Source of the DNA: Alphaproteobacteria bacterium
GTDB taxonomy: Bacteria; Pseudomonadota; Alphaproteobacteria; CALKHQ01
Reading direction: 5' to 3'
DNA length: 64,000 nucleotides
Assembly: GCA_965227515.1 (NCBI GenBank)
Contig: CBDDFZ010000001.1
Span: 1,216,001-1,280,000 of the forward strand
Positions 1-64,000 of this stretch are shown here, one piece after another; the stretch's first letter is position 1, and every line of letters starts with the position of its first letter. Position numbers and translations under genes: made by a program. The notes under the pieces were generated by a model, which ran no database searches, had not been told where the DNA came from, and worked only from the letters and a program-made list of their open reading frames with translations.

Positions 1-504
1 CGCGGCCACCGGGTTGACGTTGACCGTCGCCAGTTCCGAGTAGGTGCCGTGGTAGCGGCCGACGAAGGTGGGGTCGTTCTCGGTCTTCAGGCCATAGGGC
101 GCCGTCACGCCGATGCCGAGCCGCGCCACCGGGTGCGGCGACCACATGGCGTAGAGTGCGGGGATCGGCACGCCGGACCCGATCTCGCCGGAGCTTGTCG
201 AGCCCTGGATGGTGGAGCCCAGGGCCGTGGTGGCGGTGGCGGAGTCGGCCCGCGCGCTGGGCAGGATGTAGCTGACGGTGGCGACCAGCTGGTTGCCCTC
301 GAACCGCGTCAGCCCGGCCGGGTTGAAGAACATGTAGCTGATGTCTTCGGCACCGGCGGTGGCGCCCGCGAACGCGTTGCCCTGGGCCGTGCCGCTCTGT
401 TCGCGAATGGCGAAACCCGAGGCTTCCGCGACGCCGCACGCCAGGGTCAGCATGGTGCCGCCAAGCAGGACGGCGCGGGACAGCGAGGAAGCGGACTTCG
501 GCAT
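1..504 (-). CDS. fadL: OmpP1/FadL long-chain fatty acid outer-membrane transporter (N-terminal part; runs off the window edge)
   Basis: Not in the ORF track. Hand translation from ATG 504 gives MPKSASSLSRAVLLGGTMLTLACGVAEA-SGFAIREQSGTAQGNAFAGATAGAEDISYMFFNPAGLTRF...GIGVTAPYGL: signal peptide, then the FadL GFxxxEQS and NPA motifs. GGAGG lies upstream. Confidence 0.9.
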   Translation of the reverse strand, partial: MPKSASSLSRAVLLGGTMLTLACGVAEASGFAIREQSGTAQGNAFAGATAGAEDISYMFFNPAGLTRFEGNQLVATVSYILPSARADSATATTALGSTIQGSTSSGEIGSGVPIPALYAMWSPHPVARLGIGVTAPYGLKTENDPTFVGRYHGTYSELATVNVNPVAA

Positions 505-815
505 GGGGGACCCTCCGAGAAGGCCGTGGCGCCGAAGTATAAGACCGGCCCCCGCGCAAAGGGGCGAAAGGATTAGGCGCCAGCGGCCCGGATTTTCTTG
601 TTAAGCGCTAGCCTATAGTCGGGCTTCCGCAACACCGCCGTCCAGCCTTTTCGAGGCGATACTGCCCAAAAAGTGTGCGTGTGCGGGCGCCCAGCCACAC
701 CCGCGCCCGGCTATACCCGCGCCCGGCGAAACGTGGCATGCCGGCACCTGTGCGAACGACGGGTGAGGAATGGCGGAGACGCCGCGCGCCCGGCTGGCGC
801 GCGAGCCGCGCGGGG

Positions 816-1223
816 TCAGTGGGTGATCTTCGGACCCAGCGCCTTGGCCTGATCGACCCAGGACGTGACCTGGCTTGCCGACGGCACCTGGCGCACCAGC
901 TTCTTGGCCTCGTTCACCTCCACCATCTTGGCGGCCAGGTTCTCGGGCTTGCGGTTGCGCAGTTCCTTGACCGTATCGACGCCGGCGGCCTCAAGCAGTT
1001 CGGAGTATTCCTCGCCAACGCCCTTGATGCGCATGAGGTCGGCCATGTTGGCCCACTTGAGCAACTGAGACTCGGAAAAGCCGGTGGTGCCCGCGGTTTG
1101 CTTGCGCCCCTTCGCCGACGCGCATGCCTCAAGAAGCTTGTCCGTGGTGGTCAGTCCCGCCTCGCTCAGCTTGGCGGTATATTTGGGTCCGATGCCTTCG
1201 ATTTCGCTGATTCTGTAACCCAT
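816..1223 (-). CDS. DUF4332 domain protein (tandem helix-hairpin-helix)
   Basis: Two HhH-like repeats, IEGIGPKY and IKGVGEEYSELLEAAGVDTVKEL. GAGGA RBS upstream. Confidence 0.85.
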   Translation of the reverse strand: MGYRISEIEGIGPKYTAKLSEAGLTTTDKLLEACASAKGRKQTAGTTGFSESQLLKWANMADLMRIKGVGEEYSELLEAAGVDTVKELRNRKPENLAAKMVEVNEAKKLVRQVPSASQVTSWVDQAKALGPKITH

Positions 1224-1441
1224 GGCGGCGTTTCCTCTCTGATTGGGGGGAATCCACGCGGAATTGCGACGCTACTCTACCTAGCCGGATTCCCCAGCAC
1301 GGACCAGCCCGTTTTCCTTGCATATGCGACAGTTTGCGGACATCGCGATAATGCTAGGATGCACAAGCAGTGTCATTCGGCCTGACGTTGGCGCCCACGC
1401 GGCCCGCCGACCGACCAGGCCATCTACCGCGAGAGGGCCGC

Positions 1442-3046
1442 ATGGGCGAGGGCAACGGAACCCATCCGAACGGGCTATTCATCGGCAAGGGCGACGAGGC
1501 GCAGTACCTCGATCTCGCCTATGCCAACCGGCACGGTTTGATCACCGGCGCCACCGGCACCGGCAAGACCGTGACCCTGCAGATCCTGGCCCAGGGTTTC
1601 TCGGACGCCGGCGTGCCGGTCTTCGCGCCGGATATCAAGGGCGACCTCGCCGGCATCTCGCAGGCCGGCGAGATGAAGGATTTTCTCACCAAGCGCGCCA
1701 ACACCATCGGTCTCGACCCCTACGTCATGGGTGGCGCGCCGGTGGCGTTCTGGGACCTGTTCGGCGAGGACGGCCATCCGGTGCGCACAACCGTTTCGGA
1801 GATGGGCCCGCTGCTGCTGTCGCGGCTGATGGGGCTGAACGACGTGCAGTCCGGCGTGCTCGACATCGCGTTCCGCATCGCCGACGAGCAGGGCCTGCTG
1901 GTGCTCGACCTGAAGGACCTGCGCGCCCTGCTGGTCCATGTCGCAGAGCAGGCGAAGGACATCTCGATCACCTATGGCCAGGTCAGCCGGACCTCGGTCG
2001 GCGCAATCCAGCGCCGTTTGCTGTCGCTAGAGGAACAGGGCGGCGACAAGTTCTTCGGCGAGCCTGCGCTGGCGCTTTCGGACCTGATGCGCAAGGACAG
2101 CGCCGGGCGGGGCGTGGTCAACATCCTCTCCGCCTCCGCGCTGATGACCGAGCCGAAGCTCTACGCCACCTTCCTGATGTGGCTGCTGGCCGAACTGTTC
2201 GAGCAATTGCCGGAAGTGGGCGACCCGGACAAGCCGAAGCTGGTGTTCTTCTTCGACGAGGCGCACATGCTGTTCCGCGACGCGCCGCCGGCACTGGTGG
2301 AGAAGATCGAGCAACTGGTGCGGCTGATCCGGTCCAAGGGCGTCGGCGTGTTTTTCGTGACCCAGAGCCCGCTCGATATTCCGGACCGGGTGCTGGGCCA
2401 GCTCGCCTGCCGTATCCAGCACGCGCTACGCGCCTTTACCCCGCGCGACCGCAAGGCGATCGCCGCGGTCGGCGACACCTTCCGCCAGAACCCGAAGTTC
2501 GACGCCTCGGCGGTGATCCCCGAACTCGGCATCGGCGAGGCGCTGGTCTCCACGCTGCAGGCCAAGGGCGTGCCCTCGATGGTGGATCGCACGCTGATCA
2601 GGCCGCCGGCCTCGCGCATGGGCCCGATCAGCGAGCAGGAACGGGCGGCGATACTGGGCGAGAGCCCATTGCGGGCGATCTATGGAAAGGCGATCGACCG
2701 CAAGTCGGCCTACGAGATGCTGCAGGGACGGGCCGACGAACGGCCGATGGACCGCGCCGGCGACGGCGATTACGAAGGCTGGGGCCGCCCGGCCAGGACA
2801 GGCGGCGGCTGGGGTGCCGCCGGGTCGACCGAACGCGCCGAGGTGCAGCGCGACGAGCAGCCGCGCGCGCGGTATTCCCGCGACCGCACCTCCGGCGACG
2901 ATGGATGGGGCAAATCGAAGTCCCGGTCGTCCAGCCGGCAGACCGCAGGCGAGGCATTCATCAAGTCATTGTCGCGCAGCGCCGGCACCCAGATCGGCCG
3001 CCAGCTCACCCGGGGCCTGCTCGGCTCGCTGTTCGGCGGGCGTTAG
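1442..3046 (+). CDS. yjgR: HerA-like P-loop ATPase, DUF853/YjgR family
   Basis: [16 protein letters not shown] (Walker A), FFDEAH (Walker B), [15 protein letters not shown] and a C-terminal RGLLGSL. Start moved to ATG 1442, behind GAGAGGG. Confidence 0.88.
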
Positions 3047-3182
3047 AGCGCCGCGAAACTCATTCCGCGTAGATGGGCTAACGGCCCTTGTTTGGTGGCG
3101 TGCATGAGTGGTCGTCCCTCAAGATGTCGGTGTCATACACGGAGTCGGGTTTGCCGCTCCAAGACATCGAGGAGAGACGACC

Positions 3183-4226
3183 ATGAACTACTATGCCGGG
3201 ATTGACGTTTCTTTGGAATGGTCATCGGTATGCGTTGTTGACGGCGCGGGCGGGATTGTCTGCGAGGCTCGTATTGCGAGCACGCCGGCGGGTTTGTTGT
3301 TGTGGTTTGGGTCTTTGGGGATTTCGGTTGAGCGGATTGGTCTTGAGGCGGGGCCGTTGTCGCAATGGCTTGTGCGGGAGTGCGCGCAGGGCGGTCTTTC
3401 GGTTGAGTTGCTGGAGACGCGTCATGTTGCGCGGGCCCTTTCGACGATGCCGGTGAAGTCGGACCGCTCGGACGCACGCGGGATTGCTCAGCTGATGCGT
3501 GTGGGCTGGTTTCGTCCGGTTCACTGCAAGTCTTTGGCGGCCCAGGAGATGCGGGCCCTTTTGAAGGGTCGCGACCAGCTCCGCGCGAAGCTGCACGATC
3601 TTGAGATGCACCTTCGTGGTCAGCTGCGGAACTTCGGGCTGAAGGTAGGGCACACCACCAGGCGCAGCTTTTCGACACGTATTTCGGAGCTTGTGGCGGG
3701 GCATCCGGTACTGGAGGCGGTGGCGGGGGCGCTGCTGTCGGCACGCGATGGCCTGTTGCTATCGTTCACGGCGCTGGACCGGCAGGTCCGGGCGGCGGCG
3801 CAGGCCGACGATCGCGCTCGCCTGCTGATGACGGTGCCGGGCGTGGGGAGCATTGTCGGACTGACCTACTTGTCGGGAGTGGACGACCCCGGGCGGTTTG
3901 CCTCGTCGCGCCTGGTGGGTGCGCACTTCGGCCTGACGCCGACCAAGCGCCAGTCGGGCGAGAGCGAGGTGATGGGGCGGATATCGAAGGTAGGGGACGC
4001 CGATGTGCGCTCGGCCCTCTATGAGGCGGCACACGTGGTTCTGACCCGGCCGATCGAGGGCGGCTGGCTGAAGAGCTGGGCGATGAAGCTGGCCAGGCGT
4101 GCGGGCATGAGGAAGGCGAAGGTCGCGCTGGCGCGCCGGCTCGCCGTGATCATGCACCGGATGTGGGTTGACGGCACACCGTTCAACCATGCCGGACCGG
4201 TGCGCCCGGCGATGGCGACAGCATGA
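3183..4226 (+). CDS. IS110-family transposase/recombinase
   Basis: RuvC-like DEDD residues (AGID, GLEA, KSDRSD), HhH motif VPGVG and serine motif RQSG. GGAGAG RBS before ATG 3183. Confidence 0.95.
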   Translation: MNYYAGIDVSLEWSSVCVVDGAGGIVCEARIASTPAGLLLWFGSLGISVERIGLEAGPLSQWLVRECAQGGLSVELLETRHVARALSTMPVKSDRSDARGIAQLMRVGWFRPVHCKSLAAQEMRALLKGRDQLRAKLHDLEMHLRGQLRNFGLKVGHTTRRSFSTRISELVAGHPVLEAVAGALLSARDGLLLSFTALDRQVRAAAQADDRARLLMTVPGVGSIVGLTYLSGVDDPGRFASSRLVGAHFGLTPTKRQSGESEVMGRISKVGDADVRSALYEAAHVVLTRPIEGGWLKSWAMKLARRAGMRKAKVALARRLAVIMHRMWVDGTPFNHAGPVRPAMATA

Positions 4227-4299
4227 TGGCCGCGGCATAAGGAGAACCGACACACGAGCTTCGACGGGCACCGACACCGGCCCGTCGAGCGCCGTCCCG

Positions 4300-4460
4300 C
4301 GCCGGGACGATGGATCAGGTCAGGCCGCCATCCGGGATGTCGCCTCGCATGAGAGCACGCTTCCGTAGATTGGACCGACCGATCCTCGCATATCCATCTT
4401 GGCGGCGGCCCTGCGCCGACCCCGTACAGAAGCATGACCCAGGCGCCGGGACGACGAAAA
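4300..4460 (+). ncRNA. Predicted bridge/seek RNA of the IS110 element (ends approximate)
   Basis: Guides: CATCCGGG 4329-4336 (complement of the right target flank), CGTAG 4364-4368 (left target flank plus core), CCATCTT 4394-4400 (complement of the circle junction) and TACAGAAG 4425-4432 (element right end). The target guides are enclosed by GGATC/GATCC and GGTC/GACC stems. Confidence 0.75.
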
Positions 4461-4492
4461 AGGGATTGACCAACAATGGCCCGTTACAGAAG

Positions 4493-4589
4493 CCCGGATG
4501 CAGCGGCGCGCAATCCGGGGCCTTTAGTGCTGGAAGGCTGGGCGATGGAAGGTATGTCCCCGGGTTTCGCTGCGCTCCACCCGGGCTAC
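4493..4589. repeat. GTAG-type REP doublet whose left arm is split by the IS110 (its GTAG is at 3069-3072)
   Basis: CCCGGATGCAGCGGCGCGCAATCCGGGG ... CCCCGGGTTTCGCTGCGCTCCACCCGGGCTAC. Same family as 40643-40730 and 44807-44892. Confidence 0.85.
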
Positions 4590-4623
4590 GATTGTTGGTG
4601 CCTTCCGATCGCAACGGTCATGC

Positions 4624-4653
4624 AAAAGGCCGCGCCCAAAGAAGGACGCGGCC
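4624..4653 (-). terminator. Rho-independent terminator downstream of the TelA-family gene
   Basis: Minus strand GGCCGCGTCC-ttcttt-GGGCGCGGCC-TTTT, just past the stop codon. Confidence 0.6.
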
Positions 4654-4680
4654 CTTGGCAGTTCGATTCTGAAGTGAGCG

Positions 4681-5835
4681 TCAGGCGGTGGCCTGGGCGG
4701 CGCGCTGCAGCGATTCCTTCAGCTTGTTCTCGGCGTCGATCAGGTCCTGTTCCGCCGCGCGGCGCTTGGTGCGCCCTTCCTCGGCGATGCGGATCGAATC
4801 CTCGATGGTGCCGATCAGGTTCTCGTTCGCCGCCTTCACGACCTCGATGTCGTAGATGCCGCGCTCCATCTGCTCGCGGATCTGCGCGTTGGACTGGCGC
4901 AGATTTGCGGCGTTGGCGCTCAGCAGCTCGTTGTTCAGGTCGTGGACCGCCTTCACCGTCTCGCCGGCCTCCGCCGCGCGATACATGGTCACCGCCTGGG
5001 CGAGCTGGGTCTTCCACAGCGGGACGGTGTTCAGGAGGGCGGACTGGATCTTGTTGACCAGCATCTTGTCGTTTTCCTGCACCAGCCGGATGGAGGGCAG
5101 GGACTGCATGACGACGGTGCGGGTCAGCTTCAGGTCGTGGACCCGGCGCTCCAGCTCGTCGCGCGCCGAACTCAGGTCGCGCAGCGCCTGGGCATCGGCC
5201 ATGTCGCCGGTTTCCTCGGCCTTCTTCGCCAGCGCCGGGATGTCGGTCTCGTCCAGCCGGCGCAGCTTCTCCTCGCCGGCGGCGATGTAGTCGGCCAGCT
5301 CGTGGAAATACTCCAGCGTCGACTCATACAGCCGGTCGAGCATCAGGATGTCCTTCAGGAGCTGCTGCTTGTGCTTGTCCAGCGTGTTGGTCAGGCTGTC
5401 GATCTGGTTGCCGACGGTCTCGTACTGCTGGATGAAGCGGGCCACCGGCGAGATGGCACCGAACATGCGCGCGATGAAGCCCGGCTTCTTGCCGTCCTTC
5501 AGGTCGTCGATCTCCAGGCCGCGTACCTGGAGCATCATGTTGTTGAGCGCTTCGCCGGCCGGGCCGGTGTCCTTGTTGCGCACGCCTTCCAGCATGGTTT
5601 CCGACACTTCGGTCACCTGGCGCTGGGCCTGTACGCCAAAGGCGATGATCGAGTGCGAATCGCTCATGTCGATCTGCTCGATCAGACTCTCTATCTTCTG
5701 CTTCTCTTCCGCCGACGCCTCGTTGTAGACGACGATGTTGGCGGCAGGTTCGGTCAGCGTCTTCAGCGCCTCGTCAGGCACTTCGGTTGCGGTCACGGTG
5801 GGTGCGGCAACCGTCTGGGTCTGGGTCTCGCTCAT
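4681..5835 (-). CDS. Toxic anion resistance protein, TelA/KlaB family
   Basis: Coiled-coil protein with SIIAFGVQAQ, LERRVHDLKLTR, QSLPSIRLVQEND and TVPLWKTQLA. Confidence 0.88.
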   Translation of the reverse strand: MSETQTQTVAAPTVTATEVPDEALKTLTEPAANIVVYNEASAEEKQKIESLIEQIDMSDSHSIIAFGVQAQRQVTEVSETMLEGVRNKDTGPAGEALNNMMLQVRGLEIDDLKDGKKPGFIARMFGAISPVARFIQQYETVGNQIDSLTNTLDKHKQQLLKDILMLDRLYESTLEYFHELADYIAAGEEKLRRLDETDIPALAKKAEETGDMADAQALRDLSSARDELERRVHDLKLTRTVVMQSLPSIRLVQENDKMLVNKIQSALLNTVPLWKTQLAQAVTMYRAAEAGETVKAVHDLNNELLSANAANLRQSNAQIREQMERGIYDIEVVKAANENLIGTIEDSIRIAEEGRTKRRAAEQDLIDAENKLKESLQRAAQATA

Positions 5836-6068
5836 ATTGGTTTCCCCGCTGGAGGCAGCTTGGCGAACAGATCAGCCCTTATAGCCCAATTGCCGATAAC
5901 CACCAACGGCCCGCATCGCCGCCGAAAATGCCGGGTCGCGTGTGGGGGCGCGGGCACATCGCGGCCGTTTGGACATGGCCACATTGTCTCACGGCAGGCC
6001 GGGTGCTATGTGCTGCCCGTCCGTCGGCGACGCGCCGACCCGAAATTGCCGGAGCGCCGTTTGCCGCC

Positions 6069-6863
6069 ATGACGCATCAAGCGTCCACCCCCCAAGCGTC
6101 GACCAATGACTCCGCCGATTCCGCTACCGCTGTCGAGGTTTCCGTCGTCGTGCCGGTGAAGGACGAGGCCGACAACATCCTGCCGCTGATCGCGGAGATC
6201 GACGCCGCACTGACCGGCCGCCACGCTCATGAGATCGTCTATGTCGACGATGGCAGCGGCGACGCCACGCCGGCGCGCCTGCAGGAGGCGAAGGCGCGCT
6301 TCGGCCAGGTGCGGGTGCTGCGCCACGCCAATTCCTGCGGCCAGAGCCGGGCGGTGCGGACCGGCGTGCTGCATGCCCACGGCCGGCTGGTCGCGACCCT
6401 GGACGGCGACGGCCAGAACGACCCGGCCGACATCCCGGCGCTGCTGGCGAAGTTCGCGGCGGAGGAGAACACTGGCGGCGGGCAGCCCTTGGGCATGGTC
6501 GCCGGCCAACGCGCCAAGCGCCAGGACAGCTGGGTCAAGCGCCGCTCGTCGCGGATCGCCAACGGCATCCGCCAGCGCCTGCTGAACGACGACTGCCGCG
6601 ACACCGGCTGCGGGCTGAAGGTGTTCTCGCGCGAATGCTTCCTTGCGCTGCCGTATTTCGACCATGTACACCGATTCCTGCCTGCCCTGGCCAAGCGCGA
6701 GGGCTATCGAGTCGCCTTCGTCGATGTGAACCACCGCCCGCGCACCCGCGGCCAGTCGAAATACGGCGTCATGAACCGGCTGTGGGTCGGCATTGTCGAT
6801 TTGCGCGGGGTGATGTGGTTGAACCGGCGCAGCCGCCGGCCCGACAACATCGAAGAGGTCTAG
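6069..6863 (+). CDS. Glycosyltransferase family 2 (polyprenol-phosphate glycosyltransferase-like)
   Basis: SVVVPVKDE, YVDDGS, TLDGDGQNDPADIP, DTGCGLK and HRFLPAL motifs. Confidence 0.9.
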   Translation: MTHQASTPQASTNDSADSATAVEVSVVVPVKDEADNILPLIAEIDAALTGRHAHEIVYVDDGSGDATPARLQEAKARFGQVRVLRHANSCGQSRAVRTGVLHAHGRLVATLDGDGQNDPADIPALLAKFAAEENTGGGQPLGMVAGQRAKRQDSWVKRRSSRIANGIRQRLLNDDCRDTGCGLKVFSRECFLALPYFDHVHRFLPALAKREGYRVAFVDVNHRPRTRGQSKYGVMNRLWVGIVDLRGVMWLNRRSRRPDNIEEV

Positions 6864-6875
6864 GCTTGACCAACT

Positions 6876-6978
6876 AAGTCGGTACCGGCCCTCTCCCCCA
6901 CCCGGCCACCCAGGCACTATACTTTCGTTGGGCGGCCGGGTGGGGGAGAGGGCTGGCGCAGACTTCAGCGTAAGCTGA
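6876..6978. repeat. Long palindromic intergenic repeat (CCCTCTCCCCCACCCGGCCACCCA arms), copy 1
   Basis: Inverted arms of about 28 bp. Related copies at 19461-19561 and 46039-46127. Confidence 0.85.
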
Positions 6979-7030
6979 CCACGATACGGCTTGACCTACC
7001 GACCGTGCACCAGACGAGAGAAGTGACCGC

Positions 7031-7378
7031 GTGCTGGACGACATTCTCGAATATTTCCAACTGACGGACCTGAGCGCCGGCGACATCATCTGGTACGCCG
7101 TCGGCTTCTTCGGCCAGTTCCTGTTCTTCCTGCGCTGGGTGGTGCAGTGGCTGATGAGCGAGCGCCGCCGCCGCAGCGTCATCCCGCTGGTGTTCTGGTA
7201 CTTCAGCGTCGTCGGCGGCCTGACGTCGCTGGTCTATGCCGTCTACATCCAGGACCCGGTGATCACGCTGGCCAACCTGTTCAACTCCATCGTCTATATC
7301 CGCAACCTGATCCTGATCTACCGCGAGAAGACCGAAACGCGCGCGGCGGCCGACGATGCCGCGCCCGCGGCGCGGTAG
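7031..7378 (+). CDS. Lipid-A-disaccharide synthase N-terminal (LAB_N) domain membrane protein
   Basis: VGFFGQFLFFLRWVVQWLMSERRRRSVIPLVFWYFS...QDPV...YIRNL. Confidence 0.85.
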   Translation: MLDDILEYFQLTDLSAGDIIWYAVGFFGQFLFFLRWVVQWLMSERRRRSVIPLVFWYFSVVGGLTSLVYAVYIQDPVITLANLFNSIVYIRNLILIYREKTETRAAADDAAPAAR

Positions 7379-7396
7379 CGGCCAGCCATTGCCGCA

Positions 7397-7846
7397 ATGA
7401 CCGAACTTGCCGGCCCGGTTCCGAAGCCCGGCGCGGGCGTGGTGGTGGTTCGCGGCGACGAGGTTCTGCTGATCAAGCGCGGCAAGCCGCCGAGAATGGG
7501 CGATTGGAGCATTCCCGGCGGCCGTCAGGAGCCGGGTGAGACCATCCGCGAGTGCGCGTTGCGCGAGGTGAAGGAGGAGACCGGCCTCGACGTCGAGCTG
7601 GCCGGCCTGGTCGATGCCGTCGACATCATCGTGCGCGACGACGATGGCGTCATCACCATGCAGTACATGCTGGCTGACTTCGCCGCGCGCTGGGCCGGCG
7701 GCGAGGCCGTGGCCGGCGGCGACGCCGCGTCGGTGCATTGGGTGGCGCATGCCGACGTGCCGTCGCTCGGGCTGTGGTCGGAGACCGTGCGGGTGATCGA
7801 CGAAGCGGTCGCGCTGGTGAAGGAAAAGGCTGCCCGGGCCGGCTGA
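7397..7846 (+). CDS. NUDIX hydrolase
   Basis: Nudix box GGRQEPGETIRECALREVKEETGL. Confidence 0.9.
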   Translation: MTELAGPVPKPGAGVVVVRGDEVLLIKRGKPPRMGDWSIPGGRQEPGETIRECALREVKEETGLDVELAGLVDAVDIIVRDDDGVITMQYMLADFAARWAGGEAVAGGDAASVHWVAHADVPSLGLWSETVRVIDEAVALVKEKAARAG

Positions 7847-7935
7847 GGTTGGTGGGGGGACAGGCCGGCCCGGGCCAGTTTTGGCGCCGTTGGTGCGTGC
7901 GAACAGGAGACGGCGCCAAAGTCGTCGATGGGGTG

Positions 7936-9636
7936 CTAGAGCACGAGAAAATCCGAAATCAGGATGTCGGCCGGATCGACCAGATGAACCGGCTGTAGGT
8001 TGGAGTCGTAGTTCAGCACCACCAGCACGGTCTGGCCCTGGTAGGTGACGTGGGTGTCGGCGCCGCTCTGGAAGAACCCGGTTCCGCCCAGCTCGTCGCC
8101 TTGCCAGCCCTTGTAGTCGAACACGAAGTCGAAGCCCGTGCCGGCGCCGAAGTCGAACAGCTGTGCGCCTGTGCCTTGGGTCATGCCGCGCACGAACAGG
8201 TCGTCGCCCTGGCCGCCGTGCAGCTCGTCGCCGTCGCCGCCGCCGACCACGATGTCATCGCCGTCGCCGGCCCAGATCTCGTCGAAGCCCGCGCCGCCGT
8301 ACAGCAGGTCGTTGCCGCCGACGCCTGATAGGAAATCGTCGTCGCTGGCGTCGTCGCCGAACATGATCGCGTCGCTCGGGTTGCCTTCGCCGAACAGCTC
8401 GATGCCGTTGCCGAGGATCAGGTCGTTGCCGGTGCCGCCATAGGCCTCGTCGTTGCCGGTGCCGCCGATCAGCCAGTCATCGCCCTCCTGGCCGGCCACG
8501 AAATCGTCGCCCTGGCCGCCCAGCACGGTGTCGTCGCCTTGCTCGCCCAGCAGGTAGTCGCTGCCGCGGTCGCCGACGATCATGTCGTCGCCTTCGCCGC
8601 CATAGGCCGAGTCGGGGCTGTCGCTGTCGAACGGGCCGGCTTCGATGAAGGGGGCATGGCCGCCCCAGATCGAGTCGTTGCCAGCGCCGCCAATCAGGGT
8701 GTCCCAGCCATTGCCGCCGGAGACCAGGTCGTTGCCCTCGCCGCCGTCCAAATAGTCGCTGCCGTCGCCGCCGAACAGGTAGTCGCTGTCATCGTGGCCG
8801 AACATCACGTCGGCGCCGGCCTCGCCAAACATGCGATCCTGGCCGGTGCCGCCGCCCAAATAATCGTTGCCGCCGCCGCCCAGCATCGTGTCGTTGCCGG
8901 CCTGGCCATAGACGTGGTCGTTGCCCTCGCCGCCGAAGGCCCAGTCGTTTCCGTTTCCGCCCTCGACGGTGTCGCTGCCGTTCTCGCCGGCCAGCACGTC
9001 GTCGCCATCGTTGCCCAGCACGGTGTCGTCGCCATCGCCGGCCCAGGCCCAGTCGTTGCCGAGGCCGGCGTCGATGAAGTCGTCGTCGTCGTAGGTCCAG
9101 ACCTGGTCGTCGCCTTCGCCGGCGAAGACCCAGTCGGCGTCCGCGAACTGGCCGCCCAGCGCCATGCCGGCCACGATCACGTCGTTGCCGCTCTGCGCGA
9201 AGATCGCGTCGTTGCCCAGATAGGTGACGATCTCGTCCACCCAGTTGGTGCCGACGATGATGTCGTCGCCGAAGGTGCCTTCGAAGTGGCTCGGCGGGGG
9301 CGCGAATTCTGGCAGCTCGCCGAGCGCGGGGAAGCGCTGATCGATATCGTCGCCAGAAAAGACGAAGTCGTTCAGGCGGGAGTCCGTTGTACCGTCGCCG
9401 AAGGCGATGCCCTTGGGTGTCGATGCCTTGCTGTCCGATCCGGCAAGCGCGTCGCGGCCGGTGCTCGCCCACAGCGTGTCGTTGCCGCCGGCTTCGGAAA
9501 GAACGTCACGGCCAATGCTCGCCCACAGCGTGTCGTTGCCGCCGGCCGCGGACAGTGGATCGAACAAGCCGTCGATGTGGGCATCGGCGTCGATCTCAAG
9601 CCCGTTGATGGCCCAGAAGGATTTGCCGTCTGTCAT
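7936..9636 (-). CDS. RTX/hemolysin-type calcium-binding repeat protein
   Basis: Many GGxGxDxLx nonapeptides, no signal peptide, acidic composition. C-terminus ...ILISDFLVL resembles type I secretion signals. Confidence 0.85.
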   Translation of the reverse strand: MTDGKSFWAINGLEIDADAHIDGLFDPLSAAGGNDTLWASIGRDVLSEAGGNDTLWASTGRDALAGSDSKASTPKGIAFGDGTTDSRLNDFVFSGDDIDQRFPALGELPEFAPPPSHFEGTFGDDIIVGTNWVDEIVTYLGNDAIFAQSGNDVIVAGMALGGQFADADWVFAGEGDDQVWTYDDDDFIDAGLGNDWAWAGDGDDTVLGNDGDDVLAGENGSDTVEGGNGNDWAFGGEGNDHVYGQAGNDTMLGGGGNDYLGGGTGQDRMFGEAGADVMFGHDDSDYLFGGDGSDYLDGGEGNDLVSGGNGWDTLIGGAGNDSIWGGHAPFIEAGPFDSDSPDSAYGGEGDDMIVGDRGSDYLLGEQGDDTVLGGQGDDFVAGQEGDDWLIGGTGNDEAYGGTGNDLILGNGIELFGEGNPSDAIMFGDDASDDDFLSGVGGNDLLYGGAGFDEIWAGDGDDIVVGGGDGDELHGGQGDDLFVRGMTQGTGAQLFDFGAGTGFDFVFDYKGWQGDELGGTGFFQSGADTHVTYQGQTVLVVLNYDSNLQPVHLVDPADILISDFLVL

Positions 9637-9988
9637 CGATCCTCTCCGTCACGCCCACGACTGCGGTGGGTTCTGTCAGGAGAGGTCGCGGCGTGCGGTC
9701 GCCGGGTTCAAAGAAATTGGCAAAAAAGTGTCGGCAGGGCGGCGCAACGGTGTCCCGACGGTCGCTCCAGGGATGACGGCACTTAATGAATTGTTAGTCG
9801 GCTAAAGCCAATTCTGTTGGAGTCCGACCCATGTGTACGGCCGCAGGTGGTCCCCGCAGGAGCCGATGCCACCAGCCCACGCAGCGATGCGGTCCACACG
9901 AAAGCAAACGGGTCGGTTTGGGGTCCCGGATGAGCCGGTTTCGGCCCATCGGTGGATCGACACAGCGTCACCAGGCAGGAGACGGGCA

Positions 9989-11053
9989 GTGATCGAACAA
10001 TTTGCAGGACGACCGGCGGCCGGTGCGATCGCTGGAGCACGCCTTCGGTGCGCCGCCGCCATCGCGGCTGCGGTGTGCCTTGCGGCCGGCACAGCCACGG
10101 CCGAGGTCGACTCCGTCGAACTGACCGACTACTGGACCGTACTGGTGGTCGATGGCACGGCTTATCGGCGCGAGGGCGTCAATGCCTGGAACGACCGGGC
10201 GCCCATCGCGGCCGGCGACCTGATCGGTCCATATCAGTCCATCGAGACGGGAGCCGGCAGCGAAGTGCTGCTGCTCCGCGACGACGACATCATTCGTGTC
10301 CAGGCCAATACCGTGATCCAGTTGCCCGCGCCGGAGGTGGGCGGACCCGAGACCACGGTCGTCCAGCCGGGCGGCGATGCATCCTACGCCGTCGGCTCGC
10401 GCGACGAGCCATCGTTCGAGGTGGTGACCCCCTACCTGGTGGCGGGCATCAAGGGCACGCGGTTTGCGATTACCGAGAACGCGAGCCGCCTGTCGGTGAC
10501 CGAAGGCCTGATTGGATTGTCGAGCGCGGGCGGCTGCGGGTCGGTCGATGTCGGCGCGTCGTCGTCGGTCAGCGTTTCCGACCCGTGTACGGCCATCTTC
10601 GTCCTGGAGCCGCTGACCGAACTTGAGATCGAGGCCATCGACGAGGGCCTGGAGCTCGCCCTGAACGACGACGTGACCGGCGGAATTGGCCTGCCGCTGG
10701 GCGGAGGCGGCGGTCCCTTGAACGACCTGACCGAGACCCTGAATGGCGCGGCCGGGGGCCTGGGCGGCGCGGTTGGCGGTGCGGTTGGCGCGGTCGGCGA
10801 CACCTTGGGCGGTGCGGCTGAGTCGCTCGGTGGCGCCGCGGAGTCGCTGGGCGGTGCAGCCGGAGGTGCGGTCGGCGGTGCAGCGGATTCAGTTGGCGGT
10901 ACGGCCGGAAACGCGGCGGGCGCAGCCGGCGATGCGGTTGGTGGTGCGGCAGATTCGGTCGGCGGCGCGGCCGGTGACGCGGCGGGTGCGGCCGGCGATG
11001 CGGTGGGCGGCGCTGTCGACTCAGTTGGCGGTGCCGTGGGCGGCCTCCTGTGA
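9989..11053 (+). CDS. Exported FecR-domain protein with a Gly/Ala-rich repetitive tail
   Basis: Signal peptide ending ATA-E, FecR motif FEVVTPYLVAGIKGTRF and about 22-aa GGAADSVGG repeats. GTG start behind AGGAGA. Confidence 0.75.
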   Translation: MIEQFAGRPAAGAIAGARLRCAAAIAAAVCLAAGTATAEVDSVELTDYWTVLVVDGTAYRREGVNAWNDRAPIAAGDLIGPYQSIETGAGSEVLLLRDDDIIRVQANTVIQLPAPEVGGPETTVVQPGGDASYAVGSRDEPSFEVVTPYLVAGIKGTRFAITENASRLSVTEGLIGLSSAGGCGSVDVGASSSVSVSDPCTAIFVLEPLTELEIEAIDEGLELALNDDVTGGIGLPLGGGGGPLNDLTETLNGAAGGLGGAVGGAVGAVGDTLGGAAESLGGAAESLGGAAGGAVGGAADSVGGTAGNAAGAAGDAVGGAADSVGGAAGDAAGAAGDAVGGAVDSVGGAVGGLL

Positions 11054-11101
11054 GCAAGAGCCCGCACACCCGCCATCGCCTGACGAGCTAGCGCGGTGGC
11101 G

Positions 11102-11491
11102 ATGTTCCTGAACCGCCGGTTGGGGGCGGCGCTTGCTGTCTGTGGCGTGTTGGGCGCGTGCGGCCATGCGACGTCAACGGCCACCACTGCAACTGATGTC
11201 GCACCGGCAGCTCCAACGGCGGCCGAACTGGCCGTGCAACTGGCATTGGAGAACCTGCCCGACGGCCAGACGCTGGAATGGAGCGACGCCGATACGGCCG
11301 CGGGCCAGGTCGCGATCGAGCGGACGTTCATGTCGCCGGATGGACGCCACTGCCGCGACTACGCCGTCGCCCAAGCGGCGGCTTCCGGCGAGACCACGGT
11401 CGCGTCGCACAGTGCCTGCCGCGACACCGGCGGTGTGTGGCGCGTGACGGCCGTGCCTGCGGGATCGCCGCCGGTTGACGGTACGTCGTAG
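11102..11491 (+). CDS. RT0821/Lpp0805-like (17 kDa surface antigen) lipoprotein
   Basis: Lipobox LGAC, then ALENLPDGQTLEW...GRHCRDY...SACRDTGGVW. Confidence 0.75.
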   Translation: MFLNRRLGAALAVCGVLGACGHATSTATTATDVAPAAPTAAELAVQLALENLPDGQTLEWSDADTAAGQVAIERTFMSPDGRHCRDYAVAQAAASGETTVASHSACRDTGGVWRVTAVPAGSPPVDGTS

Positions 11492-11518
11492 GGCCGGTTC
11501 CGGCCTGACGAATGCGGA

Positions 11519-12532
11519 TCAGCCGTTGCGGTACGTGTAGCCGTAGCCGTTGATGGCCGGCACGCCGCCGAGGTGGGCGTAGAGCACTTTCGACCCCGCC
11601 GGGAAATATCCCTTGCGCACCAGGTCGATCAGGCCCTGCATCGATTTCCCCTCGTAGACCGGGTCGGTCATCATGCCTTCCAGCCGGGCGGCCATGCGGA
11701 TGGCATCATTGGTCTCCGCCGAGGGCACGCCATAGGCCGGATAGGCATAATCCGGCAGCAGCGTCAGGTCGTCGTCGGTGACGTCGCGGCCCAGGCCCAC
11801 AAGGTCGGCTGTGTTGCGGGCAATGTCCATCACCTGGGCGCGGGTCTGGTCGTAGGTGCCGGAGGCGTCGATGCCGACCACGTTGGCGGCGCGGCCGTCG
11901 GCGGCGAAGCCGACCGCCATGCCGGCATGGGTCGACCCCGTCACCGTGCACACCACAATGTAGTCAAATCGCAAGCCGCGTTCGGCCTCTTGCGCGCGCA
12001 CCTCCTCGGCGAACCCGACATAGCCCAGCCCGCCCAGCGGATGCACCGAGGCGCCGGCCGGAATGGCGTAGGGCGTGCCGCCCCTGGCCTTCACGTCCTC
12101 CAGCGCGCGCTCCCAGCTGTCGCGGATGCCGATGTCGAAGCCCTCGTCGACCAGTTCGATCTCCGCACCCATCACCCGGCTGAGCAGGATGTTGCCGACC
12201 CGGTCGTAGACCGCGTCCTCGTGCGGCACCCAGCTTTCCTGCACCAGCCGGCATTTCAGCCCCAGCTTGGCGGCGACGGCGGCGACCTGGCGGGTGTGGT
12301 TCGACTGCACGCCGCCGATGGTGACCAGCGTGTCGGCGCCCGACTTCAGGGCGTCGGGCACGATGTATTCCAGCTTGCGCAACTTGTTGCCGCCGAACGC
12401 GAGGCCGGAGTTGCAGTCGTCGCGCTTGGCGTAGATGTCGACCGCGCCGCCCAGGTGCGCGCTCAGTCGTTCCAGCTTCTCGATCGGGGTCGGCCCGAAG
12501 GTGAGGGGGTAGCGTTCGAACTGATCGAGCAT
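11519..12532 (-). CDS. acdS: 1-aminocyclopropane-1-carboxylate deaminase
   Basis: 337 aa from ATG 12532. [10 protein letters not shown] and [22 protein letters not shown], plus DPVYEGKS and YAHLGG, which carry the Glu and Leu that distinguish AcdS from D-cysteine desulfhydrase. Confidence 0.93.
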
Positions 12533-12644
12533 TGGCATGGTTCGTGCGGCACCGATTCTTGTCATGGCGGGCGATGGGTCGACATTAGGATGGCGCGGTG
12601 TGGCATTCCAGGGCCGCGTTGCTAGGGACCGATAAGCTGAGCGC

Positions 12645-14564
12645 ATGACCGATACCCTGCTACTGGTGTTCATCTTCCTCGCCGCCGGCGTTATCGCGGT
12701 GCCGATCGCGAGCCGGCTCGGCCTCGGCTCGGTGCTCGGCTACCTGATCGCCGGCATCGCGCTCAGCCCGTTGCTCAGCGCCATCGACGTCAACGTCACC
12801 TCGATCCAGCACGTCGCCGAGTTCGGCGTGGTGATGATGCTGTTCCTGGTCGGGCTGGAACTGGAGCCGAAGCTACTGTGGCAGATGCGCATGCGGCTGC
12901 TCGGGCTCGGCGGGCTGCAGGTCGCGGCGACCACGGCGGCGGTGACGGGCATCGCGCTGGCGCTCGACCAGCCGTGGACGGTGGCGCTGGTCATCGGCCT
13001 GGTGTTCGCGCTGTCGTCGACCGCGATCGTGCTGCAGACCCTGAACGAGAAGGGGCTGACCAAGAGCGACGGCGGCCAGGCGAGCTTCTCGGTGCTGCTG
13101 TTCCAGGATATCGCCGTCATCCCGATGCTGGCGCTGATCCCGCTGCTGGCGATGCCGGAGCTGATGGACCTTGTCGGCGATGCTTCTCACGGTGATGGCG
13201 GACATGGCGCAGAAGGTGGGGAAGCCCACGGCAGCGGCCTCAGCCTGGTCGACGGGCTGAACGGTTGGCAGACCGCGCTGGTCACCCTGGGCGCGATTGC
13301 CGCCGTCGTGGTCGGCGGCAGCTACCTGACCGCGCCGATCTTCCGCTTCATCGCCATGGCGCGGCTGCGCGAGCTGTTCACCGCCACCGCGCTGATGATC
13401 GTGGTCGGCATCGCAGTGCTGATGTCGCTGGTCAACCTGTCGCCGGCGCTGGGCACGTTCCTGGCCGGCGTGGTGCTGGCCAACAGCCAGTACCGCCACG
13501 AGCTGGAATCCGACATCGACCCGTTTCGCGGCCTGCTGCTGGGCCTGTTCTTCATCACCGTCGGCGCCAACATCAGGTTCGACCTGCTGGCCGACAACAT
13601 CGGGACGGTCGTCGGCCTGACCTTCGGCCTGATCGCGCTGAAGGCAGCGGTCCTCGTCGTTCTCGGCCTGGTCTTCAAGATACGCGGCGCCGACCGCTGG
13701 CTGTTCGCGCTCGGCCTCGCCCAGGCCGGCGAGTTCGGGTTCGTGCTGTTGACCTTCACCGTCGACCAGGCGGTGATCCCCACCGATATTGCCGACCTGC
13801 TGGCGCTGGTGGTGGCGATCTCGATGCTGCTGACGCCGTTGCTGTTCATCGCCCATGACCGGCTGATCTCGCCGCGCTTCACCGGCGACGGCGAGCGCGA
13901 GGCCGACGACATCGAGCCGGAAGGCAGCGTCATCATCGCCGGCCATGGCCGGTTCGGCGGCATCGTCAACCGCATGCTGCGCGCCCATGGCTACGAGACC
14001 ACCGTCGTCGACTACAGCGCCGCACAGCTCGAAATGCTGCGCACCTTCGGCATCAAGGTCCACTATGGCGACGCCACCCGGCCCGACCTGCTGCAGGCCG
14101 CTGGCATCGACAAGGCGAAGCTGCTGGTGGTGGCGATCGACGGGCAGGAGCGGATCACCGCCCTGGTCGAGCACGTGTTCAAGCACCATCCCCATGTCCA
14201 CGTGATCGCGCGGGCGGTGAGCCGCCATCATGTCTACGATCTGTGGGCGGTCGGCTGCCGCGACGTCATCCGCGAGACCTATGACAGCTCGCTGCGCGCC
14301 GGACGCTCGTCGTTGGAGGCGCTGGGCAAGTCGCACGCCGAGGCTGCGCGCATGACCCGCGAGTTCGAGGACATGGACCGCGAGTCGATGGTGGAGCTGG
14401 CCGAGCTCTATCGCCGCGACGTGCCGGCCCACCAGAACCCGGCCTACATCGCCAAGGTGCGCGAGCGCAGCGCGCGGTGGGCACAGCAGCTCAGCGGCGG
14501 CCGCGCAGTCGAGACGCCTGATGACGCCGACGTAGACACGGACTTGGACAGAGACAGCGGGTAG
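12645..14564 (+). CDS. KefB/KefC-family CPA2 potassium efflux antiporter with a KTN domain
   Basis: [29 protein letters not shown] and [12 protein letters not shown], then C-terminal IIAGHGRFG and [10 protein letters not shown]. Confidence 0.92.
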
Positions 14565-14584
14565 CCGAACGGAACCGACCCGGA

Positions 14585-16138
14585 TCAGGGCGCAGCGTTT
14601 GTCATGAACGCGTCTCGGTAGATCGCCTCGATACGCTGCGCCTCATCGTCCGTCAGGGCTTTGAATTCGCGCTCGCGGGCCCGGCCGGACAGCTCGCCAT
14701 CGTTCTGGCGGAGAAACCGGAACAGCAGGTCGATCATGCGCTCGGGCATTTCCAGGAAGGCTTCGATCTGCCGGCGAAACCCGTCATAGCGACGCAGGAA
14801 GTCGGTCTCCGCCGGTAGGTCGTGCTCGATCGTGCGCTGAACGCAGGCGTAAAGGAACTCGGCATGCGGCGTCGCGTCGAAGAACCGATAATAATCCGCA
14901 GTCTCGTTCAGCACGTGGATATTGGATCGCTCTGTCGGCTCCCACTCGATCAGCGGCAACATGCGCCGTGAATAGGTTTCCAGTACCACGCGATAGTCGT
15001 CGATCTGTTCCAGGATCGCCGCCGAGATGGGAAAGACCACGCCCGGCGGGTTGAAGCCGCGCTGGGCCAGGACGTGGTGGATCAGATAGCGATGGATGCG
15101 GCCGTTGCCGTCTTCGAACGGGTGGATATAGACAAAGCCGAACGCCAACACGGCGGCGGCGATGACAGGGTCGAGCGCGCGCGCGGGACCACTATTGAAC
15201 GCAATCATGCCCTCTATGAGTGCTGCCAGGTCCTCGGGCTTTGCGCTGACATGATCAGGCAAGGGCATGCTCGTTTCACGGTCATGGTCGCCAATGAATC
15301 CGCCTTCGTCGCGGAAGCCAAGCCGGACAAATCGGGCGTCGCCGACCACGATCTTCTGCAACCGCCGCAGTTCATCGCCGTCAAGGATCTGTCTTCCGGC
15401 CTCGCCCAATGCGCGCGCCCAGCGCTGGATGCGGTCCTGCGGTGGACGTTCGCCCTCAATGGTGTAGCTTGCCCGCGAGTCTTTCAGCAGTAGAAAGGCA
15501 GCCGTGCGCGCAAGCAGGTCCTTTGGCACCCGCGCGACGATATCCTGCGCTTTGGCAGGCAGGTCCATGGCCACGAATTGCTGTAGTGCCTCGGTCCGAA
15601 AGACCATGGGGCAGAAATCGGGCGTTCCCGGCAGATTGTTGCGCACCCGGTAGCGCGATTGGTTTGGGCCTTCCGCGGCCCATTGCAGGCTTGGGTCGGC
15701 AGCGGGTACATAACGACCGCCGGTAGCGTCGGGCAAATTCAGACGCTCGCCAAGCGTCCACTCGTAAAGAAACCAGATGCGCCGCGCATAGCTCCCCGTT
15801 GGCGTGTTGCGGACCAGCGATTCTATTGGGCCGGGACCCGTCGCCAGGAACAGCCGCTTCAGCACGGCAAGATCGACGCCCTCGTATTTCAAGGCGAAGG
15901 TCAGGTGACCTTCGAGTGTCGCCGCAGGGGCGTGACGCGGCGTCATCAGGCGCCAGCCTTCTGTCTCCCTTATGCGGTGATGTTCGCCGATGGCCGAGAG
16001 TGTGCGGGGCAGAGGGACTTCTAGCTCCAGAGCCCCGATAAGGGCGCCATAGCCTACAGGAGTCGCTTTCTCAGGAAGTCGTCGTTCCTGAAATACCGTC
16101 ACGGGGCCTGAAAACTTGTCCCTAAGAATTCCATCCAT
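14585..16138 (-). CDS. Fic-family protein
   Basis: Canonical HPFEDGNGRIHR motif and an upstream SYTIEG inhibitory-type motif. Start uncertain (ATG 16138). Confidence 0.88.
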   Translation of the reverse strand: MDGILRDKFSGPVTVFQERRLPEKATPVGYGALIGALELEVPLPRTLSAIGEHHRIRETEGWRLMTPRHAPAATLEGHLTFALKYEGVDLAVLKRLFLATGPGPIESLVRNTPTGSYARRIWFLYEWTLGERLNLPDATGGRYVPAADPSLQWAAEGPNQSRYRVRNNLPGTPDFCPMVFRTEALQQFVAMDLPAKAQDIVARVPKDLLARTAAFLLLKDSRASYTIEGERPPQDRIQRWARALGEAGRQILDGDELRRLQKIVVGDARFVRLGFRDEGGFIGDHDRETSMPLPDHVSAKPEDLAALIEGMIAFNSGPARALDPVIAAAVLAFGFVYIHPFEDGNGRIHRYLIHHVLAQRGFNPPGVVFPISAAILEQIDDYRVVLETYSRRMLPLIEWEPTERSNIHVLNETADYYRFFDATPHAEFLYACVQRTIEHDLPAETDFLRRYDGFRRQIEAFLEMPERMIDLLFRFLRQNDGELSGRAREREFKALTDDEAQRIEAIYRDAFMTNAAP

Positions 16139-16412
16139 GAAAATTGTAACCCAGGTCCTTATCTGTGTTCCTGATCCTGTTATCTCTATGATAAATGATC
16201 CTAAAGCATGAAAAATGATCCTGACAACCGAAATGCGTGAAAATTGAAAATTAGGTCGACCCGCTGCGATCCCCCGCATGACCAACGCAATAGCCCGGCG
16301 GCTATGACGAAGATGCAAGCGGCTAGCAGGAGCGGTACCGATTGCGGCGGCGGCCTGGGTCCGCTACAACCCGGCGCGCATCCTCCTCCCCACCGATAAA
16401 CCAAGAGCGGTT

Positions 16413-18092
<1,680 letters not shown>

Positions 18093-18155
18093 GGAATCTC
18101 GATTGGACCATATGGCGTCCAAACTGTCGAGAGAAGTTGCGGTCAATTAAACCAT

Positions 18156-18328
18156 CGTCGCCCTCGCGCCTGTCGCGAGGGCCCATTTGCGGGGCAGCCC
18201 TGGGCGGGGCCGATAGAGGCTGGTGCGGTTGGCCCATCGAACCCGGCCGCCACCACGGATAGCAAACTGCCGCGCCCCATCGACGCTGGGGACAACAATG
18301 GGTCCTCGCCACAAGGGCGAGGACGACA
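18156..18328. repeat. CGTC/TGTC-type REP doublet (CCCTCG hairpin family), copy 1
   Basis: CGTCGCCCTCGCGCCTGTCGCGAGGGCCCATT and the inverted AATGGGTCCTCGCCACAAGGGCGAGGACGACA. Related to 46623-46799. Confidence 0.75.
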
Positions 18329-18402
18329 ATTTCTTTGCTGGCAAGGATTGTGCCCTGCATCGCGGCACATGGACGTCGCATAGGCCCGGATCGCCGCGCC
18401 TA

Positions 18403-19450
18403 GAGCGGGGTCTTTTTTGGAAGAATCGAAAGGGGATTCCCGACTCGGGTGGCAATCTGATTCAACGTGTTGGTCTTGAGAGGAGGCTGGCGCGATGGGT
18501 CGACCCTATTCGAATGATCTTCGTGAGCGTGCTGTTGCCCGGGTGATGGCCGGTGAGACGGTTCGCTCTGTGGCATCCGCGTTCGATGTGAGCGTGTCTG
18601 CGGTTGTGAAGTGGTCGCAGCGATATCGGCGCACCGGGAGCGTTGCGCCGGGCAAGGTCGGTGGCCACAAGCGGATCATATTGGCGCCGCATCGCGACTT
18701 CGTGCAGGCTCGTTTGGCTGCCGAGCCGCACCTTCCCTTGCGCTCCTTGCAGCGCGAGTTGGCCGATCGCGGCATCCGGGTGAGCTACGGCGCGATCTGG
18801 CGCTTTGTGCATGCCGAGGGATTGAGCTTCAAAAAAAACCGCGTTCGCCAGCGAGCAGGATCGTCCCGACGTGGCGCGGCGCCGCGCGCGCTGGAAGCGT
18901 CATCAGGCGAAACTTGATCCCGCCCGCCTGGTCTTCATTGACGAGACCTGGGCCAAGACCAACATGGCGCCGTTGCGGGGCTGGAGCCGGCGCGGCCGGC
19001 GCCTCGTCGGCAAGGCACCGCACGGCCGCTGGCGCACCCTGACCTTCCTCGCTGCTCTGCGCTGCGACCAGCTCACCGCACCGTGCGTCTTCGACGGCCC
19101 GATTAACGGTCAGGCCTTCCTCGCCTATGTCGAGCAAATCCTGGTGCCGACGCTCAAACCCGGCGACATCGTCATCATGGACAACCTGGGCAGCCACAAG
19201 GGCAAGGCCGTACGGGCCGCCCTGCGCCAAGCCGGCGCAAGGCTGCTCTTCCTGCCGCCCTACAGCCCCGACCTCAATCCCATCGAGCAGGTGTTCGCCA
19301 AGCTCAAGCACCTGCTCAGGCGCGCCGCAGAGCGCACCATCGACGACACATGGCGGCGTATCGGAAAACTACTCGACGCGTTCCAGCCACACGAATGCAA
19401 CAACTACATCGTCAATGCAGGATACGCTTCCGCATAAAACGATCCCGCTC
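18403..19450 (+). mobile_element. IS630-family insertion sequence with TA target duplication in a CTAG site
   Basis: Left end cTA|GAGCGGGGTCTTTT, right end AAAACGATCCCGCTC|TAg. Two-part transposase inside. Confidence 0.92.
18495..19437 (+). CDS. IS630 transposase, split into OrfA (HTH) and OrfB (DDE) and joined by a frameshift at an A8 run
   Basis: OrfA starts MGRPYSNDLRERA. OrfB has VFIDETW, VIMDNLGSHK and LPPYSPDLNPIE. The frames meet at TTC-AAAAAAAA-CC (18831-18838). Confidence 0.9.
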
Positions 19451-19460
19451 TAGATCGGGA

Positions 19461-19561
19461 TCAGCTTACGCTGAATCTGCGCCAGCCCTCTCCCCCACCC
19501 GGCCACCCAGCAGGATACTTTCGTGGGCGGTCGGGTGGGGGAGAGGGCCGGTGCCGACTTA
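19461..19561. repeat. Long palindromic intergenic repeat, copy 2 (inner segment inverted relative to copies 1 and 3)
   Basis: TCAGCTTACGCTGAATCTGCGCCAGCCCTCTCCCCCACCCGG...GGGTGGGGGAGAGGGCCGGTGCCGACTTA. Confidence 0.85.
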
Positions 19562-19573
19562 AATGATCATGCT

Positions 19574-20122
19574 CTAGTCGTCGAAATAGGCGCAGTCCAG
19601 GCTGTCCGGCGCGACCCGCTCGAACGTGCGGCTGGCCGCATCGTAGGTCCACGCCTCGCTGGGCGGGGCGCCCGGCGACCACACGGCATAGATCGGCTCG
19701 TAGGCCCCGTCGAGCGCGTAGCAGGTGTCCGAGCCCACCAGATTGCGGCCACCCAGGTCCAGCAGCAGCGACGTGACGACCCGCCACTCGGTGATGCCGC
19801 CATCGTCCTGCCGCGCATTGGGCACCGCGATCATCACCGTGCCCTGGTCGCCACGGGTGTAGGACGTGGCCCACAAGCTGTCGTCAGCCCCCGGGTCGCC
19901 GCCGACCAGCCCGCCACCGTGGTCGCGCCAGCCATTGGCCAGCACCTCGCCATGGCTGTTGGGGACGATGTCGCCGGCAAAGAAGTCCAGGCTGGTCGGC
20001 CAGCCCTGCTGGTCGGCTTCCGCCAGCTCTGGCGGCCCCGGCATGCACGCCGCCAAGGCGAAGACGGCAGACACGGCCGCCACGGTGGCGGCCACGTTCC
20101 TGATGCCGATCGACATGGACAT
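19574..20122 (-). CDS. Hypothetical lipoprotein
   Basis: Hydrophobic leader with lipobox LAAC. Codirectional with and downstream of mlaC. Confidence 0.65.
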   Translation of the reverse strand: MSMSIGIRNVAATVAAVSAVFALAACMPGPPELAEADQQGWPTSLDFFAGDIVPNSHGEVLANGWRDHGGGLVGGDPGADDSLWATSYTRGDQGTVMIAVPNARQDDGGITEWRVVTSLLLDLGGRNLVGSDTCYALDGAYEPIYAVWSPGAPPSEAWTYDAASRTFERVAPDSLDCAYFDD

Positions 20123-20161
20123 GGAATGGATTGCCGGAATGCCGCCGCGGCGGCTGCCTGC

Positions 20162-20761
20162 TTAGCCCAGGCGGTCGCGCAGCGCCTGGATAAGGCCGGA
20201 GACCTGGCCGCCGTTTTGCTGCAGCACCGAGGCGTATTCCTCGCGGAGGGTCTGGGCAATGCTGACACCTTCGACCGCCACGTCGATCACCACGTGGGAG
20301 CCGTTGCGCATGCTGATGCGCCAGTCGACCCGGGCGCTCTCGCCGTTCGGGCTCTCCACGTAGGAGGTCACGATGGCGCCGGTATCGCCGTCGGGCGAAA
20401 CCCGCTGCACGTTGAAGCCCTCGCCGCTGTATTCGCCGAAGCGGCCGGCATAGGTGTTCACCAGCATGTCTTCCAGCACGCCGTAGAACTCGGACAGCTC
20501 GGTGTCGGTCGCCTCGCGGCGATAGCGGCCGAGCACGAAGTTGCCGATTCGCGGAATGTCGAAATTGGCCACCAGCAGGCTGCGGAACTGCGCCTCGCGC
20601 TGGGAATCGGACATCGACGCGTTTGTCAGCGTGGCAATGGCCTCGTCGCCCAGCGTCGAGACGAAAGTGTCGGCGCCTTCAACCGCTGAATCTGCGCGCG
20701 CGCTCCATGCCGGCACCGCCATGATCACGGCGAGGACAAAACAGCGGAAGAACGGGACCAT
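20162..20761 (-). CDS. mlaC: MlaC/Ttg2D phospholipid-binding periplasmic protein
   Basis: NFDIPRIGNFVLGRYRR and VIDVAVEGVSIAQTLREEY, with a signal peptide. Adjacent to mlaA. Confidence 0.88.
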   Translation of the reverse strand: MVPFFRCFVLAVIMAVPAWSARADSAVEGADTFVSTLGDEAIATLTNASMSDSQREAQFRSLLVANFDIPRIGNFVLGRYRREATDTELSEFYGVLEDMLVNTYAGRFGEYSGEGFNVQRVSPDGDTGAIVTSYVESPNGESARVDWRISMRNGSHVVIDVAVEGVSIAQTLREEYASVLQQNGGQVSGLIQALRDRLG

Positions 20762-21059
20762 CACTTGCTCCAAGATCTGTTGGTGCGACGCATGTACCAA
20801 GACTCCTACGCGGCAATTGGGCCCAAAAAGGGGCGAGTCACCGCCAGTCGGCATCGCCGCGGCATCTTGCCTTACGGACGCAAGGATATATTGCGGTCCC
20901 GTAACCTGCGCCAGTGATATTTCGGTCAGATGGGCTTGAAGCCCCATTCGCCATCGCCGCAGGCGTGACCGCCCGGCAACCGTTCCGTTTGCCCCATAGC
21001 CGCAGGCAGGCGGCCGGCCACAGGCGGGCCATCACAGACAGGCGGCTACAGGCAAGGGG

Positions 21060-21944
21060 TCAGGGGCTGTCGACGTCCTCGAAGGGATTGTCGAAGTCGT
21101 CGAACGGCTCCGGCCCGAACGGCGAATCCTGGTCGCCCAGGTTCTCGATCTGGGCGTCGCGCCGCTGGCGATAGGCCGAGCGCAGCCGGGCGTAGAAATC
21201 GACCGCGTCCTCTTCCAGGGCATCGAGGGTGTCGATGCTGCGCACCCGCGAATCCACCGCGGTGCCGACCGAGCGGTAGAAGCGCAATTCGGACTGACCG
21301 GCGCGCAACGACCAGATGTTGAACGGGTCGGTAAAGAAGTCGACCACCAGGCCGCCGACGTCGCGCGCATTGGACGGGCCCAGGATCGGCAGCACCAGAT
21401 ACGGCCCCTCGCCGACGCCCCAGACCGCCAGGGTCTGGCCGAAATCCTCGCGCTCGCCGGGCTGGTCGTCGATGTCGACGATGACGAAGATGCCGCCCAG
21501 CCCCAGGGTGGAGTTGGTCATGAACCGGCCCATGGTGTGGCCGGCGGCATCGATGTCGCCCTGCAGCACCTGGTTGATCAGGGTGACCGGCTCGGTCAGG
21601 TTGGTCAGGAAGTTGTGCACCGCGTCCTGCACCGGATAGGGCACCAGATCGCGATAGGCGACGGCGACCGGCCGCAGGATGATGGTGTCCACGCCATCGT
21701 TGAGGTTCAGTATGTATCGGTTCAGCGGCTCAAGCGGATCGTTGACGTCCGTGCCGGGCCCGGCGTTGGAGCTGCACCCGGCCATGGTCGCCAGTGCGCC
21801 TGCCAATGCGGCGGCGCCGCCAAGATTGCGCAGGCGTTGCTTGACCAGACTCTGATTGCCCAGACGTTGGCTGCCGCGATCGAACTGGGATTCGATCAAC
21901 AATTCTCGTTCCTTCCCCACAACGCGCCCAAGTCGGCTGCACAT
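21060..21944 (-). CDS. mlaA: MlaA/VacJ lipoprotein (true start probably downstream of 21944)
   Basis: MAGC lipobox, NDPLEPLNR and EDFGQTLAVWGVGEGPYLVLPILGPSNARD. Confidence 0.9.
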   Translation of the reverse strand: MCSRLGRVVGKERELLIESQFDRGSQRLGNQSLVKQRLRNLGGAAALAGALATMAGCSSNAGPGTDVNDPLEPLNRYILNLNDGVDTIILRPVAVAYRDLVPYPVQDAVHNFLTNLTEPVTLINQVLQGDIDAAGHTMGRFMTNSTLGLGGIFVIVDIDDQPGEREDFGQTLAVWGVGEGPYLVLPILGPSNARDVGGLVVDFFTDPFNIWSLRAGQSELRFYRSVGTAVDSRVRSIDTLDALEEDAVDFYARLRSAYRQRRDAQIENLGDQDSPFGPEPFDDFDNPFEDVDSP

Positions 21945-22006
21945 TGTTCCAACTCGTCCGCATTAAAAAGATGCCGTGCCGCCGAGTGTGGCATTGGCAC
22001 AGCCGT

Positions 22007-22024
22007 TGTTGCAGATTTGCAACA
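22007..22024. promoter_or_regulatory. Palindromic candidate operator TGTTGCA-N4-TGCAACA
   Basis: Perfect 7-bp inverted repeat in the divergent mlaA/GGDEF spacer. Regulator unknown. Confidence 0.35.
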
Positions 22025-22517
22025 TATGCGCATCACCGGTCAACGAATGCCGTGACCGGCCGCAATATTGTTGCGGGTGGCTAAGAATGTCTGAACGGAA
22101 ATGACTTGTCTGCACGATGCCGAAGGGGAGGTCAGGCAACCGACGGGGCCCGTCGGCAAGAGCGCTGACTCACCTGACTTTTCTTTTGGGTTCTCCGCGT
22201 TGCGACAAGGGAAGCCTCTAGTAGGGGCAAGGGAAACCAAACCTGCATTTTCTGCACGCATACTGAGCGGCAATACCAATGCAAGCTGGGTTGGAGGATT
22301 GAGTGTGGGCACCATTGGTGTCGAGCACGACATTTTCTTGCCGGTGGCATGTTCGTCGTTCGAAAGTCATGCGAATGGTTAATTTCCGTGAGGTGCGGGC
22401 GACGCCTTTAGGGAATCATTTAGAGGTCTGGTGTAGCTTCAGCGGTGCTTCGTTGCTGCGCCAATGCCAGCAGAATCTTCAGGCAGGCGTTCGAATTGCG
22501 TTGGGGAAAAGCAAGAA

Positions 22518-23573
22518 ATGTCAAATAGCCGAGATTACGAGACAACGGCGCAATGTGCGGAGTCGGCCATCGCACGGATGCGCGACTCGCACAATCTCCC
22601 GACACCAGAGCATTTCGAACTGTGGTTCAGTTATTTCCAAGGTTCGCGCCCCGAGTTGAATGATGTGATCGACCAGGCGGTCGAGGGCGGCGAGGACATC
22701 ACCGACGAAATGCTGGATGAGCTGTATCACCGCTTCTTCATCCAGGACTCCTCGGACTTCGTCATCAACAGCACGACCGAGGAGATCGAGGCGACCATCG
22801 AGCAGGTCATCAATCTTGTCGGCCGGGCGGGCAGGGACACCCGCGATTTCGGCAATGAGTTGGACGGGGCATCCGGCCGGTTGGACGGCACCGTGGACCC
22901 CGAGGTGCTGCGCGAGATCGCCGTCGGCCTGCAAGAGAGCACGCGCCAGATGCTGGAGCGCAGCCGGCGCATGGAAGTCCAGCTCTCCAAGTCCAACCAG
23001 CAGATCATGGAATTGCGCACGCACCTGGTCTCGGTGCGCGAAGAGGTGATGACCGACGGCCTGACCGGTGTTTCCAACCGGCGCCATTTCGACTCCGTGT
23101 TGCGCGAATTCGCCGGCCGGGCGTCGCGGGACGGCCAGCCGCTGACCCTGTGCATGATCGACATCGACTACTTCAAGCGCTTCAACGATACCCATGGCCA
23201 CCAGCTCGGCGACGAAGTGCTGAAGCTGGTTGCGAAGATGTTGAAGGACTCGACCAAGGGCAGCGATATCGTCGCGCGCTATGGCGGCGAGGAGTTCGCC
23301 TTGCTGCTGCCCAGCACCACTCTGCGCGATGCAACCCAGCTCGCCGACAAGATCCGCACGGTGGTGGCCAAGAACAATCTGAAGAAGCGCACGACCGGCG
23401 AGTACATCGGTTCCATCAACCTGTCGGCCGGGGTCAGCCTGTACCGGGCGCACGAGGCTCTGGAGAGTTTTGTCGAACGCGCCGACTTGGGCCTATACTT
23501 GGCCAAGAACAGTGGTCGGAATCGCGTATGCAATGAGCTCATGCTCGCCAGCGACGTCAAGGAAGCGAGCTGA
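22518..23573 (+). CDS. Diguanylate cyclase (GGDEF) with a helical N-terminal region
   Basis: TDGLTGVSNRR, DIDYFKRFND, ARYGGEEF and ADLGLYLAKNSGRN. Confidence 0.92.
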   Translation: MSNSRDYETTAQCAESAIARMRDSHNLPTPEHFELWFSYFQGSRPELNDVIDQAVEGGEDITDEMLDELYHRFFIQDSSDFVINSTTEEIEATIEQVINLVGRAGRDTRDFGNELDGASGRLDGTVDPEVLREIAVGLQESTRQMLERSRRMEVQLSKSNQQIMELRTHLVSVREEVMTDGLTGVSNRRHFDSVLREFAGRASRDGQPLTLCMIDIDYFKRFNDTHGHQLGDEVLKLVAKMLKDSTKGSDIVARYGGEEFALLLPSTTLRDATQLADKIRTVVAKNNLKKRTTGEYIGSINLSAGVSLYRAHEALESFVERADLGLYLAKNSGRNRVCNELMLASDVKEAS

Positions 23574-23698
23574 CGGCACTGCCGGGGCGCCGCTGCTGAC
23601 AGCGGTTGCCCACTGCGCCGGCCACGGCGCGCCCTCCGAAAGAAGAACCAGCCCCCATTTTCGACCGTTGCCCGGCCGGGCACGACGATGACCGCCGG

Positions 23699-25474
23699 AT
23701 GATGACCGCGGGACGGTGGCAGCGTGTGTGGGACCGCATCCGGCATGGCCCGGCGCGGCTGCGCAATGCCGACCAGGTCATGCTGCTCGTGCTGGCGGTG
23801 GGGCTGGGGGTCGCATCCGGCTATGCCGCCCTCGGCTTTCGCCTGCTGATCGAACTGATCGACGACCTGCTCCTGGACACCGGCCGCGCCGGCACGCTGT
23901 TGCTGGCCGACATCCCGTGGTGGCAACGCCTGCTGGTGCCCGCCGCCGGCGGCTTGGTGATCGGGATCGCGATCCGCTATCTCACGCGCGACCGGCGGCC
24001 GGAGGGGGTGGCCGATGTCATCGAGGTCTACACCCGGGGATCCTACCGGCTGAGCCTGCGCAGCGGGCTGACCCAGGCACTGATCAGCGCGTCGTCGATT
24101 GGGGTCGGCGCGTCGGTGGGCCGCGAGGGGCCGGTGGTGCACATAGGGGCCGCGGTCGCCAACTGGCTCGGCGGGCGGGTTCGGCTGCGCCGCGATCTGG
24201 TCAGGGTTCTGATCGGCTGTGGCGTTGCCGCCGCGGTCGCGGCATCGTTCAACGCGCCCATTGCCGGTGTGTTCTTCGCGCTGGAAGTGGTGATCGGCCA
24301 CTACGCGCTGACCGCGTTCGCGCCGATCGTTATCGCTTCGGTTGCCGGCACCATGATCTCGCGCGCCCATTTCGGCGACTTTCCCGCCTTCATCGTGCCG
24401 GCGCACGAGCTGGTCTCGCTGTGGGAGTTCCCGGCATTCGCGCTGCTGGGCGCGGGCGGGGCCCTGGTCGCGATCGCCTTCGTTCGGGCCACGGCCCTGG
24501 TTCAGACGGCGGCGAACCTGACCGGGCTGCCGACGACATTCCGCCCGGCGGTCGCCGGCCTGTTGACCGGCCTGATCGCGCTGGCGGCCCCCCAGGTGCT
24601 CGGCGTCGGCTATCCGTCCACCGATGCCGCGCTCAACGCGGCGCTGCCCATCGGCATGCTGCTCACACTGCTGGTCGCCAAGTTCGCCGCAACCGCTATC
24701 TGCCTGGGATGCGGCTTCGGCGGCGGCGTGTTTTCGCCGTCGCTGTTCATGGGCGCCATGTTCGGCGGCGCCTTCGGGCTGACCGCGGCGACCGTGTTCC
24801 CGGACCTGGCATCGTCGCACAGCGTGTACGCCATGGTCGGCATGGGCGCCTTGGCCGGGGCGGTGCTCGGCGCGCCGATCTCCACCATCCTGATGGTGTT
24901 CGAGCTGACCGGCGACTATCCGCTGACGGTCGCGCTGATGATTGCCACCGTCGTCGCCAGCGTGGTGATGCGCGAGGCGCGCGGCGAATCGTTCTTCACC
25001 TCCCAACTGCGCCGGCGCGGCCGCGATGTCGCGGTCGATCGCGCCGCACTGATCCTGGATGGACGCACGGTCGGCGAGATCGTGCGGGCCAATCCTTCGA
25101 CGATCGCGGCCACCGCGCTGTTCGACGAGGTGCGCGAGCGCCTGCCGTTCGCCGGCGAGGGCGAGTTCCAGGTCGTGGACGAGGACGGGCAATGGCACGG
25201 GGTGATCACGGTGCAGACGGTCCAGGATCTGTTGAACGACGGGCCGGACGACACCCATGACCTGACGGCGGCCGATATCGCGCGCGCCGATCGGCCGGTG
25301 CTGGCGCGCGGCGACAGCCTGGAAACCGCGCGCGCGCACCTCGACGCTTCCGAAGCGGTGCGCCTGCCGGTGGTGGAGACCGTGGAATCGAAGCGGTTCG
25401 TCGGCGTGCTGGACGCGCGCGACGTGCTGCGCGCCGTGCATCGCGCCCTCGGCGACGCCAGCCGTGCCACCTGA
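23699..25474 (+). CDS. ClC chloride channel/antiporter with CBS domains
   Basis: GREGP, FNAPIAG and GGGVFSPS motifs, then a C-terminal CBS pair. Start approximate. Confidence 0.9.
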   Translation: MMTAGRWQRVWDRIRHGPARLRNADQVMLLVLAVGLGVASGYAALGFRLLIELIDDLLLDTGRAGTLLLADIPWWQRLLVPAAGGLVIGIAIRYLTRDRRPEGVADVIEVYTRGSYRLSLRSGLTQALISASSIGVGASVGREGPVVHIGAAVANWLGGRVRLRRDLVRVLIGCGVAAAVAASFNAPIAGVFFALEVVIGHYALTAFAPIVIASVAGTMISRAHFGDFPAFIVPAHELVSLWEFPAFALLGAGGALVAIAFVRATALVQTAANLTGLPTTFRPAVAGLLTGLIALAAPQVLGVGYPSTDAALNAALPIGMLLTLLVAKFAATAICLGCGFGGGVFSPSLFMGAMFGGAFGLTAATVFPDLASSHSVYAMVGMGALAGAVLGAPISTILMVFELTGDYPLTVALMIATVVASVVMREARGESFFTSQLRRRGRDVAVDRAALILDGRTVGEIVRANPSTIAATALFDEVRERLPFAGEGEFQVVDEDGQWHGVITVQTVQDLLNDGPDDTHDLTAADIARADRPVLARGDSLETARAHLDASEAVRLPVVETVESKRFVGVLDARDVLRAVHRALGDASRAT

Positions 25475-25521
25475 CCAACCGCCCGACGGATGAGGCGGCG
25501 GACGGGTCTTGCCGCCATAAT

Positions 25522-26127
25522 TTGGTCACGACTTCATGGCCGGATGGTCGCGCGGGTGCCGAACAAACGGGCCGAATCGTGAATTTTGGACAGATTTCCG
25601 ACAGGTTTGCGGGTCCTTCCACGCCGGCAGCGCTACGACGTGGCGTGCTGGCGCGATTGAGAAGCTGCCTGCGCACGCGCGCCGGGGTGCCGCTGGCTCT
25701 GGCGGTTGCCGCCGCCGCGCCGACCGCGGCGGAGGATCGGACTGAGCGCGAAGGCGAGGTCATACCTGCCGAGCTGACCCAATCGCTGCTGGGCATATGG
25801 CACGCCGAACTGCGCGACGAGCACGGCGCACCGATCTCCTGGCAGATCGATCTGAGGCTTGACGGCTCGTTCGAACGGGTCATCACCGATCGCAGTGGCA
25901 ATGAGGTCAGCCGGGCCGGATCGTACGAAGTCGATCAGCAGACGATCCGGCTGTTCTACCTCGGCACGGATGCCGACGAGCAACCGAACGCGACCGCATT
26001 GAACTTTGCCGACGCGGTCAGCCTGGAGACCTATTTCTACCGGATCATCAGCGAGGCGGAGTTGGCCCTGCGTCCGACCTTGTGCCGTGCCGATCCCTGC
26101 CAGTGGACCGCCAGCCGCGAGAACTAG
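25522..26127 (+). CDS. Hypothetical exported protein (start probably downstream)
   Basis: Ala-rich signal-like segment, then LLGIW...DGSF...GSY beta-rich pattern. Fills the gap between neighbouring genes. Confidence 0.5.
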   Translation: MVTTSWPDGRAGAEQTGRIVNFGQISDRFAGPSTPAALRRGVLARLRSCLRTRAGVPLALAVAAAAPTAAEDRTEREGEVIPAELTQSLLGIWHAELRDEHGAPISWQIDLRLDGSFERVITDRSGNEVSRAGSYEVDQQTIRLFYLGTDADEQPNATALNFADAVSLETYFYRIISEAELALRPTLCRADPCQWTASREN

Positions 26128-26693
26128 GACTCGTTCTTGGCAGGCGCCGTAAGGTCCAGTACGTAAGCCTCCATCGGGTCCTCGGTGGCATCTGGGGCGT
26201 CCGGTGCCGCGGCGGTGAAGCCGTTGCGTTGCAGCACGCGGGCGGAGGCCGGGTTGGTCCGAGCCACCACGCCGACCAGCCGTCGGACCCCGCCTGCCCC
26301 GCGACACCAATTCACCAGTCCGGCGATCATCTCGGTGGCAAGGCCGCGCCCCCACCATTCGTGCGCCAGCAGATAGCCGATCCTGACCTCGCCGGTTGCA
26401 TCGTCCTCGTGCAGCAACATCAGGCCGACGACGTCGTTGCTTTCGATTTGGTCCTGTGGCTGGGCAACCAGCACGGCGCCTTCGGCCAGGCGGTCGGCCA
26501 GCCATTCCGTCGCCGCCGCGATGGAGTCGACGTGTTGCCAACCGGGCGGCAGTGCCGCTGTGACGGCCGGGCTCAGGATGTCGACCAGGCGCGCCGGCAA
26601 CGACGGCATGCCGGCGTCGCCCAACCGGGTCACTGTCAGTCGCGCCGTCGAGAAACGGCATTCGCGAGAGATTCTTGCGCCGTCGTTCACCAT
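26124..26693 (-). CDS. GNAT N-acetyltransferase, RimJ/RimL-like
   Basis: IGYLLAHEWWGRGLATE and NPASARVLQRNGF. Confidence 0.85.
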   Translation of the reverse strand: MVNDGARISRECRFSTARLTVTRLGDAGMPSLPARLVDILSPAVTAALPPGWQHVDSIAAATEWLADRLAEGAVLVAQPQDQIESNDVVGLMLLHEDDATGEVRIGYLLAHEWWGRGLATEMIAGLVNWCRGAGGVRRLVGVVARTNPASARVLQRNGFTAAAPDAPDATEDPMEAYVLDLTAPAKNES

Positions 26694-26837
26694 CCACCCA
26701 GGATTCGGCCATTCCGGCAGCTAAGCAAGAGCCACGATCCCTTGCGGCGTGAGAGTTGACGTGGCCGCCGCGCGCTGATTCTGATGAACGCCGGTTGGGC
26801 GACTCGCAGCCCGGCAGGCGACAACAGGTGCGAACCG

Positions 26838-27341
26838 ATGACGGGATTGAGCAGGCTGCGGCGCGCGGTGGCGATGATGGCGGTTGCGCTGGCCGCGTTT
26901 CTGGTGCCGGCCGCGCAGGCGGACGAGCAATTGCCGCTGCCGCGTTTCGTGTCGCTGAAGTCCAACGAGGTCAATGTGCGCCGCGGCCCCAGCCGCGACC
27001 ATCAGATCCTGTGGACCTATCAGGTGCGCGGCCTGCCGGTGGAGATCATCGCCGAGCACGATGTGTGGCGGCAGATCCGCGATTGGGAGGGCGGCCAGGG
27101 CTGGGTCTATGGCGGGCTGCTCTCGGGCGAGCGCACCGTAATGGTGCTCGGCGAGTTGTCGACCATGTACCTGCAGCCGGTCGCCGACACCCGCCGGGTG
27201 GCCGAACTGGAGCCCGGCGTCGTTGCCGAACTGGTCGCCTGCGAGACCGATTGGTGCCAGGTCTCGGTGGAAGGCTATACCGGTTGGGTGGACCGCAACC
27301 GCCTCTGGGGCGTCTATCCGGACGAGATCGTCTCGCCCTGA
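26838..27341 (+). CDS. Exported tandem bacterial SH3-domain protein
   Basis: Signal peptide, then LPLPRFVSLKSNEVNVRRGP and WRQIRDWEGGQGWV. Confidence 0.88.
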   Translation: MTGLSRLRRAVAMMAVALAAFLVPAAQADEQLPLPRFVSLKSNEVNVRRGPSRDHQILWTYQVRGLPVEIIAEHDVWRQIRDWEGGQGWVYGGLLSGERTVMVLGELSTMYLQPVADTRRVAELEPGVVAELVACETDWCQVSVEGYTGWVDRNRLWGVYPDEIVSP

Positions 27342-27383
27342 CGCGGCGGTCAGGGCGCAGACTTCAGCAACAGCGGAACCGGA

Positions 27384-28232
27384 TCAACCGGCGGCGCGCA
27401 GCTTGTTGTCGCCGGCAAGCGAGCGTCCGTGCACGCCGCGCATGCCGGAGACCGGCGCGAACGCGGACGACACGCCAAGCACGGTTTCGGCACCGCCAAG
27501 GAACAGATAGCCGTCCTCTTCCAGGATCGACGAGACCCGGCCCAGAACTGTCGACTTGGTCTCCTGGTCGAAATAGATCAGCACGTTGCGGCAGAAGATG
27601 ACGTCGAATCGCCCCAGCATGGTGAGCTCGTCGAGCAGGTTGTATTCCCGGTAGTTGACCATGGCGCGCAGTTCCGGCGCGATCGTCCACTTGTCGCCAT
27701 CCTGCTGGAAATACTTGACCAGCATGCGCACGGGCAGGCCCCGCTGCACCTCGAACTGGGAATAGACGCCGGCACGCGCCTTGGCCAGCATCTCGCGCGA
27801 CAGGTCGGTCGCCACGATTTCAACCTTCCAGCCGCGGAGCTGCTCGGCGGCCTCGGCCAAGATCATCGCCAGCGAGTACGGCTCCTGACCGCTGGAGCAT
27901 GCAGCGCTCCAGATCCTGATCTTGCGGCAGGCACGACGGGCGTCCAGCAGTGCGGGCAGCACGTTTTCGCGGAACTGGTCGAAGGGCCGGATGTCGCGGA
28001 AGAAGAACGACTCGTTGGTCGTCATCGACTCAACGACATCGTCGACCAGGCGCATGTTGGTGCCGCGCCGTACCTCGCCCACCAGCGCTTCCAGGTTCGC
28101 CAGCCGATACCGCCGCGCGACCGGGTTGAGCCGGCTTTCCAGCAAGTACATCTTGTCGCGGCTGAGCACCAGGCCCGACCGCTTTTTGAGCATTGCCGAA
28201 ATGAAGTCGAAATCGTCGATGGAGATTGTCAT
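27384..28232 (-). CDS. cheR: Chemotaxis protein methyltransferase CheR
   Basis: TTNESFFFRD, RIWSAACSSGQEPYSLA and FCRNVLIYF. Confidence 0.95.
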   Translation of the reverse strand: MTISIDDFDFISAMLKKRSGLVLSRDKMYLLESRLNPVARRYRLANLEALVGEVRRGTNMRLVDDVVESMTTNESFFFRDIRPFDQFRENVLPALLDARRACRKIRIWSAACSSGQEPYSLAMILAEAAEQLRGWKVEIVATDLSREMLAKARAGVYSQFEVQRGLPVRMLVKYFQQDGDKWTIAPELRAMVNYREYNLLDELTMLGRFDVIFCRNVLIYFDQETKSTVLGRVSSILEEDGYLFLGGAETVLGVSSAFAPVSGMRGVHGRSLAGDNKLRAAG

Positions 28233-29527
28233 GCCGCATGCCTCATGGCGTGATCGCGGAGATACCGTGGAATGTCGACCAACGGCAGGATCGCACTGCA
28301 AAGACCGGTTGCCGCCGCGGCCCGGGGCATGCCCCACACCACGCTCGACTCCTCATCCTGGGCGATCGCCAGACCGCCGGCGCCGACAATGTCGGTAAGG
28401 CCGGTGGCGCCGTCTTGGCCCATTCCAGTCAGCACGACCGCGAGGGCCCAGTCGCCGTATGCCTTGGCGACCGAACGAAACATTGGATTGACCGACGGCT
28501 TGCAGAAGTTTTCCGGCGGTCCGTCGTCGATGTGAACAACGTGTGCGCTGCCTTCGCGCCGCACTGTCAGGTGGTGGGCGCCGGGCGCGACATAGATGCA
28601 GCCGTCCTCGACGGGCATGCCTTCAGTGGCCTCGACCGCGCGCATCTTGGAGCACCGCTCGAGGTGCTGGGCCAAGATCTTGGTGAAGGTCGGCGGCATG
28701 TGCTGGGTGATGACCACCGGCGCGGTGAGCTGGCCATTGAGGGCGGTGAACACATCGATCAGTGCGCGGGGCCCGCCGGTCGAACTGCCGATTGCCACGA
28801 TTTTCGGGGTTCGGCCGACCCACTGCGAGGGCGTCGGCCGCAACGGATACGCTTCCCCGCCCTGACCCGCAGCCTTCGCGCTGGTGGCCGCGACCTGCGG
28901 CCGGGCGACGGCAACCGCCGCAGCGACCTGGCGCGGCGCGGTGCCGGATGAGCCAGCCACCGGTGCGGCGACGCTCTTGCTCGCGGGCATCGTGCCGGGC
29001 CGGGTGGTGCCGGTCTGGGTCGTGCCGGGCCGGGTGGTGCCCAGGCGCGACTCGCGTCGGGCGAGGGACGAGGTCCGGCGTTGCTGGCGCGCGGTGTGCA
29101 GCGCCCTGATCTTCGTCAACAGCTCCTCGCCGAACGTCGCCGTCGGGTCTCTGCTGTCCAGCGTCGACGGCTTGGTCACGTAGTCGGCGGCACCCATGGA
29201 GAGCGCGCGCAAGGAGATATCGGCATTCCTCTGGGTCAGGGTCGAGGCCATGATGACCGGCACGCCGGGGGCCGCGGCCAGTATCTCCGGCAATGCGGTC
29301 AGCCCGTCCATGATGGGCATCTCGATGTCCAGGACGACGACGTCGACCGGGTTGTCGCGCACGTACTCGATCGCGCGCCGCCCGTTGCCGACCGAGGCCG
29401 CGACGGCGAGATCGTCGGTCGCGGTCAGGATGCGGCGCACGATCGTGCGGTAGACGGTGTTGTCGTCGACCAACAGGACCCGTCCGCGCCCGTCCGCCGG
29501 ATCGCGCGTTATGGGGGTCATGCTCAT
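28229..29527 (-). CDS. cheB: Chemotaxis response regulator methylesterase CheB
   Basis: Receiver domain LDIEMP, then GSSTGGP, QHMPP, LTGMGQDG and SVVWGMP. Confidence 0.95.
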   Translation of the reverse strand: MSMTPITRDPADGRGRVLLVDDNTVYRTIVRRILTATDDLAVAASVGNGRRAIEYVRDNPVDVVVLDIEMPIMDGLTALPEILAAAPGVPVIMASTLTQRNADISLRALSMGAADYVTKPSTLDSRDPTATFGEELLTKIRALHTARQQRRTSSLARRESRLGTTRPGTTQTGTTRPGTMPASKSVAAPVAGSSGTAPRQVAAAVAVARPQVAATSAKAAGQGGEAYPLRPTPSQWVGRTPKIVAIGSSTGGPRALIDVFTALNGQLTAPVVITQHMPPTFTKILAQHLERCSKMRAVEATEGMPVEDGCIYVAPGAHHLTVRREGSAHVVHIDDGPPENFCKPSVNPMFRSVAKAYGDWALAVVLTGMGQDGATGLTDIVGAGGLAIAQDEESSVVWGMPRAAAATGLCSAILPLVDIPRYLRDHAMRHAA

Positions 29528-29889
29528 ACAGGCGTTCCGATCTGGGCCAGCTTGGAGCGAATGATTTCGCTGTCGAACGGTTTCATGATGTAGTCGTCGG
29601 CGCCGGCGGCCAGCGCGTCGACGATGCGGTCCTGCACGTTCTCGACCGAGCAGATCACCACTCGCGGCTGCTCCGTGTCGGACATCGCCCGCAGCGACCG
29701 CAGCACTTCGATCCCGTTCATATTGGGCATGTGCCAGTCCAGCAGCAGGCCGTCCGGCATCTCGCGCCGGCAAAACTCCAGCGCTTCATCGCCGTCTGCG
29801 GCCTCCGCGGTGCGGAAGCCCAGTTCGGTCAGGATCTTGCGCGTGACGATACGGATCACTTTGGAGTCGTCGACGATAAGCCAGAGCAT
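29524..29889 (-). CDS. cheY: Chemotaxis response regulator CheY
   Basis: Single receiver domain (IVDD, LDWHMP, MKPF) inside the che operon. Confidence 0.88.
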   Translation of the reverse strand: MLWLIVDDSKVIRIVTRKILTELGFRTAEAADGDEALEFCRREMPDGLLLDWHMPNMNGIEVLRSLRAMSDTEQPRVVICSVENVQDRIVDALAAGADDYIMKPFDSEIIRSKLAQIGTPV

Positions 29890-29942
29890 GGCGGTCGCAT
29901 CTCTTCGTGGTTGGTTGCTGCGTCTACGGCGAGGAGGTCTTG

Positions 29943-30443
29943 TCAGGCCGCCATCTGGCGCCCGATGGTGAGCAGTCGGTCCACATCCAGCACCACCATC
30001 AGGCCTTCCTTCAGGCGGTACATGCCGACCGAGATTTCCCGCCAGGTCTCGTCCAGCGTCATCGGATTGCGCTCATAGGCCGAGGACGGGAGGCTCAGCA
30101 CCTCGCCGACGGAATCGATCAGCAGGCTGTAGAGTTCCTTGTCGTGCTCCACCACCACGGCCATGCCTTCCTCACCCTCGGGGCGGGACGGCAGGCCCAA
30201 CCGGCGGCGCACGTCGATGGCGGTGACGATGCGCCCGCGCAGGTTCAGCGCGCCGGCCACTTCCGGCGGGGACAGCGGAATGCGCGTGATGCGCTGCGGA
30301 CCCAGGATGTCCTGGACGCTGAGCACTGGGATGCCGAACAGCTGGCCATGCAGGGTCAGGGTCACGAAGTCGGCATGGTCGCGCTTGGCGAGGTCGGCGA
30401 CTTGCGACCCTTCATGGGTCTTGATGTCAGACGGGTTGGTCAT
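29943..30443 (-). CDS. cheW: Chemotaxis coupling protein CheW
   Basis: GALNLRGRIVTAID and LLIDSVGEV. Confidence 0.93.
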   Translation of the reverse strand: MTNPSDIKTHEGSQVADLAKRDHADFVTLTLHGQLFGIPVLSVQDILGPQRITRIPLSPPEVAGALNLRGRIVTAIDVRRRLGLPSRPEGEEGMAVVVEHDKELYSLLIDSVGEVLSLPSSAYERNPMTLDETWREISVGMYRLKEGLMVVLDVDRLLTIGRQMAA

Positions 30444-33280
30444 GCCGCACCTCGTTCACTCGTAATGGTTTCGCTGAGCGTCATCAGCAGGCCGTCGCGG
30501 TCGGTCTTGGAGACATAGTCGTCGAAGCCGACAGCGCGGCCGCGTTCCAGATCGCGCGGCGTGCTGTGCGACGACAGCGCGATGATCGGGGTCGACTTCC
30601 ACAGCAGGGAGTCGCGTACCGCCTCGGCAAGCTCGAAGCCGTTCATGTCCGGCATCTCGATGTCGCTGACGATGACATCGAAGACCTTGCCGCTCTCGCA
30701 CAGCGCCAGGGCTTCCTGGCCGCTTTCCACCGCGGTGACGGAGTAGCCGGCCGCATTGAGCAGCGGGTTCAGCATGTTGCGGAAGAACGGGCTGTCGTCG
30801 ACCAGCAGGATCTCGCGCTTGTGGCGGTCGTCCTCGGTGTCGGCGGAATCGACCGCACGGAACCAGTCGGCGTGGGCCTGGTCGAGATAGTAGCCAGCGT
30901 CGAGGATGTCGGTTGCCTTGCCCTCGATCACCGCGCTGCCGATGTAGCCTGGCTTGTCGCCCGACAGCTCGACCTTCAGGTGGTCTTCGACGATATCGAT
31001 GATCTCGTCGACGATCAGGCCCATCGACAGCTCGTCGTCGGCGAACACCAGGATCGGCTGCTGGCCCTCGGTCTTGGGCTCGTGATCCTCGCTGATCGAG
31101 ATCAGCGGCATCAGCCCGCCACGGTACTGCACCATGGGACGGCCGCCGGACCACTCGATCTTGTCGATGTCGATCTCCTCCAGGCGCGCAATCAGCGCCA
31201 GCGGCACCGCCTTCGGGCAGTTGTCGCCGGCCTTGAACACCAGCATGGCGATCTGGTCGTCGCTGGACTTGGCCCGCGCCGCCTTCGCCTCCAGGCGTTC
31301 CTTCTCGATCACGCTCTCGCCGGTGGAGGCGGCAATGCCATTGGGATCCAGGATCATGATCACGCTGCCGTCGCCCAGGATGGTGTTGCCGGAGAACATG
31401 GTGATGTTGCGCAGGATCGGCGCCACCGGCTTGACCACGATCTCCTCGGTGTCGAACACGCGGTCGACCACGATGCCGAACACGTTTGCGCCGACGCGGG
31501 TGACCACGATGAAGTGGTCGGAGCTGCCGTGCAGGGTCTTTTCGCCTTTGCCGCCGCCGTTCGCGGCGCCTTTGAGCGATTTGACGGAGTCGGCATCGTC
31601 CGCATTGGCGTCGTCGTCTTCCAGGCCCAGTTCGCGGGCCGGGGTATCGCCGCCGAGACCCAGGATGTCGCGCAGCGAGACCAGCGGCAGAATGCGGTCG
31701 CGCAGGCGCAGGACGGGGGCCTGGTTGATCATTTCGATGCGGTGCTCGGAATTTGCGGACACGCGCACCAGTTCCACGACGCTGAGCTGCGGCATGGCAA
31801 ACCGCTCGCCGCCGCACTCGACGATCAGCGCCGAGACGATGGCCAGGGTCAGCGGGATCTTGATGATGAACTGGCTGCCGTTGCCCTCGGTCGAGTTCAG
31901 TTCGATGGTGCCGCCGATCTGCTCGATGTTCGTGCGCACCACGTCCATGCCGACGCCGCGGCCGGACACGCTGGTCACGCTCTGGGCAGTGGAGAAGCCG
32001 GCCCGGAAGATGAACTGCTGGATCTGCTGATCGCTCATGCCTTCCAGCGCCTCTTCCGAGGACAGGCCGTTGTCGACGATCTTCTTCTTGATCTTCTCAA
32101 GGTTGAGGCCGCGACCGTCGTCGCTGATCTCGATGATGATATGGCCGCCCTCATGATAGGCGCGCAGCACGATCTTGCCGGTATCCGGCTTGCCGGCCTG
32201 CTTGCGCTCGTCCGGGGTCTCCAGGCCGTGGTCGGCGGAGTTGCGGACCATGTGGGTGAGCGGGTCCTTGATCAGGTCCAGCACCTGCCGGTCCAGCTCG
32301 GTGTCGGCGCCGACCATCTCGAGGTCGATCTTCTTGTCCAGCTCGACCGCAAGGTCGCGCACGATGCGCGGCAGCTTCGACCAGGCATTGCCGATCGGCT
32401 GCATGCGCGTCTTCATCACGTTTTCCTGCAACTCGGACGTGACGTGGCTGAGGCGCTGCAACGGCGGAACGAACTCGCTGTCCGACTGGTTGCGCACCAT
32501 CTGCAGCAGCTGGTTGCGGGTCAGAACCAGTTCGCTGACCAGGGTCATCAGGCTTTCCAGCAGGTTGACCCGGACGCGGATGGTCTGATTGGCGACCGCG
32601 GATTCCTTCGCGTTGCCGCCGGCCTCGGCCGTGGCCTCGTTGGCCGGAGCCGCCGCGGCGGCCGGCTTGGAGTCGGCGGGCTTGCTGTCGGCCGGCTGGG
32701 TGTCGGCCGGCTGGGCTTCGGCCGGCTGGGCGGCGTCTTCCGACGCTGCCTCGGCGGCGGGCTCGTCATTGGCTGGGACTTCGGCGGCGCCATCGTCGAT
32801 GATCATCTCGATCGACTCATCGGCACTGGCATCAGCCTCGACCACAACCTCGGGGTCGGGGGCGGCCTCTTCGGCGGCAGCGGGCGCGGGCGCCGCGCCG
32901 GCGTCGCCGTCGACAATCGCGTTCAGGCGGGAGATCAGCTCGCCGTCATCGCCCTCCGGCTCGACCTCTTTCGACTCTAGCTCGGAGAGCAGCCACTTGA
33001 TGCGGTCGATGGACTCCAACACGGTGGAGATGGTCGACGGCGCAACATCCAGCTCGCCATCGCGGATCTTGCCGAGGACGTTTTCCGATGCGTGGGCAAC
33101 CGCTTCCAGCCTTGGCAGGCCCAGGAAGCCGCACGTGCCCTTGATGGTGTGGACCAGTCGGAAAATGTTGCCCAACAAGTTCGGATCGTTGGGGTTCTGC
33201 TCGAGCTGCACCAGTTCAAGGTCCAGCACCGACAGGCTTTCCGACGTTTCGGTCAGGAACTCTGTGAGAAGATCATCCAT
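30440..33280 (-). CDS. cheA: Hybrid chemotaxis histidine kinase CheA (Hpt, kinase, two CheW domains, receiver)
   Basis: FRLVHTIKG, HMVRNSADHG, GFSTA and SGRGVGMDVV, with a C-terminal receiver SDIEMP. Confidence 0.96.
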   Translation of the reverse strand: MDDLLTEFLTETSESLSVLDLELVQLEQNPNDPNLLGNIFRLVHTIKGTCGFLGLPRLEAVAHASENVLGKIRDGELDVAPSTISTVLESIDRIKWLLSELESKEVEPEGDDGELISRLNAIVDGDAGAAPAPAAAEEAAPDPEVVVEADASADESIEMIIDDGAAEVPANDEPAAEAASEDAAQPAEAQPADTQPADSKPADSKPAAAAAPANEATAEAGGNAKESAVANQTIRVRVNLLESLMTLVSELVLTRNQLLQMVRNQSDSEFVPPLQRLSHVTSELQENVMKTRMQPIGNAWSKLPRIVRDLAVELDKKIDLEMVGADTELDRQVLDLIKDPLTHMVRNSADHGLETPDERKQAGKPDTGKIVLRAYHEGGHIIIEISDDGRGLNLEKIKKKIVDNGLSSEEALEGMSDQQIQQFIFRAGFSTAQSVTSVSGRGVGMDVVRTNIEQIGGTIELNSTEGNGSQFIIKIPLTLAIVSALIVECGGERFAMPQLSVVELVRVSANSEHRIEMINQAPVLRLRDRILPLVSLRDILGLGGDTPARELGLEDDDANADDADSVKSLKGAANGGGKGEKTLHGSSDHFIVVTRVGANVFGIVVDRVFDTEEIVVKPVAPILRNITMFSGNTILGDGSVIMILDPNGIAASTGESVIEKERLEAKAARAKSSDDQIAMLVFKAGDNCPKAVPLALIARLEEIDIDKIEWSGGRPMVQYRGGLMPLISISEDHEPKTEGQQPILVFADDELSMGLIVDEIIDIVEDHLKVELSGDKPGYIGSAVIEGKATDILDAGYYLDQAHADWFRAVDSADTEDDRHKREILLVDDSPFFRNMLNPLLNAAGYSVTAVESGQEALALCESGKVFDVIVSDIEMPDMNGFELAEAVRDSLLWKSTPIIALSSHSTPRDLERGRAVGFDDYVSKTDRDGLLMTLSETITSERGAA

Positions 33281-33478
33281 GGCAATAAAATCCGAACTCC
33301 AGCGGTCGGGGCGCCGGCGCTGAATGTCCGTGACGCCGGTCGAGTAGCCGGCAAAATTACGGTGAAACACCCTAAAAAGGCGTAAAATGACCTGGCGGAA
33401 AGCAGCCGGCCGGTTGCGCGCGACGCGTTCGAACACACGCGGTAGCTGGAAATTCGCGCTTTTGCGGCCGTTACAAAT

Positions 33479-34459
33479 TTACATAAATGTTCCGGCCAGT
33501 GTGACCGGCACACCGCCCAGGCCGAGCTTGAAGTGGGCGACGCCGGGGGCGCCGGTGGTGTTCAAGCCGCCGACATCCAGGAATCCGTGGCCGGCATCGC
33601 GCAGGCGCAGCATCGCCTGCCACAGCAACAAATTGTGGGCCGCCGCCTGCCGGCCCTCCGGCCCGGTCCAGCCCACGTGATAGGTCGCCGCCGACCCGTG
33701 CCCCACCAGCATGACACCGGCAATCCGCGCCTTGCCGCGAAGCGCCACCAGCGTCAGAACACTGCGCCGGCCGGTCGCCAACAGGGCGTGCAGCGCGGCG
33801 GCATCCGGCGCCTTGTGCCGGCGTGCCCGCCGGAATGCGTCATGTTCGCCGATCAGCCAGTCGGCATCCGCGCCAGCGCCGTTCGTCGCGCGTACCCGAA
33901 TGCCGCTGTTCTCGGCCTTGACCAACAGGTTGCGCCACTTGCCGGCCAACCCGGCGCGCAACGCCGCATCGTCGCGGGCGAGATCGACCCAGGCGGTGTG
34001 ATAGCCGGTCATCACCCGCCGCATGCCAGCGCCGCGCATGGCAGCGACGACGGAGTCGGCGAACGGCAGGTCGGGCATCCACAACAGCACGGCACCACGG
34101 CGCCAGCGGTAGCGGCTGCGGACCGCGCGGAAGGTCGCGTCCAATGTCGTCGCATCGGGCGGCGCCAGCCAGGCCGGGCCGCGCAGGATGTGGCCCAGCC
34201 GCAGGCCGGCAAAGCGCTCCTTGGTCAGCACCTGCAGGACGCCAATCGTCTCGTTGCACTGCCTGATGGCGCAGCGCTCGACCCCATGGCCGGCCGCCAG
34301 GGTCGCGAACGCCGTGCCGTAGGCCCAGCTCTGCTCGAGCGCCGGCTGATGCGCGCGCGCAAGAAATGCATTCCAGCGGCGCTCCGGCAGGTCGGTCCAG
34401 TCGAGGGCGACCGGAGAGATCGGCGCCACGCCGGACGCCATGGCGCTGCTAGGCGACAT
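33479..34459 (-). CDS. GNAT/FemAB-like acyltransferase
   Basis: LEQSWAYG, LAGKWRNLL, AHNLLLWQAM and GVAHFKLGLGG. Confidence 0.8.
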   Translation of the reverse strand: MSPSSAMASGVAPISPVALDWTDLPERRWNAFLARAHQPALEQSWAYGTAFATLAAGHGVERCAIRQCNETIGVLQVLTKERFAGLRLGHILRGPAWLAPPDATTLDATFRAVRSRYRWRRGAVLLWMPDLPFADSVVAAMRGAGMRRVMTGYHTAWVDLARDDAALRAGLAGKWRNLLVKAENSGIRVRATNGAGADADWLIGEHDAFRRARRHKAPDAAALHALLATGRRSVLTLVALRGKARIAGVMLVGHGSAATYHVGWTGPEGRQAAAHNLLLWQAMLRLRDAGHGFLDVGGLNTTGAPGVAHFKLGLGGVPVTLAGTFM

Positions 34460-34496
34460 CGCTTGCCCGCGTGCGCGAAATCGGCAGACTGCCGGC

Positions 34497-34718
34497 ATGG
34501 GACTCCCGACCGAGCGCAGGAAAGCCGCCAGCACGCGTTCGTCGCCGGCACATGCCGATCGATTCCCCGGTCCGAAGTTCACCGGCTGGGCCTGGGCGTA
34601 TTTCGGCATGTTCGTCGCCGCGCCGATCCTGCTTGTCGCGCTGTTGCTGGACGTGGTGGCCTACGCGGTGACCGCCTTGTGGTTCGACACCTGCTATGGC
34701 GTGCTCTGCCTGTTCTGA
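34497..34718 (+). CDS. Small membrane protein, hypothetical
   Basis: Hydrophobic stretch ending CYGVLCLF, with coding-like codon usage. Confidence 0.55.
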   Translation: MGLPTERRKAASTRSSPAHADRFPGPKFTGWAWAYFGMFVAAPILLVALLLDVVAYAVTALWFDTCYGVLCLF

Positions 34719-34871
34719 GGGGCTGCGGCCGCCAGGCCGAATCGTGCCGCCACGAAAGCGTGACGGACGCCGCACAATACTGGGGGCGACCACGCGCGGA
34801 AAGCTCCAGCGAACGGTGAGTAAACGCGATATCGGGAAGACTAGGCCGGCCCGTGGGCGCCGTGCCGCTGC

Positions 34872-35081
34872 TCAATCGATGAACTTGAGCTCCGCGGCCG
34901 CCATCTTGCCGTTCTTGCCGCGCACAAGTTCGTATTCGACCCGCTGACCTTCCGGCAGGCCCTCCAGGCCCGACCTTTGGACGGCTGAAATATGAACGAA
35001 TGCGTCTTTCGATCCGTCGTCAGGCACGATGAATCCGTACCCTTTGGTTGTATTGAACCACTTCACGGTGCCTGTCGGCAT
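34872..35081 (-). CDS. Cold-shock protein, CspA family
   Basis: [18 protein letters not shown] and DAFVHISAV (RNP1 and RNP2). Confidence 0.95.
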
Positions 35082-35208
35082 CGGCCTACTCCAAAAGGTT
35101 GCGCTCACGAACGGTGCGCAAACTAACCGTGCTCCAGGGGGCTTCCGACCACCAACGCACAGGCACTTAGCCGACCCGCAGCGCCAGTATGTCGCACGGA
35201 GACACCCA

Positions 35209-35237
35209 AGGCTTAACTTTCCGGAACAAGATGTCAA
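35209..35237 (-). promoter_or_regulatory. Sigma70-type promoter of the csp gene, implying a 5' UTR of about 120 nt
   Basis: Minus strand TTGACA-N16-TAAGCC (or N17-AAGCCT). Long leaders are typical of csp mRNAs. Confidence 0.5.
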
Positions 35238-35408
35238 CGGGTTGTTCCGGGCGCATCGACACTTTTTCTGGCGTTTCGCGCCCGTGACACTTTGATGATT
35301 TTGCCGGTCTGCAACCGGAGATCGCAAACTCCGCACGCTGCTTGCGCCGGGGCCCGGTCAACAACCGTATCTTAACTGTATCGGCCGAAAACCGGGGCGT
35401 TACCCAGT

Positions 35409-35900
35409 ATGAGAACGGAGAGTCCGGTGAGTGAAAGCCTCGTCGCCGAGCCACAGGAAGTGTCTGAGGACTGCATCCACCATTTCTTCTACCTCAGTTC
35501 GGCGTCCCGGATGCTTGCAGCGTCGGAACTGGAAGCGATTCTTGAGGTGTCGCGCCGCAACAATGCGGCCGCGGGCGTTACCGGAATGCTGATCCATCAC
35601 GAGGGGACCTTCATCCAGTATTTGGAGGGACCGCACGATGCCGTGGTGGCAACGGAGCGGCGCATCCGCCGCGACCGGCGCCACTCTGGCGTGCTGACCC
35701 TGTCGCAGGGCACCGACGGCCGCCGGCTGTTCGACGGCTGGAGCATGGGCTTCGCCAACGCACCGCAACTGGATGCGCAGGCGGATGCTGCCGGCGGGGC
35801 CTTCGATCTGTCTTGGCACGAACTGGACCGGCGCGTGCCGGAAGGTTTTCCGGATCTGATCCGCACCATGATGCGCCAGGTCTATACGTCGTCACGCTGA
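35409..35900 (+). CDS. Stand-alone BLUF blue-light sensor protein
   Basis: Conserved Y (FYLSS), NN, GVTGML, FIQYLEG, RHS and FDGWSM. Confidence 0.9.
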   Translation: MRTESPVSESLVAEPQEVSEDCIHHFFYLSSASRMLAASELEAILEVSRRNNAAAGVTGMLIHHEGTFIQYLEGPHDAVVATERRIRRDRRHSGVLTLSQGTDGRRLFDGWSMGFANAPQLDAQADAAGGAFDLSWHELDRRVPEGFPDLIRTMMRQVYTSSR

Positions 35901-36041
35901 CGCGCCGCGACGGCCGGTTGGCCGCGCAGGCTGGACTCCGGCCCACCGACCCCAATATCTCACTATCGTAGAGCCGGGCGCCCCGCGTGGGCGGCGCGTC
36001 GGCGCATATGGTTGTGGTGCGGCCTGCCAGCGGTGACAGAG

Positions 36042-37412
36042 ATGAAACAGAACCAGATACCGGACCCCGGCGTCATCTTCCGGATGGTGGGCGAGGACTA
36101 TGCCGGCGCCGCGACGCTGCCGATGGGCGAACGCGAGCTGGCCGAGCTTTCGCTGTGGATCGTCGAGGCGGGGCTCGCCCAGACCACCGACGAGGCGCTG
36201 GTGGCCGGCCTGGCGGACCGCCTGGCGGCGCTGGGCATTCCGCTGCTTCGCGTCAACATGAGCTACACCACCCTCCACCCGACCATTGCCGGGCGCGAGC
36301 TGGAGTGGTGGCGGGACAATGCCTCCGTGGCGCTGAACCTGTGGCAGCGCGAGAGCATGGAGCAGACCAACGCACGGGGCGACAGGCCCTACCCGTACAT
36401 GCTGAAGAACGACGTCGCGGCGATCCGCGCCGACCTGACCGACCCTGAGCACCAGGCGCGCTTTCCGCTGTTCGCCTCGCTCGCCGAGATCGGCGGCACC
36501 GGCTACTACGGACGCATCTACCGGCTCGCCGAATCGCAAAATCCGCAGGTCTTCAACGGTGTCGCGATCTCATGGGTGACGGACGGCCCGGAGGGCATGA
36601 CCGACGCCTATGTCGAGATGTTCGAACGGCTGCTGCCCTACATCGTCTCCGCCGCCAGGGGCATGGCGACCGAGACCGTCGCCCGGGGCCTGCTGGAAAC
36701 CTATATCGGGCCGGACGCCGGCCGCCGCGTGTTCGGCGGGACGGTCACCCGCGGCGATGCCGAGACCATCCGCGCGGTGATCTGGTTCGCCGATATGCGC
36801 GGCTTCACCAAGATCGCCGACACGCTGCCGCCGGACCAGTTGATGGCGCTGTTGAACCGGTATTTCGAGGTCATGGTGGACATCGTCATCGCCCATGGCG
36901 GCGATGTGCTGAAGTTCCTGGGCGACGGGCTGCTGGCGATCTTCCGCGATGCCGATGGCGGGCCCGCATGCAAGCCTGCGCTGGCGGCGGCGCACGAACT
37001 GCAGGGCGCGCTGGCGAAGCTGGATGCCGAGCAGGCGGCGGCCGGTCTGCCGCTGGCCGGTTTTCGGGTGGCGCTGCACGTGGGCGAGCTGCTCTACGGC
37101 AACATCGGCGGGCGTGACCGGCTGGACTTCACCGTGCTGGGCCCGGCGGTGAACGAGGCGAGCCGGATGAACGCGCTCGCCAAGTCGCTGGAGCAGGACG
37201 TGATCGTCTCGTCCGCCTTCGCGCAAGTCTGCGACCGCGCCGACGCCTGCCAGGTCGCCGGCGGCCTGGTCTCCCTCGGCCGCTATGCCTTGCGCGGCGT
37301 CGGCGCGCCCCAGCACCTCTACACCCTGGACACGTCTGGCGATGTGGAGGCCGATCCGGGGCGCGGGCATCAAGAGGGCGATCAAGAGGGCGATCAAGAG
37401 GGCGGCGGTTAA
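36042..37412 (+). CDS. Class III adenylate/guanylate cyclase with an N-terminal GAF-like region
   Basis: WFADMRGFT, KFLGDG and RLDFTVLGPAVNEASR. The Lys/Asp pair indicates ATP specificity. Confidence 0.9.
   Translation: MKQNQIPDPGVIFRMVGEDYAGAATLPMGERELAELSLWIVEAGLAQTTDEALVAGLADRLAALGIPLLRVNMSYTTLHPTIAGRELEWWRDNASVALNLWQRESMEQTNARGDRPYPYMLKNDVAAIRADLTDPEHQARFPLFASLAEIGGTGYYGRIYRLAESQNPQVFNGVAISWVTDGPEGMTDAYVEMFERLLPYIVSAARGMATETVARGLLETYIGPDAGRRVFGGTVTRGDAETIRAVIWFADMRGFTKIADTLPPDQLMALLNRYFEVMVDIVIAHGGDVLKFLGDGLLAIFRDADGGPACKPALAAAHELQGALAKLDAEQAAAGLPLAGFRVALHVGELLYGNIGGRDRLDFTVLGPAVNEASRMNALAKSLEQDVIVSSAFAQVCDRADACQVAGGLVSLGRYALRGVGAPQHLYTLDTSGDVEADPGRGHQEGDQEGDQEGGG
37368..37403 (+). repeat. 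12-bp tandem repeat, three copies, in the cyclase C-terminus
   Basis: (C/G)ATCAAGAGGGC three times, encoding HQEG DQEG DQEG. Confidence 0.8.
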
Positions 37413-37474
37413 CGCCATTTTATGCATGCGCTGCCACAGTGCTCCGGTCGAGCATCGAGAGCACGGACGGCGCC

Positions 37475-38596
37475 ATGAAGGCTTCCACCACCGCATCCCC
37501 GCCACATCAGCAGCCTGCCGCGCAGGCGCCCAAGCCATCGACCGCACAATCGCCCACTGCGCCACCCAAAGTGGCCCAGGGCGACGGCCCGGACGTGATG
37601 CTGTCGGTGGTGGTTCCGGTGTTCAACGAGGAAGAGACCATCAAGGTCTTCCTGGACCGTGTGGAGCCCATCCTGCAGTTGGTCTGTGCCCCGCAGGCCT
37701 ATGAGATCGTGTTCGTGGACGATGGCAGCCGCGACCGCACGGTCGACGCCATTCTGTCGGCGCGCGGCGACAACCCGTCAGTGCGCCTGGTTCGGCTTTC
37801 GCGCAATTTCGGCAAGGACATCGCGCTGACCGCGGGCATCGACCATGCCGTCGGCGCCGGTGTTATCCCGATGGACGTAGACCTTCAGGACCCGCCGGAA
37901 GTGATCCCGGCGATGGTGGAGGCGTGGCGCAACGGCAATGACGTGGTCTACGCGACCCGCGCGCGGCGCGAGGGCGACGGGCCGCTGAAGCGGTTCAGCG
38001 CGCGCTGGTTCTACACCGTGCACAACTGGTTGGCCGACGTCCCGATCCCCCACGACACCGGCGACTTCCGCCTGATGGACCGCCGGGTGGTGGAGGCGCT
38101 GAAGCTGTTGCCGGAACGCAACCGGTTCATGAAGGGCCTGTTCACCTGGGTCGGCTTCAAGCAGACCGGCATCGAATACGAGCGCGCGGCCCGTGCTGTC
38201 GGTGACAGCAAATGGCGCTACTGGAAGCTGTGGACGTTCGCGCTGGACGGCATCACCGCGTCGTCGACCGCGCCGCTCAGGATCTGGGGCTATCTCGGTG
38301 CCTTCATCGCGCTGGGCAGCTTCGCCTATGCCATGGTGCTGGTGATCCAGGGCCTGCTGTTCGGCAGCGAAGTGCCGGGCTACACCTCGCTGATGGTGGC
38401 CGTCCTGTTCATGGGCGGCATCAACCTGCTCACCCTGGGCATTATCGGCGAATATCTGGGCCGCACCTATGCCGAGGTGAAGAGCCGGCCGCTCTATCTG
38501 GTCAGCGAACGCCATGGCGTGGCGACCGCGCCCGCCGTGCTGCCGGTCGACCAACCGACCGTGCCGGCGCAGGACTACACGGTGGCGGCGGAATGA
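37475..38596 (+). CDS. GtrB-like bactoprenol glycosyltransferase (GT2)
   Basis: SRNFGK, MDVDLQDPP, TGDFRLMDR and ERNRFMKG, with two C-terminal TM helices. Confidence 0.9.
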   Translation: MKASTTASPPHQQPAAQAPKPSTAQSPTAPPKVAQGDGPDVMLSVVVPVFNEEETIKVFLDRVEPILQLVCAPQAYEIVFVDDGSRDRTVDAILSARGDNPSVRLVRLSRNFGKDIALTAGIDHAVGAGVIPMDVDLQDPPEVIPAMVEAWRNGNDVVYATRARREGDGPLKRFSARWFYTVHNWLADVPIPHDTGDFRLMDRRVVEALKLLPERNRFMKGLFTWVGFKQTGIEYERAARAVGDSKWRYWKLWTFALDGITASSTAPLRIWGYLGAFIALGSFAYAMVLVIQGLLFGSEVPGYTSLMVAVLFMGGINLLTLGIIGEYLGRTYAEVKSRPLYLVSERHGVATAPAVLPVDQPTVPAQDYTVAAE

Positions 38597-39027
38597 GCGT
38601 GGAGACCGCCGTGCCGCCGCGCCACCTGTTCCTGGAACTGGTGCGCTTCGGCATCGTCGGCGTCGCCGCGACCCTGGTGCATGTCGGCGTGGCGGTCGCG
38701 TGTGTCGAGGCCGCTGGCCTGGACCCGTTCGTCGCCAACCTGCTCGCGTTCACCACGGCGGTCGGCATCTCCTATGTCGGTCATATGTACGTGACGTTCG
38801 GTGCGCGCGGCGCCCATGCGCAGCGGCTGCCCCGTTTCGTCGCCACCGCCCTGTTGGGGCTGGGCCTGAACCAGTTGATCATGGCGACCTGGGTCAGCGC
38901 CCTGGAATGGGACTATCGTGGCGCGCTTGCCATCGTCGTGACCCTGGTGCCGGCGCTGACCTACGCGGTCTCCAAGAAGTGGGTGTTCGGCGGCCACGCC
39001 CACCGCGCTGCCGAGACCGCGCGGTAA
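38593..39027 (+). CDS. GtrA-family flippase-like membrane protein
   Basis: RFGIVG...ANLLAF...RFVA...KKWVF. ATGA overlap with the GtrB-like gene. Confidence 0.88.
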   Translation: MSVETAVPPRHLFLELVRFGIVGVAATLVHVGVAVACVEAAGLDPFVANLLAFTTAVGISYVGHMYVTFGARGAHAQRLPRFVATALLGLGLNQLIMATWVSALEWDYRGALAIVVTLVPALTYAVSKKWVFGGHAHRAAETAR

Positions 39028-39050
39028 CGGTTTCTGGCACTATCCCTTTT

Positions 39051-39142
39051 CGTCATGCCCGCACTTGTTGCGGGCATCCACGTCTTGTTGGCCGCTCAAG
39101 CGGCCATTTTCGTGGATGGTCGGGTCAAGCCCGACCATGACA
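39051..39142. repeat. CGTC-type REP doublet between convergent genes
   Basis: CGTCATGCCCGCACTTGTTGCGGGCATCCACG ... CGTGGATGGTCGGGTCAAGCCCGACCATGACA. Confidence 0.8.
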
Positions 39143-39174
39143 GTCTTGGCTTGTATTGCCGGCGCTCGTGCGGA

Positions 39175-39459
39175 TCAGACCGACAGCGCGGCGCGGTAGG
39201 TGTCGAGCAGGGCCTCCATCTCCTGGCGGTCGGCCGGCTCCATCTTGCGCAGGCGAATCACCTGGCGCATGGTCTTCGGGTCGAAGCCGTCCGACTTCGC
39301 CTCGGCATAGACTTCCTTGATGTCGGCGGACAGCGCCGCCTTTTCCTCTTCCAGCTGCTCGATGCGCTCGATGAAGCTGCGCAACCGCTCGACCGCGACT
39401 CCGCCAACGTCTGCGCTCCCAGCGTCTGTGCCTGCTGCGGCGCTGCCCTGTTCGCTCAT
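39175..39459 (-). CDS. gapR: GapR/DUF2312 nucleoid-associated protein
   Basis: [37 protein letters not shown]. Confidence 0.9.
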
Positions 39460-39540
39460 GCCATCCCCGTCCGAATCCAGAATTGAGCGGCGCACAATAT
39501 GGAGGCCGCCTGCCAGGTGCAAACCTGGAATTCGATATCC

Positions 39541-39843
<303 letters not shown>

Positions 39844-39949
39844 GGCGGCCTCCGGCTGATGATGTAGGTTTCTATCCATGTGGGGCGTGAGGCGGCTGGT
39901 CGTCAAGCTTTGGGCGTCAAGCGTATCGCCGTCGCAGCAGGAGGTATTC

Positions 39950-40630
39950 GTGACTGCCAAGACCGGCTTCGACACAAAGCACCCGAAGGGGCAGACCGCG
40001 TTCCTGCTCGACAGGTTCGGAGTCACGCTGGTGGTGGATGTCGGCGCCAATCGCGGCCAGTACGCGCGCGGGCTGCGCGACCATGGCTATGGCGGGCGGA
40101 TCGTGTCGCTGGAGCCGCTGTCGGAGGCGCATGCCGCGTTGGAGGCTGCGGCGGCCGGCGACCCGGCCTGGACCGTGGCGCCGCGCGCGGCGGTGGGGGC
40201 GTCAGCGGGCACCGCCACCATCAACGTCTCCGCCTCGTCCGACATGAGTTCGGCGCTCGCTTTCACCGCGGAGACCGAGCGCCACTTCGCATCCGACCGG
40301 TTCGTCGCCGCGGAGACCGTGCCGCAGACCACGGTGGACGCCGTGCTGGCGGAACATGCGCGGCCCGGCGACCGGGTGTTCCTGAAGTCGGACACCCAGG
40401 GGTTCGAGTTGGAGGTGCTGAAGGGCGCGGCCGCCAGCCTGCCAACGATCACGGGCCTGCAACTGGAGGTCTCGCTACACCCGATCTACCAGGGGCAGCC
40501 GGGGTTCGCCGACGTGCTTGCAGCGGTGGCAGTGCACGGCTTCGCCATCCACCAGGTGATCCCCGGCTATTTCAGCCGCCACCACGGCCGCATGCTGGAG
40601 ATGGACGCGGTGCTGTTCCGGGAGGGGTAG
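39950..40630 (+). CDS. FkbM-family methyltransferase
   Basis: VDVGANRGQY and LKSDTQGFELEVLKG. AGGAGG before GTG 39950. Confidence 0.88.
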   Translation: MTAKTGFDTKHPKGQTAFLLDRFGVTLVVDVGANRGQYARGLRDHGYGGRIVSLEPLSEAHAALEAAAAGDPAWTVAPRAAVGASAGTATINVSASSDMSSALAFTAETERHFASDRFVAAETVPQTTVDAVLAEHARPGDRVFLKSDTQGFELEVLKGAAASLPTITGLQLEVSLHPIYQGQPGFADVLAAVAVHGFAIHQVIPGYFSRHHGRMLEMDAVLFREG

Positions 40631-40642
40631 TAGCTCAGAATC

Positions 40643-40730
40643 GTAGCCCGGGTGGAGCGCAGCGCAACCCGGGGTAAATCCGTGCCGCCACCCGTAGTCC
40701 CCGGGTTCCGTTCCACTCCACCCGGGCTAC
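40643..40730. repeat. GTAG-type REP doublet (intact)
   Basis: GTAGCCCGGGTGGAGCGCAGCGCAACCCGGGG ... CCCCGGGTTCCGTTCCACTCCACCCGGGCTAC. Confidence 0.88.
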
Positions 40731-41998
40731 ACCCCCCGCACCAGCACGTGGCGTTTCTTGCCGGCGGAAAGCTTGATCGCGCCGTCGGGCCCGGCGTCGG
40801 CGGAGGAGACGGTGACGCTGTCGTCGGCAATCGGCGTGTCGTTCAGCCGGGCGCCGCCGCCCTTGATCAGCCGTCGCGCCGCTGAGTTACTGTCAGCCAG
40901 CCCGGCGCGGGCCAGCAGCACGAAGGCCGGCATGCCGGCGTCCAGCTCCGCCGACGGCACCTCCACCGTCGGCAGGCCGGCGGCGGTGGCCCCGGCCTCG
41001 AACGTCGCGCGCGCGGTCTCCGCCGCCTGTTCGGCCGCCGCGTCGCCGTGGGCCAGCCTGGTCGCCTCGGTCGCCAGCACCTTCTTGGCATCGTTGAGTT
41101 CCGCGCCCTCTAGCGCAGACAGCCGTGCGATCTCGTCCATCGGCAGCTCGGTGAAATAGGCCATGAACCGGCCGACGTCGCCGTCCTCGGTGTTGCGCCA
41201 GAACTGCCAGTAGTCGTAGGCGCTGAGCCGCTCCTCGTTCAGCCACACTGCGCCAGCGGCGGTCTTGCCCATCTTGGCGCCGCTGGAGGTGGTGATCAGC
41301 GGGCAGGTCAGCCCGAACATCGGCGGCGCGTCCTGGTCATCGGCCGCCGCCACCCGGCGGCCCAGCTCGACGCCATTGACGATGTTGCCCCACTGATCCG
41401 ACCCGCCCATCTGCAGACGGCAGCCGAGGCGGTTGCGCAGCTCCACGAAGTCGTAGGCCTGCAGGATCATGTAGTTGAATTCCAGGAACGACAGCGGCTG
41501 GTCGCGCTCCAGGCGCAGCTTCACGGAATCGAAGCTCAGCATGCGGTTGACCGAGAAATGCCGGCCGAAATCGCGCAGGAACGGGATGTAGGTCAGCGTG
41601 TCCAGCCAGTCGGCATTGTTGACCATGATGGCGTCGGTCGGCCCGTCGCCGAAGGTCAGGAAGCGCTCGAACACCTTGCGGATGCCGGCCATGTTGGCGG
41701 CGATCGCCTCGTCGGTCAGCAACACCCGGCTCTCGTCCTTGCCGGAGGGATCGCCCACCTTGGTGGTGCCGCCGCCCATCAGCACGATCGGCTTGTGGCC
41801 GGTCTTCTGCAGCCAGCGCAGCATCATGATGCCCATCAGGCTGCCGACGTGCAGGCTGTCGGCGGTGCAGTCGAAGCCGATATACGCCGTCACGGGCTCG
41901 CGCGATGCCAGGTTGTCCAGCGCGGCCGGGTCGGTGCATTGATGCAGGAAGCCGCGCGCCTCGAGTGTCGACATGAAGTCCGACGTGAACGCGCTCAT
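40727..41998 (-). CDS. tyrS: Tyrosine--tRNA ligase
   Basis: [15 protein letters not shown] (HIGH), [16 protein letters not shown] (KMSKS) and a C-terminal S4 domain. Confidence 0.97.
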
Positions 41999-42096
41999 GA
42001 CAGTCAGGTTCCGTTGATGCTTTGATTGATGGCGGGCGCCTCGTCTACCATCCGGGCTTCGACATGCCAACGGACGATTCGTGCAAAGGGTCGAGG

Positions 42097-43233
42097 ATGG
42101 AAGCCCGCAACCGCGTCTACACCGCGCTGGGGTTGATGACCGGGACGTCGGTCGACGGCATCGACGCGGCGATCGTCCGCACCGACGGCGACCGCATGGT
42201 CGAGCGCGGCCACTGGTCCGGCGCACCGTTTCCGGACGGGCTGGAGGATCGGCTGCGAGCTGCCCTTGGCGCCACCGCGCCGACCCCGCAGATCGCGGCG
42301 CTGGAGACCGACTTCACCCGCGCTCACGCGCCGGTCGTGGCGGCGCTGATCGAGGCGGCCGGGCTGTCCGCGGGCGATATCGACGTCATCGGCTTCCACG
42401 GCCAGACCCTGTGGCATGACCCGGCCAACCGCCGCACCTGGCAGATCGGCGACGGCGCGTTGCTGGCGCGGCTGACAGGCATTCCGGTGGTCAACGAATT
42501 CAGGCTGGCCGATGTGGCGGCCGGCGGGCAGGGCGCGCCGTTCGCGCCGCTCTATCACGACGCGCTGGCCACCGGCCTGCCGCGCCCGCTGGCGGTGCTG
42601 AACCTGGGGGGCGTCGGCAACGTCACGCTGTTGCGTGCGGACGAACCGCCGCTCGCGTTCGACACCGGCCCGGCGAACGCGATGCTGGACGACTGGATGG
42701 CGGCGCGCACTGGCGCCTCGTGCGACCGCGACGGGAAGGCGGGCGCGGCGGGCACAGTCGACCGCGATCTGGTGGCCCGCTGGTGCGCCGATCCCTATTT
42801 CCGCCTGCCGGCACCGAAATCGCTGGACCGCAATGCCTTCGCCGTACCGGGGCTGGGCAGCCTGTCGACCGAGGATGGGGCTGCGACGCTGACCGCCTTC
42901 ACCGTCGCCAGCGTGGCGCTGGCCCGCGACCTGCTGCCGGAAGCGCCGGCGCGCTGGCTGGTCACCGGCGGCGGCCGGCACAACCTGACGATGATGGCGA
43001 TGCTGCGCGAGGCGCTGGGCGCGCCGGTCGACCCGGTCGAGGCGGTCGGCTGGGATGGGGATGCCATCGAGGCGCAGGCGTTCGCCTACCTCGCGGTCCG
43101 CAGCCTGAAAGGCCTGCCGCTGAGCGTGCCGTCCACGACCGGCGTACCCGCTGCGACCACCGGTGGCCGCGTGCACACGCCCGCGGGGTCCGCCTCCGGC
43201 GGCGGCGCCTACGCCAGCTCGGTCAGCCGCTGA
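42097..43233 (+). CDS. anmK: Anhydro-N-acetylmuramic acid kinase
   Basis: [31 protein letters not shown] and EAQAFAYLA. Confidence 0.95.
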
Positions 43234-43856
43234 TCCAGATAGGTGTCGACGTGGCCGATCATCTCGGCCATGTGGTCGGAGAAATAGTGGTTCGCGCCGG
43301 GGATCACCTCGTGGGTGATGGTGATGCCGCGCTGCAGGTTCAGTTTCTCGACCAGCTTGGCGACGTCGTCCGGCGGCACGATATCGTCGCGGTCGCCGTT
43401 GACCATGATGCCCGAGGCCGGGCAGGGCGCCAGGAACGCGAAGTCGTAGAGATTGGCCGGCGGCGCCACCGAGATGAAGCCGCTGATCTCTGGCCGCCGC
43501 ATCAGTAGCTGCATGCCGATCCAGGCGCCGAACGAGAACCCGCCCACCCAGCAATTGCGGGCGTTGGGGTTGTAGGACTGCAGCCAGTCGAGCGCCGACG
43601 CCGCGTCCGACAGTTCGCCCTCGCCACGCGCATAGGTGCCCTGGCTGCGCCCTACGCCACGGAAATTGAACCTGAGCGTCGAGTATCCCCGCGAAACGAA
43701 GTTCTGGTACAGCGCATAGACCACCTTGTTGTGCATCGTGCCGCCATGCTGCGGGTGCGGGTGCAGCAACAACGCGACGGGTGCGTTCGGCTCCTTGCTG
43801 TGGTGGTACCGGCCCTCAAGGCGACCCTCGGGGCCGCTGATAATCACGTCAGGCAT
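43209..43856 (-). CDS. Alpha/beta hydrolase, conserved type found beside cysE/isc genes
   Basis: LHPHPQHGGTM, RFNFRGVG and GFSFG. Confidence 0.9.
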   Translation of the reverse strand: MPDVIISGPEGRLEGRYHHSKEPNAPVALLLHPHPQHGGTMHNKVVYALYQNFVSRGYSTLRFNFRGVGRSQGTYARGEGELSDAASALDWLQSYNPNARNCWVGGFSFGAWIGMQLLMRRPEISGFISVAPPANLYDFAFLAPCPASGIMVNGDRDDIVPPDDVAKLVEKLNLQRGITITHEVIPGANHYFSDHMAEMIGHVDTYLDQRLTELA

Positions 43857-44045
43857 GTTTGATGTGCGCCTCTTGGCATGTTCCTAAGGTCTCGCAGGCA
43901 GTGCGTAGCGTCACTCGATGGGCTGGTGGGTCTGTTGATCGCGCCGCCGCGTGGCCTATATGGTGCTTCCTGGGGTGCATGTGGTACCTGTTTGTCCAAT
44001 TATTGGCAAGCAAACGGCACTTTTTCGGCGGTCTGGGAGGACCCA

Positions 44046-44789
44046 ATGTTCACGCGCCTACGCGACGACATGCGCGCCATCCGGCAGCGCGATCCCGCCG
44101 CCCGGTCGACGATGTCGATCCTGTTCTGCTATCCCGGCCTGCATGCGCTGATCTTCTATCGCACGGCGAACCGCTTCTGGCGCTGGCGCTGGCGGTTCCT
44201 GGCGCGCTACGTCTCCGCCATCGGGCGCTGGATGACCGGCATCGAGATTCACCCCGGCGCCAAGATCGGCCGCGGCTTCTTCATCGACCACGGCATGGGC
44301 GTGGTGATCGGCGAGACCGCCGAGATCGGCGAGAACGTGACGCTGTATCACGGCGTCACCCTGGGCGGTGTCTCGCCGGCGGTGGACAGCCACGAGCAGC
44401 GCAACCAGAAGCGTCACCCGACGCTGGAGGACGGCGTCATCGTTGGCTCCGGCGCGCAGGTGCTTGGCCCCATCACGGTTGGTGCCGGCGCGCGGGTGGG
44501 CGCCAATGCGGTCGTCACCAAGGACGTGGCCCCGGCGACCACGGTGGTCGGCATTCCGGCCCGCCCGGTGAAGCGCGCGCAGGATTTGGATACGGCCTTC
44601 GCGCCCTATGGCACCCCGCTTGGCGACGTGCCCGACCCCTCGTCGCGGGCGATCGAGGGCCTGCTGGCGGAGATCGGCAAGCTCGGCGCCCGGGTGAAGG
44701 AGCTGGAAGACCAGGCGGCGGCCGGCAATGGCCGGTTCCCCGACGCCGACGCCGACCGCCCCGCAGGCACCCCGCGCCCCGATTGTTGA
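44046..44789 (+). CDS. cysE: Serine O-acetyltransferase
   Basis: [31 protein letters not shown] and KRHPT. Confidence 0.95.
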
Positions 44790-44806
44790 GCTGGGGGCCT
44801 TTTTTC

Positions 44807-44892
44807 GTAGCCCGGGTGGAGCGTTGCGAAACCCGGGGCAATGCCACCGCCGCTGAAGGTCCCCGGGTTCCATTTCATTTCACCCGGGCTAC
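44807..44892. repeat. GTAG-type REP doublet (intact)
   Basis: GTAGCCCGGGTGGAGCGTTGCGAAACCCGGGG ... CCCCGGGTTCCATTTCATTTCACCCGGGCTAC. Confidence 0.88.
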
Positions 44893-44913
44893 GCGACCGA
44901 GCAAGGCGTCGCG

Positions 44914-46014
44914 ATGACCCAACCCACCTACCTCGACTACAACGCGACCGCGCCGCTGCGGCCAGAGGCACGTCAAGCGATGACGGCGGCGTTCGACGTC
45001 TGCGGCAACCCGTCCTCGGTCCACGGTTTCGGTCGCGCGGCCCATGCGCTGGTCGAGGACGCCCGCGAGACCCTGGCTGACGCGCTGGGCGTCGCGGCGG
45101 CGAATGTCGTCTTTACCGGCGGCGGCACCGAGGCCAACAACGCAGCGCTGAGTGATACCAGCGGGCGGCCCCTCATCCTGAGCGCCATCGAGCACGACAG
45201 CGTCCGCGCGATGGCGACGGACCGGCCGGATGCGCATGTCGCGCCGGTGACGCCCAACGGCACGGTCGACCTGACCGCGCTGGAGGCCGTGCTCGACCGC
45301 TGTGACGGCCCGGCGGTTGTCGCGGTGATGGCGGCCAACAACGAGACCGGCGTGGTGCAGCCAATTGCCGAAATCGCCGCCCTCGTGCATGGGCGCGGCG
45401 GGCATCTGCATTGCGATGCCGTGCAGGCGTTCACCAAGATCGCCATGACGGACGCAGTGGCCGGCGCCGATACGCTGGCAGTCTCCGCCCACAAGTTCGG
45501 TGGGCCGCAGGGTGTCGGCGCCTTGGTGGTACGCGACGGCGTCTCGCTGCCGCCGCTGCTGCGCGGCGGCGGGCAGGAGCGGGGCCGGCGGGCCGGCACC
45601 CACAACGTCGCCGCCATCGCCGGCTTCGCCGCGGCGGTGAAGGCGGCGATAGCCGACGAGGGCCTGCCGCAGCGGCTCGCCGAACTGCGCGATGCGATGG
45701 AGGCGCGCATCTTGGCGGCGACCAATCGGGTCGAGGTGGTGGGTACCGCGTCGCCACGCCTGCCGAACACCTCGTGCCTGCTGCTGGACGGCATGTCCGC
45801 CGACATCCAGGTCATGCGGCTCGACCTCGCCGGGGTCGCGGTCAGTGCCGGGGCGGCCTGTTCCTCGGGCAAGATCGCGCCCAGCCACGTGCTCGCCGCC
45901 ATGGGCTATGACGACGCCGCGGCGGGGTCCGCCATCCGGGTCAGTCTGGGCTGGGCCACCACCGCCGACGACGTCGACCGGTTCGCGGATGCCTATCTCG
46001 CGCTGACGCGTTAG
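44914..46014 (+). CDS. Cysteine desulfurase, IscS/NifS group I
   Basis: YLDYNATAP, GNPSS, SAHKFGGP (PLP lysine) and SAGAACSSG (catalytic Cys). Confidence 0.92.
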   Translation: MTQPTYLDYNATAPLRPEARQAMTAAFDVCGNPSSVHGFGRAAHALVEDARETLADALGVAAANVVFTGGGTEANNAALSDTSGRPLILSAIEHDSVRAMATDRPDAHVAPVTPNGTVDLTALEAVLDRCDGPAVVAVMAANNETGVVQPIAEIAALVHGRGGHLHCDAVQAFTKIAMTDAVAGADTLAVSAHKFGGPQGVGALVVRDGVSLPPLLRGGGQERGRRAGTHNVAAIAGFAAAVKAAIADEGLPQRLAELRDAMEARILAATNRVEVVGTASPRLPNTSCLLLDGMSADIQVMRLDLAGVAVSAGAACSSGKIAPSHVLAAMGYDDAAAGSAIRVSLGWATTADDVDRFADAYLALTR

Positions 46015-46038
46015 CCATTGGCTAACGCGTTAGATGTC

Positions 46039-46127
46039 AAGTCTGCGCCGGCCCTCTCCCCCACCCGGCCACCCACGAAAGTATCCTGATTGGGTGGCCG
46101 GGTGGGGGAGAGGGCTGGTGCCGATTT
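46039..46127. repeat. Long palindromic intergenic repeat, copy 3
   Basis: CCCTCTCCCCCACCCGGCCACCCA-cgaaagtatcctgat-TGGGTGGCCGGGTGGGGGAGAGGG. Confidence 0.85.
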
Positions 46128-46220
46128 GGCGTTTACGCCCGACAACTCACCGAAACCGCCCTTGCCAATTCCGCCCCGCCTATTGTACGTCCGGCGCAGC
46201 CCGCCACCGGAGACGCCCGT

Positions 46221-46550
46221 ATGCCGAAAATGACGTTCATCAGCCCAGACGGCCGCCGCACCGAAGTCGATGCGCCGCTAGGCCTGTCGGTGCTGGAGAT
46301 CGCCCACCGCAACGGCATCGATATCGAAGGCGCCTGCGAGGGGTCGCTCGCCTGCTCCACCTGCCACGTGATCGTGGACAAGGACTGGTACAAGAAGCTT
46401 GAAGATGCCAGCGAGGACGAGGAGGACATGCTCGACCTCGCGTTCGGGCTGACCGCCACCTCGCGGCTGGGCTGCCAGATCATCATCACCGAGGAACTGG
46501 ACGGGCTCACCGTGCGTCTGCCCGACGAAGTCCGCAACATGATGGGTTGA
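46221..46550 (+). CDS. fdx: Adrenodoxin-type 2Fe-2S ferredoxin
   Basis: [19 protein letters not shown] and SRLGCQ. Confidence 0.93.
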
Positions 46551-46622
46551 GGCGGGACTACGCATTCCTATGGGCCTCGATTGCCATGACCGAAGCCGCC
46601 TCGGGTGGTGAATCAACCAAAT

Positions 46623-46799
46623 TGACGCCCTCGGCCTTGTGCCGAGGGCCCATTGATGGGCTGTTCCCGGTGTCGAAGGCGATGCACATATCGCGCGTGC
46701 CACGGAACATCAATGATCTCCGTCGTAGACGCGTGCTGAACGGATTACGGCCCGCGTACTGGCCGCAAATGGGCCCTCGGCACAAGGCCGAGGGCATCA
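46623..46799. repeat. CCCTCG-hairpin REP doublet, copy 2
   Basis: TGACGCCCTCGGCCTTGTGCCGAGGGCCCATT ... AATGGGCCCTCGGCACAAGGCCGAGGGCATCA. Confidence 0.8.
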
Positions 46800-46821
46800 T
46801 GTATTTCTTTTGGAAGTGGCG

Positions 46822-47520
46822 ATGACCGGCGGCCGGAACCAGCGCCTGTTCGAGCGCCTGCGCGACGGGTGTTCCGATGAATGGCGCGCCTATGTCGAGC
46901 ACCGCTTCGTGCGCGAAATGGCCGCCGGCACGCTGCCCGAGGCGGCGTTTCGCGCCTATCTGGTGCAGGACTACCTGTTCCTGATCCAGTTCGCGCGGGC
47001 CTACGCGCTGGCCGCCTTCAAGAGCGACCGGGTCGCGGACATGAAGAGTGCCGCGACCGGGCTCGACGCGATCCTCAACACCGAGATGGCCCTCCATGTC
47101 GGCTTCTGCGCCGACTGGGGCCTCAGCGAAGCGGACATGGCTGCCGCGCCCGAGCATTCGCACAACATCGCCTACACCCGCTATGTGCTGGACTGCGGCA
47201 TGGCTGGCGATTTGTTGGACATGCATGTCGCGCTGGCGCCCTGCATGGTCGGCTATGCCGAGATAGGCGCGCGGCTGGTCGCCGACCCGGCGACCGTGCG
47301 CGACGGCAATCCGTACTGGCGGTGGATCGAGACCTACGCCGCCGACGATTTCCAGGCGGTGGCGGCCGAGGAGCGGGCGATGCTCGACCGGCTGGCGGCG
47401 CGCACCGGCGTGGAGGCGCGGTTCGAGCGGCTGCAGGACATCTTCCGCACCGCGACCCGCCTGGAAGCCGGGTTCTGGCAAATGGGCTTAGACCTTCAGG
47501 ACGCGCCCCTAGCCTCCTGA
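46822..47520 (+). CDS. tenA: Thiaminase II / TenA aminopyrimidine aminohydrolase
   Basis: YLVQDYLFL, ALAPCMVGY (catalytic Cys) and LEAGFW. Confidence 0.9.
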   Translation: MTGGRNQRLFERLRDGCSDEWRAYVEHRFVREMAAGTLPEAAFRAYLVQDYLFLIQFARAYALAAFKSDRVADMKSAATGLDAILNTEMALHVGFCADWGLSEADMAAAPEHSHNIAYTRYVLDCGMAGDLLDMHVALAPCMVGYAEIGARLVADPATVRDGNPYWRWIETYAADDFQAVAAEERAMLDRLAARTGVEARFERLQDIFRTATRLEAGFWQMGLDLQDAPLAS

Positions 47521-47531
47521 CCTGAATCGCC

Positions 47532-47559
47532 TTGCCGTACCCGGCGGCGTCAATAAAAT
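47532..47559 (+). promoter_or_regulatory. Candidate sigma70 promoter
   Basis: TTGCCG-N16-TAAAAT upstream of the gene at 47653. Confidence 0.35.
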
Positions 47560-47652
47560 GTCATGCAGACTTTCAAATAAGGGTCACAATCCCCATATGG
47601 CGGGGTTCTGCCGAACGGCGTGATGTAGCAGAAGAACAGAAAAGCTGAAGAC

Positions 47653-49050
47653 ATGAGCGTCGCCTATTCACAGGATTTCAAGTCGCGCAGCCGCACCACC
47701 CGCCTGTTGCAGTCGCCCATCGGCGGCGCGATGACCGGCTGGTGGGTCGACGGCCCCGCGCTCCACACCGTGACCCGGCTGATGTTCCCGCTGAACCGCA
47801 TGTGGGCGGCGGCCAATCTGGTGGGCACCGATGTCGAGCGGTTCGCCGATACGGTGCCGGCGCGTTTCCCGGCCAGGGCCCAGCGGCAGATCGAGCGTGG
47901 CCTGGAGCGTATCGCGACCACCCGCGACGCCTTCGAGAACGCGCGCGCGGCGCACCGCGAGCTGTTCTGGGGCGCGGGCAGTGCCGACGAAGAGACATTG
48001 GTGGCAGCCGAGGATGCCAGGCTCGCCGCCAGCGACCGCTACATGGCGAGCCGGCTGGCGTTCTGGTCGTTGCGCCTGCGCACCCGGATCCCGGCGGTGC
48101 GCGACGAGGTCTGGTCGCCGGAGCGCCTGTTCGACAGGTTCGAGTCGGCCATCGCCGACCCGGCGGAGGTCTACGGCCTGCCGGACCTGCCCGACGTGCA
48201 GGCATCGCGGGCGCTTACCATCAATCCGACCCGGCGCGACTATTGGCTGACCTACCGCTCGCCGTCGCCTTTCATGAACGACATCGTCACCGCGCGGGTG
48301 CGCGAGCCCATCGGTGTCGACAACCCGCCGACGCTGATCTTCGGCTCCGGCGTCGGCATCGACACCGACCTGTCGACCGACCCGATCAACGACTACGACC
48401 ACTTCATCGCCCGCGGCGTGCGGGTGGTGGAACTGGAGACGCCGTGGCACTCGAACCGCTGCCTCGAGGGCTGGTGGTCGGGCGAACCGTTCTTCGGCCA
48501 GGCGCCGTTCGGGCCCATCGCGCTGTTCTCGGCCGAGGCGTTCGATTTCGCGACTCTCACCCGCTGGGCGCGCGGCAACAGCACCGGCGCGGTCGGCATC
48601 GGCGGGGTCAGCCTCGGCGCGCTGGCGGCCCAGATGGCCGCCTGCAATGCCGACCTGTGGCCCACGGTCATGCGGCCCGACGTGATGTTCCTGGTGACCG
48701 TGGCCGATGGCCTCGACCGCATGGTCTACGACAGCGCGATGGCGCGCACGCTCGGCATGCGCAAGTCGCTGGAGAAACACGGCTGGACCCGCGAACTGAT
48801 GGCGCGCCTGCGGCCGATTGCCGATCCGGTGCGCCCGCCGGCCATGAAGCCGGAGGACATCGTGATGGTGCTGGGCACCAAGGACACGGTGACGCCGTTC
48901 GAGCGTGGCATGGCCTGCGCCAAGGCGTGGGGCGTGCCGTCGGAGAACCTGTTCGTCAGCCGCCGTGGGCACTTCTCCGCGCCGCTGAACACCATCCGCG
49001 ACCACAGCGCGGTCGACCGCGTGGCGGCGCGGTTGCAGGCCGGCGCCTGA
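47653..49050 (+). CDS. Alpha/beta hydrolase-fold protein of unknown substrate
   Basis: Nucleophile elbow GVSLG, then KDTVTP (Asp) and GHFS (His). Confidence 0.7.
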   Translation: MSVAYSQDFKSRSRTTRLLQSPIGGAMTGWWVDGPALHTVTRLMFPLNRMWAAANLVGTDVERFADTVPARFPARAQRQIERGLERIATTRDAFENARAAHRELFWGAGSADEETLVAAEDARLAASDRYMASRLAFWSLRLRTRIPAVRDEVWSPERLFDRFESAIADPAEVYGLPDLPDVQASRALTINPTRRDYWLTYRSPSPFMNDIVTARVREPIGVDNPPTLIFGSGVGIDTDLSTDPINDYDHFIARGVRVVELETPWHSNRCLEGWWSGEPFFGQAPFGPIALFSAEAFDFATLTRWARGNSTGAVGIGGVSLGALAAQMAACNADLWPTVMRPDVMFLVTVADGLDRMVYDSAMARTLGMRKSLEKHGWTRELMARLRPIADPVRPPAMKPEDIVMVLGTKDTVTPFERGMACAKAWGVPSENLFVSRRGHFSAPLNTIRDHSAVDRVAARLQAGA

Positions 49051-49084
49051 GCCGGCCGGGACCGCGGACAGGGCACCCGGCGAC

Positions 49085-50167
49085 GTGGCCGCGATAACCG
49101 ACACCACGACCGGGCTTTACCGCATTCCGCTGCCGGTGGTGCTGAGCGACAGCACCCATGGCGAGATGGCCGCGTTCGAGCTGGTGACGGCGCGGGTGCG
49201 CGATGCCGACGGCGTGGTCGGTGTCGGCTACACCTACACGGTCGGCCGCAATGGCACCGCGGTCGCGGCGACCGTTCGCGACGAGCTCGCCGAGCTGATC
49301 GCCGGCCAGGACGCAGACCTCATCGAACACCTCTGGCAGCGCATGTGGTGGGGCACCCATTATGGCGGGCGCGGCGGGGCCACCGTGCTGGCGATCTCCG
49401 CCGTCGACATCGCGCTGTGGGACCTGAAGGCCAAGCGCGCGAACACCGCGCTGTGGCGGCTGCTCGGCGGCTATGACCCGCGTGTGCCGTGCTATGCCGG
49501 CGGCATCGACCTGGAGCTGCCGCTGAACGACCTGCTGCGCCAGACCGATGGGAACCTGGAAAAGGGCTTTCGTGCCATCAAGATGAAGGTGGGCCGAGAA
49601 CGCCTGCGCGAGGACGTTGAGCGGGTGGCCGCCATGCGCGCGCATCTGGGCGACGGCTTCCCGCTGATGGTCGATGCCAACATGCGCTGGACGGTGGACC
49701 AGGCGATCCGCGCCGCCCGCGCGTTCGCCGACTATGACCTGACATGGCTGGAAGAGCCCATCGTGCCCGATGACGTCACCGGCCATGCGCGGGTGCGCGC
49801 CGAGGGCGGCCTGCCGATTGCGGCCGGCGAGAACCTGCGCACGGTGTGGGATTTCCGGCATCTGATCGCCGATGGCGGGGTCAGTTTCCCCGAGCCCGAC
49901 GTCACCAATTGCGGCGGCGTCAGCGGCTTCATGAAGATCGCGCGGCTGGCCGAGGCATTCAACCTGCCGGTCACCTCCCACGGCGCCCACGACATCACCG
50001 TGCAATTGCTTGCCGCCTGCCCCAACCGCTCTTATCTGGAAGCTCATGGTTTCGGCCTGGAGCGCTTCGTCACCCGGCCGTTCGAAATTGCCGACGGCAA
50101 GGCGATAGCGGCCGATGTGCCGGGCCACGGCGTGGATTTCGACTGGGAGGCGCTGGCTCGCCTCTAA
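49085..50167 (+). CDS. Mandelate racemase/muconate lactonizing enzyme family (enolase superfamily)
   Basis: VDIALWDL, KMK, MVDAN, WLEEP, AGEN, EPD and TSH. Confidence 0.9.
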   Translation: MAAITDTTTGLYRIPLPVVLSDSTHGEMAAFELVTARVRDADGVVGVGYTYTVGRNGTAVAATVRDELAELIAGQDADLIEHLWQRMWWGTHYGGRGGATVLAISAVDIALWDLKAKRANTALWRLLGGYDPRVPCYAGGIDLELPLNDLLRQTDGNLEKGFRAIKMKVGRERLREDVERVAAMRAHLGDGFPLMVDANMRWTVDQAIRAARAFADYDLTWLEEPIVPDDVTGHARVRAEGGLPIAAGENLRTVWDFRHLIADGGVSFPEPDVTNCGGVSGFMKIARLAEAFNLPVTSHGAHDITVQLLAACPNRSYLEAHGFGLERFVTRPFEIADGKAIAADVPGHGVDFDWEALARL

Positions 50168-50186
50168 CAGCCGCGGAGGCGACGAG

Positions 50187-51131
50187 ATGGTGTCCAAGAA
50201 CGAGCGGTGGCCCGACCTGGGCGCGACCGACTGGTCCGCTACCCGCACGGCGCTGCACCTCTATCTTCAGGTCGTCGGCAAGTACAAGCTGGCGCGCACG
50301 CCGTGGCTCAACCACTCGTGGCATGCGACGCTGCGGGTCACGGCGCGCGGCCTGACCACCATGCTGCTCGACGACGACGGGCTCGGCGTCGAGGTGATCT
50401 TCGATCTTTCGGCGGATCATGTCGTGGTCGAGACATCGGCCGGCGCGCGCGAGACGGTGCCGCTCGACGAAACGTCGGTGGCGTCGTTTCACCAGGCATT
50501 TCGGCATGCGCTCCGCACGGTCGGCGCCAACGATCGTTTTCACGGCACACCGAACGAGATCCCGGACCCGGTGCCCTTCGCCGAGGATCGCGCCGCGCGG
50601 CCCCATGACGGCGATGCGGTGCGACGGCTTCATCGCGCGCTGGTCTCGGCCAACGCCGTCATGGAGCGGTTCCGCACCGGCTTCATCGGCAAGTCGAGCC
50701 CGGTCCACCTGTTCTGGGGCAGTTTCGACCTGGCGGTGACCCGGTTCTCCGGCCGACCGGCACCGCTGCATCCGGGCGGCATTCCCGCTCTGCCCGACGA
50801 GGTCACGCGAGAGGCCTACAGCCACGAGGTGGCGTCTGCCGGCTTCTGGCCCGGTGGCGGCCCGGTGGAGGACGCGGCGTTCTACGCCTACGCCTACCCT
50901 ACGCCGGACGGCTTCGCGGCCGCCAAGATGTCGGTGTCGGACGCGTATTTCCACGAGGGGGCGGGCGAGTTCATCCTGCCCTATGCGGCGGTGGCCGGCG
51001 CCCAAGACCCGGAGGGGACGTTGCTCGCCTTCCTCAGCAATACGTTCGATGCGGCGGCGGACCTGGCCGGCTGGGATCGAGACCGCCTGATCTGCGATAT
51101 CGGCGCGCCGCTGGTGCCGCGCGCGCTATAG
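50187..51131 (+). CDS. DUF5996-family protein
   Basis: TLH-like ALHLYLQVVGK, GKSSPVHLFWGSFDLAVTRFSG and EAYSHEVASAGFWPG. Confidence 0.85.
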   Translation: MVSKNERWPDLGATDWSATRTALHLYLQVVGKYKLARTPWLNHSWHATLRVTARGLTTMLLDDDGLGVEVIFDLSADHVVVETSAGARETVPLDETSVASFHQAFRHALRTVGANDRFHGTPNEIPDPVPFAEDRAARPHDGDAVRRLHRALVSANAVMERFRTGFIGKSSPVHLFWGSFDLAVTRFSGRPAPLHPGGIPALPDEVTREAYSHEVASAGFWPGGGPVEDAAFYAYAYPTPDGFAAAKMSVSDAYFHEGAGEFILPYAAVAGAQDPEGTLLAFLSNTFDAAADLAGWDRDRLICDIGAPLVPRAL

Positions 51132-51147
51132 GGCCTGGGCCGCGCCG

Positions 51148-52770
51148 TCAGACGCCGCGGCTGGTCAGGATCTCGTCGAGTTGGCAGGTGACACGACCGA
51201 CGAGTTGGTCCGGGGCCGCATAGGCTGAGGCATTGGCCAGCCGCGTGTTCGGGTGCCAGGGCCGGCGGTCGGTCACGCCCAGATTGGACCAGTCGACACC
51301 GCGCACCACCCGGATCGCCGGCACCCCGAGCCCACCGGCCAGTTCGCATACCGCGGTCGGGCCGGCGACCAGTGCATCCAGGCACGTCAGCATTGCTGCG
51401 AGCCCGTTCAGATCCTCGAACACGTCCAGGTCCGCCGGATCGATCATGTCGACCGCATTGTCGGCGGCGAACCGGCTGAGTTCCTCGGCCGCCTCGCCGT
51501 ATTGCAGGTTGACGAAACGCAGGCCGGGCCGCTGCAGCAGCGGCAGCCATGCCGACAGCGGGCAGGCGAGCTTGGCACGCACGCCGTCGCTCACGCCACT
51601 GCGCCAGCAGAACCCGACCAGCGCTTGCGCCTCACCGGGGGCCTGCGCGTCGCGCCAGGCACGCCAATGGTCGACCTTCGCCGGGTCGGCGATCAGATAT
51701 GAGGGCGCGGACGGGAATGCGTCGATGCTGGGGCGGCACAGCCCGGGCAGGCTGCCGGCGGCAATGACGGAGTCGACCGACACCTGGGCCAGCCAGGGTC
51801 GGTGCGACAGCCGGATCTGACCGTCGGACGTGACCCGGTTCGGCCGCACTTCGCAGGTCGGGAACGAGCGCACGAACAGGTGCGCCAGCCGCGGGTCGCA
51901 CTCCAGCACGATGGTGGTGCGCTGCCAGCGGTCGATCAGGTCCGGGATGCAGCTTGCGAACAACAGCTCGTCGCCGACGCCTTGCTCGGCTGCGACCAGC
52001 AGACGGCGACCGGGGTCGCTCTTGCCATCCCAGACCGGCAGGTCGCCCGGCAGCCGAACCGCGTTCGCCACCTGGTGGCGGGCTTCCAGCAGCGCCCACC
52101 CCTTGGCCAGATCGCCGCGATGCAGGCTGAGCTGCCCCAAATTGACCGAGGCGCCGGCATGGGCCGGGTCGGCGGCCATGGCGGTTTCCAGCGCGTCGAC
52201 GGCCTCGTCGATGCGCTCGCACGACCACAGCAGGGTGCCGCGATTGTTGTGGGCGGCGGCAAATGTCGGCGACGCGGCGATGGCGGCGTCGAAGGCGCGC
52301 ATGGCTGCCGCTTCCTCGCCGCGCTCCTGCAGCAGCACGCCCATGTTGTTGTGGGCGTTCGGATCGTCGGGCGCGATGGAGATGGCGGCCCGGTAGCTCG
52401 CCAGAGCGCCCACGTCGTCTCCCAATGCCGCACGCAAGAGGCCAAGGTCGTTGTGAACCGTCGCATCGTTCGGGCTCAGTGCGGCGGCGCTGGTCAGCGC
52501 CTCGCAGGCGGCCGCGATGTCGCCGCACGCCTTGTGCAATTCGGCCAGGTTCTTGTGGTAGACCGCCGCCTCCGGGCGCCATTCGATGGCGCGCATGATC
52601 AAGGCGATGCCGAACGGCGTCTTACCCATCTGGTGGGCCAGCACGCCGGTCAGGTGCAGCACCTCCGGGTCTTCGGGCTTGGCCGCCAGCATGCATTGAT
52701 ATGCGGTCAGCGCCTCGTTCAGCCGGCCGGCGCGGTGCAGCCCCAGGGCCTGTTCCAGCGCGACCGTCAT
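51148..52770 (-). CDS. TPR-repeat protein with a C-terminal glycosyltransferase-like (GT-B) domain, paralog 3
   Basis: N-terminal TPRs, then EQGVGDEL, VGFCWRSG and FVNLQYG. Confidence 0.82.
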   Translation of the reverse strand: MTVALEQALGLHRAGRLNEALTAYQCMLAAKPEDPEVLHLTGVLAHQMGKTPFGIALIMRAIEWRPEAAVYHKNLAELHKACGDIAAACEALTSAAALSPNDATVHNDLGLLRAALGDDVGALASYRAAISIAPDDPNAHNNMGVLLQERGEEAAAMRAFDAAIAASPTFAAAHNNRGTLLWSCERIDEAVDALETAMAADPAHAGASVNLGQLSLHRGDLAKGWALLEARHQVANAVRLPGDLPVWDGKSDPGRRLLVAAEQGVGDELLFASCIPDLIDRWQRTTIVLECDPRLAHLFVRSFPTCEVRPNRVTSDGQIRLSHRPWLAQVSVDSVIAAGSLPGLCRPSIDAFPSAPSYLIADPAKVDHWRAWRDAQAPGEAQALVGFCWRSGVSDGVRAKLACPLSAWLPLLQRPGLRFVNLQYGEAAEELSRFAADNAVDMIDPADLDVFEDLNGLAAMLTCLDALVAGPTAVCELAGGLGVPAIRVVRGVDWSNLGVTDRRPWHPNTRLANASAYAAPDQLVGRVTCQLDEILTSRGV

Positions 52771-54398
52771 GCGGCGGTGCGCGCGTCGTCGGCGAGCAGG
52801 TCCAGGGCGGTGTCGATGACCGGCTGGAAGTCGCGGTCGTCATGCCATTCGCGCGACAGCCACACCAGTTTCTGCTTGCCGAACCATGGGCTTTTCTCGC
52901 CGCCGAAATTGGCCCAGTCGCTGCCACGCATCAGCCGCAGCGTCGCCGTGTCGACCGCTGCCGACAGCATGGCCACCGCCGTGGGCGCGGAAATCACCAG
53001 ATCGAGTGCCGCCATCAGGTCCGACGTGTCGGCGAGATCGTTGTACTGGTCGAGGTCGGGCGGATCGAGCACCGTGACCCCGGTGCCGGCAACGGCCTCG
53101 TCCCATTCCGACGCGCCGGCGTCGTACTGCAGGTTGACGAAGGTCGCCTCCGGCATCGCCTCGAACAGGTGGCGCCACGCGGAGACAGGCGGGAACCGGC
53201 TGTTGCGCCAGGCATCGCTCAGGCTGCTGCGCCAGCAAAGCCCGATGCGCTTGCCGCGACCGTTCGCGGCCAGCCATGCATCCCACTTCGCCTGGCCGGC
53301 CGGGTCGGGCCGCAGCACCGGGGCCACGCTGCCGTAGGGCGGCGTCAGATAGCGCGGCAGGTCGCCGTGGCAGGTCACCACATCCACGGGCTCGAACCGG
53401 CGCACCCAGGAGTAGTCGGTGTTGATCTGCAAGCCCTGGACGGTGCCCTGCACCGGCAGCACCGTGGCCGTGGGGAACGAGCGCTGGAACAGGTCGACCA
53501 GCTTGACCGCGCATTCGATCACCACCTGGCCGTCGGGACCGACCTGGTCGATCAGCGCCGGGATGCAGGATGAGAACGCGACCTGGTCGCCGATGCCGAG
53601 TTCGGAGATCACCACCACACGCTTGCCGGCCAGGTTCTCGCCGCGCCACATGCGGTCGCGCAGCAGGGCCGGCAGCGGCTCGCCGTTGACGCGCCAGCGT
53701 GCCTCATAGTCGCGCCAGCCTTCCTCCAGCCTGCCCATCGACAACAGGGTGAACGACCGCGCCATGCGAACCTCGGCGTTGTCGGGGTCGAGCGCCAGCG
53801 AACGGTCGTAGGCGTCGATGCTGTCGTCCAGCTTGCCGGTCTCGCAGGCGACGACGCCGAAATTGGCTTGCATGCGCGCGTTGTTCGGGGCCAGTGCGGC
53901 GGCGTGCTTCAGCACCTCGAAGGCATCGTTGTAGTGGCCGGCGTCGACCTGCTGGCGGCCGAGCTCGGTCCAGCCCTGCAGGTGTTCCGGCGCGTGGGCC
54001 AGACCCTCGCGCAGCGTCGCGATGCCGCGCTCCGGATCGCCGGCCTGGGCGTGCGCCCGGCTGAGCAGGATGCGCGCGGCCATGCGGTCGGCGACCACTT
54101 CCACGGCGGCGCCCAGAATGCGGATCGCATCGCCGGGGCGACCGGCGGCCGAGGCCATGCGCGCCAGGTCCTCGTGCAGGTCCAGGCGGTGCGGTGCCGC
54201 GGCCAGGGCGGCTTGCATCAGCTCCTCGGCGCGCTCCAGGTCGCCATCCTTGCCGGCGATCAGCGCGGTCAGGCGCAGGGCCTCGGGGTCCTTGGGGTCG
54301 CGCAGCAGCGCCAGCCGGCACAAGGCGGTGGCGGATTGGGTGTTGCCGGATTCGAGCTGCGTCGCGGCGCGACCAGCCAGCGTTGCGCCAGCACTCAT
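52767..54398 (-). CDS. TPR-repeat protein with a glycosyltransferase-like domain, paralog 2
   Basis: TPRs, then ELGIGDQV, IGLCWRSS, FVNLQYD and LDLVISAPTAV. Confidence 0.82.
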   Translation of the reverse strand: MSAGATLAGRAATQLESGNTQSATALCRLALLRDPKDPEALRLTALIAGKDGDLERAEELMQAALAAAPHRLDLHEDLARMASAAGRPGDAIRILGAAVEVVADRMAARILLSRAHAQAGDPERGIATLREGLAHAPEHLQGWTELGRQQVDAGHYNDAFEVLKHAAALAPNNARMQANFGVVACETGKLDDSIDAYDRSLALDPDNAEVRMARSFTLLSMGRLEEGWRDYEARWRVNGEPLPALLRDRMWRGENLAGKRVVVISELGIGDQVAFSSCIPALIDQVGPDGQVVIECAVKLVDLFQRSFPTATVLPVQGTVQGLQINTDYSWVRRFEPVDVVTCHGDLPRYLTPPYGSVAPVLRPDPAGQAKWDAWLAANGRGKRIGLCWRSSLSDAWRNSRFPPVSAWRHLFEAMPEATFVNLQYDAGASEWDEAVAGTGVTVLDPPDLDQYNDLADTSDLMAALDLVISAPTAVAMLSAAVDTATLRLMRGSDWANFGGEKSPWFGKQKLVWLSREWHDDRDFQPVIDTALDLLADDARTAA

Positions 54399-54411
54399 GA
54401 CGTGAATGCGC

Positions 54412-56151
54412 TCATGATTTGGAGAAGTGGGTGCGGACGTCTTCAACCAGCCGGGCCAGCTCCTCGGCGCGGTCGCTATCGCGCGCCATGGTGAACTGCT
54501 TGACGCTGGGGAACCATGGCGAGCGTTCCTGGCCCAGGCAGGACCAGTCCGATCCGATGATGACGCGCCAGCACGGCACGTTGACGGCGCCGGCGATCTG
54601 CGCCACCGCCGTCGGCGCGGAGATGACCCCGTCCAGGGCGGCGATCAGGCCCGAAGTGCGATCCAGGTCGTCCTTCATGTCGAGGTCGTCGAAATGGTGC
54701 AGCTTGATGCCGGTCGCGGCCTCGAACTCGGCCCGTTCGGCGCCGCTTTCGTCGTATTGAAGGTCGATGAAGGTCACGCCCTCCAGCGACCCTAAGGCGT
54801 GGAAGTCCATCAGCGACGCATACAGCCAGTCGCGGTTGGCGGCCTTAAGGCCGCTGCGCCAGCACAGGCCGAACTTGCGGTTGCCGTCGATGCCCGCCAG
54901 CCGTCGGCGCCATCCGGCGACGGTGCGGCCGTCCGGCTTGAACAGCTTGCCGGAGCGCCTGAACGACGCCAGGTCGGGGCGCACGAATCCCGGCAGGGAC
55001 CCGGCGGCGATATAGACGTCCGGGCGCTGCGCCTGGGGCAGGGCGTCCAGCCAGGTGTAGCTATGGCGGCGCAGGCCCTCGTCGTCCAGCCACGTGACCG
55101 CCGGCCGCACCGTGGCGTCCGGAAAAGCGCGCTGGAACACCGGCACCAGCTTCGGCGCGCACTCGATGACCACGTGGTGCGCCAGCTCGATCGCGTCGGG
55201 GATGCACGACGCGTACATGATCTCGTCGCCGATGCCCTGCTCGGCGGCGACCAGCAGCGACAGGCCGGTCAGGTCGTCGCCGTCCCATTGCGGGATCGAC
55301 AGGTGGTCCTGGATGCAGTCCAGCCCGGCGACGCCGCGCGCCCAGCGCGATTCGTAGAGTTCGAAGCCGCCTTCGAGGTCGCCGGTGCCGAGCTTGGACA
55401 GGGCCAGGTTCCACATCGCGTCCTTGTGTTCCGGCATCAGGTCGATGGTGCGGCTGAGGGTCGAGACCGCCTGGTCCAGCCGACCGGTCTCGATGAACAG
55501 GACGCCCAGATTGTAGAACACCTCCGGGCTTTCCGGCTTCAGGCTGAGCGCGCGATAGAAGGCGCTTTCCGCCTCTTCCACCCGCTGCAGCTTGTGCAGG
55601 GCGCTGCCCAGGTTCATCAGCGCTTCGGGCCACGCCGGCTTGCGGTCCACGGCATCGCGATAGGCGACGACGGCCGCGGCATAGTCTCCGGCGGCACTCA
55701 GCGCGTTGCCCAGGTTGTAGTGGGTGGCAACGTCGTCCGGGTCCAGGGTCAGGGCCGACCGGTAGGCGATGGTCGCTTCCTTGTACGCGCCCAGCCGCGC
55801 CAGACACACACCCATGTTGTAGTGCGACGGCGCGTGCCCGGGCTCGGTCAGGATCGCACGGCGATAGGCGCCAAGCGCCTGGGTCTCCTGACTGGCGGCC
55901 TGCAGCGCATTGCCGTGGTAGAAATGGAACAGCGCGTTCTGGGGATTGTTGCGGCTGGCAACCGACAGGTGACGGATCGCAGACTGGGTGTCGCCGTCGC
56001 CCAACTCCACCATGCCCAGCAGGAATCGCGCGCTGGCGTTCGACAGGTCGGTGGACAGCACCTGCATGCAGATCTGCGCAGCGTCGGCCAGTTGGCCTTC
56101 GTTGAAGAACTGGAGCGCGCGCGCGAGCGATGTGTCGGTGGCGGTTTGCAT
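54412..56151 (-). CDS. TPR-repeat protein with a glycosyltransferase-like domain, paralog 1
   Basis: TPRs, then EQGIGDEI, FGLCWRSG, FIDLQYD and LDGVISAPTAV. Confidence 0.82.
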   Translation of the reverse strand: MQTATDTSLARALQFFNEGQLADAAQICMQVLSTDLSNASARFLLGMVELGDGDTQSAIRHLSVASRNNPQNALFHFYHGNALQAASQETQALGAYRRAILTEPGHAPSHYNMGVCLARLGAYKEATIAYRSALTLDPDDVATHYNLGNALSAAGDYAAAVVAYRDAVDRKPAWPEALMNLGSALHKLQRVEEAESAFYRALSLKPESPEVFYNLGVLFIETGRLDQAVSTLSRTIDLMPEHKDAMWNLALSKLGTGDLEGGFELYESRWARGVAGLDCIQDHLSIPQWDGDDLTGLSLLVAAEQGIGDEIMYASCIPDAIELAHHVVIECAPKLVPVFQRAFPDATVRPAVTWLDDEGLRRHSYTWLDALPQAQRPDVYIAAGSLPGFVRPDLASFRRSGKLFKPDGRTVAGWRRRLAGIDGNRKFGLCWRSGLKAANRDWLYASLMDFHALGSLEGVTFIDLQYDESGAERAEFEAATGIKLHHFDDLDMKDDLDRTSGLIAALDGVISAPTAVAQIAGAVNVPCWRVIIGSDWSCLGQERSPWFPSVKQFTMARDSDRAEELARLVEDVRTHFSKS

Positions 56152-56352
56152 GGGCGCACTATTGCGCCAAGACGGGAAACAGTTTCTTACCTGCACGAAT
56201 TTTAGGGGCATTTTTTCTGTATTTTCAGTGCCAACGGCATGGCGCGAGATTCCGGCGCTGGCATCGCCGCCGATGCCGATTTGCCGACTTTGCACGTAAT
56301 GGGGAACGATCGCGCCTTGCCCTGGCGGCGAGAATGACGATATGGAAGCGTT

Positions 56353-56445
56353 GGGAGGTTGGTGCGGACGTAACCCTCGCCAACCCGGTCAGGTCCGGAA
56401 GGAAGCAGCCGTAACGAGACTGTTGCGGGTCGCTGCCAGCCTCCT
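56353..56445 (+). ncRNA. ffs: Signal recognition particle RNA (4.5S)
   Basis: Domain IV motif CGGTCAGGTCCGGAAGGAAGCAGCCG and terminal stem GGAGGTTGGT/GCCAGCCTCC, directly upstream of dnaX. Confidence 0.95.
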
Positions 56446-56564
56446 GCATTGCCCTGTGCGAGGTGTGCCAAGCGCGCCGTTGCGCCGTGGGGGCGATGCC
56501 TGCATCCGTGCCCAGAGCGGAGCAATGGGCAAGCTGAGCATTGAGCATAGGGCCGACCTGCTGG

Positions 56565-58598
56565 ATGAGCGACGCGCCGCCCCAAGCCACCCCTGAAACG
56601 AACGATTCCGACGCGATTTCGCAGGGCGCGGACCCTGACGATACCGCCACCGGCGCCTTGTTCGGCGATGTGCCCGGCCCTGACGGCGCGCCGACCTCAG
56701 AACCAGCCGAAGCAACCGCGTCAGACGCCGGCCAATCCGACAACGGTGCCGCCTATCTGGTGCTGGCGCGCAAGTACCGCCCGCAACGCTTCGCCGATGT
56801 CATCGGCCAGGATGCGCTGATTCGCACCCTGACCAACGCGATCACCGCCGGCCGCGTCCACCATGCCTATCTGCTGACCGGCCCGCGCGGGGTGGGCAAG
56901 ACCACGTCGGCCCGGCTGATCGCCCGCGCGCTGAACTGCATCGGGCCGGATGGCAATGGCGGCCCGACGGCGGAGCCCTGCGGGGTGTGCGAGAACTGCA
57001 CCGCCATCGGCGCCGACCGCCATGTCGACGTGATCGAGATGGACGCCGCCTCCCACACCGGCATCGACAACATGCGCGAGGTGCTGGACGGCGTGCGCTA
57101 CCGCCCGGTGTCGGCGCGCAACAAGGTCTACATCATCGACGAGGTCCACATGCTGTCGCGCAGCGCCTTCAACGCGCTGCTGAAGACGCTGGAGGAGCCG
57201 CCGGACAACGTGGTGTTCATCTTCGCCACCACCGAGTTCCGCAAGGTGCCGGCGACGGTGGTGTCGCGGTGCATGCGCTTCGACCTGCGCCGGGTCGCAC
57301 AGGACGAGTTGGTCGCCTATCTGGCCCAGGTCTGCGCCAAGGAAGGCCGCGAGGTTGCCGACGAGGCGCTGCATCTGATCGCCCGGGCGGGCGAGGGCTC
57401 GGTCCGCGATTCGCTGTCGCTGCTGGATCAGGCGCTGGCCCTGGGCGGCGCGGATGCGGCGCTGACGTCCGACCAGGTGCGCACCATGCTGGGGCTTGCC
57501 GACCGCAGCCAGGTGCTGGACCTGCTGGACCTGGTGGCGAAGGGCGACGCGGCGGGCGCGCTCGACCTGTTCGGCACCATGTACGCGGCCGGGGCCGACG
57601 CCACCCTGGTGCTGCAGGACCTGCTCGATACTACCCATGGGCTCACCCGGCTGAAGCTGGCGCCGACCGAAACGCCGCCGCCGGGGCAGAGCGCCGAACA
57701 GCACCGCCGCGCCTCGGAACTGGCCGAGCAGCTCACCCTCTCGCGGTTGTCGCGGGCCTGGCAGATGATGCTGAAGGGCGTTGCCGACGTGCAGACCGCG
57801 CCCGATGCCCATGCCGCGATGGACATGCTGCTGGTGCGCATTGCCTACGTCCACGATATGCCGACCCCCGGCGACCTCGCGGCGCTGCTGGCCGGCGGCG
57901 CGGGCGCTGCCGCACCGGTACCGTCGAGTACCGCACCTGGCGGCGCTCCGGGGCAAGGCAGCCCGGCGGCGACTGCACCGGCGGCGACTGCACCGGCGGC
58001 GACCGCTCCGGTGGCGGCTGCACCGGCCGCGCAGATTGCCGACAGCGCACCGCCGGCCGATCAGCCGCCACCCTATGACGAGCCGCCGCCCTACGAGGCC
58101 GATCCCCACGACGCGCCGCGTCAGGCAGCCCCCAGGCAGGTGCTGGCGCCGCAGTCCTTCGCCGATGTGGTGGCGCTGGTCTATGACAAGCGCGAGGGCA
58201 TGCTGCACGCCCATCTGCGCACCAGCGTGCACCTGGTCAGCTTCCGTCCCGGCCATATCGAGTTGCGGCCCGGCGCCGATGCGCCGAGCGACCTGGCGCC
58301 GCGGCTGAGCCAATTGCTGACCGAATGGACCGGCACCCGCTGGCTGGTCGGCATTTCCGACGAGGAGGGCGCGCCCACCCTCAGGGAGCAGGAGTCCTCG
58401 CTGGCCGACGCGCGCGAGCGCGAGGTGCGCGAGCATCCCCTGGTCCGTGCTGCCCTGGAGACGTTCCCGGGCGCCGAGATCAGGGCGGTGCGGGATCGCG
58501 TGCGCCCCGACGACCTTGCCACCGACGACAGTGCAGCCGATGGCGATGCAACCGACGACGGCGACGACGCGCCGGAACTGATGAGCGACGAAGGATAG
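56565..58598 (+). CDS. dnaX: DNA polymerase III subunit gamma/tau
   Basis: YLVLARKYRPQ, GPRGVGKT, DEVHMLS, LKTLEEP and SRC. Confidence 0.96.
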   Translation: MSDAPPQATPETNDSDAISQGADPDDTATGALFGDVPGPDGAPTSEPAEATASDAGQSDNGAAYLVLARKYRPQRFADVIGQDALIRTLTNAITAGRVHHAYLLTGPRGVGKTTSARLIARALNCIGPDGNGGPTAEPCGVCENCTAIGADRHVDVIEMDAASHTGIDNMREVLDGVRYRPVSARNKVYIIDEVHMLSRSAFNALLKTLEEPPDNVVFIFATTEFRKVPATVVSRCMRFDLRRVAQDELVAYLAQVCAKEGREVADEALHLIARAGEGSVRDSLSLLDQALALGGADAALTSDQVRTMLGLADRSQVLDLLDLVAKGDAAGALDLFGTMYAAGADATLVLQDLLDTTHGLTRLKLAPTETPPPGQSAEQHRRASELAEQLTLSRLSRAWQMMLKGVADVQTAPDAHAAMDMLLVRIAYVHDMPTPGDLAALLAGGAGAAAPVPSSTAPGGAPGQGSPAATAPAATAPAATAPVAAAPAAQIADSAPPADQPPPYDEPPPYEADPHDAPRQAAPRQVLAPQSFADVVALVYDKREGMLHAHLRTSVHLVSFRPGHIELRPGADAPSDLAPRLSQLLTEWTGTRWLVGISDEEGAPTLREQESSLADAREREVREHPLVRAALETFPGAEIRAVRDRVRPDDLATDDSAADGDATDDGDDAPELMSDEG

Positions 58599-58601
58599 AC
58601 A

Positions 58602-58925
58602 ATGAAGAACCTCGGGCAACTGATGAAGCAGGCCCAGCAGATGCAGGCCAAGATGCAGGAAATGCAGGAGGCGATGGCATCCGCCGAGATCACCGGCCAG
58701 TCGGGCGGTGGCATGGTGATGGTGACCCTGAACGGCAAGGGCGAGGCGCGCGGGCTGAAGATCGACCCGGAACTGCTGGACCCGAACGAGACCGAAGTGC
58801 TGGAAGACCTGGTGGTCGCCGCCTTCAACGACGCCAAGGGCAAGGTCGAGTCCTACACCCAGGAGAAGATGGCCGAGGTGACCGGCGGCCTAGAGCTGCC
58901 AGGCGGCATGAAGCTGCCGTTCTGA
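58602..58925 (+). CDS. ybaB: YbaB/EbfC nucleoid-associated protein
   Basis: [14 protein letters not shown] and [12 protein letters not shown]. Lies between dnaX and recR. Confidence 0.95.
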
Positions 58926-58980
58926 GGCACGGGCGCCTGGCGCGCCCTTTTCCCCCGAATCTGCATCGAAAGCCCGGACC

Positions 58981-59574
58981 TTGGCTGGAGCGGAGATAGA
59001 CCGCGTCATCCAGTTGCTGGCGCGGCTGCCGGGGCTTGGCCCCCGCTCGGCGCGCCGCGCGACCTTGCACCTGCTGAACCGGCGCGAGGCGTTGCTGGAG
59101 CCGCTGGCGCGCGCGCTGGGCGAGGCGGCTCAGGCGGTGCGCCAGTGCGGCACCTGCGGCAACCTGGACACAACCGACCCATGCGCGGTCTGCGCTGATC
59201 CGAAGCGCGACGGCACGATCGTGTGCGTGGTCGAGCACATCGCGGACCTGTGGGCGATGGAGCGCACCGCCGCCTTTCGCGGCCGTTATCACGTGCTGGG
59301 CGGCACCTTGTCGGCGCTGGATGGCGTCGGGCCGGAGGACCTGCGCATCGGTGTGCTGATCGAACGTATTGCGCGCGACGGCGTGTCGGAGGTGATCCTG
59401 GCGCTGAATGCCACCGTAGAGGGACAGACGACGGCGCACTTCATCGCCGAGCGGCTGGCCGACAGCGGCGTCACCGTCACCCGCCTGGCCCATGGCGTGC
59501 CGGTCGGCGGCGAGCTCGACTACCTGGACGACGGCACATTGATGGCGGCGCTGAAGGCCCGGCGCCCGGCCTAG
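58981..59574 (+). CDS. recR: Recombination mediator RecR
   Basis: [10 protein letters not shown]4 zinc finger, YHVLGG and [12 protein letters not shown]. Confidence 0.96.
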
Positions 59575-59638
59575 ATCGGCATTCGGCACCAGCCCTTATC
59601 CCCTTGACCTGTCCGTTGGATCGCCCACAAATCAAGCC

Positions 59639-60379
59639 ATGCCCCGACCGCGACTCTTGCTGATCACCATCATGGGCACGCCCGACAAGGTGCCGCCCGG
59701 CATCTATGACGACGCGCCGGACGGCCCCGACGACCGGGCGTGGTTTCGCACCCGCTTGGCCGAGTTGGGCATGGATAGCGGCTTCGACTATCTGGAGGCC
59801 GACGGCTGCATGGACGAGGTGCTGCCGGCGCCGGCGCTGGCCGACGCGGTGGTCGTTGGCGGCAGTTGGCATTCGGTCTACGAGGACCATCCCTGGCAGC
59901 GCCGGGTGCTCGACTGGCTGCGGGGCTGGCGCGCCACCGGCCGGCCCTTGTTCGGCATCTGCGGCGGACACCAGATGGCCTGCGCCGCGCTGGGCGGCAC
60001 GGTCGAGCGGATGACCGGCGGTACCCACGCCGCGACCGACATCGTCGAGGTGACGTCGGCGGGCCTCGCGCATCCGATGTTTTCCGGCTTGCCGGCGCGG
60101 GTGAACGTCCACCTCGCCCACGACGACCATGTGACCGTGCTGCCGGCGGGGGCCAGCGTGCTGGCCACTTATCGCGACACGGTGATGGCGCTGGACCTGG
60201 GCGGTGGCTGGTGGACCACGCAATTCCACCCGGAAATGTCGCGCGACTGCATGGTGCGTGGCTGGAACCACCTGGAGCCGCGTCACAGTGCCAACTACAC
60301 CGACCGTCACGACGGGCTGCCGATCATTGCCAACGTCGCGCGGTCGTGGCTTGCCGGACGGGCCAGCGATGCTGCGTAG
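59639..60379 (+). CDS. Class I glutamine amidotransferase-like protein
   Basis: GICGGHQ and QFHPE catalytic triad motifs. Confidence 0.88.
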   Translation: MPRPRLLLITIMGTPDKVPPGIYDDAPDGPDDRAWFRTRLAELGMDSGFDYLEADGCMDEVLPAPALADAVVVGGSWHSVYEDHPWQRRVLDWLRGWRATGRPLFGICGGHQMACAALGGTVERMTGGTHAATDIVEVTSAGLAHPMFSGLPARVNVHLAHDDHVTVLPAGASVLATYRDTVMALDLGGGWWTTQFHPEMSRDCMVRGWNHLEPRHSANYTDRHDGLPIIANVARSWLAGRASDAA

Positions 60380-62699
60380 CTTCCTCCATCCCCTGCTGTT
60401 GCTTGGACTGCTGGCGGCGGTGTTCGCCAGCCCGATGGCCCATGCGCAAATGCCGCCGGTCGAGACCGAGCCGGGCGACCCGAATTCCATCGAGATCCAG
60501 GCTGAGCGGTTGGAGGAACTGATCGCAACCCTGGAGGACGAGACCGCGCGCAACCACCTGATCTCACAGCTCAGGCTGTTGCTGCAGGCGCAGACCGAGG
60601 TGGCGCAGGAGACCGAGCCGCGCACATTCGTCGGCCAGATCCTGGACGGCGTGGCCGAGCAGGTCGTCGCGGTGGGAGACTTCGTCGACATCCTGGTCGA
60701 ATCGTCCGACGAGATGCTCAACATCGGCACCTGGCTGTTCGAGGAAGTCGACAGCGAGGCCGGCCGGGAGCGCTGGGCCGACATGCTGCGCACGCTCGGC
60801 ATCGCCCTGGGCGCCGCTCTACTGGTGCGCTGGCTGGCGCGCACGGTTCTGGGGGGCATGCGGCGCCGGCTCGCCAACCAGCATCTGACCGGCATCTGGC
60901 ACCGTGTCCGCCGCTACCTGGTGGTGGTGGTGATCGACATCATCCCCATCGTATTGCTGACCCTGGCCGGCTATCTCGCGCTCGGCGTCCTCGAACCCTC
61001 GTTCGTCGCGCGGCAGATCACGCTGTCGGTTCTGGAAATTCTGATCGTCTATTGCGCGACCACGGCGGTGCTGCGCCTGATCCTGAGCCCCGATTCCCGG
61101 CCGATCAGATTGGCGCGGATGACCGATGCCGGCGCGCGCGACGTGTGGCGGCGGCTGCGCGCCATCGTGTTCGTGATGGCGGTGGCGGCGGGCCTGGCCA
61201 ATGCCGGCCTCGCCATGGGCCTGCCGTGGGGCGCGCGCACGGCGTTCCTGATCCTGGTCGGCCTGGCCATCGTGGTGATGGCGATCCGCCTGATCGTGAA
61301 GCATCGCCGCACGTTCGCCCGGCTTATTCGGCGCGCCGGCCCGGTCAGGGGCGCCGGCGCGCGGGTGACCAAGGCGATCGCGCGCAACTGGCACGTGGTC
61401 GCCATCGGCTTCGTCATCGTCGCCTATTTCGTCTATCTGGCCGCCGGCGATACCGGCGTGTTCGACCTGTTGATGACGGCGGCGCTGACCATCGTGGTGC
61501 TGGCCGTGGCGCGGGTGGCTTGGGCGGTGTCGCGCGCGCTGTTGCCGCGGCAGATCGAGTCCGAGGCCGCGCCGGCCGGCGGTGCCGACCTGCCGGCCGA
61601 GATGGCCGACGGGGCGGACAGCGAGCCGGAGGATGACGCCAAGGCCGCGCAACGCACTGCCGTGCAGGCGCTGGTTGATGCGCTGCTGAAGGGTTCGATC
61701 TTCGTCCTGGCGGCGGCGGTGCTGATCGATCTGTGGTTGTTCGACCTGTTCGACTGGTTGGGCAGCGACAGCGGCCAGGACGCGCTGTCGGGCATCATCT
61801 CGGTGGTTGTCGTGCTCGCCATCGCCTATGCCGTCTATCGCGTGGTCATCATGCTGATCGCGCGGGCGCAGCGGGCGGCGGACACGGCGCAGACCAACCG
61901 TGCGCGACGGCTGAAGACGCTGATGCCGCTGTTGCGCAGTGCCGCCATCGTCGTTCTGGGCGCGATTGCGCTGTTGATCGTGCTGGCCGAGGTCGGCATC
62001 GACATCACGCCGCTGCTGGCCAGCGCCGGCATCATCGGCATCGCCATCGGCTTCGGCGCGCAGAGCCTGGTGAAGGACGTGATCACCGGCGGCTTCATCC
62101 TGATCGAGGACTCGATCGCCGTCGGCGACGTGGTCAATGTCGGCGGGTTCGCCGGCGTGGTGGAGGCGCTGTCGATCCGCTCGATCCGGCTGCGCGACGT
62201 GCACGGCACGGTCCACACGATCCCGTTCGGCGAGGTGGCCACAACGTCGAACCTGACCCGCGACTTCTCGTTCTACGTCATCGACATGGGCATCTCGTAC
62301 AACGAGGACACCGACCGGGTGGTCGCGGCGATGACCGAGGTGCTGGACGAGATGCGCCGCGAGCCGGACTACCGCCGCGAGATCATGGAGCCGCTGCAGG
62401 TGCTGGGTGTCGACGCGTTCGGCGACAGCGCGGTCGTCATCAAGGTGCGCATCAAGACCAAGCCGATGTCGCAATGGACTGTCGGCCGCGAGTACAATCG
62501 CCGGGTGAAGAAGAAGTTCGACGCGCTGGGCATCGAGATTCCGTTCCCGCAGGTCACTATCAATCGCCCGGCCGTGCCAGGCCATGCGCCGGATGCCACC
62601 AACCTGCCGTCGTCTGATGTGTCCGGTCCCGTCCAGCCCGGTCCCGCCCTGCCCAGCGACGGCGACATGCAGTCGGCCGACGGCGAAGGGCCGCGTTAG
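60369..62699 (+). CDS. Mechanosensitive ion channel, MscS family (YbiO-like)
   Basis: Signal peptide and multiple TM helices, then AIGFGAQSLVKD, VGDVV and GIEIPFP. Confidence 0.9.
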   Translation: MLRSFLHPLLLLGLLAAVFASPMAHAQMPPVETEPGDPNSIEIQAERLEELIATLEDETARNHLISQLRLLLQAQTEVAQETEPRTFVGQILDGVAEQVVAVGDFVDILVESSDEMLNIGTWLFEEVDSEAGRERWADMLRTLGIALGAALLVRWLARTVLGGMRRRLANQHLTGIWHRVRRYLVVVVIDIIPIVLLTLAGYLALGVLEPSFVARQITLSVLEILIVYCATTAVLRLILSPDSRPIRLARMTDAGARDVWRRLRAIVFVMAVAAGLANAGLAMGLPWGARTAFLILVGLAIVVMAIRLIVKHRRTFARLIRRAGPVRGAGARVTKAIARNWHVVAIGFVIVAYFVYLAAGDTGVFDLLMTAALTIVVLAVARVAWAVSRALLPRQIESEAAPAGGADLPAEMADGADSEPEDDAKAAQRTAVQALVDALLKGSIFVLAAAVLIDLWLFDLFDWLGSDSGQDALSGIISVVVVLAIAYAVYRVVIMLIARAQRAADTAQTNRARRLKTLMPLLRSAAIVVLGAIALLIVLAEVGIDITPLLASAGIIGIAIGFGAQSLVKDVITGGFILIEDSIAVGDVVNVGGFAGVVEALSIRSIRLRDVHGTVHTIPFGEVATTSNLTRDFSFYVIDMGISYNEDTDRVVAAMTEVLDEMRREPDYRREIMEPLQVLGVDAFGDSAVVIKVRIKTKPMSQWTVGREYNRRVKKKFDALGIEIPFPQVTINRPAVPGHAPDATNLPSSDVSGPVQPGPALPSDGDMQSADGEGPR

Positions 62700-62831
62700 G
62701 GGTTGATCGTTCAAGTCGGCACGGCCGCAGGTTTTTGCGGCGCCCTTTGATTGCCATTATGCTATGGGAAGCTGATTGAACGCTGGCGCTCTCGGGCGCT
62801 GGGTGGCGCGGACGAGCGGATAGAGGGCACC

Positions 62832-63962
62832 ATGGGTCTTTGGGACAAGATCACCGGCGAATTCATCGATATCATCGAGTGGTTGGATAATTCCAACGAC
62901 ACGATGGTCTATCGGTTCGAGCGCTATGGCAACGAGATCAAGTACGGCGCGAAACTGACGGTCCGTCAGGCCCAGGAGGCGGTGTTCGTCAACGAGGGCC
63001 AGTGCGCGGACATCTTCGGCCCCGGCATGTACACGCTGGAAACCCAGAACATGCCGGTCATGTCCACCCTGCAGGGGTGGAAATACGGCTTCTCCAGCCC
63101 GTTCAAGGCCGAGGTCTATTTCATCTCCACCCGCCGCTTCACCGACCTGAAGTGGGGGACCAAGAACCCGATCATGCTGCGCGACCCCGAGTTCGGGCCG
63201 ATCCGGCTGCGCGCCTTCGGCACCTACGCGATGCGGGTCTCCAAGTCCGATGTGTTCATGCGTGAGATCGTGGGCACCGACGGCCACTTCACCACCGCCG
63301 AAATCACCAACCAGTTGCGCAACCTGATCGTGTCGCGGTTCGCCAACATCATCGGCCAATCGAAGATTCCGGCGCTGGACCTGGCCGGCAACTACGACCA
63401 GCTCGGCGAGTTCCTGACCGAGCGGCTGGCGCCCGAGTTCGACGCCTATGGCATCGAGCTGACAAAGTTCCTGGTCGAGAACATCTCGCTGCCGTCGAAG
63501 GTGGAAGAGGCGCTGGACAAGCGCACCAGCATGGGCGTGGTCGGCGACCTGTCCAAGTACACCCAGTTCCAGACCGCCGAGGCGATCGGCGATGCCGCCG
63601 ACGCACCGGGCGGGGCCGCGGCCAGCGGCATGGGCATGGGCATGGGCTTCGCGATGGCCAACCAGATGGCGCAGAACTTCGGCCAGCCCGGCGGGAATCA
63701 GGGCGGGAATCAGGGCGCGGCACAGCCCGCCGCCGCCGCACCGCCGCCGCTGCCGCAGCAGACCCAGTATTTCGCCGCGCTGAACGGCCAGCAGGCCGGC
63801 CCGTTCGACATGGCCGCACTGCAGGGCCAGGTATCCTCCGGCCAGGTGACCCGCGACACCCTGGTCTGGTGCGCCGGCATGGCCAACTGGACCAAGGCCG
63901 GCGAGGTCGCCGAACTTTCCAACCTGTTCGCCGCAGCGCCGCCACCCTTGCCGCCGGCATGA
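62832..63962 (+). CDS. SPFH-domain (YdjI/virion core-like) membrane scaffold protein with a C-terminal GYF_2/DUF4339 domain
   Basis: EFIDIIEW, SPFKAEVYF and KWGTKNP, with C-terminal GQQAGPF...TLVWCAGMANW. Confidence 0.85.
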   Translation: MGLWDKITGEFIDIIEWLDNSNDTMVYRFERYGNEIKYGAKLTVRQAQEAVFVNEGQCADIFGPGMYTLETQNMPVMSTLQGWKYGFSSPFKAEVYFISTRRFTDLKWGTKNPIMLRDPEFGPIRLRAFGTYAMRVSKSDVFMREIVGTDGHFTTAEITNQLRNLIVSRFANIIGQSKIPALDLAGNYDQLGEFLTERLAPEFDAYGIELTKFLVENISLPSKVEEALDKRTSMGVVGDLSKYTQFQTAEAIGDAADAPGGAAASGMGMGMGFAMANQMAQNFGQPGGNQGGNQGAAQPAAAAPPPLPQQTQYFAALNGQQAGPFDMAALQGQVSSGQVTRDTLVWCAGMANWTKAGEVAELSNLFAAAPPPLPPA

Positions 63963-64000
63963 GGTTTCGGCCGCCTGGCCGCTGACAACCGATTATCCGC

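What the first reader, a model, noticed from the sequence alone, without database searches (positions are those of the whole stretch)
3066..4589. IS110 inserted precisely at the GTAG tetranucleotide of a host REP
Seen: the left flank ends ...CGCGTAG and the right end reads ...CAGAAG|CCCGGATGCAGCGGCGCGCAATCCGGGG. Deleting 3073-4492 restores GTAGCCCGGATGCAGCG..., the left arm of the REP doublet family found intact at 40643 and 44807. Only AG is shared and there is no longer target duplication. The hit arm is the CCCGGAT variant that matches the guide perfectly. The five other arms in the window read CCCGGGT, which would pair through one U-G wobble. Inference: the element is programmed against a multicopy intergenic repeat, giving many low-cost landing sites and possibly REP-to-REP rearrangements.
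Basis: partly seen in the sequence, partly recalled or inferred. Interest (0 to 1): 0.75.

Follow-up and report, generated by a model that had tools for sequence, protein, structure and literature searches.

The report
RNA-guided insertion sequence targeting REP repeats
This is an ordinary member of a known class of mobile elements that use a small RNA of their own to insert at one exact spot in a short repeat scattered through the host genome; two variants in this genome differ by one guide letter and sit in repeat variants that match it.

Summary
Window 3073-4492 is a 1420-bp IS110-family element of the IS1111 type. It has a DEDD transposase, 18-nt subterminal inverted repeats and a 266-nt non-coding end downstream of the gene. 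The genome holds 20 full copies and one internally deleted copy. All 21 lie between the GTAG tetranucleotide and the 7-bp hairpin stem of a REP (GTAG|CCYGGRT), and only the dinucleotide AG is shared between donor and target. About 121 empty REPs of this family exist, and a RAYT-like gene is bracketed by two of them.

The downstream non-coding end has a conserved, covarying fold. It carries segments matching both target flanks and both element ends, which is the known bridge/seek RNA layout. Thirteen copies carry guide AUCCGGG: 9 sit in CCCGGAT, 2 in CCCGGGT and 2 in CCTGGGT. Seven copies carry AUCCAGG, and all 7 sit in CCTGG sites. Relatives in other Alphaproteobacteria show the same guide-flank matching for three further targets.

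The empty yjgR-telA allele could not be found. REP targeting by IS110-family elements, RNA guidance and wobble tolerance are all published. This is a new member of a known kind, of modest interest.

The parts
3066..3072 (+). Left half of the interrupted REP target (CGCGTAG). GTAG is at 3069-3072, and AG at 3071-3072 is the core dinucleotide shared with the element end.
   Evidence: the left flank ends GTAG in 21 of 21 copies.
3073..4492 (+). Insertion sequence, 1420 bp, IS110 family, IS1111 group. Because of the shared AG the boundaries can be drawn up to 2 nt further left.
   Evidence: Full-length matches to exactly these ends in 20 other places of the genome. Flanks diverge immediately outside them.
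3079..3096 (+). Left subterminal inverted repeat, 6 nt in from the left end.
   Evidence: pair I6: 18 nt, 78% complementary to 4469-4486.
3109..3183 (+). 5' leader hairpin (arms 3109-3120 and 3172-3183) that covers the ribosome-binding site and the first base of the ATG. A likely translational brake (inferred).
   Evidence: pair I19: 12 nt, 92% complementary. The same arms are seen in relatives' upstream regions.
3183..4226 (+). Transposase/recombinase gene, 347 aa.
   Evidence: Pfam DEDD_Tnp_IS110 (E 1.6e-12) and Transposase_20 (E 2.3e-20). GLTPTKRQSG motif at residue 250. C-terminal match to the IS621 transposase 8wt6, E 2.6e-11.
4227..4492 (+). Long 3' non-coding end that encodes the putative bridge/seek RNA.
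   Evidence: 266 nt against a 110-nt left end. Scaffold conserved in relatives.
4312..4385 (+). Target-binding module. A closing stem (4312-4326 with 4372-4385) encloses an internal loop with the two target guides and a variable hairpin.
   Evidence: RNAalifold helix 2 has 12 pairs, 6 with changes on both sides. The MFE fold gives the same stem.
4328..4336 (+). Guide complementary to the top strand of the right target flank. CCATCCGGG is the reverse complement of CCCGGATGG. Position 4334 is G in 13 copies and A in 7.
4363..4368 (+). Guide of the same sense as the left target flank plus core (CCGTAG). It would pair with the bottom strand.
4394..4400 (+). Donor guide CCATCTT, the reverse complement of AAG|ATGG, the joined right and left element ends.
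   Evidence: sequence read.
4404..4421 (+). Conserved hairpin between the two donor guides.
   Evidence: RNAalifold helix 3 has 5 pairs, 3 with changes on both sides, 98.8% of cells paired.
4426..4432 (+). Donor guide ACAGAAG, identical to the last 7 nt of the element.
   Evidence: the 7-mer equals the right-end 7-mer in 9 of 9 elements whose right end was located, in three sequence classes.
4469..4486 (+). Right subterminal inverted repeat, 6 nt in from the right end.
   Evidence: pair I6.
4493..4519 (+). Right half of the interrupted REP: stem CCCGGAT, 13-nt loop, stem ATCCGGG.
4559..4589 (-). Intact partner REP in inverted orientation (GTAG-CCCGGGT-loop-ACCCGGG on the minus strand). Together with 4493-4519 it forms a REP doublet.

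Best explanation
Window 3073-4492 is an active-looking copy of an IS1111-group (IS110 family) insertion sequence. Its DEDD recombinase works with a structured RNA encoded in the 266-nt right end. By analogy with characterised relatives, the element excises as a circle that joins its right and left ends (...ACAGAAG|ATGGGC...). The RNA holds that junction with one pair of loop segments (CCAUCUU and ACAGAAG). It holds the target with a second pair: CCAUCCGGG pairs with the top strand of CCCGGATGG, and CCGUAG pairs with the bottom strand of CGTAG. Strand exchange occurs at the shared AG. The target is the boundary between the GTAG tetranucleotide and the hairpin stem of the host's RAYT-associated REP family, so the element has over a hundred intergenic landing sites.

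Shown here:
- the insertion geometry in all copies;
- the conserved, covarying RNA fold;
- the guide-flank and guide-end matches and their covariation within the genome and across relatives.

Inferred from published relatives: expression of the RNA, the circular intermediate, and the chemistry.
For: 1. Family. Pfam DEDD_Tnp_IS110 and Transposase_20 both match. The C-terminal domain matches the IS621 and ISCro4 transposase structures at E about 3e-11. The GL-P----SG motif is present.

2. IS1111-type anatomy. The subterminal inverted repeats are 3079-3096 and 4469-4486. The long non-coding end lies downstream of the gene. The protein is 347 aa.

3. Insertion geometry. All 21 of 21 copies are flanked GTAG|...|CC[CT]GG[AG]TG, in one orientation relative to the REP. 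In 21 of 21 the right flank forms the REP hairpin.

4. Solo targets. There are 124 uninterrupted sites, 121 of them with the hairpin.

5. RNA structure. In 16 aligned right-end regions from this genome and relatives, 94.7% of cells pair, 10 of 20 pairs carry compensatory changes, and 0 of 500 shuffles reach this. Pairing falls to 35-53% when partners are slid by 1-3 columns.

6. Guide-target covariation inside the genome. Position 4334 is G in 13 copies (11 in CCC sites, 2 in CCT sites) and A in 7 copies (0 in CCC, 7 in CCT); Fisher p = 5e-4.

7. Guide-target covariation across relatives. In 9 of 11 elements the guide shares an 8-9-nt run with its own right flank, in four different target classes, against 2-6 nt for guides paired with flanks of other classes.

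8. Donor guide. Its 7-mer equals the right-end 7-mer in 9 of 9 elements, in three classes.

9. Order of segments. The top-strand match lies 5' of the bottom-strand match, as reported for IS1111 seekRNAs (PMC11187229, section 9 read).

10. Recent activity. Three copies are 100% identical over the full length, and 20 of 20 full-length copies keep an open 345-347-aa frame.
Against: - No RNA data were examined, so transcription and processing of the right-end RNA are not shown.
- Rfam found no family in 2500-5200 at E up to 1.
- The single-sequence fold is not unusually stable (z = -0.8 to -1.6).
- In two of 11 relatives (L037, L044) the top-strand guide does not match the right flank (run of 4 nt).
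- The guide does not pair with the core G on the top strand in this lineage (read).
- The terminal extensions outside the inverted repeats are 6-8 nt on the left and 4-6 nt on the right, not the 7/3 or 6/3 given for the IS1111 family (PMC11187229, passage seen).
- Eleven of 21 copies sit in sites with G at target position 6, where neither guide variant forms a Watson-Crick pair. That position is therefore read loosely or through rU:dG wobble.
- The empty allele of this locus was not found.
Confidence: 0.88

Rival explanations
1. The transposase alone recognises the REP hairpin as a DNA structure, as a RAYT or a site-specific recombinase would. On this view the matching segments in the right end are coincidental or only reflect shared ancestry.
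For: The target is a hairpin in 21 of 21 cases. A target stem-loop has been reported as a second specificity determinant for the REP-targeting ISPpu10 (bioRxiv 10.64898/2026.03.19.712850; abstract and passages read). Position 6 of the target is not matched by Watson-Crick pairing in 11 of 21 copies.
Against: The single guide change G4334A goes with the C-to-T change in the occupied sites (13 and 7 copies, p = 5e-4), while the proteins of the two lineages differ by only 2-11 residues in 6 of the 7 A-guide copies and by 27 in the seventh, c20. Relatives with three other targets carry the matching 8-9-mers at the same place in the scaffold. One copy (c20) sits in a 12-nt REP fragment without the canonical hairpin.
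Confidence: 0.04
2. The REP halves are part of the mobile unit: the element is longer than 1420 bp and carries REP-like ends with it, so no REP was ever targeted.
For: The same few bases (GTAG, CCYGG) flank every copy. In run X1 one 1430-nt contig covers 3069-4497, and in run X2 one contig starts at 3069 and another ends at 4495, so these contigs include those flanking bases.
Against: Sequence to the left of GTAG is different in all 21 copies. The REP loops and stems to the right differ between copies (four stem variants, many loop variants). There are 124 uninterrupted GTAG+CCYGGRT units without any element, 121 of them with the hairpin. No solo left or right element end exists elsewhere: 21 hits each, all within the 21 copies.
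Confidence: 0.02
3. This is a sub-question rather than a full rival. The two G-guide copies found in CCTGGGT sites (c08, c09) were placed there by the A-guide RNA of the sister lineage acting in trans, not by rG:dT wobble of their own guide.
For: The two lineages have identical terminal sequences and donor guides, so either RNA could handle either donor. Trans action of recombinase plus RNA on split donors is reported for ISPpu10 (passage seen) and for ISEc11 (passage seen).
Against: A G:T wobble at a target-guide position was reported to support insertion for ISPpu10 (passage seen), so wobble is equally possible. Nothing here tells the two apart.
Confidence: 0.4

Closest known systems
ISPa11 of Pseudomonas aeruginosa (IS1111 group; seekRNA shown experimentally)
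   Same: It is an IS110-family element of the IS1111 type with a downstream non-coding region. All copies sit at one fixed position of the host REP without a usual direct repeat (PMC1525189, Results read). An RNA from the downstream region co-purifies with the transposase and carries a top-strand match 5' of a bottom-strand match (PMC11187229, section 9 and passages).
   Different: The host class differs (Alphaproteobacteria here), as do the REP sequence and the guide. ISPa11 inserts between REP bases 6 and 7, whereas here the insertion lies after the GTAG tetranucleotide. I did not align the two proteins. No RNA or transposition data exist for the element here.
IS621 of Escherichia coli and its bridge RNA
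   Same: It has a DEDD recombinase and an RNA with separate target-binding and donor-binding loops. Donor and target share a core dinucleotide, and natural targets lie in REPs: 144 of 173 mapped insertion sites in the assay were in REP elements (PMC11208160, passages seen). The C-terminal domain is alignable (8wt6, E 2.6e-11).
   Different: IS621 is of the IS110 group, with its RNA in the left end upstream of the gene. The order of the strand matches is reversed, the core is CT rather than AG, and the inverted repeats are only 2-3 bp. The N-terminal domain is not significantly alignable by phmmer here.
ISPpu9 and ISPpu10 of Pseudomonas putida
   Same: All 7 of 7 copies of each are in REPs at one position, with a 2-bp repeat at the insertion point (PMC1525189). 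For ISPpu10, G.U and G.T wobble pairs are tolerated at the guide-target interface, REP targets often occur as convergent pairs, and the target stem-loop contributes to recognition (bioRxiv 10.64898/2026.03.19.712850, passages). ISPpu9 transposase expression is controlled by a 5'-UTR structure (PMC8450116, abstract in the search listing), which resembles the leader hairpin at 3109-3183.
   Different: They differ in host and REP. ISPpu10 is described with a left-end bridge RNA and a CT core. The stem-loop reported for ISPpu10 lies 5' of the paired target, whereas here the guide pairs with the 5' arm of the hairpin itself.
RAYT-associated REP families (GTAG-type)
   Same: The unit is a GTAG tetranucleotide followed by a 7-bp stem and a 13-nt loop. 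There are over 120 copies, frequently in inverted doublets. A Y1_Tnp gene (C1:1603806-1604378) is bracketed by two inverted copies. That a 5' GTAG is the hallmark of RAYT-associated REPs is recalled, not checked in a paper here.
   Different: Nothing unusual was seen in the REPs themselves. The stem comes in four compensated variants (CCCGGGT, CCTGGGT, CCCGGAT, CCTGGAT).

Membership tests
IS110 family (DEDD transposases) | N-terminal DEDD/RuvC-like domain plus C-terminal Transposase_20 domain | tested here: met
   PF01548, E 1.6e-12, residues 5-150. PF02371, E 2.3e-20, residues 212-287. Both are above the curated cut-offs.
IS110 family (DEDD transposases) | Site-specific insertion without a conventional target duplication; a short core shared by donor and target | tested here: met
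   All 21 of 21 copies are at GTAG|CCYGGRT, and only AG is shared.
IS1111 group | Subterminal inverted repeats (7-17 bp in PMC11208160; usually 11-13 bp in PMC11187229) | tested here: met
   Arms 3079-3096 and 4469-4486: 18 nt, 78% complementary ungapped, 6 nt from each end. Relatives have a perfect 10-mer TAATCGGCCG at the same place (read).
IS1111 group | Longer non-coding region downstream of the transposase gene | tested here: met
   266 nt downstream against 110 nt upstream.
IS1111 group | Transposase of 330-350 aa with a GL-P----S(t)G motif | tested here: met
   347 aa, with GLTPTKRQSG at residue 250. The criterion comes from PMC11187229, section 6.
IS1111 group | Terminal extensions of 7 (or 6) bp on the left and 3 bp on the right beyond the inverted repeats | tested here: not met
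   The extensions are 6/6, 7/5 or 8/4, depending on where the shared AG is assigned. No assignment gives 3 bp on the right.
Bridge RNA / seekRNA | Structured RNA region with conserved helices in the non-coding end | tested here: met
   There are 20 consensus pairs, 94.7% of cells pair, 10 pairs have compensatory changes, and 0 of 500 shuffles reach this. The caveat is that the sequences are related.
Bridge RNA / seekRNA | [quoted passage not shown] | tested here: met
   Within the genome, G4334A goes with C-to-T. Across relatives, 9 of 11 elements have an 8-9-nt match to their own flank, in four classes. The bottom-strand guide matches 2-8 nt.
Bridge RNA / seekRNA | Second pair of segments matching the element ends (donor-binding loop) | tested here: met
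   The 3' donor guide 7-mer equals the right-end 7-mer in 9 of 9 elements, in three classes. The 5' donor guide matches 5-8 nt of the end junction.
Bridge RNA / seekRNA | The RNA is expressed, binds the recombinase and is required for transposition | not testable with these tools
   No RNA run was examined. The one run search was used for DNA.
Bridge RNA / seekRNA | Match to a curated RNA family model | tested here: not met
   There was no Rfam 15 match at E up to 1 in 2500-5200. I do not know whether Rfam 15 holds a model for IS1111-type bridge RNAs.
RAYT-associated REP | Short palindromic unit with a conserved 5' tetranucleotide, in many intergenic copies | tested here: met
   There are 124 GTAG+CCYGGRT sites, 121 with a stem of at least 6 of 7 pairs and 111 with a 13-nt loop.
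RAYT-associated REP | A Y1 (HUH) transposase gene flanked by inverted REPs | tested here: met
   PF01797 hit of 23.9 bits (cut-off 23) at C1:1603908-1604246. REPs lie at 1603786(+) and 1604429(-). The score is only just above the cut-off.

The most novel reading that the evidence does not exclude
Inside one genome, two sister lineages of one RNA-guided insertion sequence have split a REP family between them through a single guide nucleotide, and wobble pairing makes the split asymmetric. The G-guide (AUCCGGG) can read both CCC and CCT stems, prefers the perfect CCCGGAT, and behaves as a generalist. The A-guide (AUCCAGG) is confined to CCT stems. This would be a natural, ongoing case of guide reprogramming and niche partitioning among copies that share the same donor ends, and so can also be moved by each other's RNA.
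Probability: 0.5. Interest if true: 0.4.

Novelty: new member of a known kind. Interest (0 to 1): 0.3.

Why it matters
It adds a clean alphaproteobacterial example to a mechanism described in 2024. All 21 copies can be read against about 121 empty targets in one closed genome, so site preference can be counted rather than guessed. The perfect-match REP variant is occupied about ten times more often than the one-wobble variant. A one-base guide variant occupies only the REP variant that it can pair with. That makes this element and its two natural guides a convenient pair for testing mismatch and wobble rules of IS1111-type guide RNAs. It does not change what is known about the family.

Tried and rejected
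1. Empty yjgR-telA allele in relatives. The search of 30 related genomes returned only three of the same family, all of another genus. In those three the herA-like gene and telA are not adjacent, and neither is followed by this REP.

2. Empty allele in public runs. Contigs of four runs (X1-X4) were laid on 2450-5300. No contig joins 3072 to 4493. Cover of the flanks was patchy, so this says nothing either way.

3. Exact-word scans of metagenome contigs. One scan used a 21-nt word of the left flank and one a 24-nt word between the two REPs. Both gave 0 hits.

4. Rfam gave no match.

5. Single-sequence folding of the right end gave energies within the range of shuffles. Only the comparative fold was informative.

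6. Promoter scan of 2950-4700 found 0 sigma-70-like sites. A TTGACC at 4466-4471 could form a junction promoter with the left end after circularisation, but I did not test the joined sequence.

7. Base -5 of the left flank as a test of the bottom-strand guide. C is present in 16 of 21 occupied sites (counted by eye), against at least 45 of 63 empty CCCGGGT sites (only the 8 commonest contexts are listed). There is no enrichment, so this guide effectively reads only the constant (C)GTAG.

8. Earlier notes of this scan on the same genome concern a different repeat class, CGTC-type REP doublets. They have no bearing on the target of this element.

9. I did not search protein databases for a named ISfinder relative. 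The best plasmid-borne relatives are 62-68% identical and are annotated only as 'IS110 family transposase'.

10. Supplementary files of the cited papers were not seen. Target logos for ISfinder entries in the supplements of PMC11187229 and PMC11208160 might already include this element or a close relative.
Full report
**What is there.** Between a HerA_C/YjgR-like gene (1370-3046, plus strand; Pfam HerA_C, E 5.6e-223) and a telA gene (4681-5835, minus strand; Pfam TelA, E 6.8e-111) lies a 1420-bp element at 3073-4492. It has one open frame of 347 aa (3183-4226) with the two Pfam domains of IS110-family transposases: DEDD_Tnp_IS110 (E 1.6e-12) and Transposase_20 (E 2.3e-20). The left non-coding end is 110 nt and the right one 266 nt. 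Imperfect 18-nt inverted repeats lie 6 nt inside each end, at 3079-3096 and 4469-4486. The protein carries GLTPTKRQSG. This fits the GL-P----S(t)G motif that Siddiquee et al. give for IS1111-type transposases, and its length is in their 330-350 aa range (PMC11187229, section 6). Its C-terminal domain aligns with the solved IS621 and ISCro4 transposases at E about 3e-11. The one feature that does not fit their description is the length of the terminal extensions. These are 6-8 nt on the left and 4-6 nt on the right here, against 7 or 6 and 3 (passage).

Every detail checks out:
- The left flank ends CGCGTAG at 3072, and the element ends ...CAGAAG at 4492.
- The right flank begins CCCGGATGCAGCGGCGCGCAATCCGGGG.
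- Only AG is common to the flank end and the element end.
- Uninterrupted units GTAG-CCCGGGT-13 nt-ACCCGGG start at 40643 and 44807.
- The five other GTAG-bearing arms in the window (40643+, 40730-, 44807+, 44892-, 4589-) all read CCCGGGT.
- The interrupted REP and the inverted intact REP at 4559-4589 form a doublet like the two further along the window.

**All genomic copies.** The window lies in a genome of two contigs (4.07 and 1.45 Mb, 66.6% G+C). The element matches 22 places. These are 20 full-length copies (89-100% identical) and one copy with an internal deletion, which was reported as two pieces. A separate BLAST of the two non-coding ends finds 21 hits each, all inside these copies, so there are no solo ends.

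- In 21 of 21 copies the left flank ends GTAG and the right flank begins CC[CT]GG[AG]TG. Sequence further left is different in every copy.
- The right flank forms the REP hairpin in 21 of 21. Twenty have 7 of 7 stem pairs and a loop of 13-14 nt. Copy c20 is atypical: a 12-nt REP fragment followed at once by a complete REP.
- Sixteen of 21 have an inverted partner REP within 130 nt to the right, and none has a REP within 130 nt to the left. The element therefore always sits on the outer, GTAG side of a doublet.
- All 20 full-length copies keep an open frame of 345-347 aa, and three copies are identical over the full length.

**The target family.** The genome has 124 uninterrupted GTAG+CCYGGRT sites: 65 CCCGGGT, 35 CCTGGGT, 21 CCCGGAT and 3 CCTGGAT. 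Composition predicts 2-8 per variant. Of these, 121 have a stem of at least 6 of 7 pairs, and 111 have a 13-nt loop. The 3' arm changes with the 5' arm (CCCGGAT...ATCCGGG, CCCGGGT...ACCCGGG), so the stem is maintained. A Y1_Tnp (HUH) gene at C1:1603806-1604378 scores 23.9 bits, just above the cut-off of 23. It is bracketed by two inverted copies of the REP, which is the usual arrangement of a REP-associated tyrosine transposase. Earlier notes of this scan describe a second, CGTC-type REP class in the same genome. None of the 21 copies is in that class.

**The guide RNA.** In relatives of the transposase from other Alphaproteobacteria (29 loci, 43-69% identical), the region downstream of the gene keeps a common scaffold. 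An alignment of 16 non-redundant right-end regions gives a consensus fold with three helices:
- a small 5' hairpin;
- a long stem (window 4312-4326 with 4372-4385) that closes an internal loop and a variable hairpin;
- a second hairpin (4404-4421).

Across the 20 pairs, 94.7% of cells pair and 10 pairs show changes on both sides. No shuffle of 500 reaches these values, and sliding the partners by 1-3 columns drops pairing to 35-53%. The sequences are related, so the shuffle count is not a probability. Folding the window sequence alone is uninformative (z = -0.8 and -1.6), and Rfam has no match.

The unpaired segments next to these helices are the informative part:
- Just 3' of the long stem's 5' strand lies CCATCCGGG (4328-4336), the reverse complement of the right flank CCCGGATGG.
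- Just 5' of its 3' strand lies CCGTAG (4363-4368), the same sense as the left flank.
- Flanking the second hairpin are CCATCTT (4394-4400), the reverse complement of AAG|ATGG, that is, the right end joined to the left end.
- On its other side is ACAGAAG (4426-4432), identical to the last 7 nt of the element.

This is the two-loop layout of bridge RNAs, which Durrant et al. predicted to lie in the right end of IS1111-group elements (PMC11208160, passages). The order, with the top-strand match 5' of the bottom-strand match, is the one Siddiquee et al. found for IS1111 seekRNAs (PMC11187229, section 9).

**Covariation, the main test.**

Within the genome, the right ends fall into two types that differ at position 4334.
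- Thirteen copies (c01-c13) have G, giving guide AUCCGGG. They sit in CCCGGAT (9 copies), CCCGGGT (2) and CCTGGGT (2).
- Seven copies (c14-c20) have A, giving guide AUCCAGG. They sit in CCTGGGT (6) and CCTGGAT (1), and never in a CCC site.
- Guide base against target base 3 gives 11/2 versus 0/7, Fisher p = 5e-4.
- Counting empty hairpin-validated sites as the denominator, the G-guide lineage occupies 9 of 29 CCCGGAT sites against 4 of 113 others (p = 8e-5), and 2 of 65 CCCGGGT sites.
- The A-guide lineage occupies 7 of 48 CCT sites against 0 of 94 CCC sites (p = 4e-4). Copy c21, whose guide region is deleted, was left out of the lineage counts but counted in the denominators.
- The copies are not independent events in the strict sense, since some may be ancient and shared. 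These p-values are therefore indicative only.

The pattern is what base pairing predicts. A guide G can pair with target C or, by wobble, with T. A guide A pairs only with T. At target position 6 neither guide offers a Watson-Crick partner for G, yet 11 of 21 copies sit in such sites. That position must therefore be tolerated through rU:dG wobble or read loosely. The G-guide lineage's strong preference for A at that position suggests it is read. The two G-guide copies in CCTGGGT could equally have been placed by the A-guide RNA acting in trans, because both lineages share identical ends and donor guides. I cannot tell these apart.

Across relatives, 11 elements have both ends and both guides located.
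- The top-strand guide shares an 8-9-nt run with its own right flank in 9 of them. These fall into four target classes: CCCGGATG here, GGCGGATT in L036, CCCGCATG in L038 and L039, and AGCGGACAT in the L042 group.
- Guides compared with flanks of other classes share 2-6 nt.
- Two elements (L037, L044) do not match their right flank (4 nt). I have no explanation; they may be secondary rearrangements or copies moved by another RNA.
- The bottom-strand guide shares 2-8 nt with the left flank. In this genome it reads only the constant (C)GTAG.
- The 3' donor guide equals the terminal 7-mer of the right end in 9 of 9 elements where that end was found, in three classes: ACAGAAG, AGAGAAG and AGCGAAG.
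- Every relative's left flank ends in AG and every right end ends in GAAG, so AG is the conserved core.

**Mechanism.** The best-supported account has four steps. The element excises as a circle. The right-end RNA holds the circle junction with its donor loop and the REP boundary with its target loop. The DEDD recombinase exchanges strands at the shared AG. The product is GT-AG-element-AG-CCYGG. The insertion geometry, the RNA fold and the guide matches with their covariation are shown here. RNA expression, the circle and the chemistry are inferred from ISEc11, ISPa11 and IS621 (PMC11187229, PMC11208160).

**Other samples.** Contigs of public runs show the same element with the same ends. In X1 a 1430-nt contig covers exactly 3069-4497. 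In X3 a contig covers 3067-4519, and its loose ends equal the left flanks of this genome's copies c09 and c20. None of the four runs bridges the empty site.

**What could not be done.**
- The three same-family genomes held belong to another genus and lack the gene adjacency.
- No run contig joins 3072 to 4493.
- Two exact-word scans of metagenome contigs found nothing.

The case for precise insertion therefore rests on the 21 concordant junctions and the 121 intact paralogous targets, not on an orthologous empty site. Rearrangements between copies were not examined beyond two observations: copy c14 is a mosaic of the two lineages (98.0% and 97.8% identical to them), and c21 has an internal deletion.

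**Comparison with what is known.**
- REPs as targets of IS110-family elements were shown by genome analysis in 2006. ISPa11 (6 of 6 copies), ISPpu9 (7 of 7), ISPpu10 (7 of 7) and ISRm19 (4 of 4) each sit at one position of the REP (PMC1525189, Results and Table 2). The same was shown experimentally for IS621.
- RNA guidance and natural reprogramming were published in 2024 (PMC11187229, PMC11208160).
- A 2026 preprint on ISPpu10 reports that G.U and G.T wobbles are tolerated at the guide-target interface. It also reports that REP targets often come as convergent pairs and that the element marks the borders of large amplifications (bioRxiv 10.64898/2026.03.19.712850, passages).
- The word 'wobble' does not occur in the main texts of the two 2024 papers.
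- A search for 'bridge RNA' + 'wobble' + 'IS110' found three papers, of which only the preprint is relevant.

The element here is at most 68% identical in protein to plasmid-borne relatives, which are annotated simply as IS110-family transposases. It is probably an unnamed insertion sequence, though I could not check ISfinder or the papers' supplements.

**Verdict.** This is a new member of a known kind. The one feature worth a specialist's second glance is the within-genome split of REP variants between two guide variants, with the asymmetry that wobble pairing predicts.

Noticed in passing
G000 C1:1603786-1604429 (outside the window): A Y1_Tnp (HUH) gene of about 170-190 aa is bracketed by two inverted GTAG-CCCGGGT REPs. 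It is the likely RAYT of the REP family that the insertion sequence targets. The Pfam score is only just above the cut-off (23.9 against 23 bits). A second Y1_Tnp hit at C1:2017088-2017375 has no such REPs within 1.2 kb.
   Followed up: partly
window 3109-3183: A 12-nt inverted repeat, 92% complementary, in the transposase leader pairs the ribosome-binding site and start codon with an upstream segment. The same arms recur in relatives' leaders. It resembles the 5'-UTR structure reported to control the ISPpu9 transposase.
   Followed up: no
window 3075-3096 (+) and 4468-4494 (-): Terminator-like hairpins followed by T-runs lie at both element ends, facing inward from each flank. They would shield the element from read-through transcription. 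This comes from the consensus scan only.
   Followed up: no
G000 C1:926326-927754 (copy c14): This copy is a mosaic of the two lineages: 98.0% identical to the G-guide type and 97.8% to the A-guide type, with the A-type right end. This indicates recombination or gene conversion between copies.
   Followed up: partly
G000 C1:998357-999181 (copy c21): This copy has an internal deletion of element positions about 718-1298. The deletion removes the end of the gene and both target guides but keeps both ends and the donor guides, so the copy could only move with RNA and protein supplied in trans.
   Followed up: partly
G000 C1:694774-696202 (copy c20, 89% identical): The oldest-looking copy sits in a 12-nt REP fragment (CCTGGATGGAAC) that is followed directly by a complete GTAG REP, so its target lacks the canonical hairpin. 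Its subterminal repeats carry the same-strand change C to T at the centre of both arms (GGCCC to GGTCC). This is not the pattern expected for an inverted repeat read as a palindrome.
   Followed up: no
L037:2094-2297 and L044:2095-2284: In these two relatives the top-strand guide does not match the right flank (longest shared run 4 nt). In L044 the bottom-strand guide matches the left flank over 8 nt. This is unexplained.
   Followed up: no
window 4300-4315 and 4392-4407: The nearly invariant segment GGGACGATGGAT upstream of the target module is 81% complementary to the donor-guide region ATCCATCTTGGCGGCG, and it resembles the left-end terminus. It could be an alternative pairing that masks the donor guide, or a closing stem of the whole RNA. 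There is no covariation to decide between these.
   Followed up: no
runs X3 and X1, laid on window 2450-5300: Run X3 carries insertions with the same left flanks as this genome's copies c09 and c20, so these two insertions are shared with another sample. In X1 and X2, contigs of the element stop within 5 nt of the element ends.
   Followed up: partly

Follow-up and report, generated by a model that had tools for sequence, protein, structure and literature searches.

The seekRNA or bridge RNA mechanism of IS1111-type insertion sequences was described in 2024 (PMC11187229, PMC11208160), and bridge RNAs have been predicted in 93.0% of IS1111 elements (PMC11208160). Siddiquee et al. reported that year on the seekRNAs of ISEc11, ISPa11, ISKpn4 and ISPst6, which, like the RNA proposed here, lie in a non-coding region 3′ of a transposase of around 340 amino acids, in elements with subterminal inverted repeats (PMC11187229). 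Those of ISEc11, ISPa11 and ISKpn4 have the same guide order as ours, with the complement of the target top strand placed 5′ of the match to the bottom strand, and their account includes natural retargeting through a change of guide, as we suggest below for our element (PMC11187229). Sizes also correspond: an RNA of 161 nt closed by helix P0 compares with ‘long’ seekRNAs of 145–170 nt, and a target arm of 84 nt with ‘short’ ones of 70–100 nt (PMC11187229). The target here is a different REP-like sequence, with GTAG to the left and CCYGGRTG to the right of the insertion point, and the element, known from sequence alone, is compared with these systems by description. In the seekRNA assignments of Siddiquee et al., no donor guides were given (PMC11187229).

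Donor guides enter with the bridge RNAs that Durrant et al. (2024) predicted with covariance models and by inspecting ISfinder entries manually (PMC11208160). In ISPpu10 and ISPa11, the predicted RNA lies in the right end, as it does here, and is complementary to both target and donor over 8–14 nt; in many IS1111 orthologues, as in our element, the donor nucleotides fall in a multiloop rather than in a simple internal loop; and some of the IS1111 elements in that study also target REP sequences (PMC11208160). The IS110-group element IS621 (structures 8wt6–8wt9) resembles ours in that a DEDD and serine recombinase works with an RNA in two parts whose left and right guides address target and donor, in its 2-nt core, in forming a circle as intermediate and in targeting REP sequences, but its RNA lies upstream of the gene, its guide order is reversed, its core is CT and its donor loop is a simple internal loop. 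Similarly, ISPpu9 targets REP sequences, recombines AG in the target with AG in the element and carries a translation-inhibiting structure in its 5′ UTR; it differs in belonging to the IS110 group, in having no inverted repeats and in that its downstream RNA, Ssr9, is dispensable for transposition and mobile as a module of its own (PMC12288879).

Here we describe an insertion sequence in a window of 64,000 nt (the whole stretch of DNA analysed, to which all coordinates refer). The 3′ non-coding end of this apparently active IS1111-group element very probably encodes a bridge (seek) RNA that guides recombination with REP-like sites at an AG core. From what is known of the family, we infer that the RNA would be produced, bound by the transposase and used as a guide; the sequences, boundaries, covariation and conserved fold are observed here. 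Because its location, guide order, sizes, multiloop donor segments, REP target and AG core match those of published RNAs, we regard it as a new member and not a new kind. The mechanism itself is not new, this being a further IS1111 bridge RNA example, and the element or an isoform of it may already stand in Supplementary Table 5 of Durrant et al. or in lists based on ISfinder.

The element, its copies and its transposase

The features that define the element, its ends and its gene are as follows.

3068–3072, plus strand: left target half, CGT plus the AG core, adjoining the element; nGTAG precedes the left end in 20 of 20 places
3073–4492, plus strand: IS1111-group insertion sequence of 1420 bp, its ends set by 19 full copies, 1 diverged copy and 1 derivative in its own genome
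3079–3096, plus strand: left subterminal inverted repeat, beginning 6 nt inside the tip, found by aligning the first 45 nt locally to the reverse-complemented last 45 nt
3108–3184, plus strand: 5′ UTR hairpin burying the ribosome-binding site and start codon (−39.9 kcal/mol, z −5.15; none of 200 shuffles reached this stability)
3183–4226, plus strand: transposase of 347 amino acids with a DEDD RuvC-like domain and a Tnp domain, from Pfam, NCBIfam and alignment with IS621 chain 8wt6_A
4469–4486, plus strand: right subterminal inverted repeat, from the same local alignment of the element ends
4493–4520, plus strand: right target half, a REP-like palindrome starting CCCGGATG, common to all copies

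A DNA search of the genome returned 20 near-full-length copies (89–100% identical) and a deletion derivative in two pieces, giving 21 copies in all: 19 full-length with intact ORFs, one diverged and the derivative. A further five short matches in the same search covered only the right flank. Because all 19 full-length copies, located by end anchors, have ORFs of 345–347 amino acids, the IS family looks active in its host genome. The left flanks of the copies are unrelated apart from nGTAG immediately before ATGGGCT, which is present at all 20 detectable left ends. At the right, every copy finishes with ...TTACAGAAG (...TTATAGAAG in the derivative) and is followed by CCYGGRTG (21/21) and the remainder of a REP-like palindrome. 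Insertion is thus specific for site and orientation and leaves no long target duplication, AG alone being common to target and element. Alignment of the flanks therefore places the element at 3073–4492 with an AG shared between the two, which agrees with the ends and the AG core put forward in the preliminary description; the core is also compatible with all 21 copies and with all relatives.

The subterminal inverted repeats align over about 16 matching positions with 1 mismatch and 2 single-base gaps and lie 6 nt from each tip, and the non-coding ends are unequal, with 266 nt downstream of the gene (the stop codon ends at 4226) and 110 nt upstream. Subterminal inverted repeats of 7–17 bp and a longer downstream non-coding end are marks of the IS1111 group (PMC11187229, PMC11208160), to which we assign the element because it has both. 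Searched with megablast, plasmids gave no match to the element, and a DNA search of three other genomes of the same family found the element and its RNA end in none of them (0/3).

The transposase matches the N-terminal DEDD domain (PF01548, E = 1.6e-12, 47.9 bits against a cut-off of 29), the C-terminal Tnp domain (PF02371, E = 2.3e-20) and the NCBIfam equivalog NF033542, ‘IS110 family RNA-guided transposase’, over model positions 1–343 (239.4 bits against a cut-off of 140). Similarity to the IS621 protein is detectable in the C-terminal domain only (E = 2.6e-11), where GLTPTKRQSG aligns with GLTPRRYESG of IS621 at the Ser-Gly motif, defined for this domain as GL-P----S(T)G (PMC11187229). Candidate catalytic-motif residues are D8, E55, D94, D97 and S258; the HMMER display places the first four against the IS621 motifs, in an N-terminal stretch that by itself scores below significance. 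The 5′ UTR hairpin, which has counterparts of like arrangement in relatives when these are compared by eye, would cover the ribosome-binding site and keep translation low.

Proposed target guides and covariation with the flanks

Four short segments of the 3′ non-coding end match the sequences that would be joined in recombination.

4329–4336, plus strand: right target guide, complementary to the right flank (top strand); exact 8-nt complement of 4493–4500, covarying in 15 of 19 rows
4364–4368, plus strand: left target guide, reading in the sense of the left flank and AG core; equal to 3068–3072, with up to 8 contiguous nucleotides in relatives
4394–4400, plus strand: putative right donor guide, complementary to the circle junction, where the core meets the start of the left end; CCCAT conserved together with ATGGG left ends
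4425–4432, plus strand: putative left donor guide, same sense as the tip of the right end; last 7 nt equal to the tip in 19 of 19 rows

All four strings had been pointed out in the preliminary description, and recomputing their positions returned the same starts (4329, 4364, 4394 and 4425): CATCCGGG is the reverse complement of 4493–4500, CGTAG is identical to 3068–3072, CCATCTT is the reverse complement of a 7-mer made up of the element’s final 3 nt and its first 4 nt, and TACAGAAG is identical to 4485–4492. That description had also held that each match is short and that the argument rests on the set, a judgement that two chance tests bear out. First, in 20,000 dinucleotide-preserving shuffles of 4227–4484 searched for the exact strings, CATCCGGG occurred in 384, CGTAG in 1,678, CCATCTT in 129 and TACAGAAG in 16; at least two of the four strings occurred together in 63 shuffles and all four in none. 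Second, a laxer test of 3,000 shuffles accepted any match of the observed length, wherever it fell within 20 nt of target or circle junction. The 5-nt match of the left target guide was then reached in 2,998 shuffles and the remaining three in 255, 81 and 308, and again no shuffle gave all four. Taken singly, the CGTAG match does not exceed chance; the set of four does.

Stronger evidence comes from relatives at other insertion sites. Scanning one genome per species gave 29 related loci with 43–69% protein identity, mostly from Alphaproteobacteria, the closest at about 68%. Inverted repeats sought automatically in the relatives, upstream against downstream of the gene, were mostly spurious, and ends were instead found through conserved tip motifs, which located them in 21 of the 29 loci. 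The resulting alignment has 19 rows, comprising the RNA regions of 17 non-redundant relatives and two variants from the host genome; it excludes L032, L042 and L045, whose guides duplicate kept rows, L044, in which the RNA end is laid out differently, and loci without a right end.

Across this alignment, the segment at the place of 4329–4336 differs in nearly every lineage and in each case follows the reverse complement of that lineage’s own right flank. The match is exact over at least 7 nt, and up to 12 nt, in 15 of the 19 rows, and at least 12 distinct pairs of guide and flank are represented; against unrelated flanks it reaches at most 6 nt, barring two pairs of related targets. Four rows fit poorly: L015B (5 nt, the rest wobble), L030 (5 nt), L037 (4 nt) and L053 (3 nt). 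The guide in the window is followed by AT, at a place where most relatives have the core complement CT. The left target guide, a segment ending in AG, tracks its flank more loosely than the right guide does, with contiguous matches of 2–8 nt in 12 rows and a mean identity over its last 8 nt of 5.75 with its own flank vs 3.71 with other flanks. Covariation of guides with flanks, which the preliminary description had proposed to look for in relatives inserted elsewhere, is thus present, clearly for the right guide and more weakly for the left.

Two further patterns were considered in the same alignment. A reciprocal arrangement of core complements between the right target guide and the right donor guide was sought by eye and none was found. 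Immediately 3′ of the left target guide, ATTGG resembles the start of the left end, yet by eye it is constant in L046 and L040, whose left ends differ; it is more likely part of the basal stem than a ‘handshake guide’ (a term from PMC11208158).

Target sites and guide variants within one genome

All copies in the genome lie in REP-like palindromes, at nGTAG followed across the insertion point by CCYGGRTG. The same genome contains 114 unoccupied sites with GTAG joined to CCYGGRTG (60 with CCCGGGTG, 33 with CCTGGGTG, 18 with CCCGGATG and 3 with CCTGGATG), compared with 0 for a control with the pattern reversed.

The copies fall into two subfamilies whose right target guides differ at a single base, G vs A. 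Subfamily A, with guide CATCCGGG, has 13 copies, inserted at CCCGGATG (9), CCCGGGTG (2) and CCTGGGTG (2), that is, at CCC in 11 cases and CCT in 2. Subfamily B, with guide CATCCAGG, has 7 copies, 6 at CCTGGGTG and 1 at CCTGGATG, all of them CCT. This split between CCC and CCT is significant (Fisher p = 4.6e-4), and each subfamily also departs from what the genome offers: A occupies its perfect complement in 9 of 13 copies, vs an availability of 0.20 (p = 1.7e-4), and B occupies CCT in 7 of 7, vs an availability of 0.34 (p = 5.3e-4).

The distribution fits the prediction from base pairing, because the A of the subfamily B guide pairs with T and not with C, whereas the G of the subfamily A guide pairs with C and wobbles with T; likewise, either A or G is accepted at the R position of the target because the U of the guide pairs with both. 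One copy, C1:927754, combines a subfamily A transposase with a subfamily B RNA end. We lean towards reading these data as natural retargeting of a bridge RNA by a single base, captured within one genome, in which the A-guide is confined to CCT and the G-guide prefers CCC and tolerates rG–dT and rU–dG wobble; on the same reading, C1:927754 points to recombination between copies as a route by which guide modules are swapped.

RNA fold, putative donor guides and proposed mechanism

RNAalifold, applied to the 19-row alignment, returned three helices: P0, the basal stem of the target arm and a hairpin between the donor segments. They are listed here with two hairpins recognized separately.

4258–4290, plus strand: hairpin just 5′ of the bridge RNA (−20.4 kcal/mol, z −3.46), with like hairpins in relatives by eye
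4293–4306, plus strand: 5′ strand of P0 (helix 1), closing a multiloop; 5 of 7 pairs changed on both sides, the extension out to 4293 being taken from the single-sequence fold
4312–4321, plus strand: 5′ strand of the basal stem of the target-binding arm (helix 2), with pairing in 93.4% of cells and compensatory changes at 5 of 8 pairs
4344–4353, plus strand: distal cap hairpin of the target-binding arm, read from the sequence and not captured by RNAalifold
4376–4385, plus strand: 3′ strand of the basal stem of the target-binding arm (helix 2)
4402–4423, plus strand: hairpin between the donor segments (helix 3), 4402–4409 pairing with 4415–4423, with pairing in 93.9% of cells and compensatory changes at 4 of 7 pairs
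4439–4453, plus strand: 3′ strand of P0 (helix 1)

Over the 22 pairs of the consensus, 91.3% of cells are paired and 14 pairs are compensatory. None of 500 shuffled alignments attains any of the five measures used, and controls with slid partners pair in 38–54%. Thermodynamic stability is unremarkable (z −1.58 for the whole non-coding end and −2.07 for the target arm), and in its minimum-energy fold the free RNA has no open loop, parts of both target guides being paired with each other. Since free-energy arguments are weak, we argue the structure from covariation. In the consensus, the target guides lie on opposite sides of an internal loop above helix 2, and the donor segments are single-stranded within the multiloop closed by P0, beside the covarying hairpin.

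Much of this layout had been read by eye from the single sequence. The stems GGATC/GATCC (4312–4316 with 4381–4385) and GGTC/GACC (4318–4321 with 4377–4380) exist and gain comparative support as helix 2, and the CTC-gcat-GAG cap is in place at 4344–4353, a position at which relatives, by eye, have longer hairpins. The hairpin proposed as GGCG/CGCC was correctly placed; its register was not, the comparative pairing being that of helix 3. A search of Rfam 15 with positions 2900–4800, at E values up to 1, matched no family, and Rfam may be without a model for IS1111-type bridge RNAs.

The two putative donor guides follow the ends of their own elements. The segment at 4394–4400 changes with the start of the left end, CCCAT going with ATGGG and, in L046, GGCAT with ATGCC; the core complement within it varies among relatives. 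The left donor guide equals its own tip in three states (ACAGAAG in 6 rows, AGAGAAG in 12 and AGCGAAG in 1), and these sort by clade, which implies few independent changes. The right end also contains an element that would act in the circle.

4466–4471, plus strand: TTGACC, candidate −35 box completed only in the circle; TTGAC at a fixed place in 18 of 19 rows

TTGACC lies 21 nt from the tip, which gives a spacer of 17 nt to GAAG of the right end joined to AT of the left end. In the linear copy, no sigma-70-like promoter was found. Junction promoters have been reported for the family (PMC12288879), and the arrangement of TTGACC, 17 nt and GAAG plus AT is probably a promoter of the circle junction.

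Donor-guide function in the IS1111 group is best regarded as putative, because a short seekRNA of ISEc11, 82 nt long and carrying the target matches, sufficed for transposition and was even more efficient, at 42% (PMC11187229). That result would suit a reading in which only the target arm (about 4307–4390) is the functional guide RNA, the protein reads the element ends through their subterminal inverted repeats, and the internal tip copy persists for some other reason, for instance as a site bound at the DNA level or because of a structural role. The authors of the ISEc11 study stress the role of inverted repeats in the IS1111 family (PMC11187229), and the clade-wise distribution of tip states and the variable core complement point the same way. 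We nevertheless consider it unlikely that the target arm acts alone: guide and tip agree in every row across all three states, the left-end start and its complement have changed together in L046, both donor segments lie single-stranded in the P0 multiloop beside a hairpin that itself covaries, and donor nucleotides have been predicted at that very place for many IS1111 elements (PMC11208160).

Much less probable is that the internal tip copy serves as an alternative recombination end, comparable to the B/B′ boxes of ISPpu9, with shorter modules being mobile and the other matches being relics of earlier insertions. ISPpu9 indeed has repeated end boxes, several circle types, an AG core and REP targets (PMC12288879), and a deletion derivative is present in the host genome. 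However, all 21 internal copies precede the same internal sequence and none (0/21) adjoins a REP flank; nhmmer gave 20 full matches and 1 partial match to the RNA, all within elements, and so no solitary RNA module; and the right target guide, being the reverse complement of the flank with which it covaries, is impossible to obtain by duplication. We rejected this reading for want of a solitary module and of any internal copy at a REP flank.

An antisense RNA from the minus strand with a complementary set of guides, for which all guide matches would hold on the opposite DNA strand when the RNA is reversed and the single-sequence energy is slightly lower (−80.6 kcal/mol vs −72.5 kcal/mol on the plus strand), is likewise most improbable and was rejected, since its consensus fold is far worse (−7.99 with 13 pairs vs −15.47 with 22 pairs), the many G–U pairs would turn into A–C mismatches on that strand (columns 44/114, for example, have UG in 14 rows, and columns 38/119 have it in 7) and published IS1111 RNAs are sense and lie downstream of the gene (PMC11187229).

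The bridge RNA reading of the preliminary description is therefore the one that we retain, supported by the covariation of guides with flanks, a donor segment that changes with the tip, a compensatory fold on the plus strand, and the published guide order and location. According to this reading, the element would excise as a circle, by analogy with tested relatives, and the joining of its tips would create a promoter from which a transcript spans the gene and the RNA. A bridge RNA of around 160 nt (4293–4453, plus strand) would be processed from this transcript and then bound by the transposase. P0 would close its multiloop, one arm of which would form an internal loop with the right target guide on its 5′ side and the left target guide on its 3′ side; the right guide would pair with the top strand of CCYGGRTG and the left guide with the bottom strand of GTAG. 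The donor segments 4394–4400 and 4425–4432 may in turn pair with the circle junction, that is, with the right-end tip, the AG core and the start of the left end. The DEDD/Ser transposase and the RNA would then recombine the circle with REP-like sites at the AG core.

The sequence of this element shows its guides, core, donor ends and fold directly and makes it a clean case for asking whether the donor segments of IS1111 elements act as guides. The 114 free sites and the two guide variants in its host genome form a built-in data set on the tolerance of an IS1111 bridge RNA to mismatch and wobble. The IS1111 group has been less studied than IS621, and the element adds an orthologue for tool development.

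Surroundings of the insertion

The REP-like palindromes that the element targets occur, in the window (4493-4591) and genome-wide, as facing pairs roughly 70-78 bp apart, with GTAG on the outer side of each palindrome. The window element (3073-4492) occupies the left member of one such pair, whose partner lies on the minus strand at 4578-4589, and 114 exact sites, 57 per strand, are unoccupied across the genome. The insertion falls within the intergenic REP region and leaves the upstream ORF uninterrupted; matches of this ORF to HerA/VirB4-like ATPases are weak and all sub-threshold. Features in and beside the element are:

1370-3046, 558-aa ORF, ending 26 bp before the element
3108-3184, strong 5′ UTR hairpin of the transposase gene (-39.9 kcal/mol, z -5.15)
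3075-3087, plus strand, terminator-like hairpin with a T-rich tail
4494-4468, minus strand, terminator-like hairpin with a T-rich tail

Candidate control hairpins

Within the 5′ UTR hairpin, the ribosome-binding site and start-codon region are held in pairing, and relatives keep the same arrangement with a different sequence. The hairpin is likely to be a translational brake. Terminator-like hairpins (3 found versus 1.3 expected) point inward at both element ends, in overlap with the subterminal inverted repeats. They could keep transcripts started outside from running on into the element.

Variant and mismatched bridge RNAs

Two further copies in the window's own genome and one relative differ in make-up from the window element:

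G000:C1:998357 (loci L021/L022), 825-bp internal-deletion derivative
G000:C1:927754 (locus L014), hybrid of a subfamily-A transposase and a subfamily-B 3′ non-coding end
L044, 2505-3081, relative on a Hyphomicrobium sp. MAG contig, with two arm-like modules in its 3′ end

The 825-bp derivative is non-autonomous. It retains the two ends together with the gene's 5′ portion and the RNA's donor half, and is missing the target-binding arm; its own insertion site is GTAG|CCTGGGTG, and it could perhaps be mobilised in trans.

Two relatives, L030 and L037, have a right guide that fails to match their flank. Both guides of L030 fit their flanks poorly, and in L037 the right guide matches 4 nt and the left guide 8 nt. 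The two loci may be off-target insertions, or their guides may have been altered after insertion.

The transposase of the hybrid copy is identical to that of subfamily A at 345 of 347 positions, and its 3′ non-coding end, guide included, is that of subfamily B, the co-resident group that differs in one right-guide base. Because a transposase of one subfamily is here paired with the RNA end of the other, recombination between copies that exchanges the RNA module is suggested.

The 3′ end of L044 holds its two target-binding-arm-like modules on separate basal stems. Their right guides are unlike: that of the first (TTCGATCC) matches the guide of another relative, L051, and that of the second (TTCCGTCC) matches the actual right flank of L044 itself over 10 nt, core included. 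L044 may represent a naturally occurring bridge RNA locus in which two target arms serve as alternatives.
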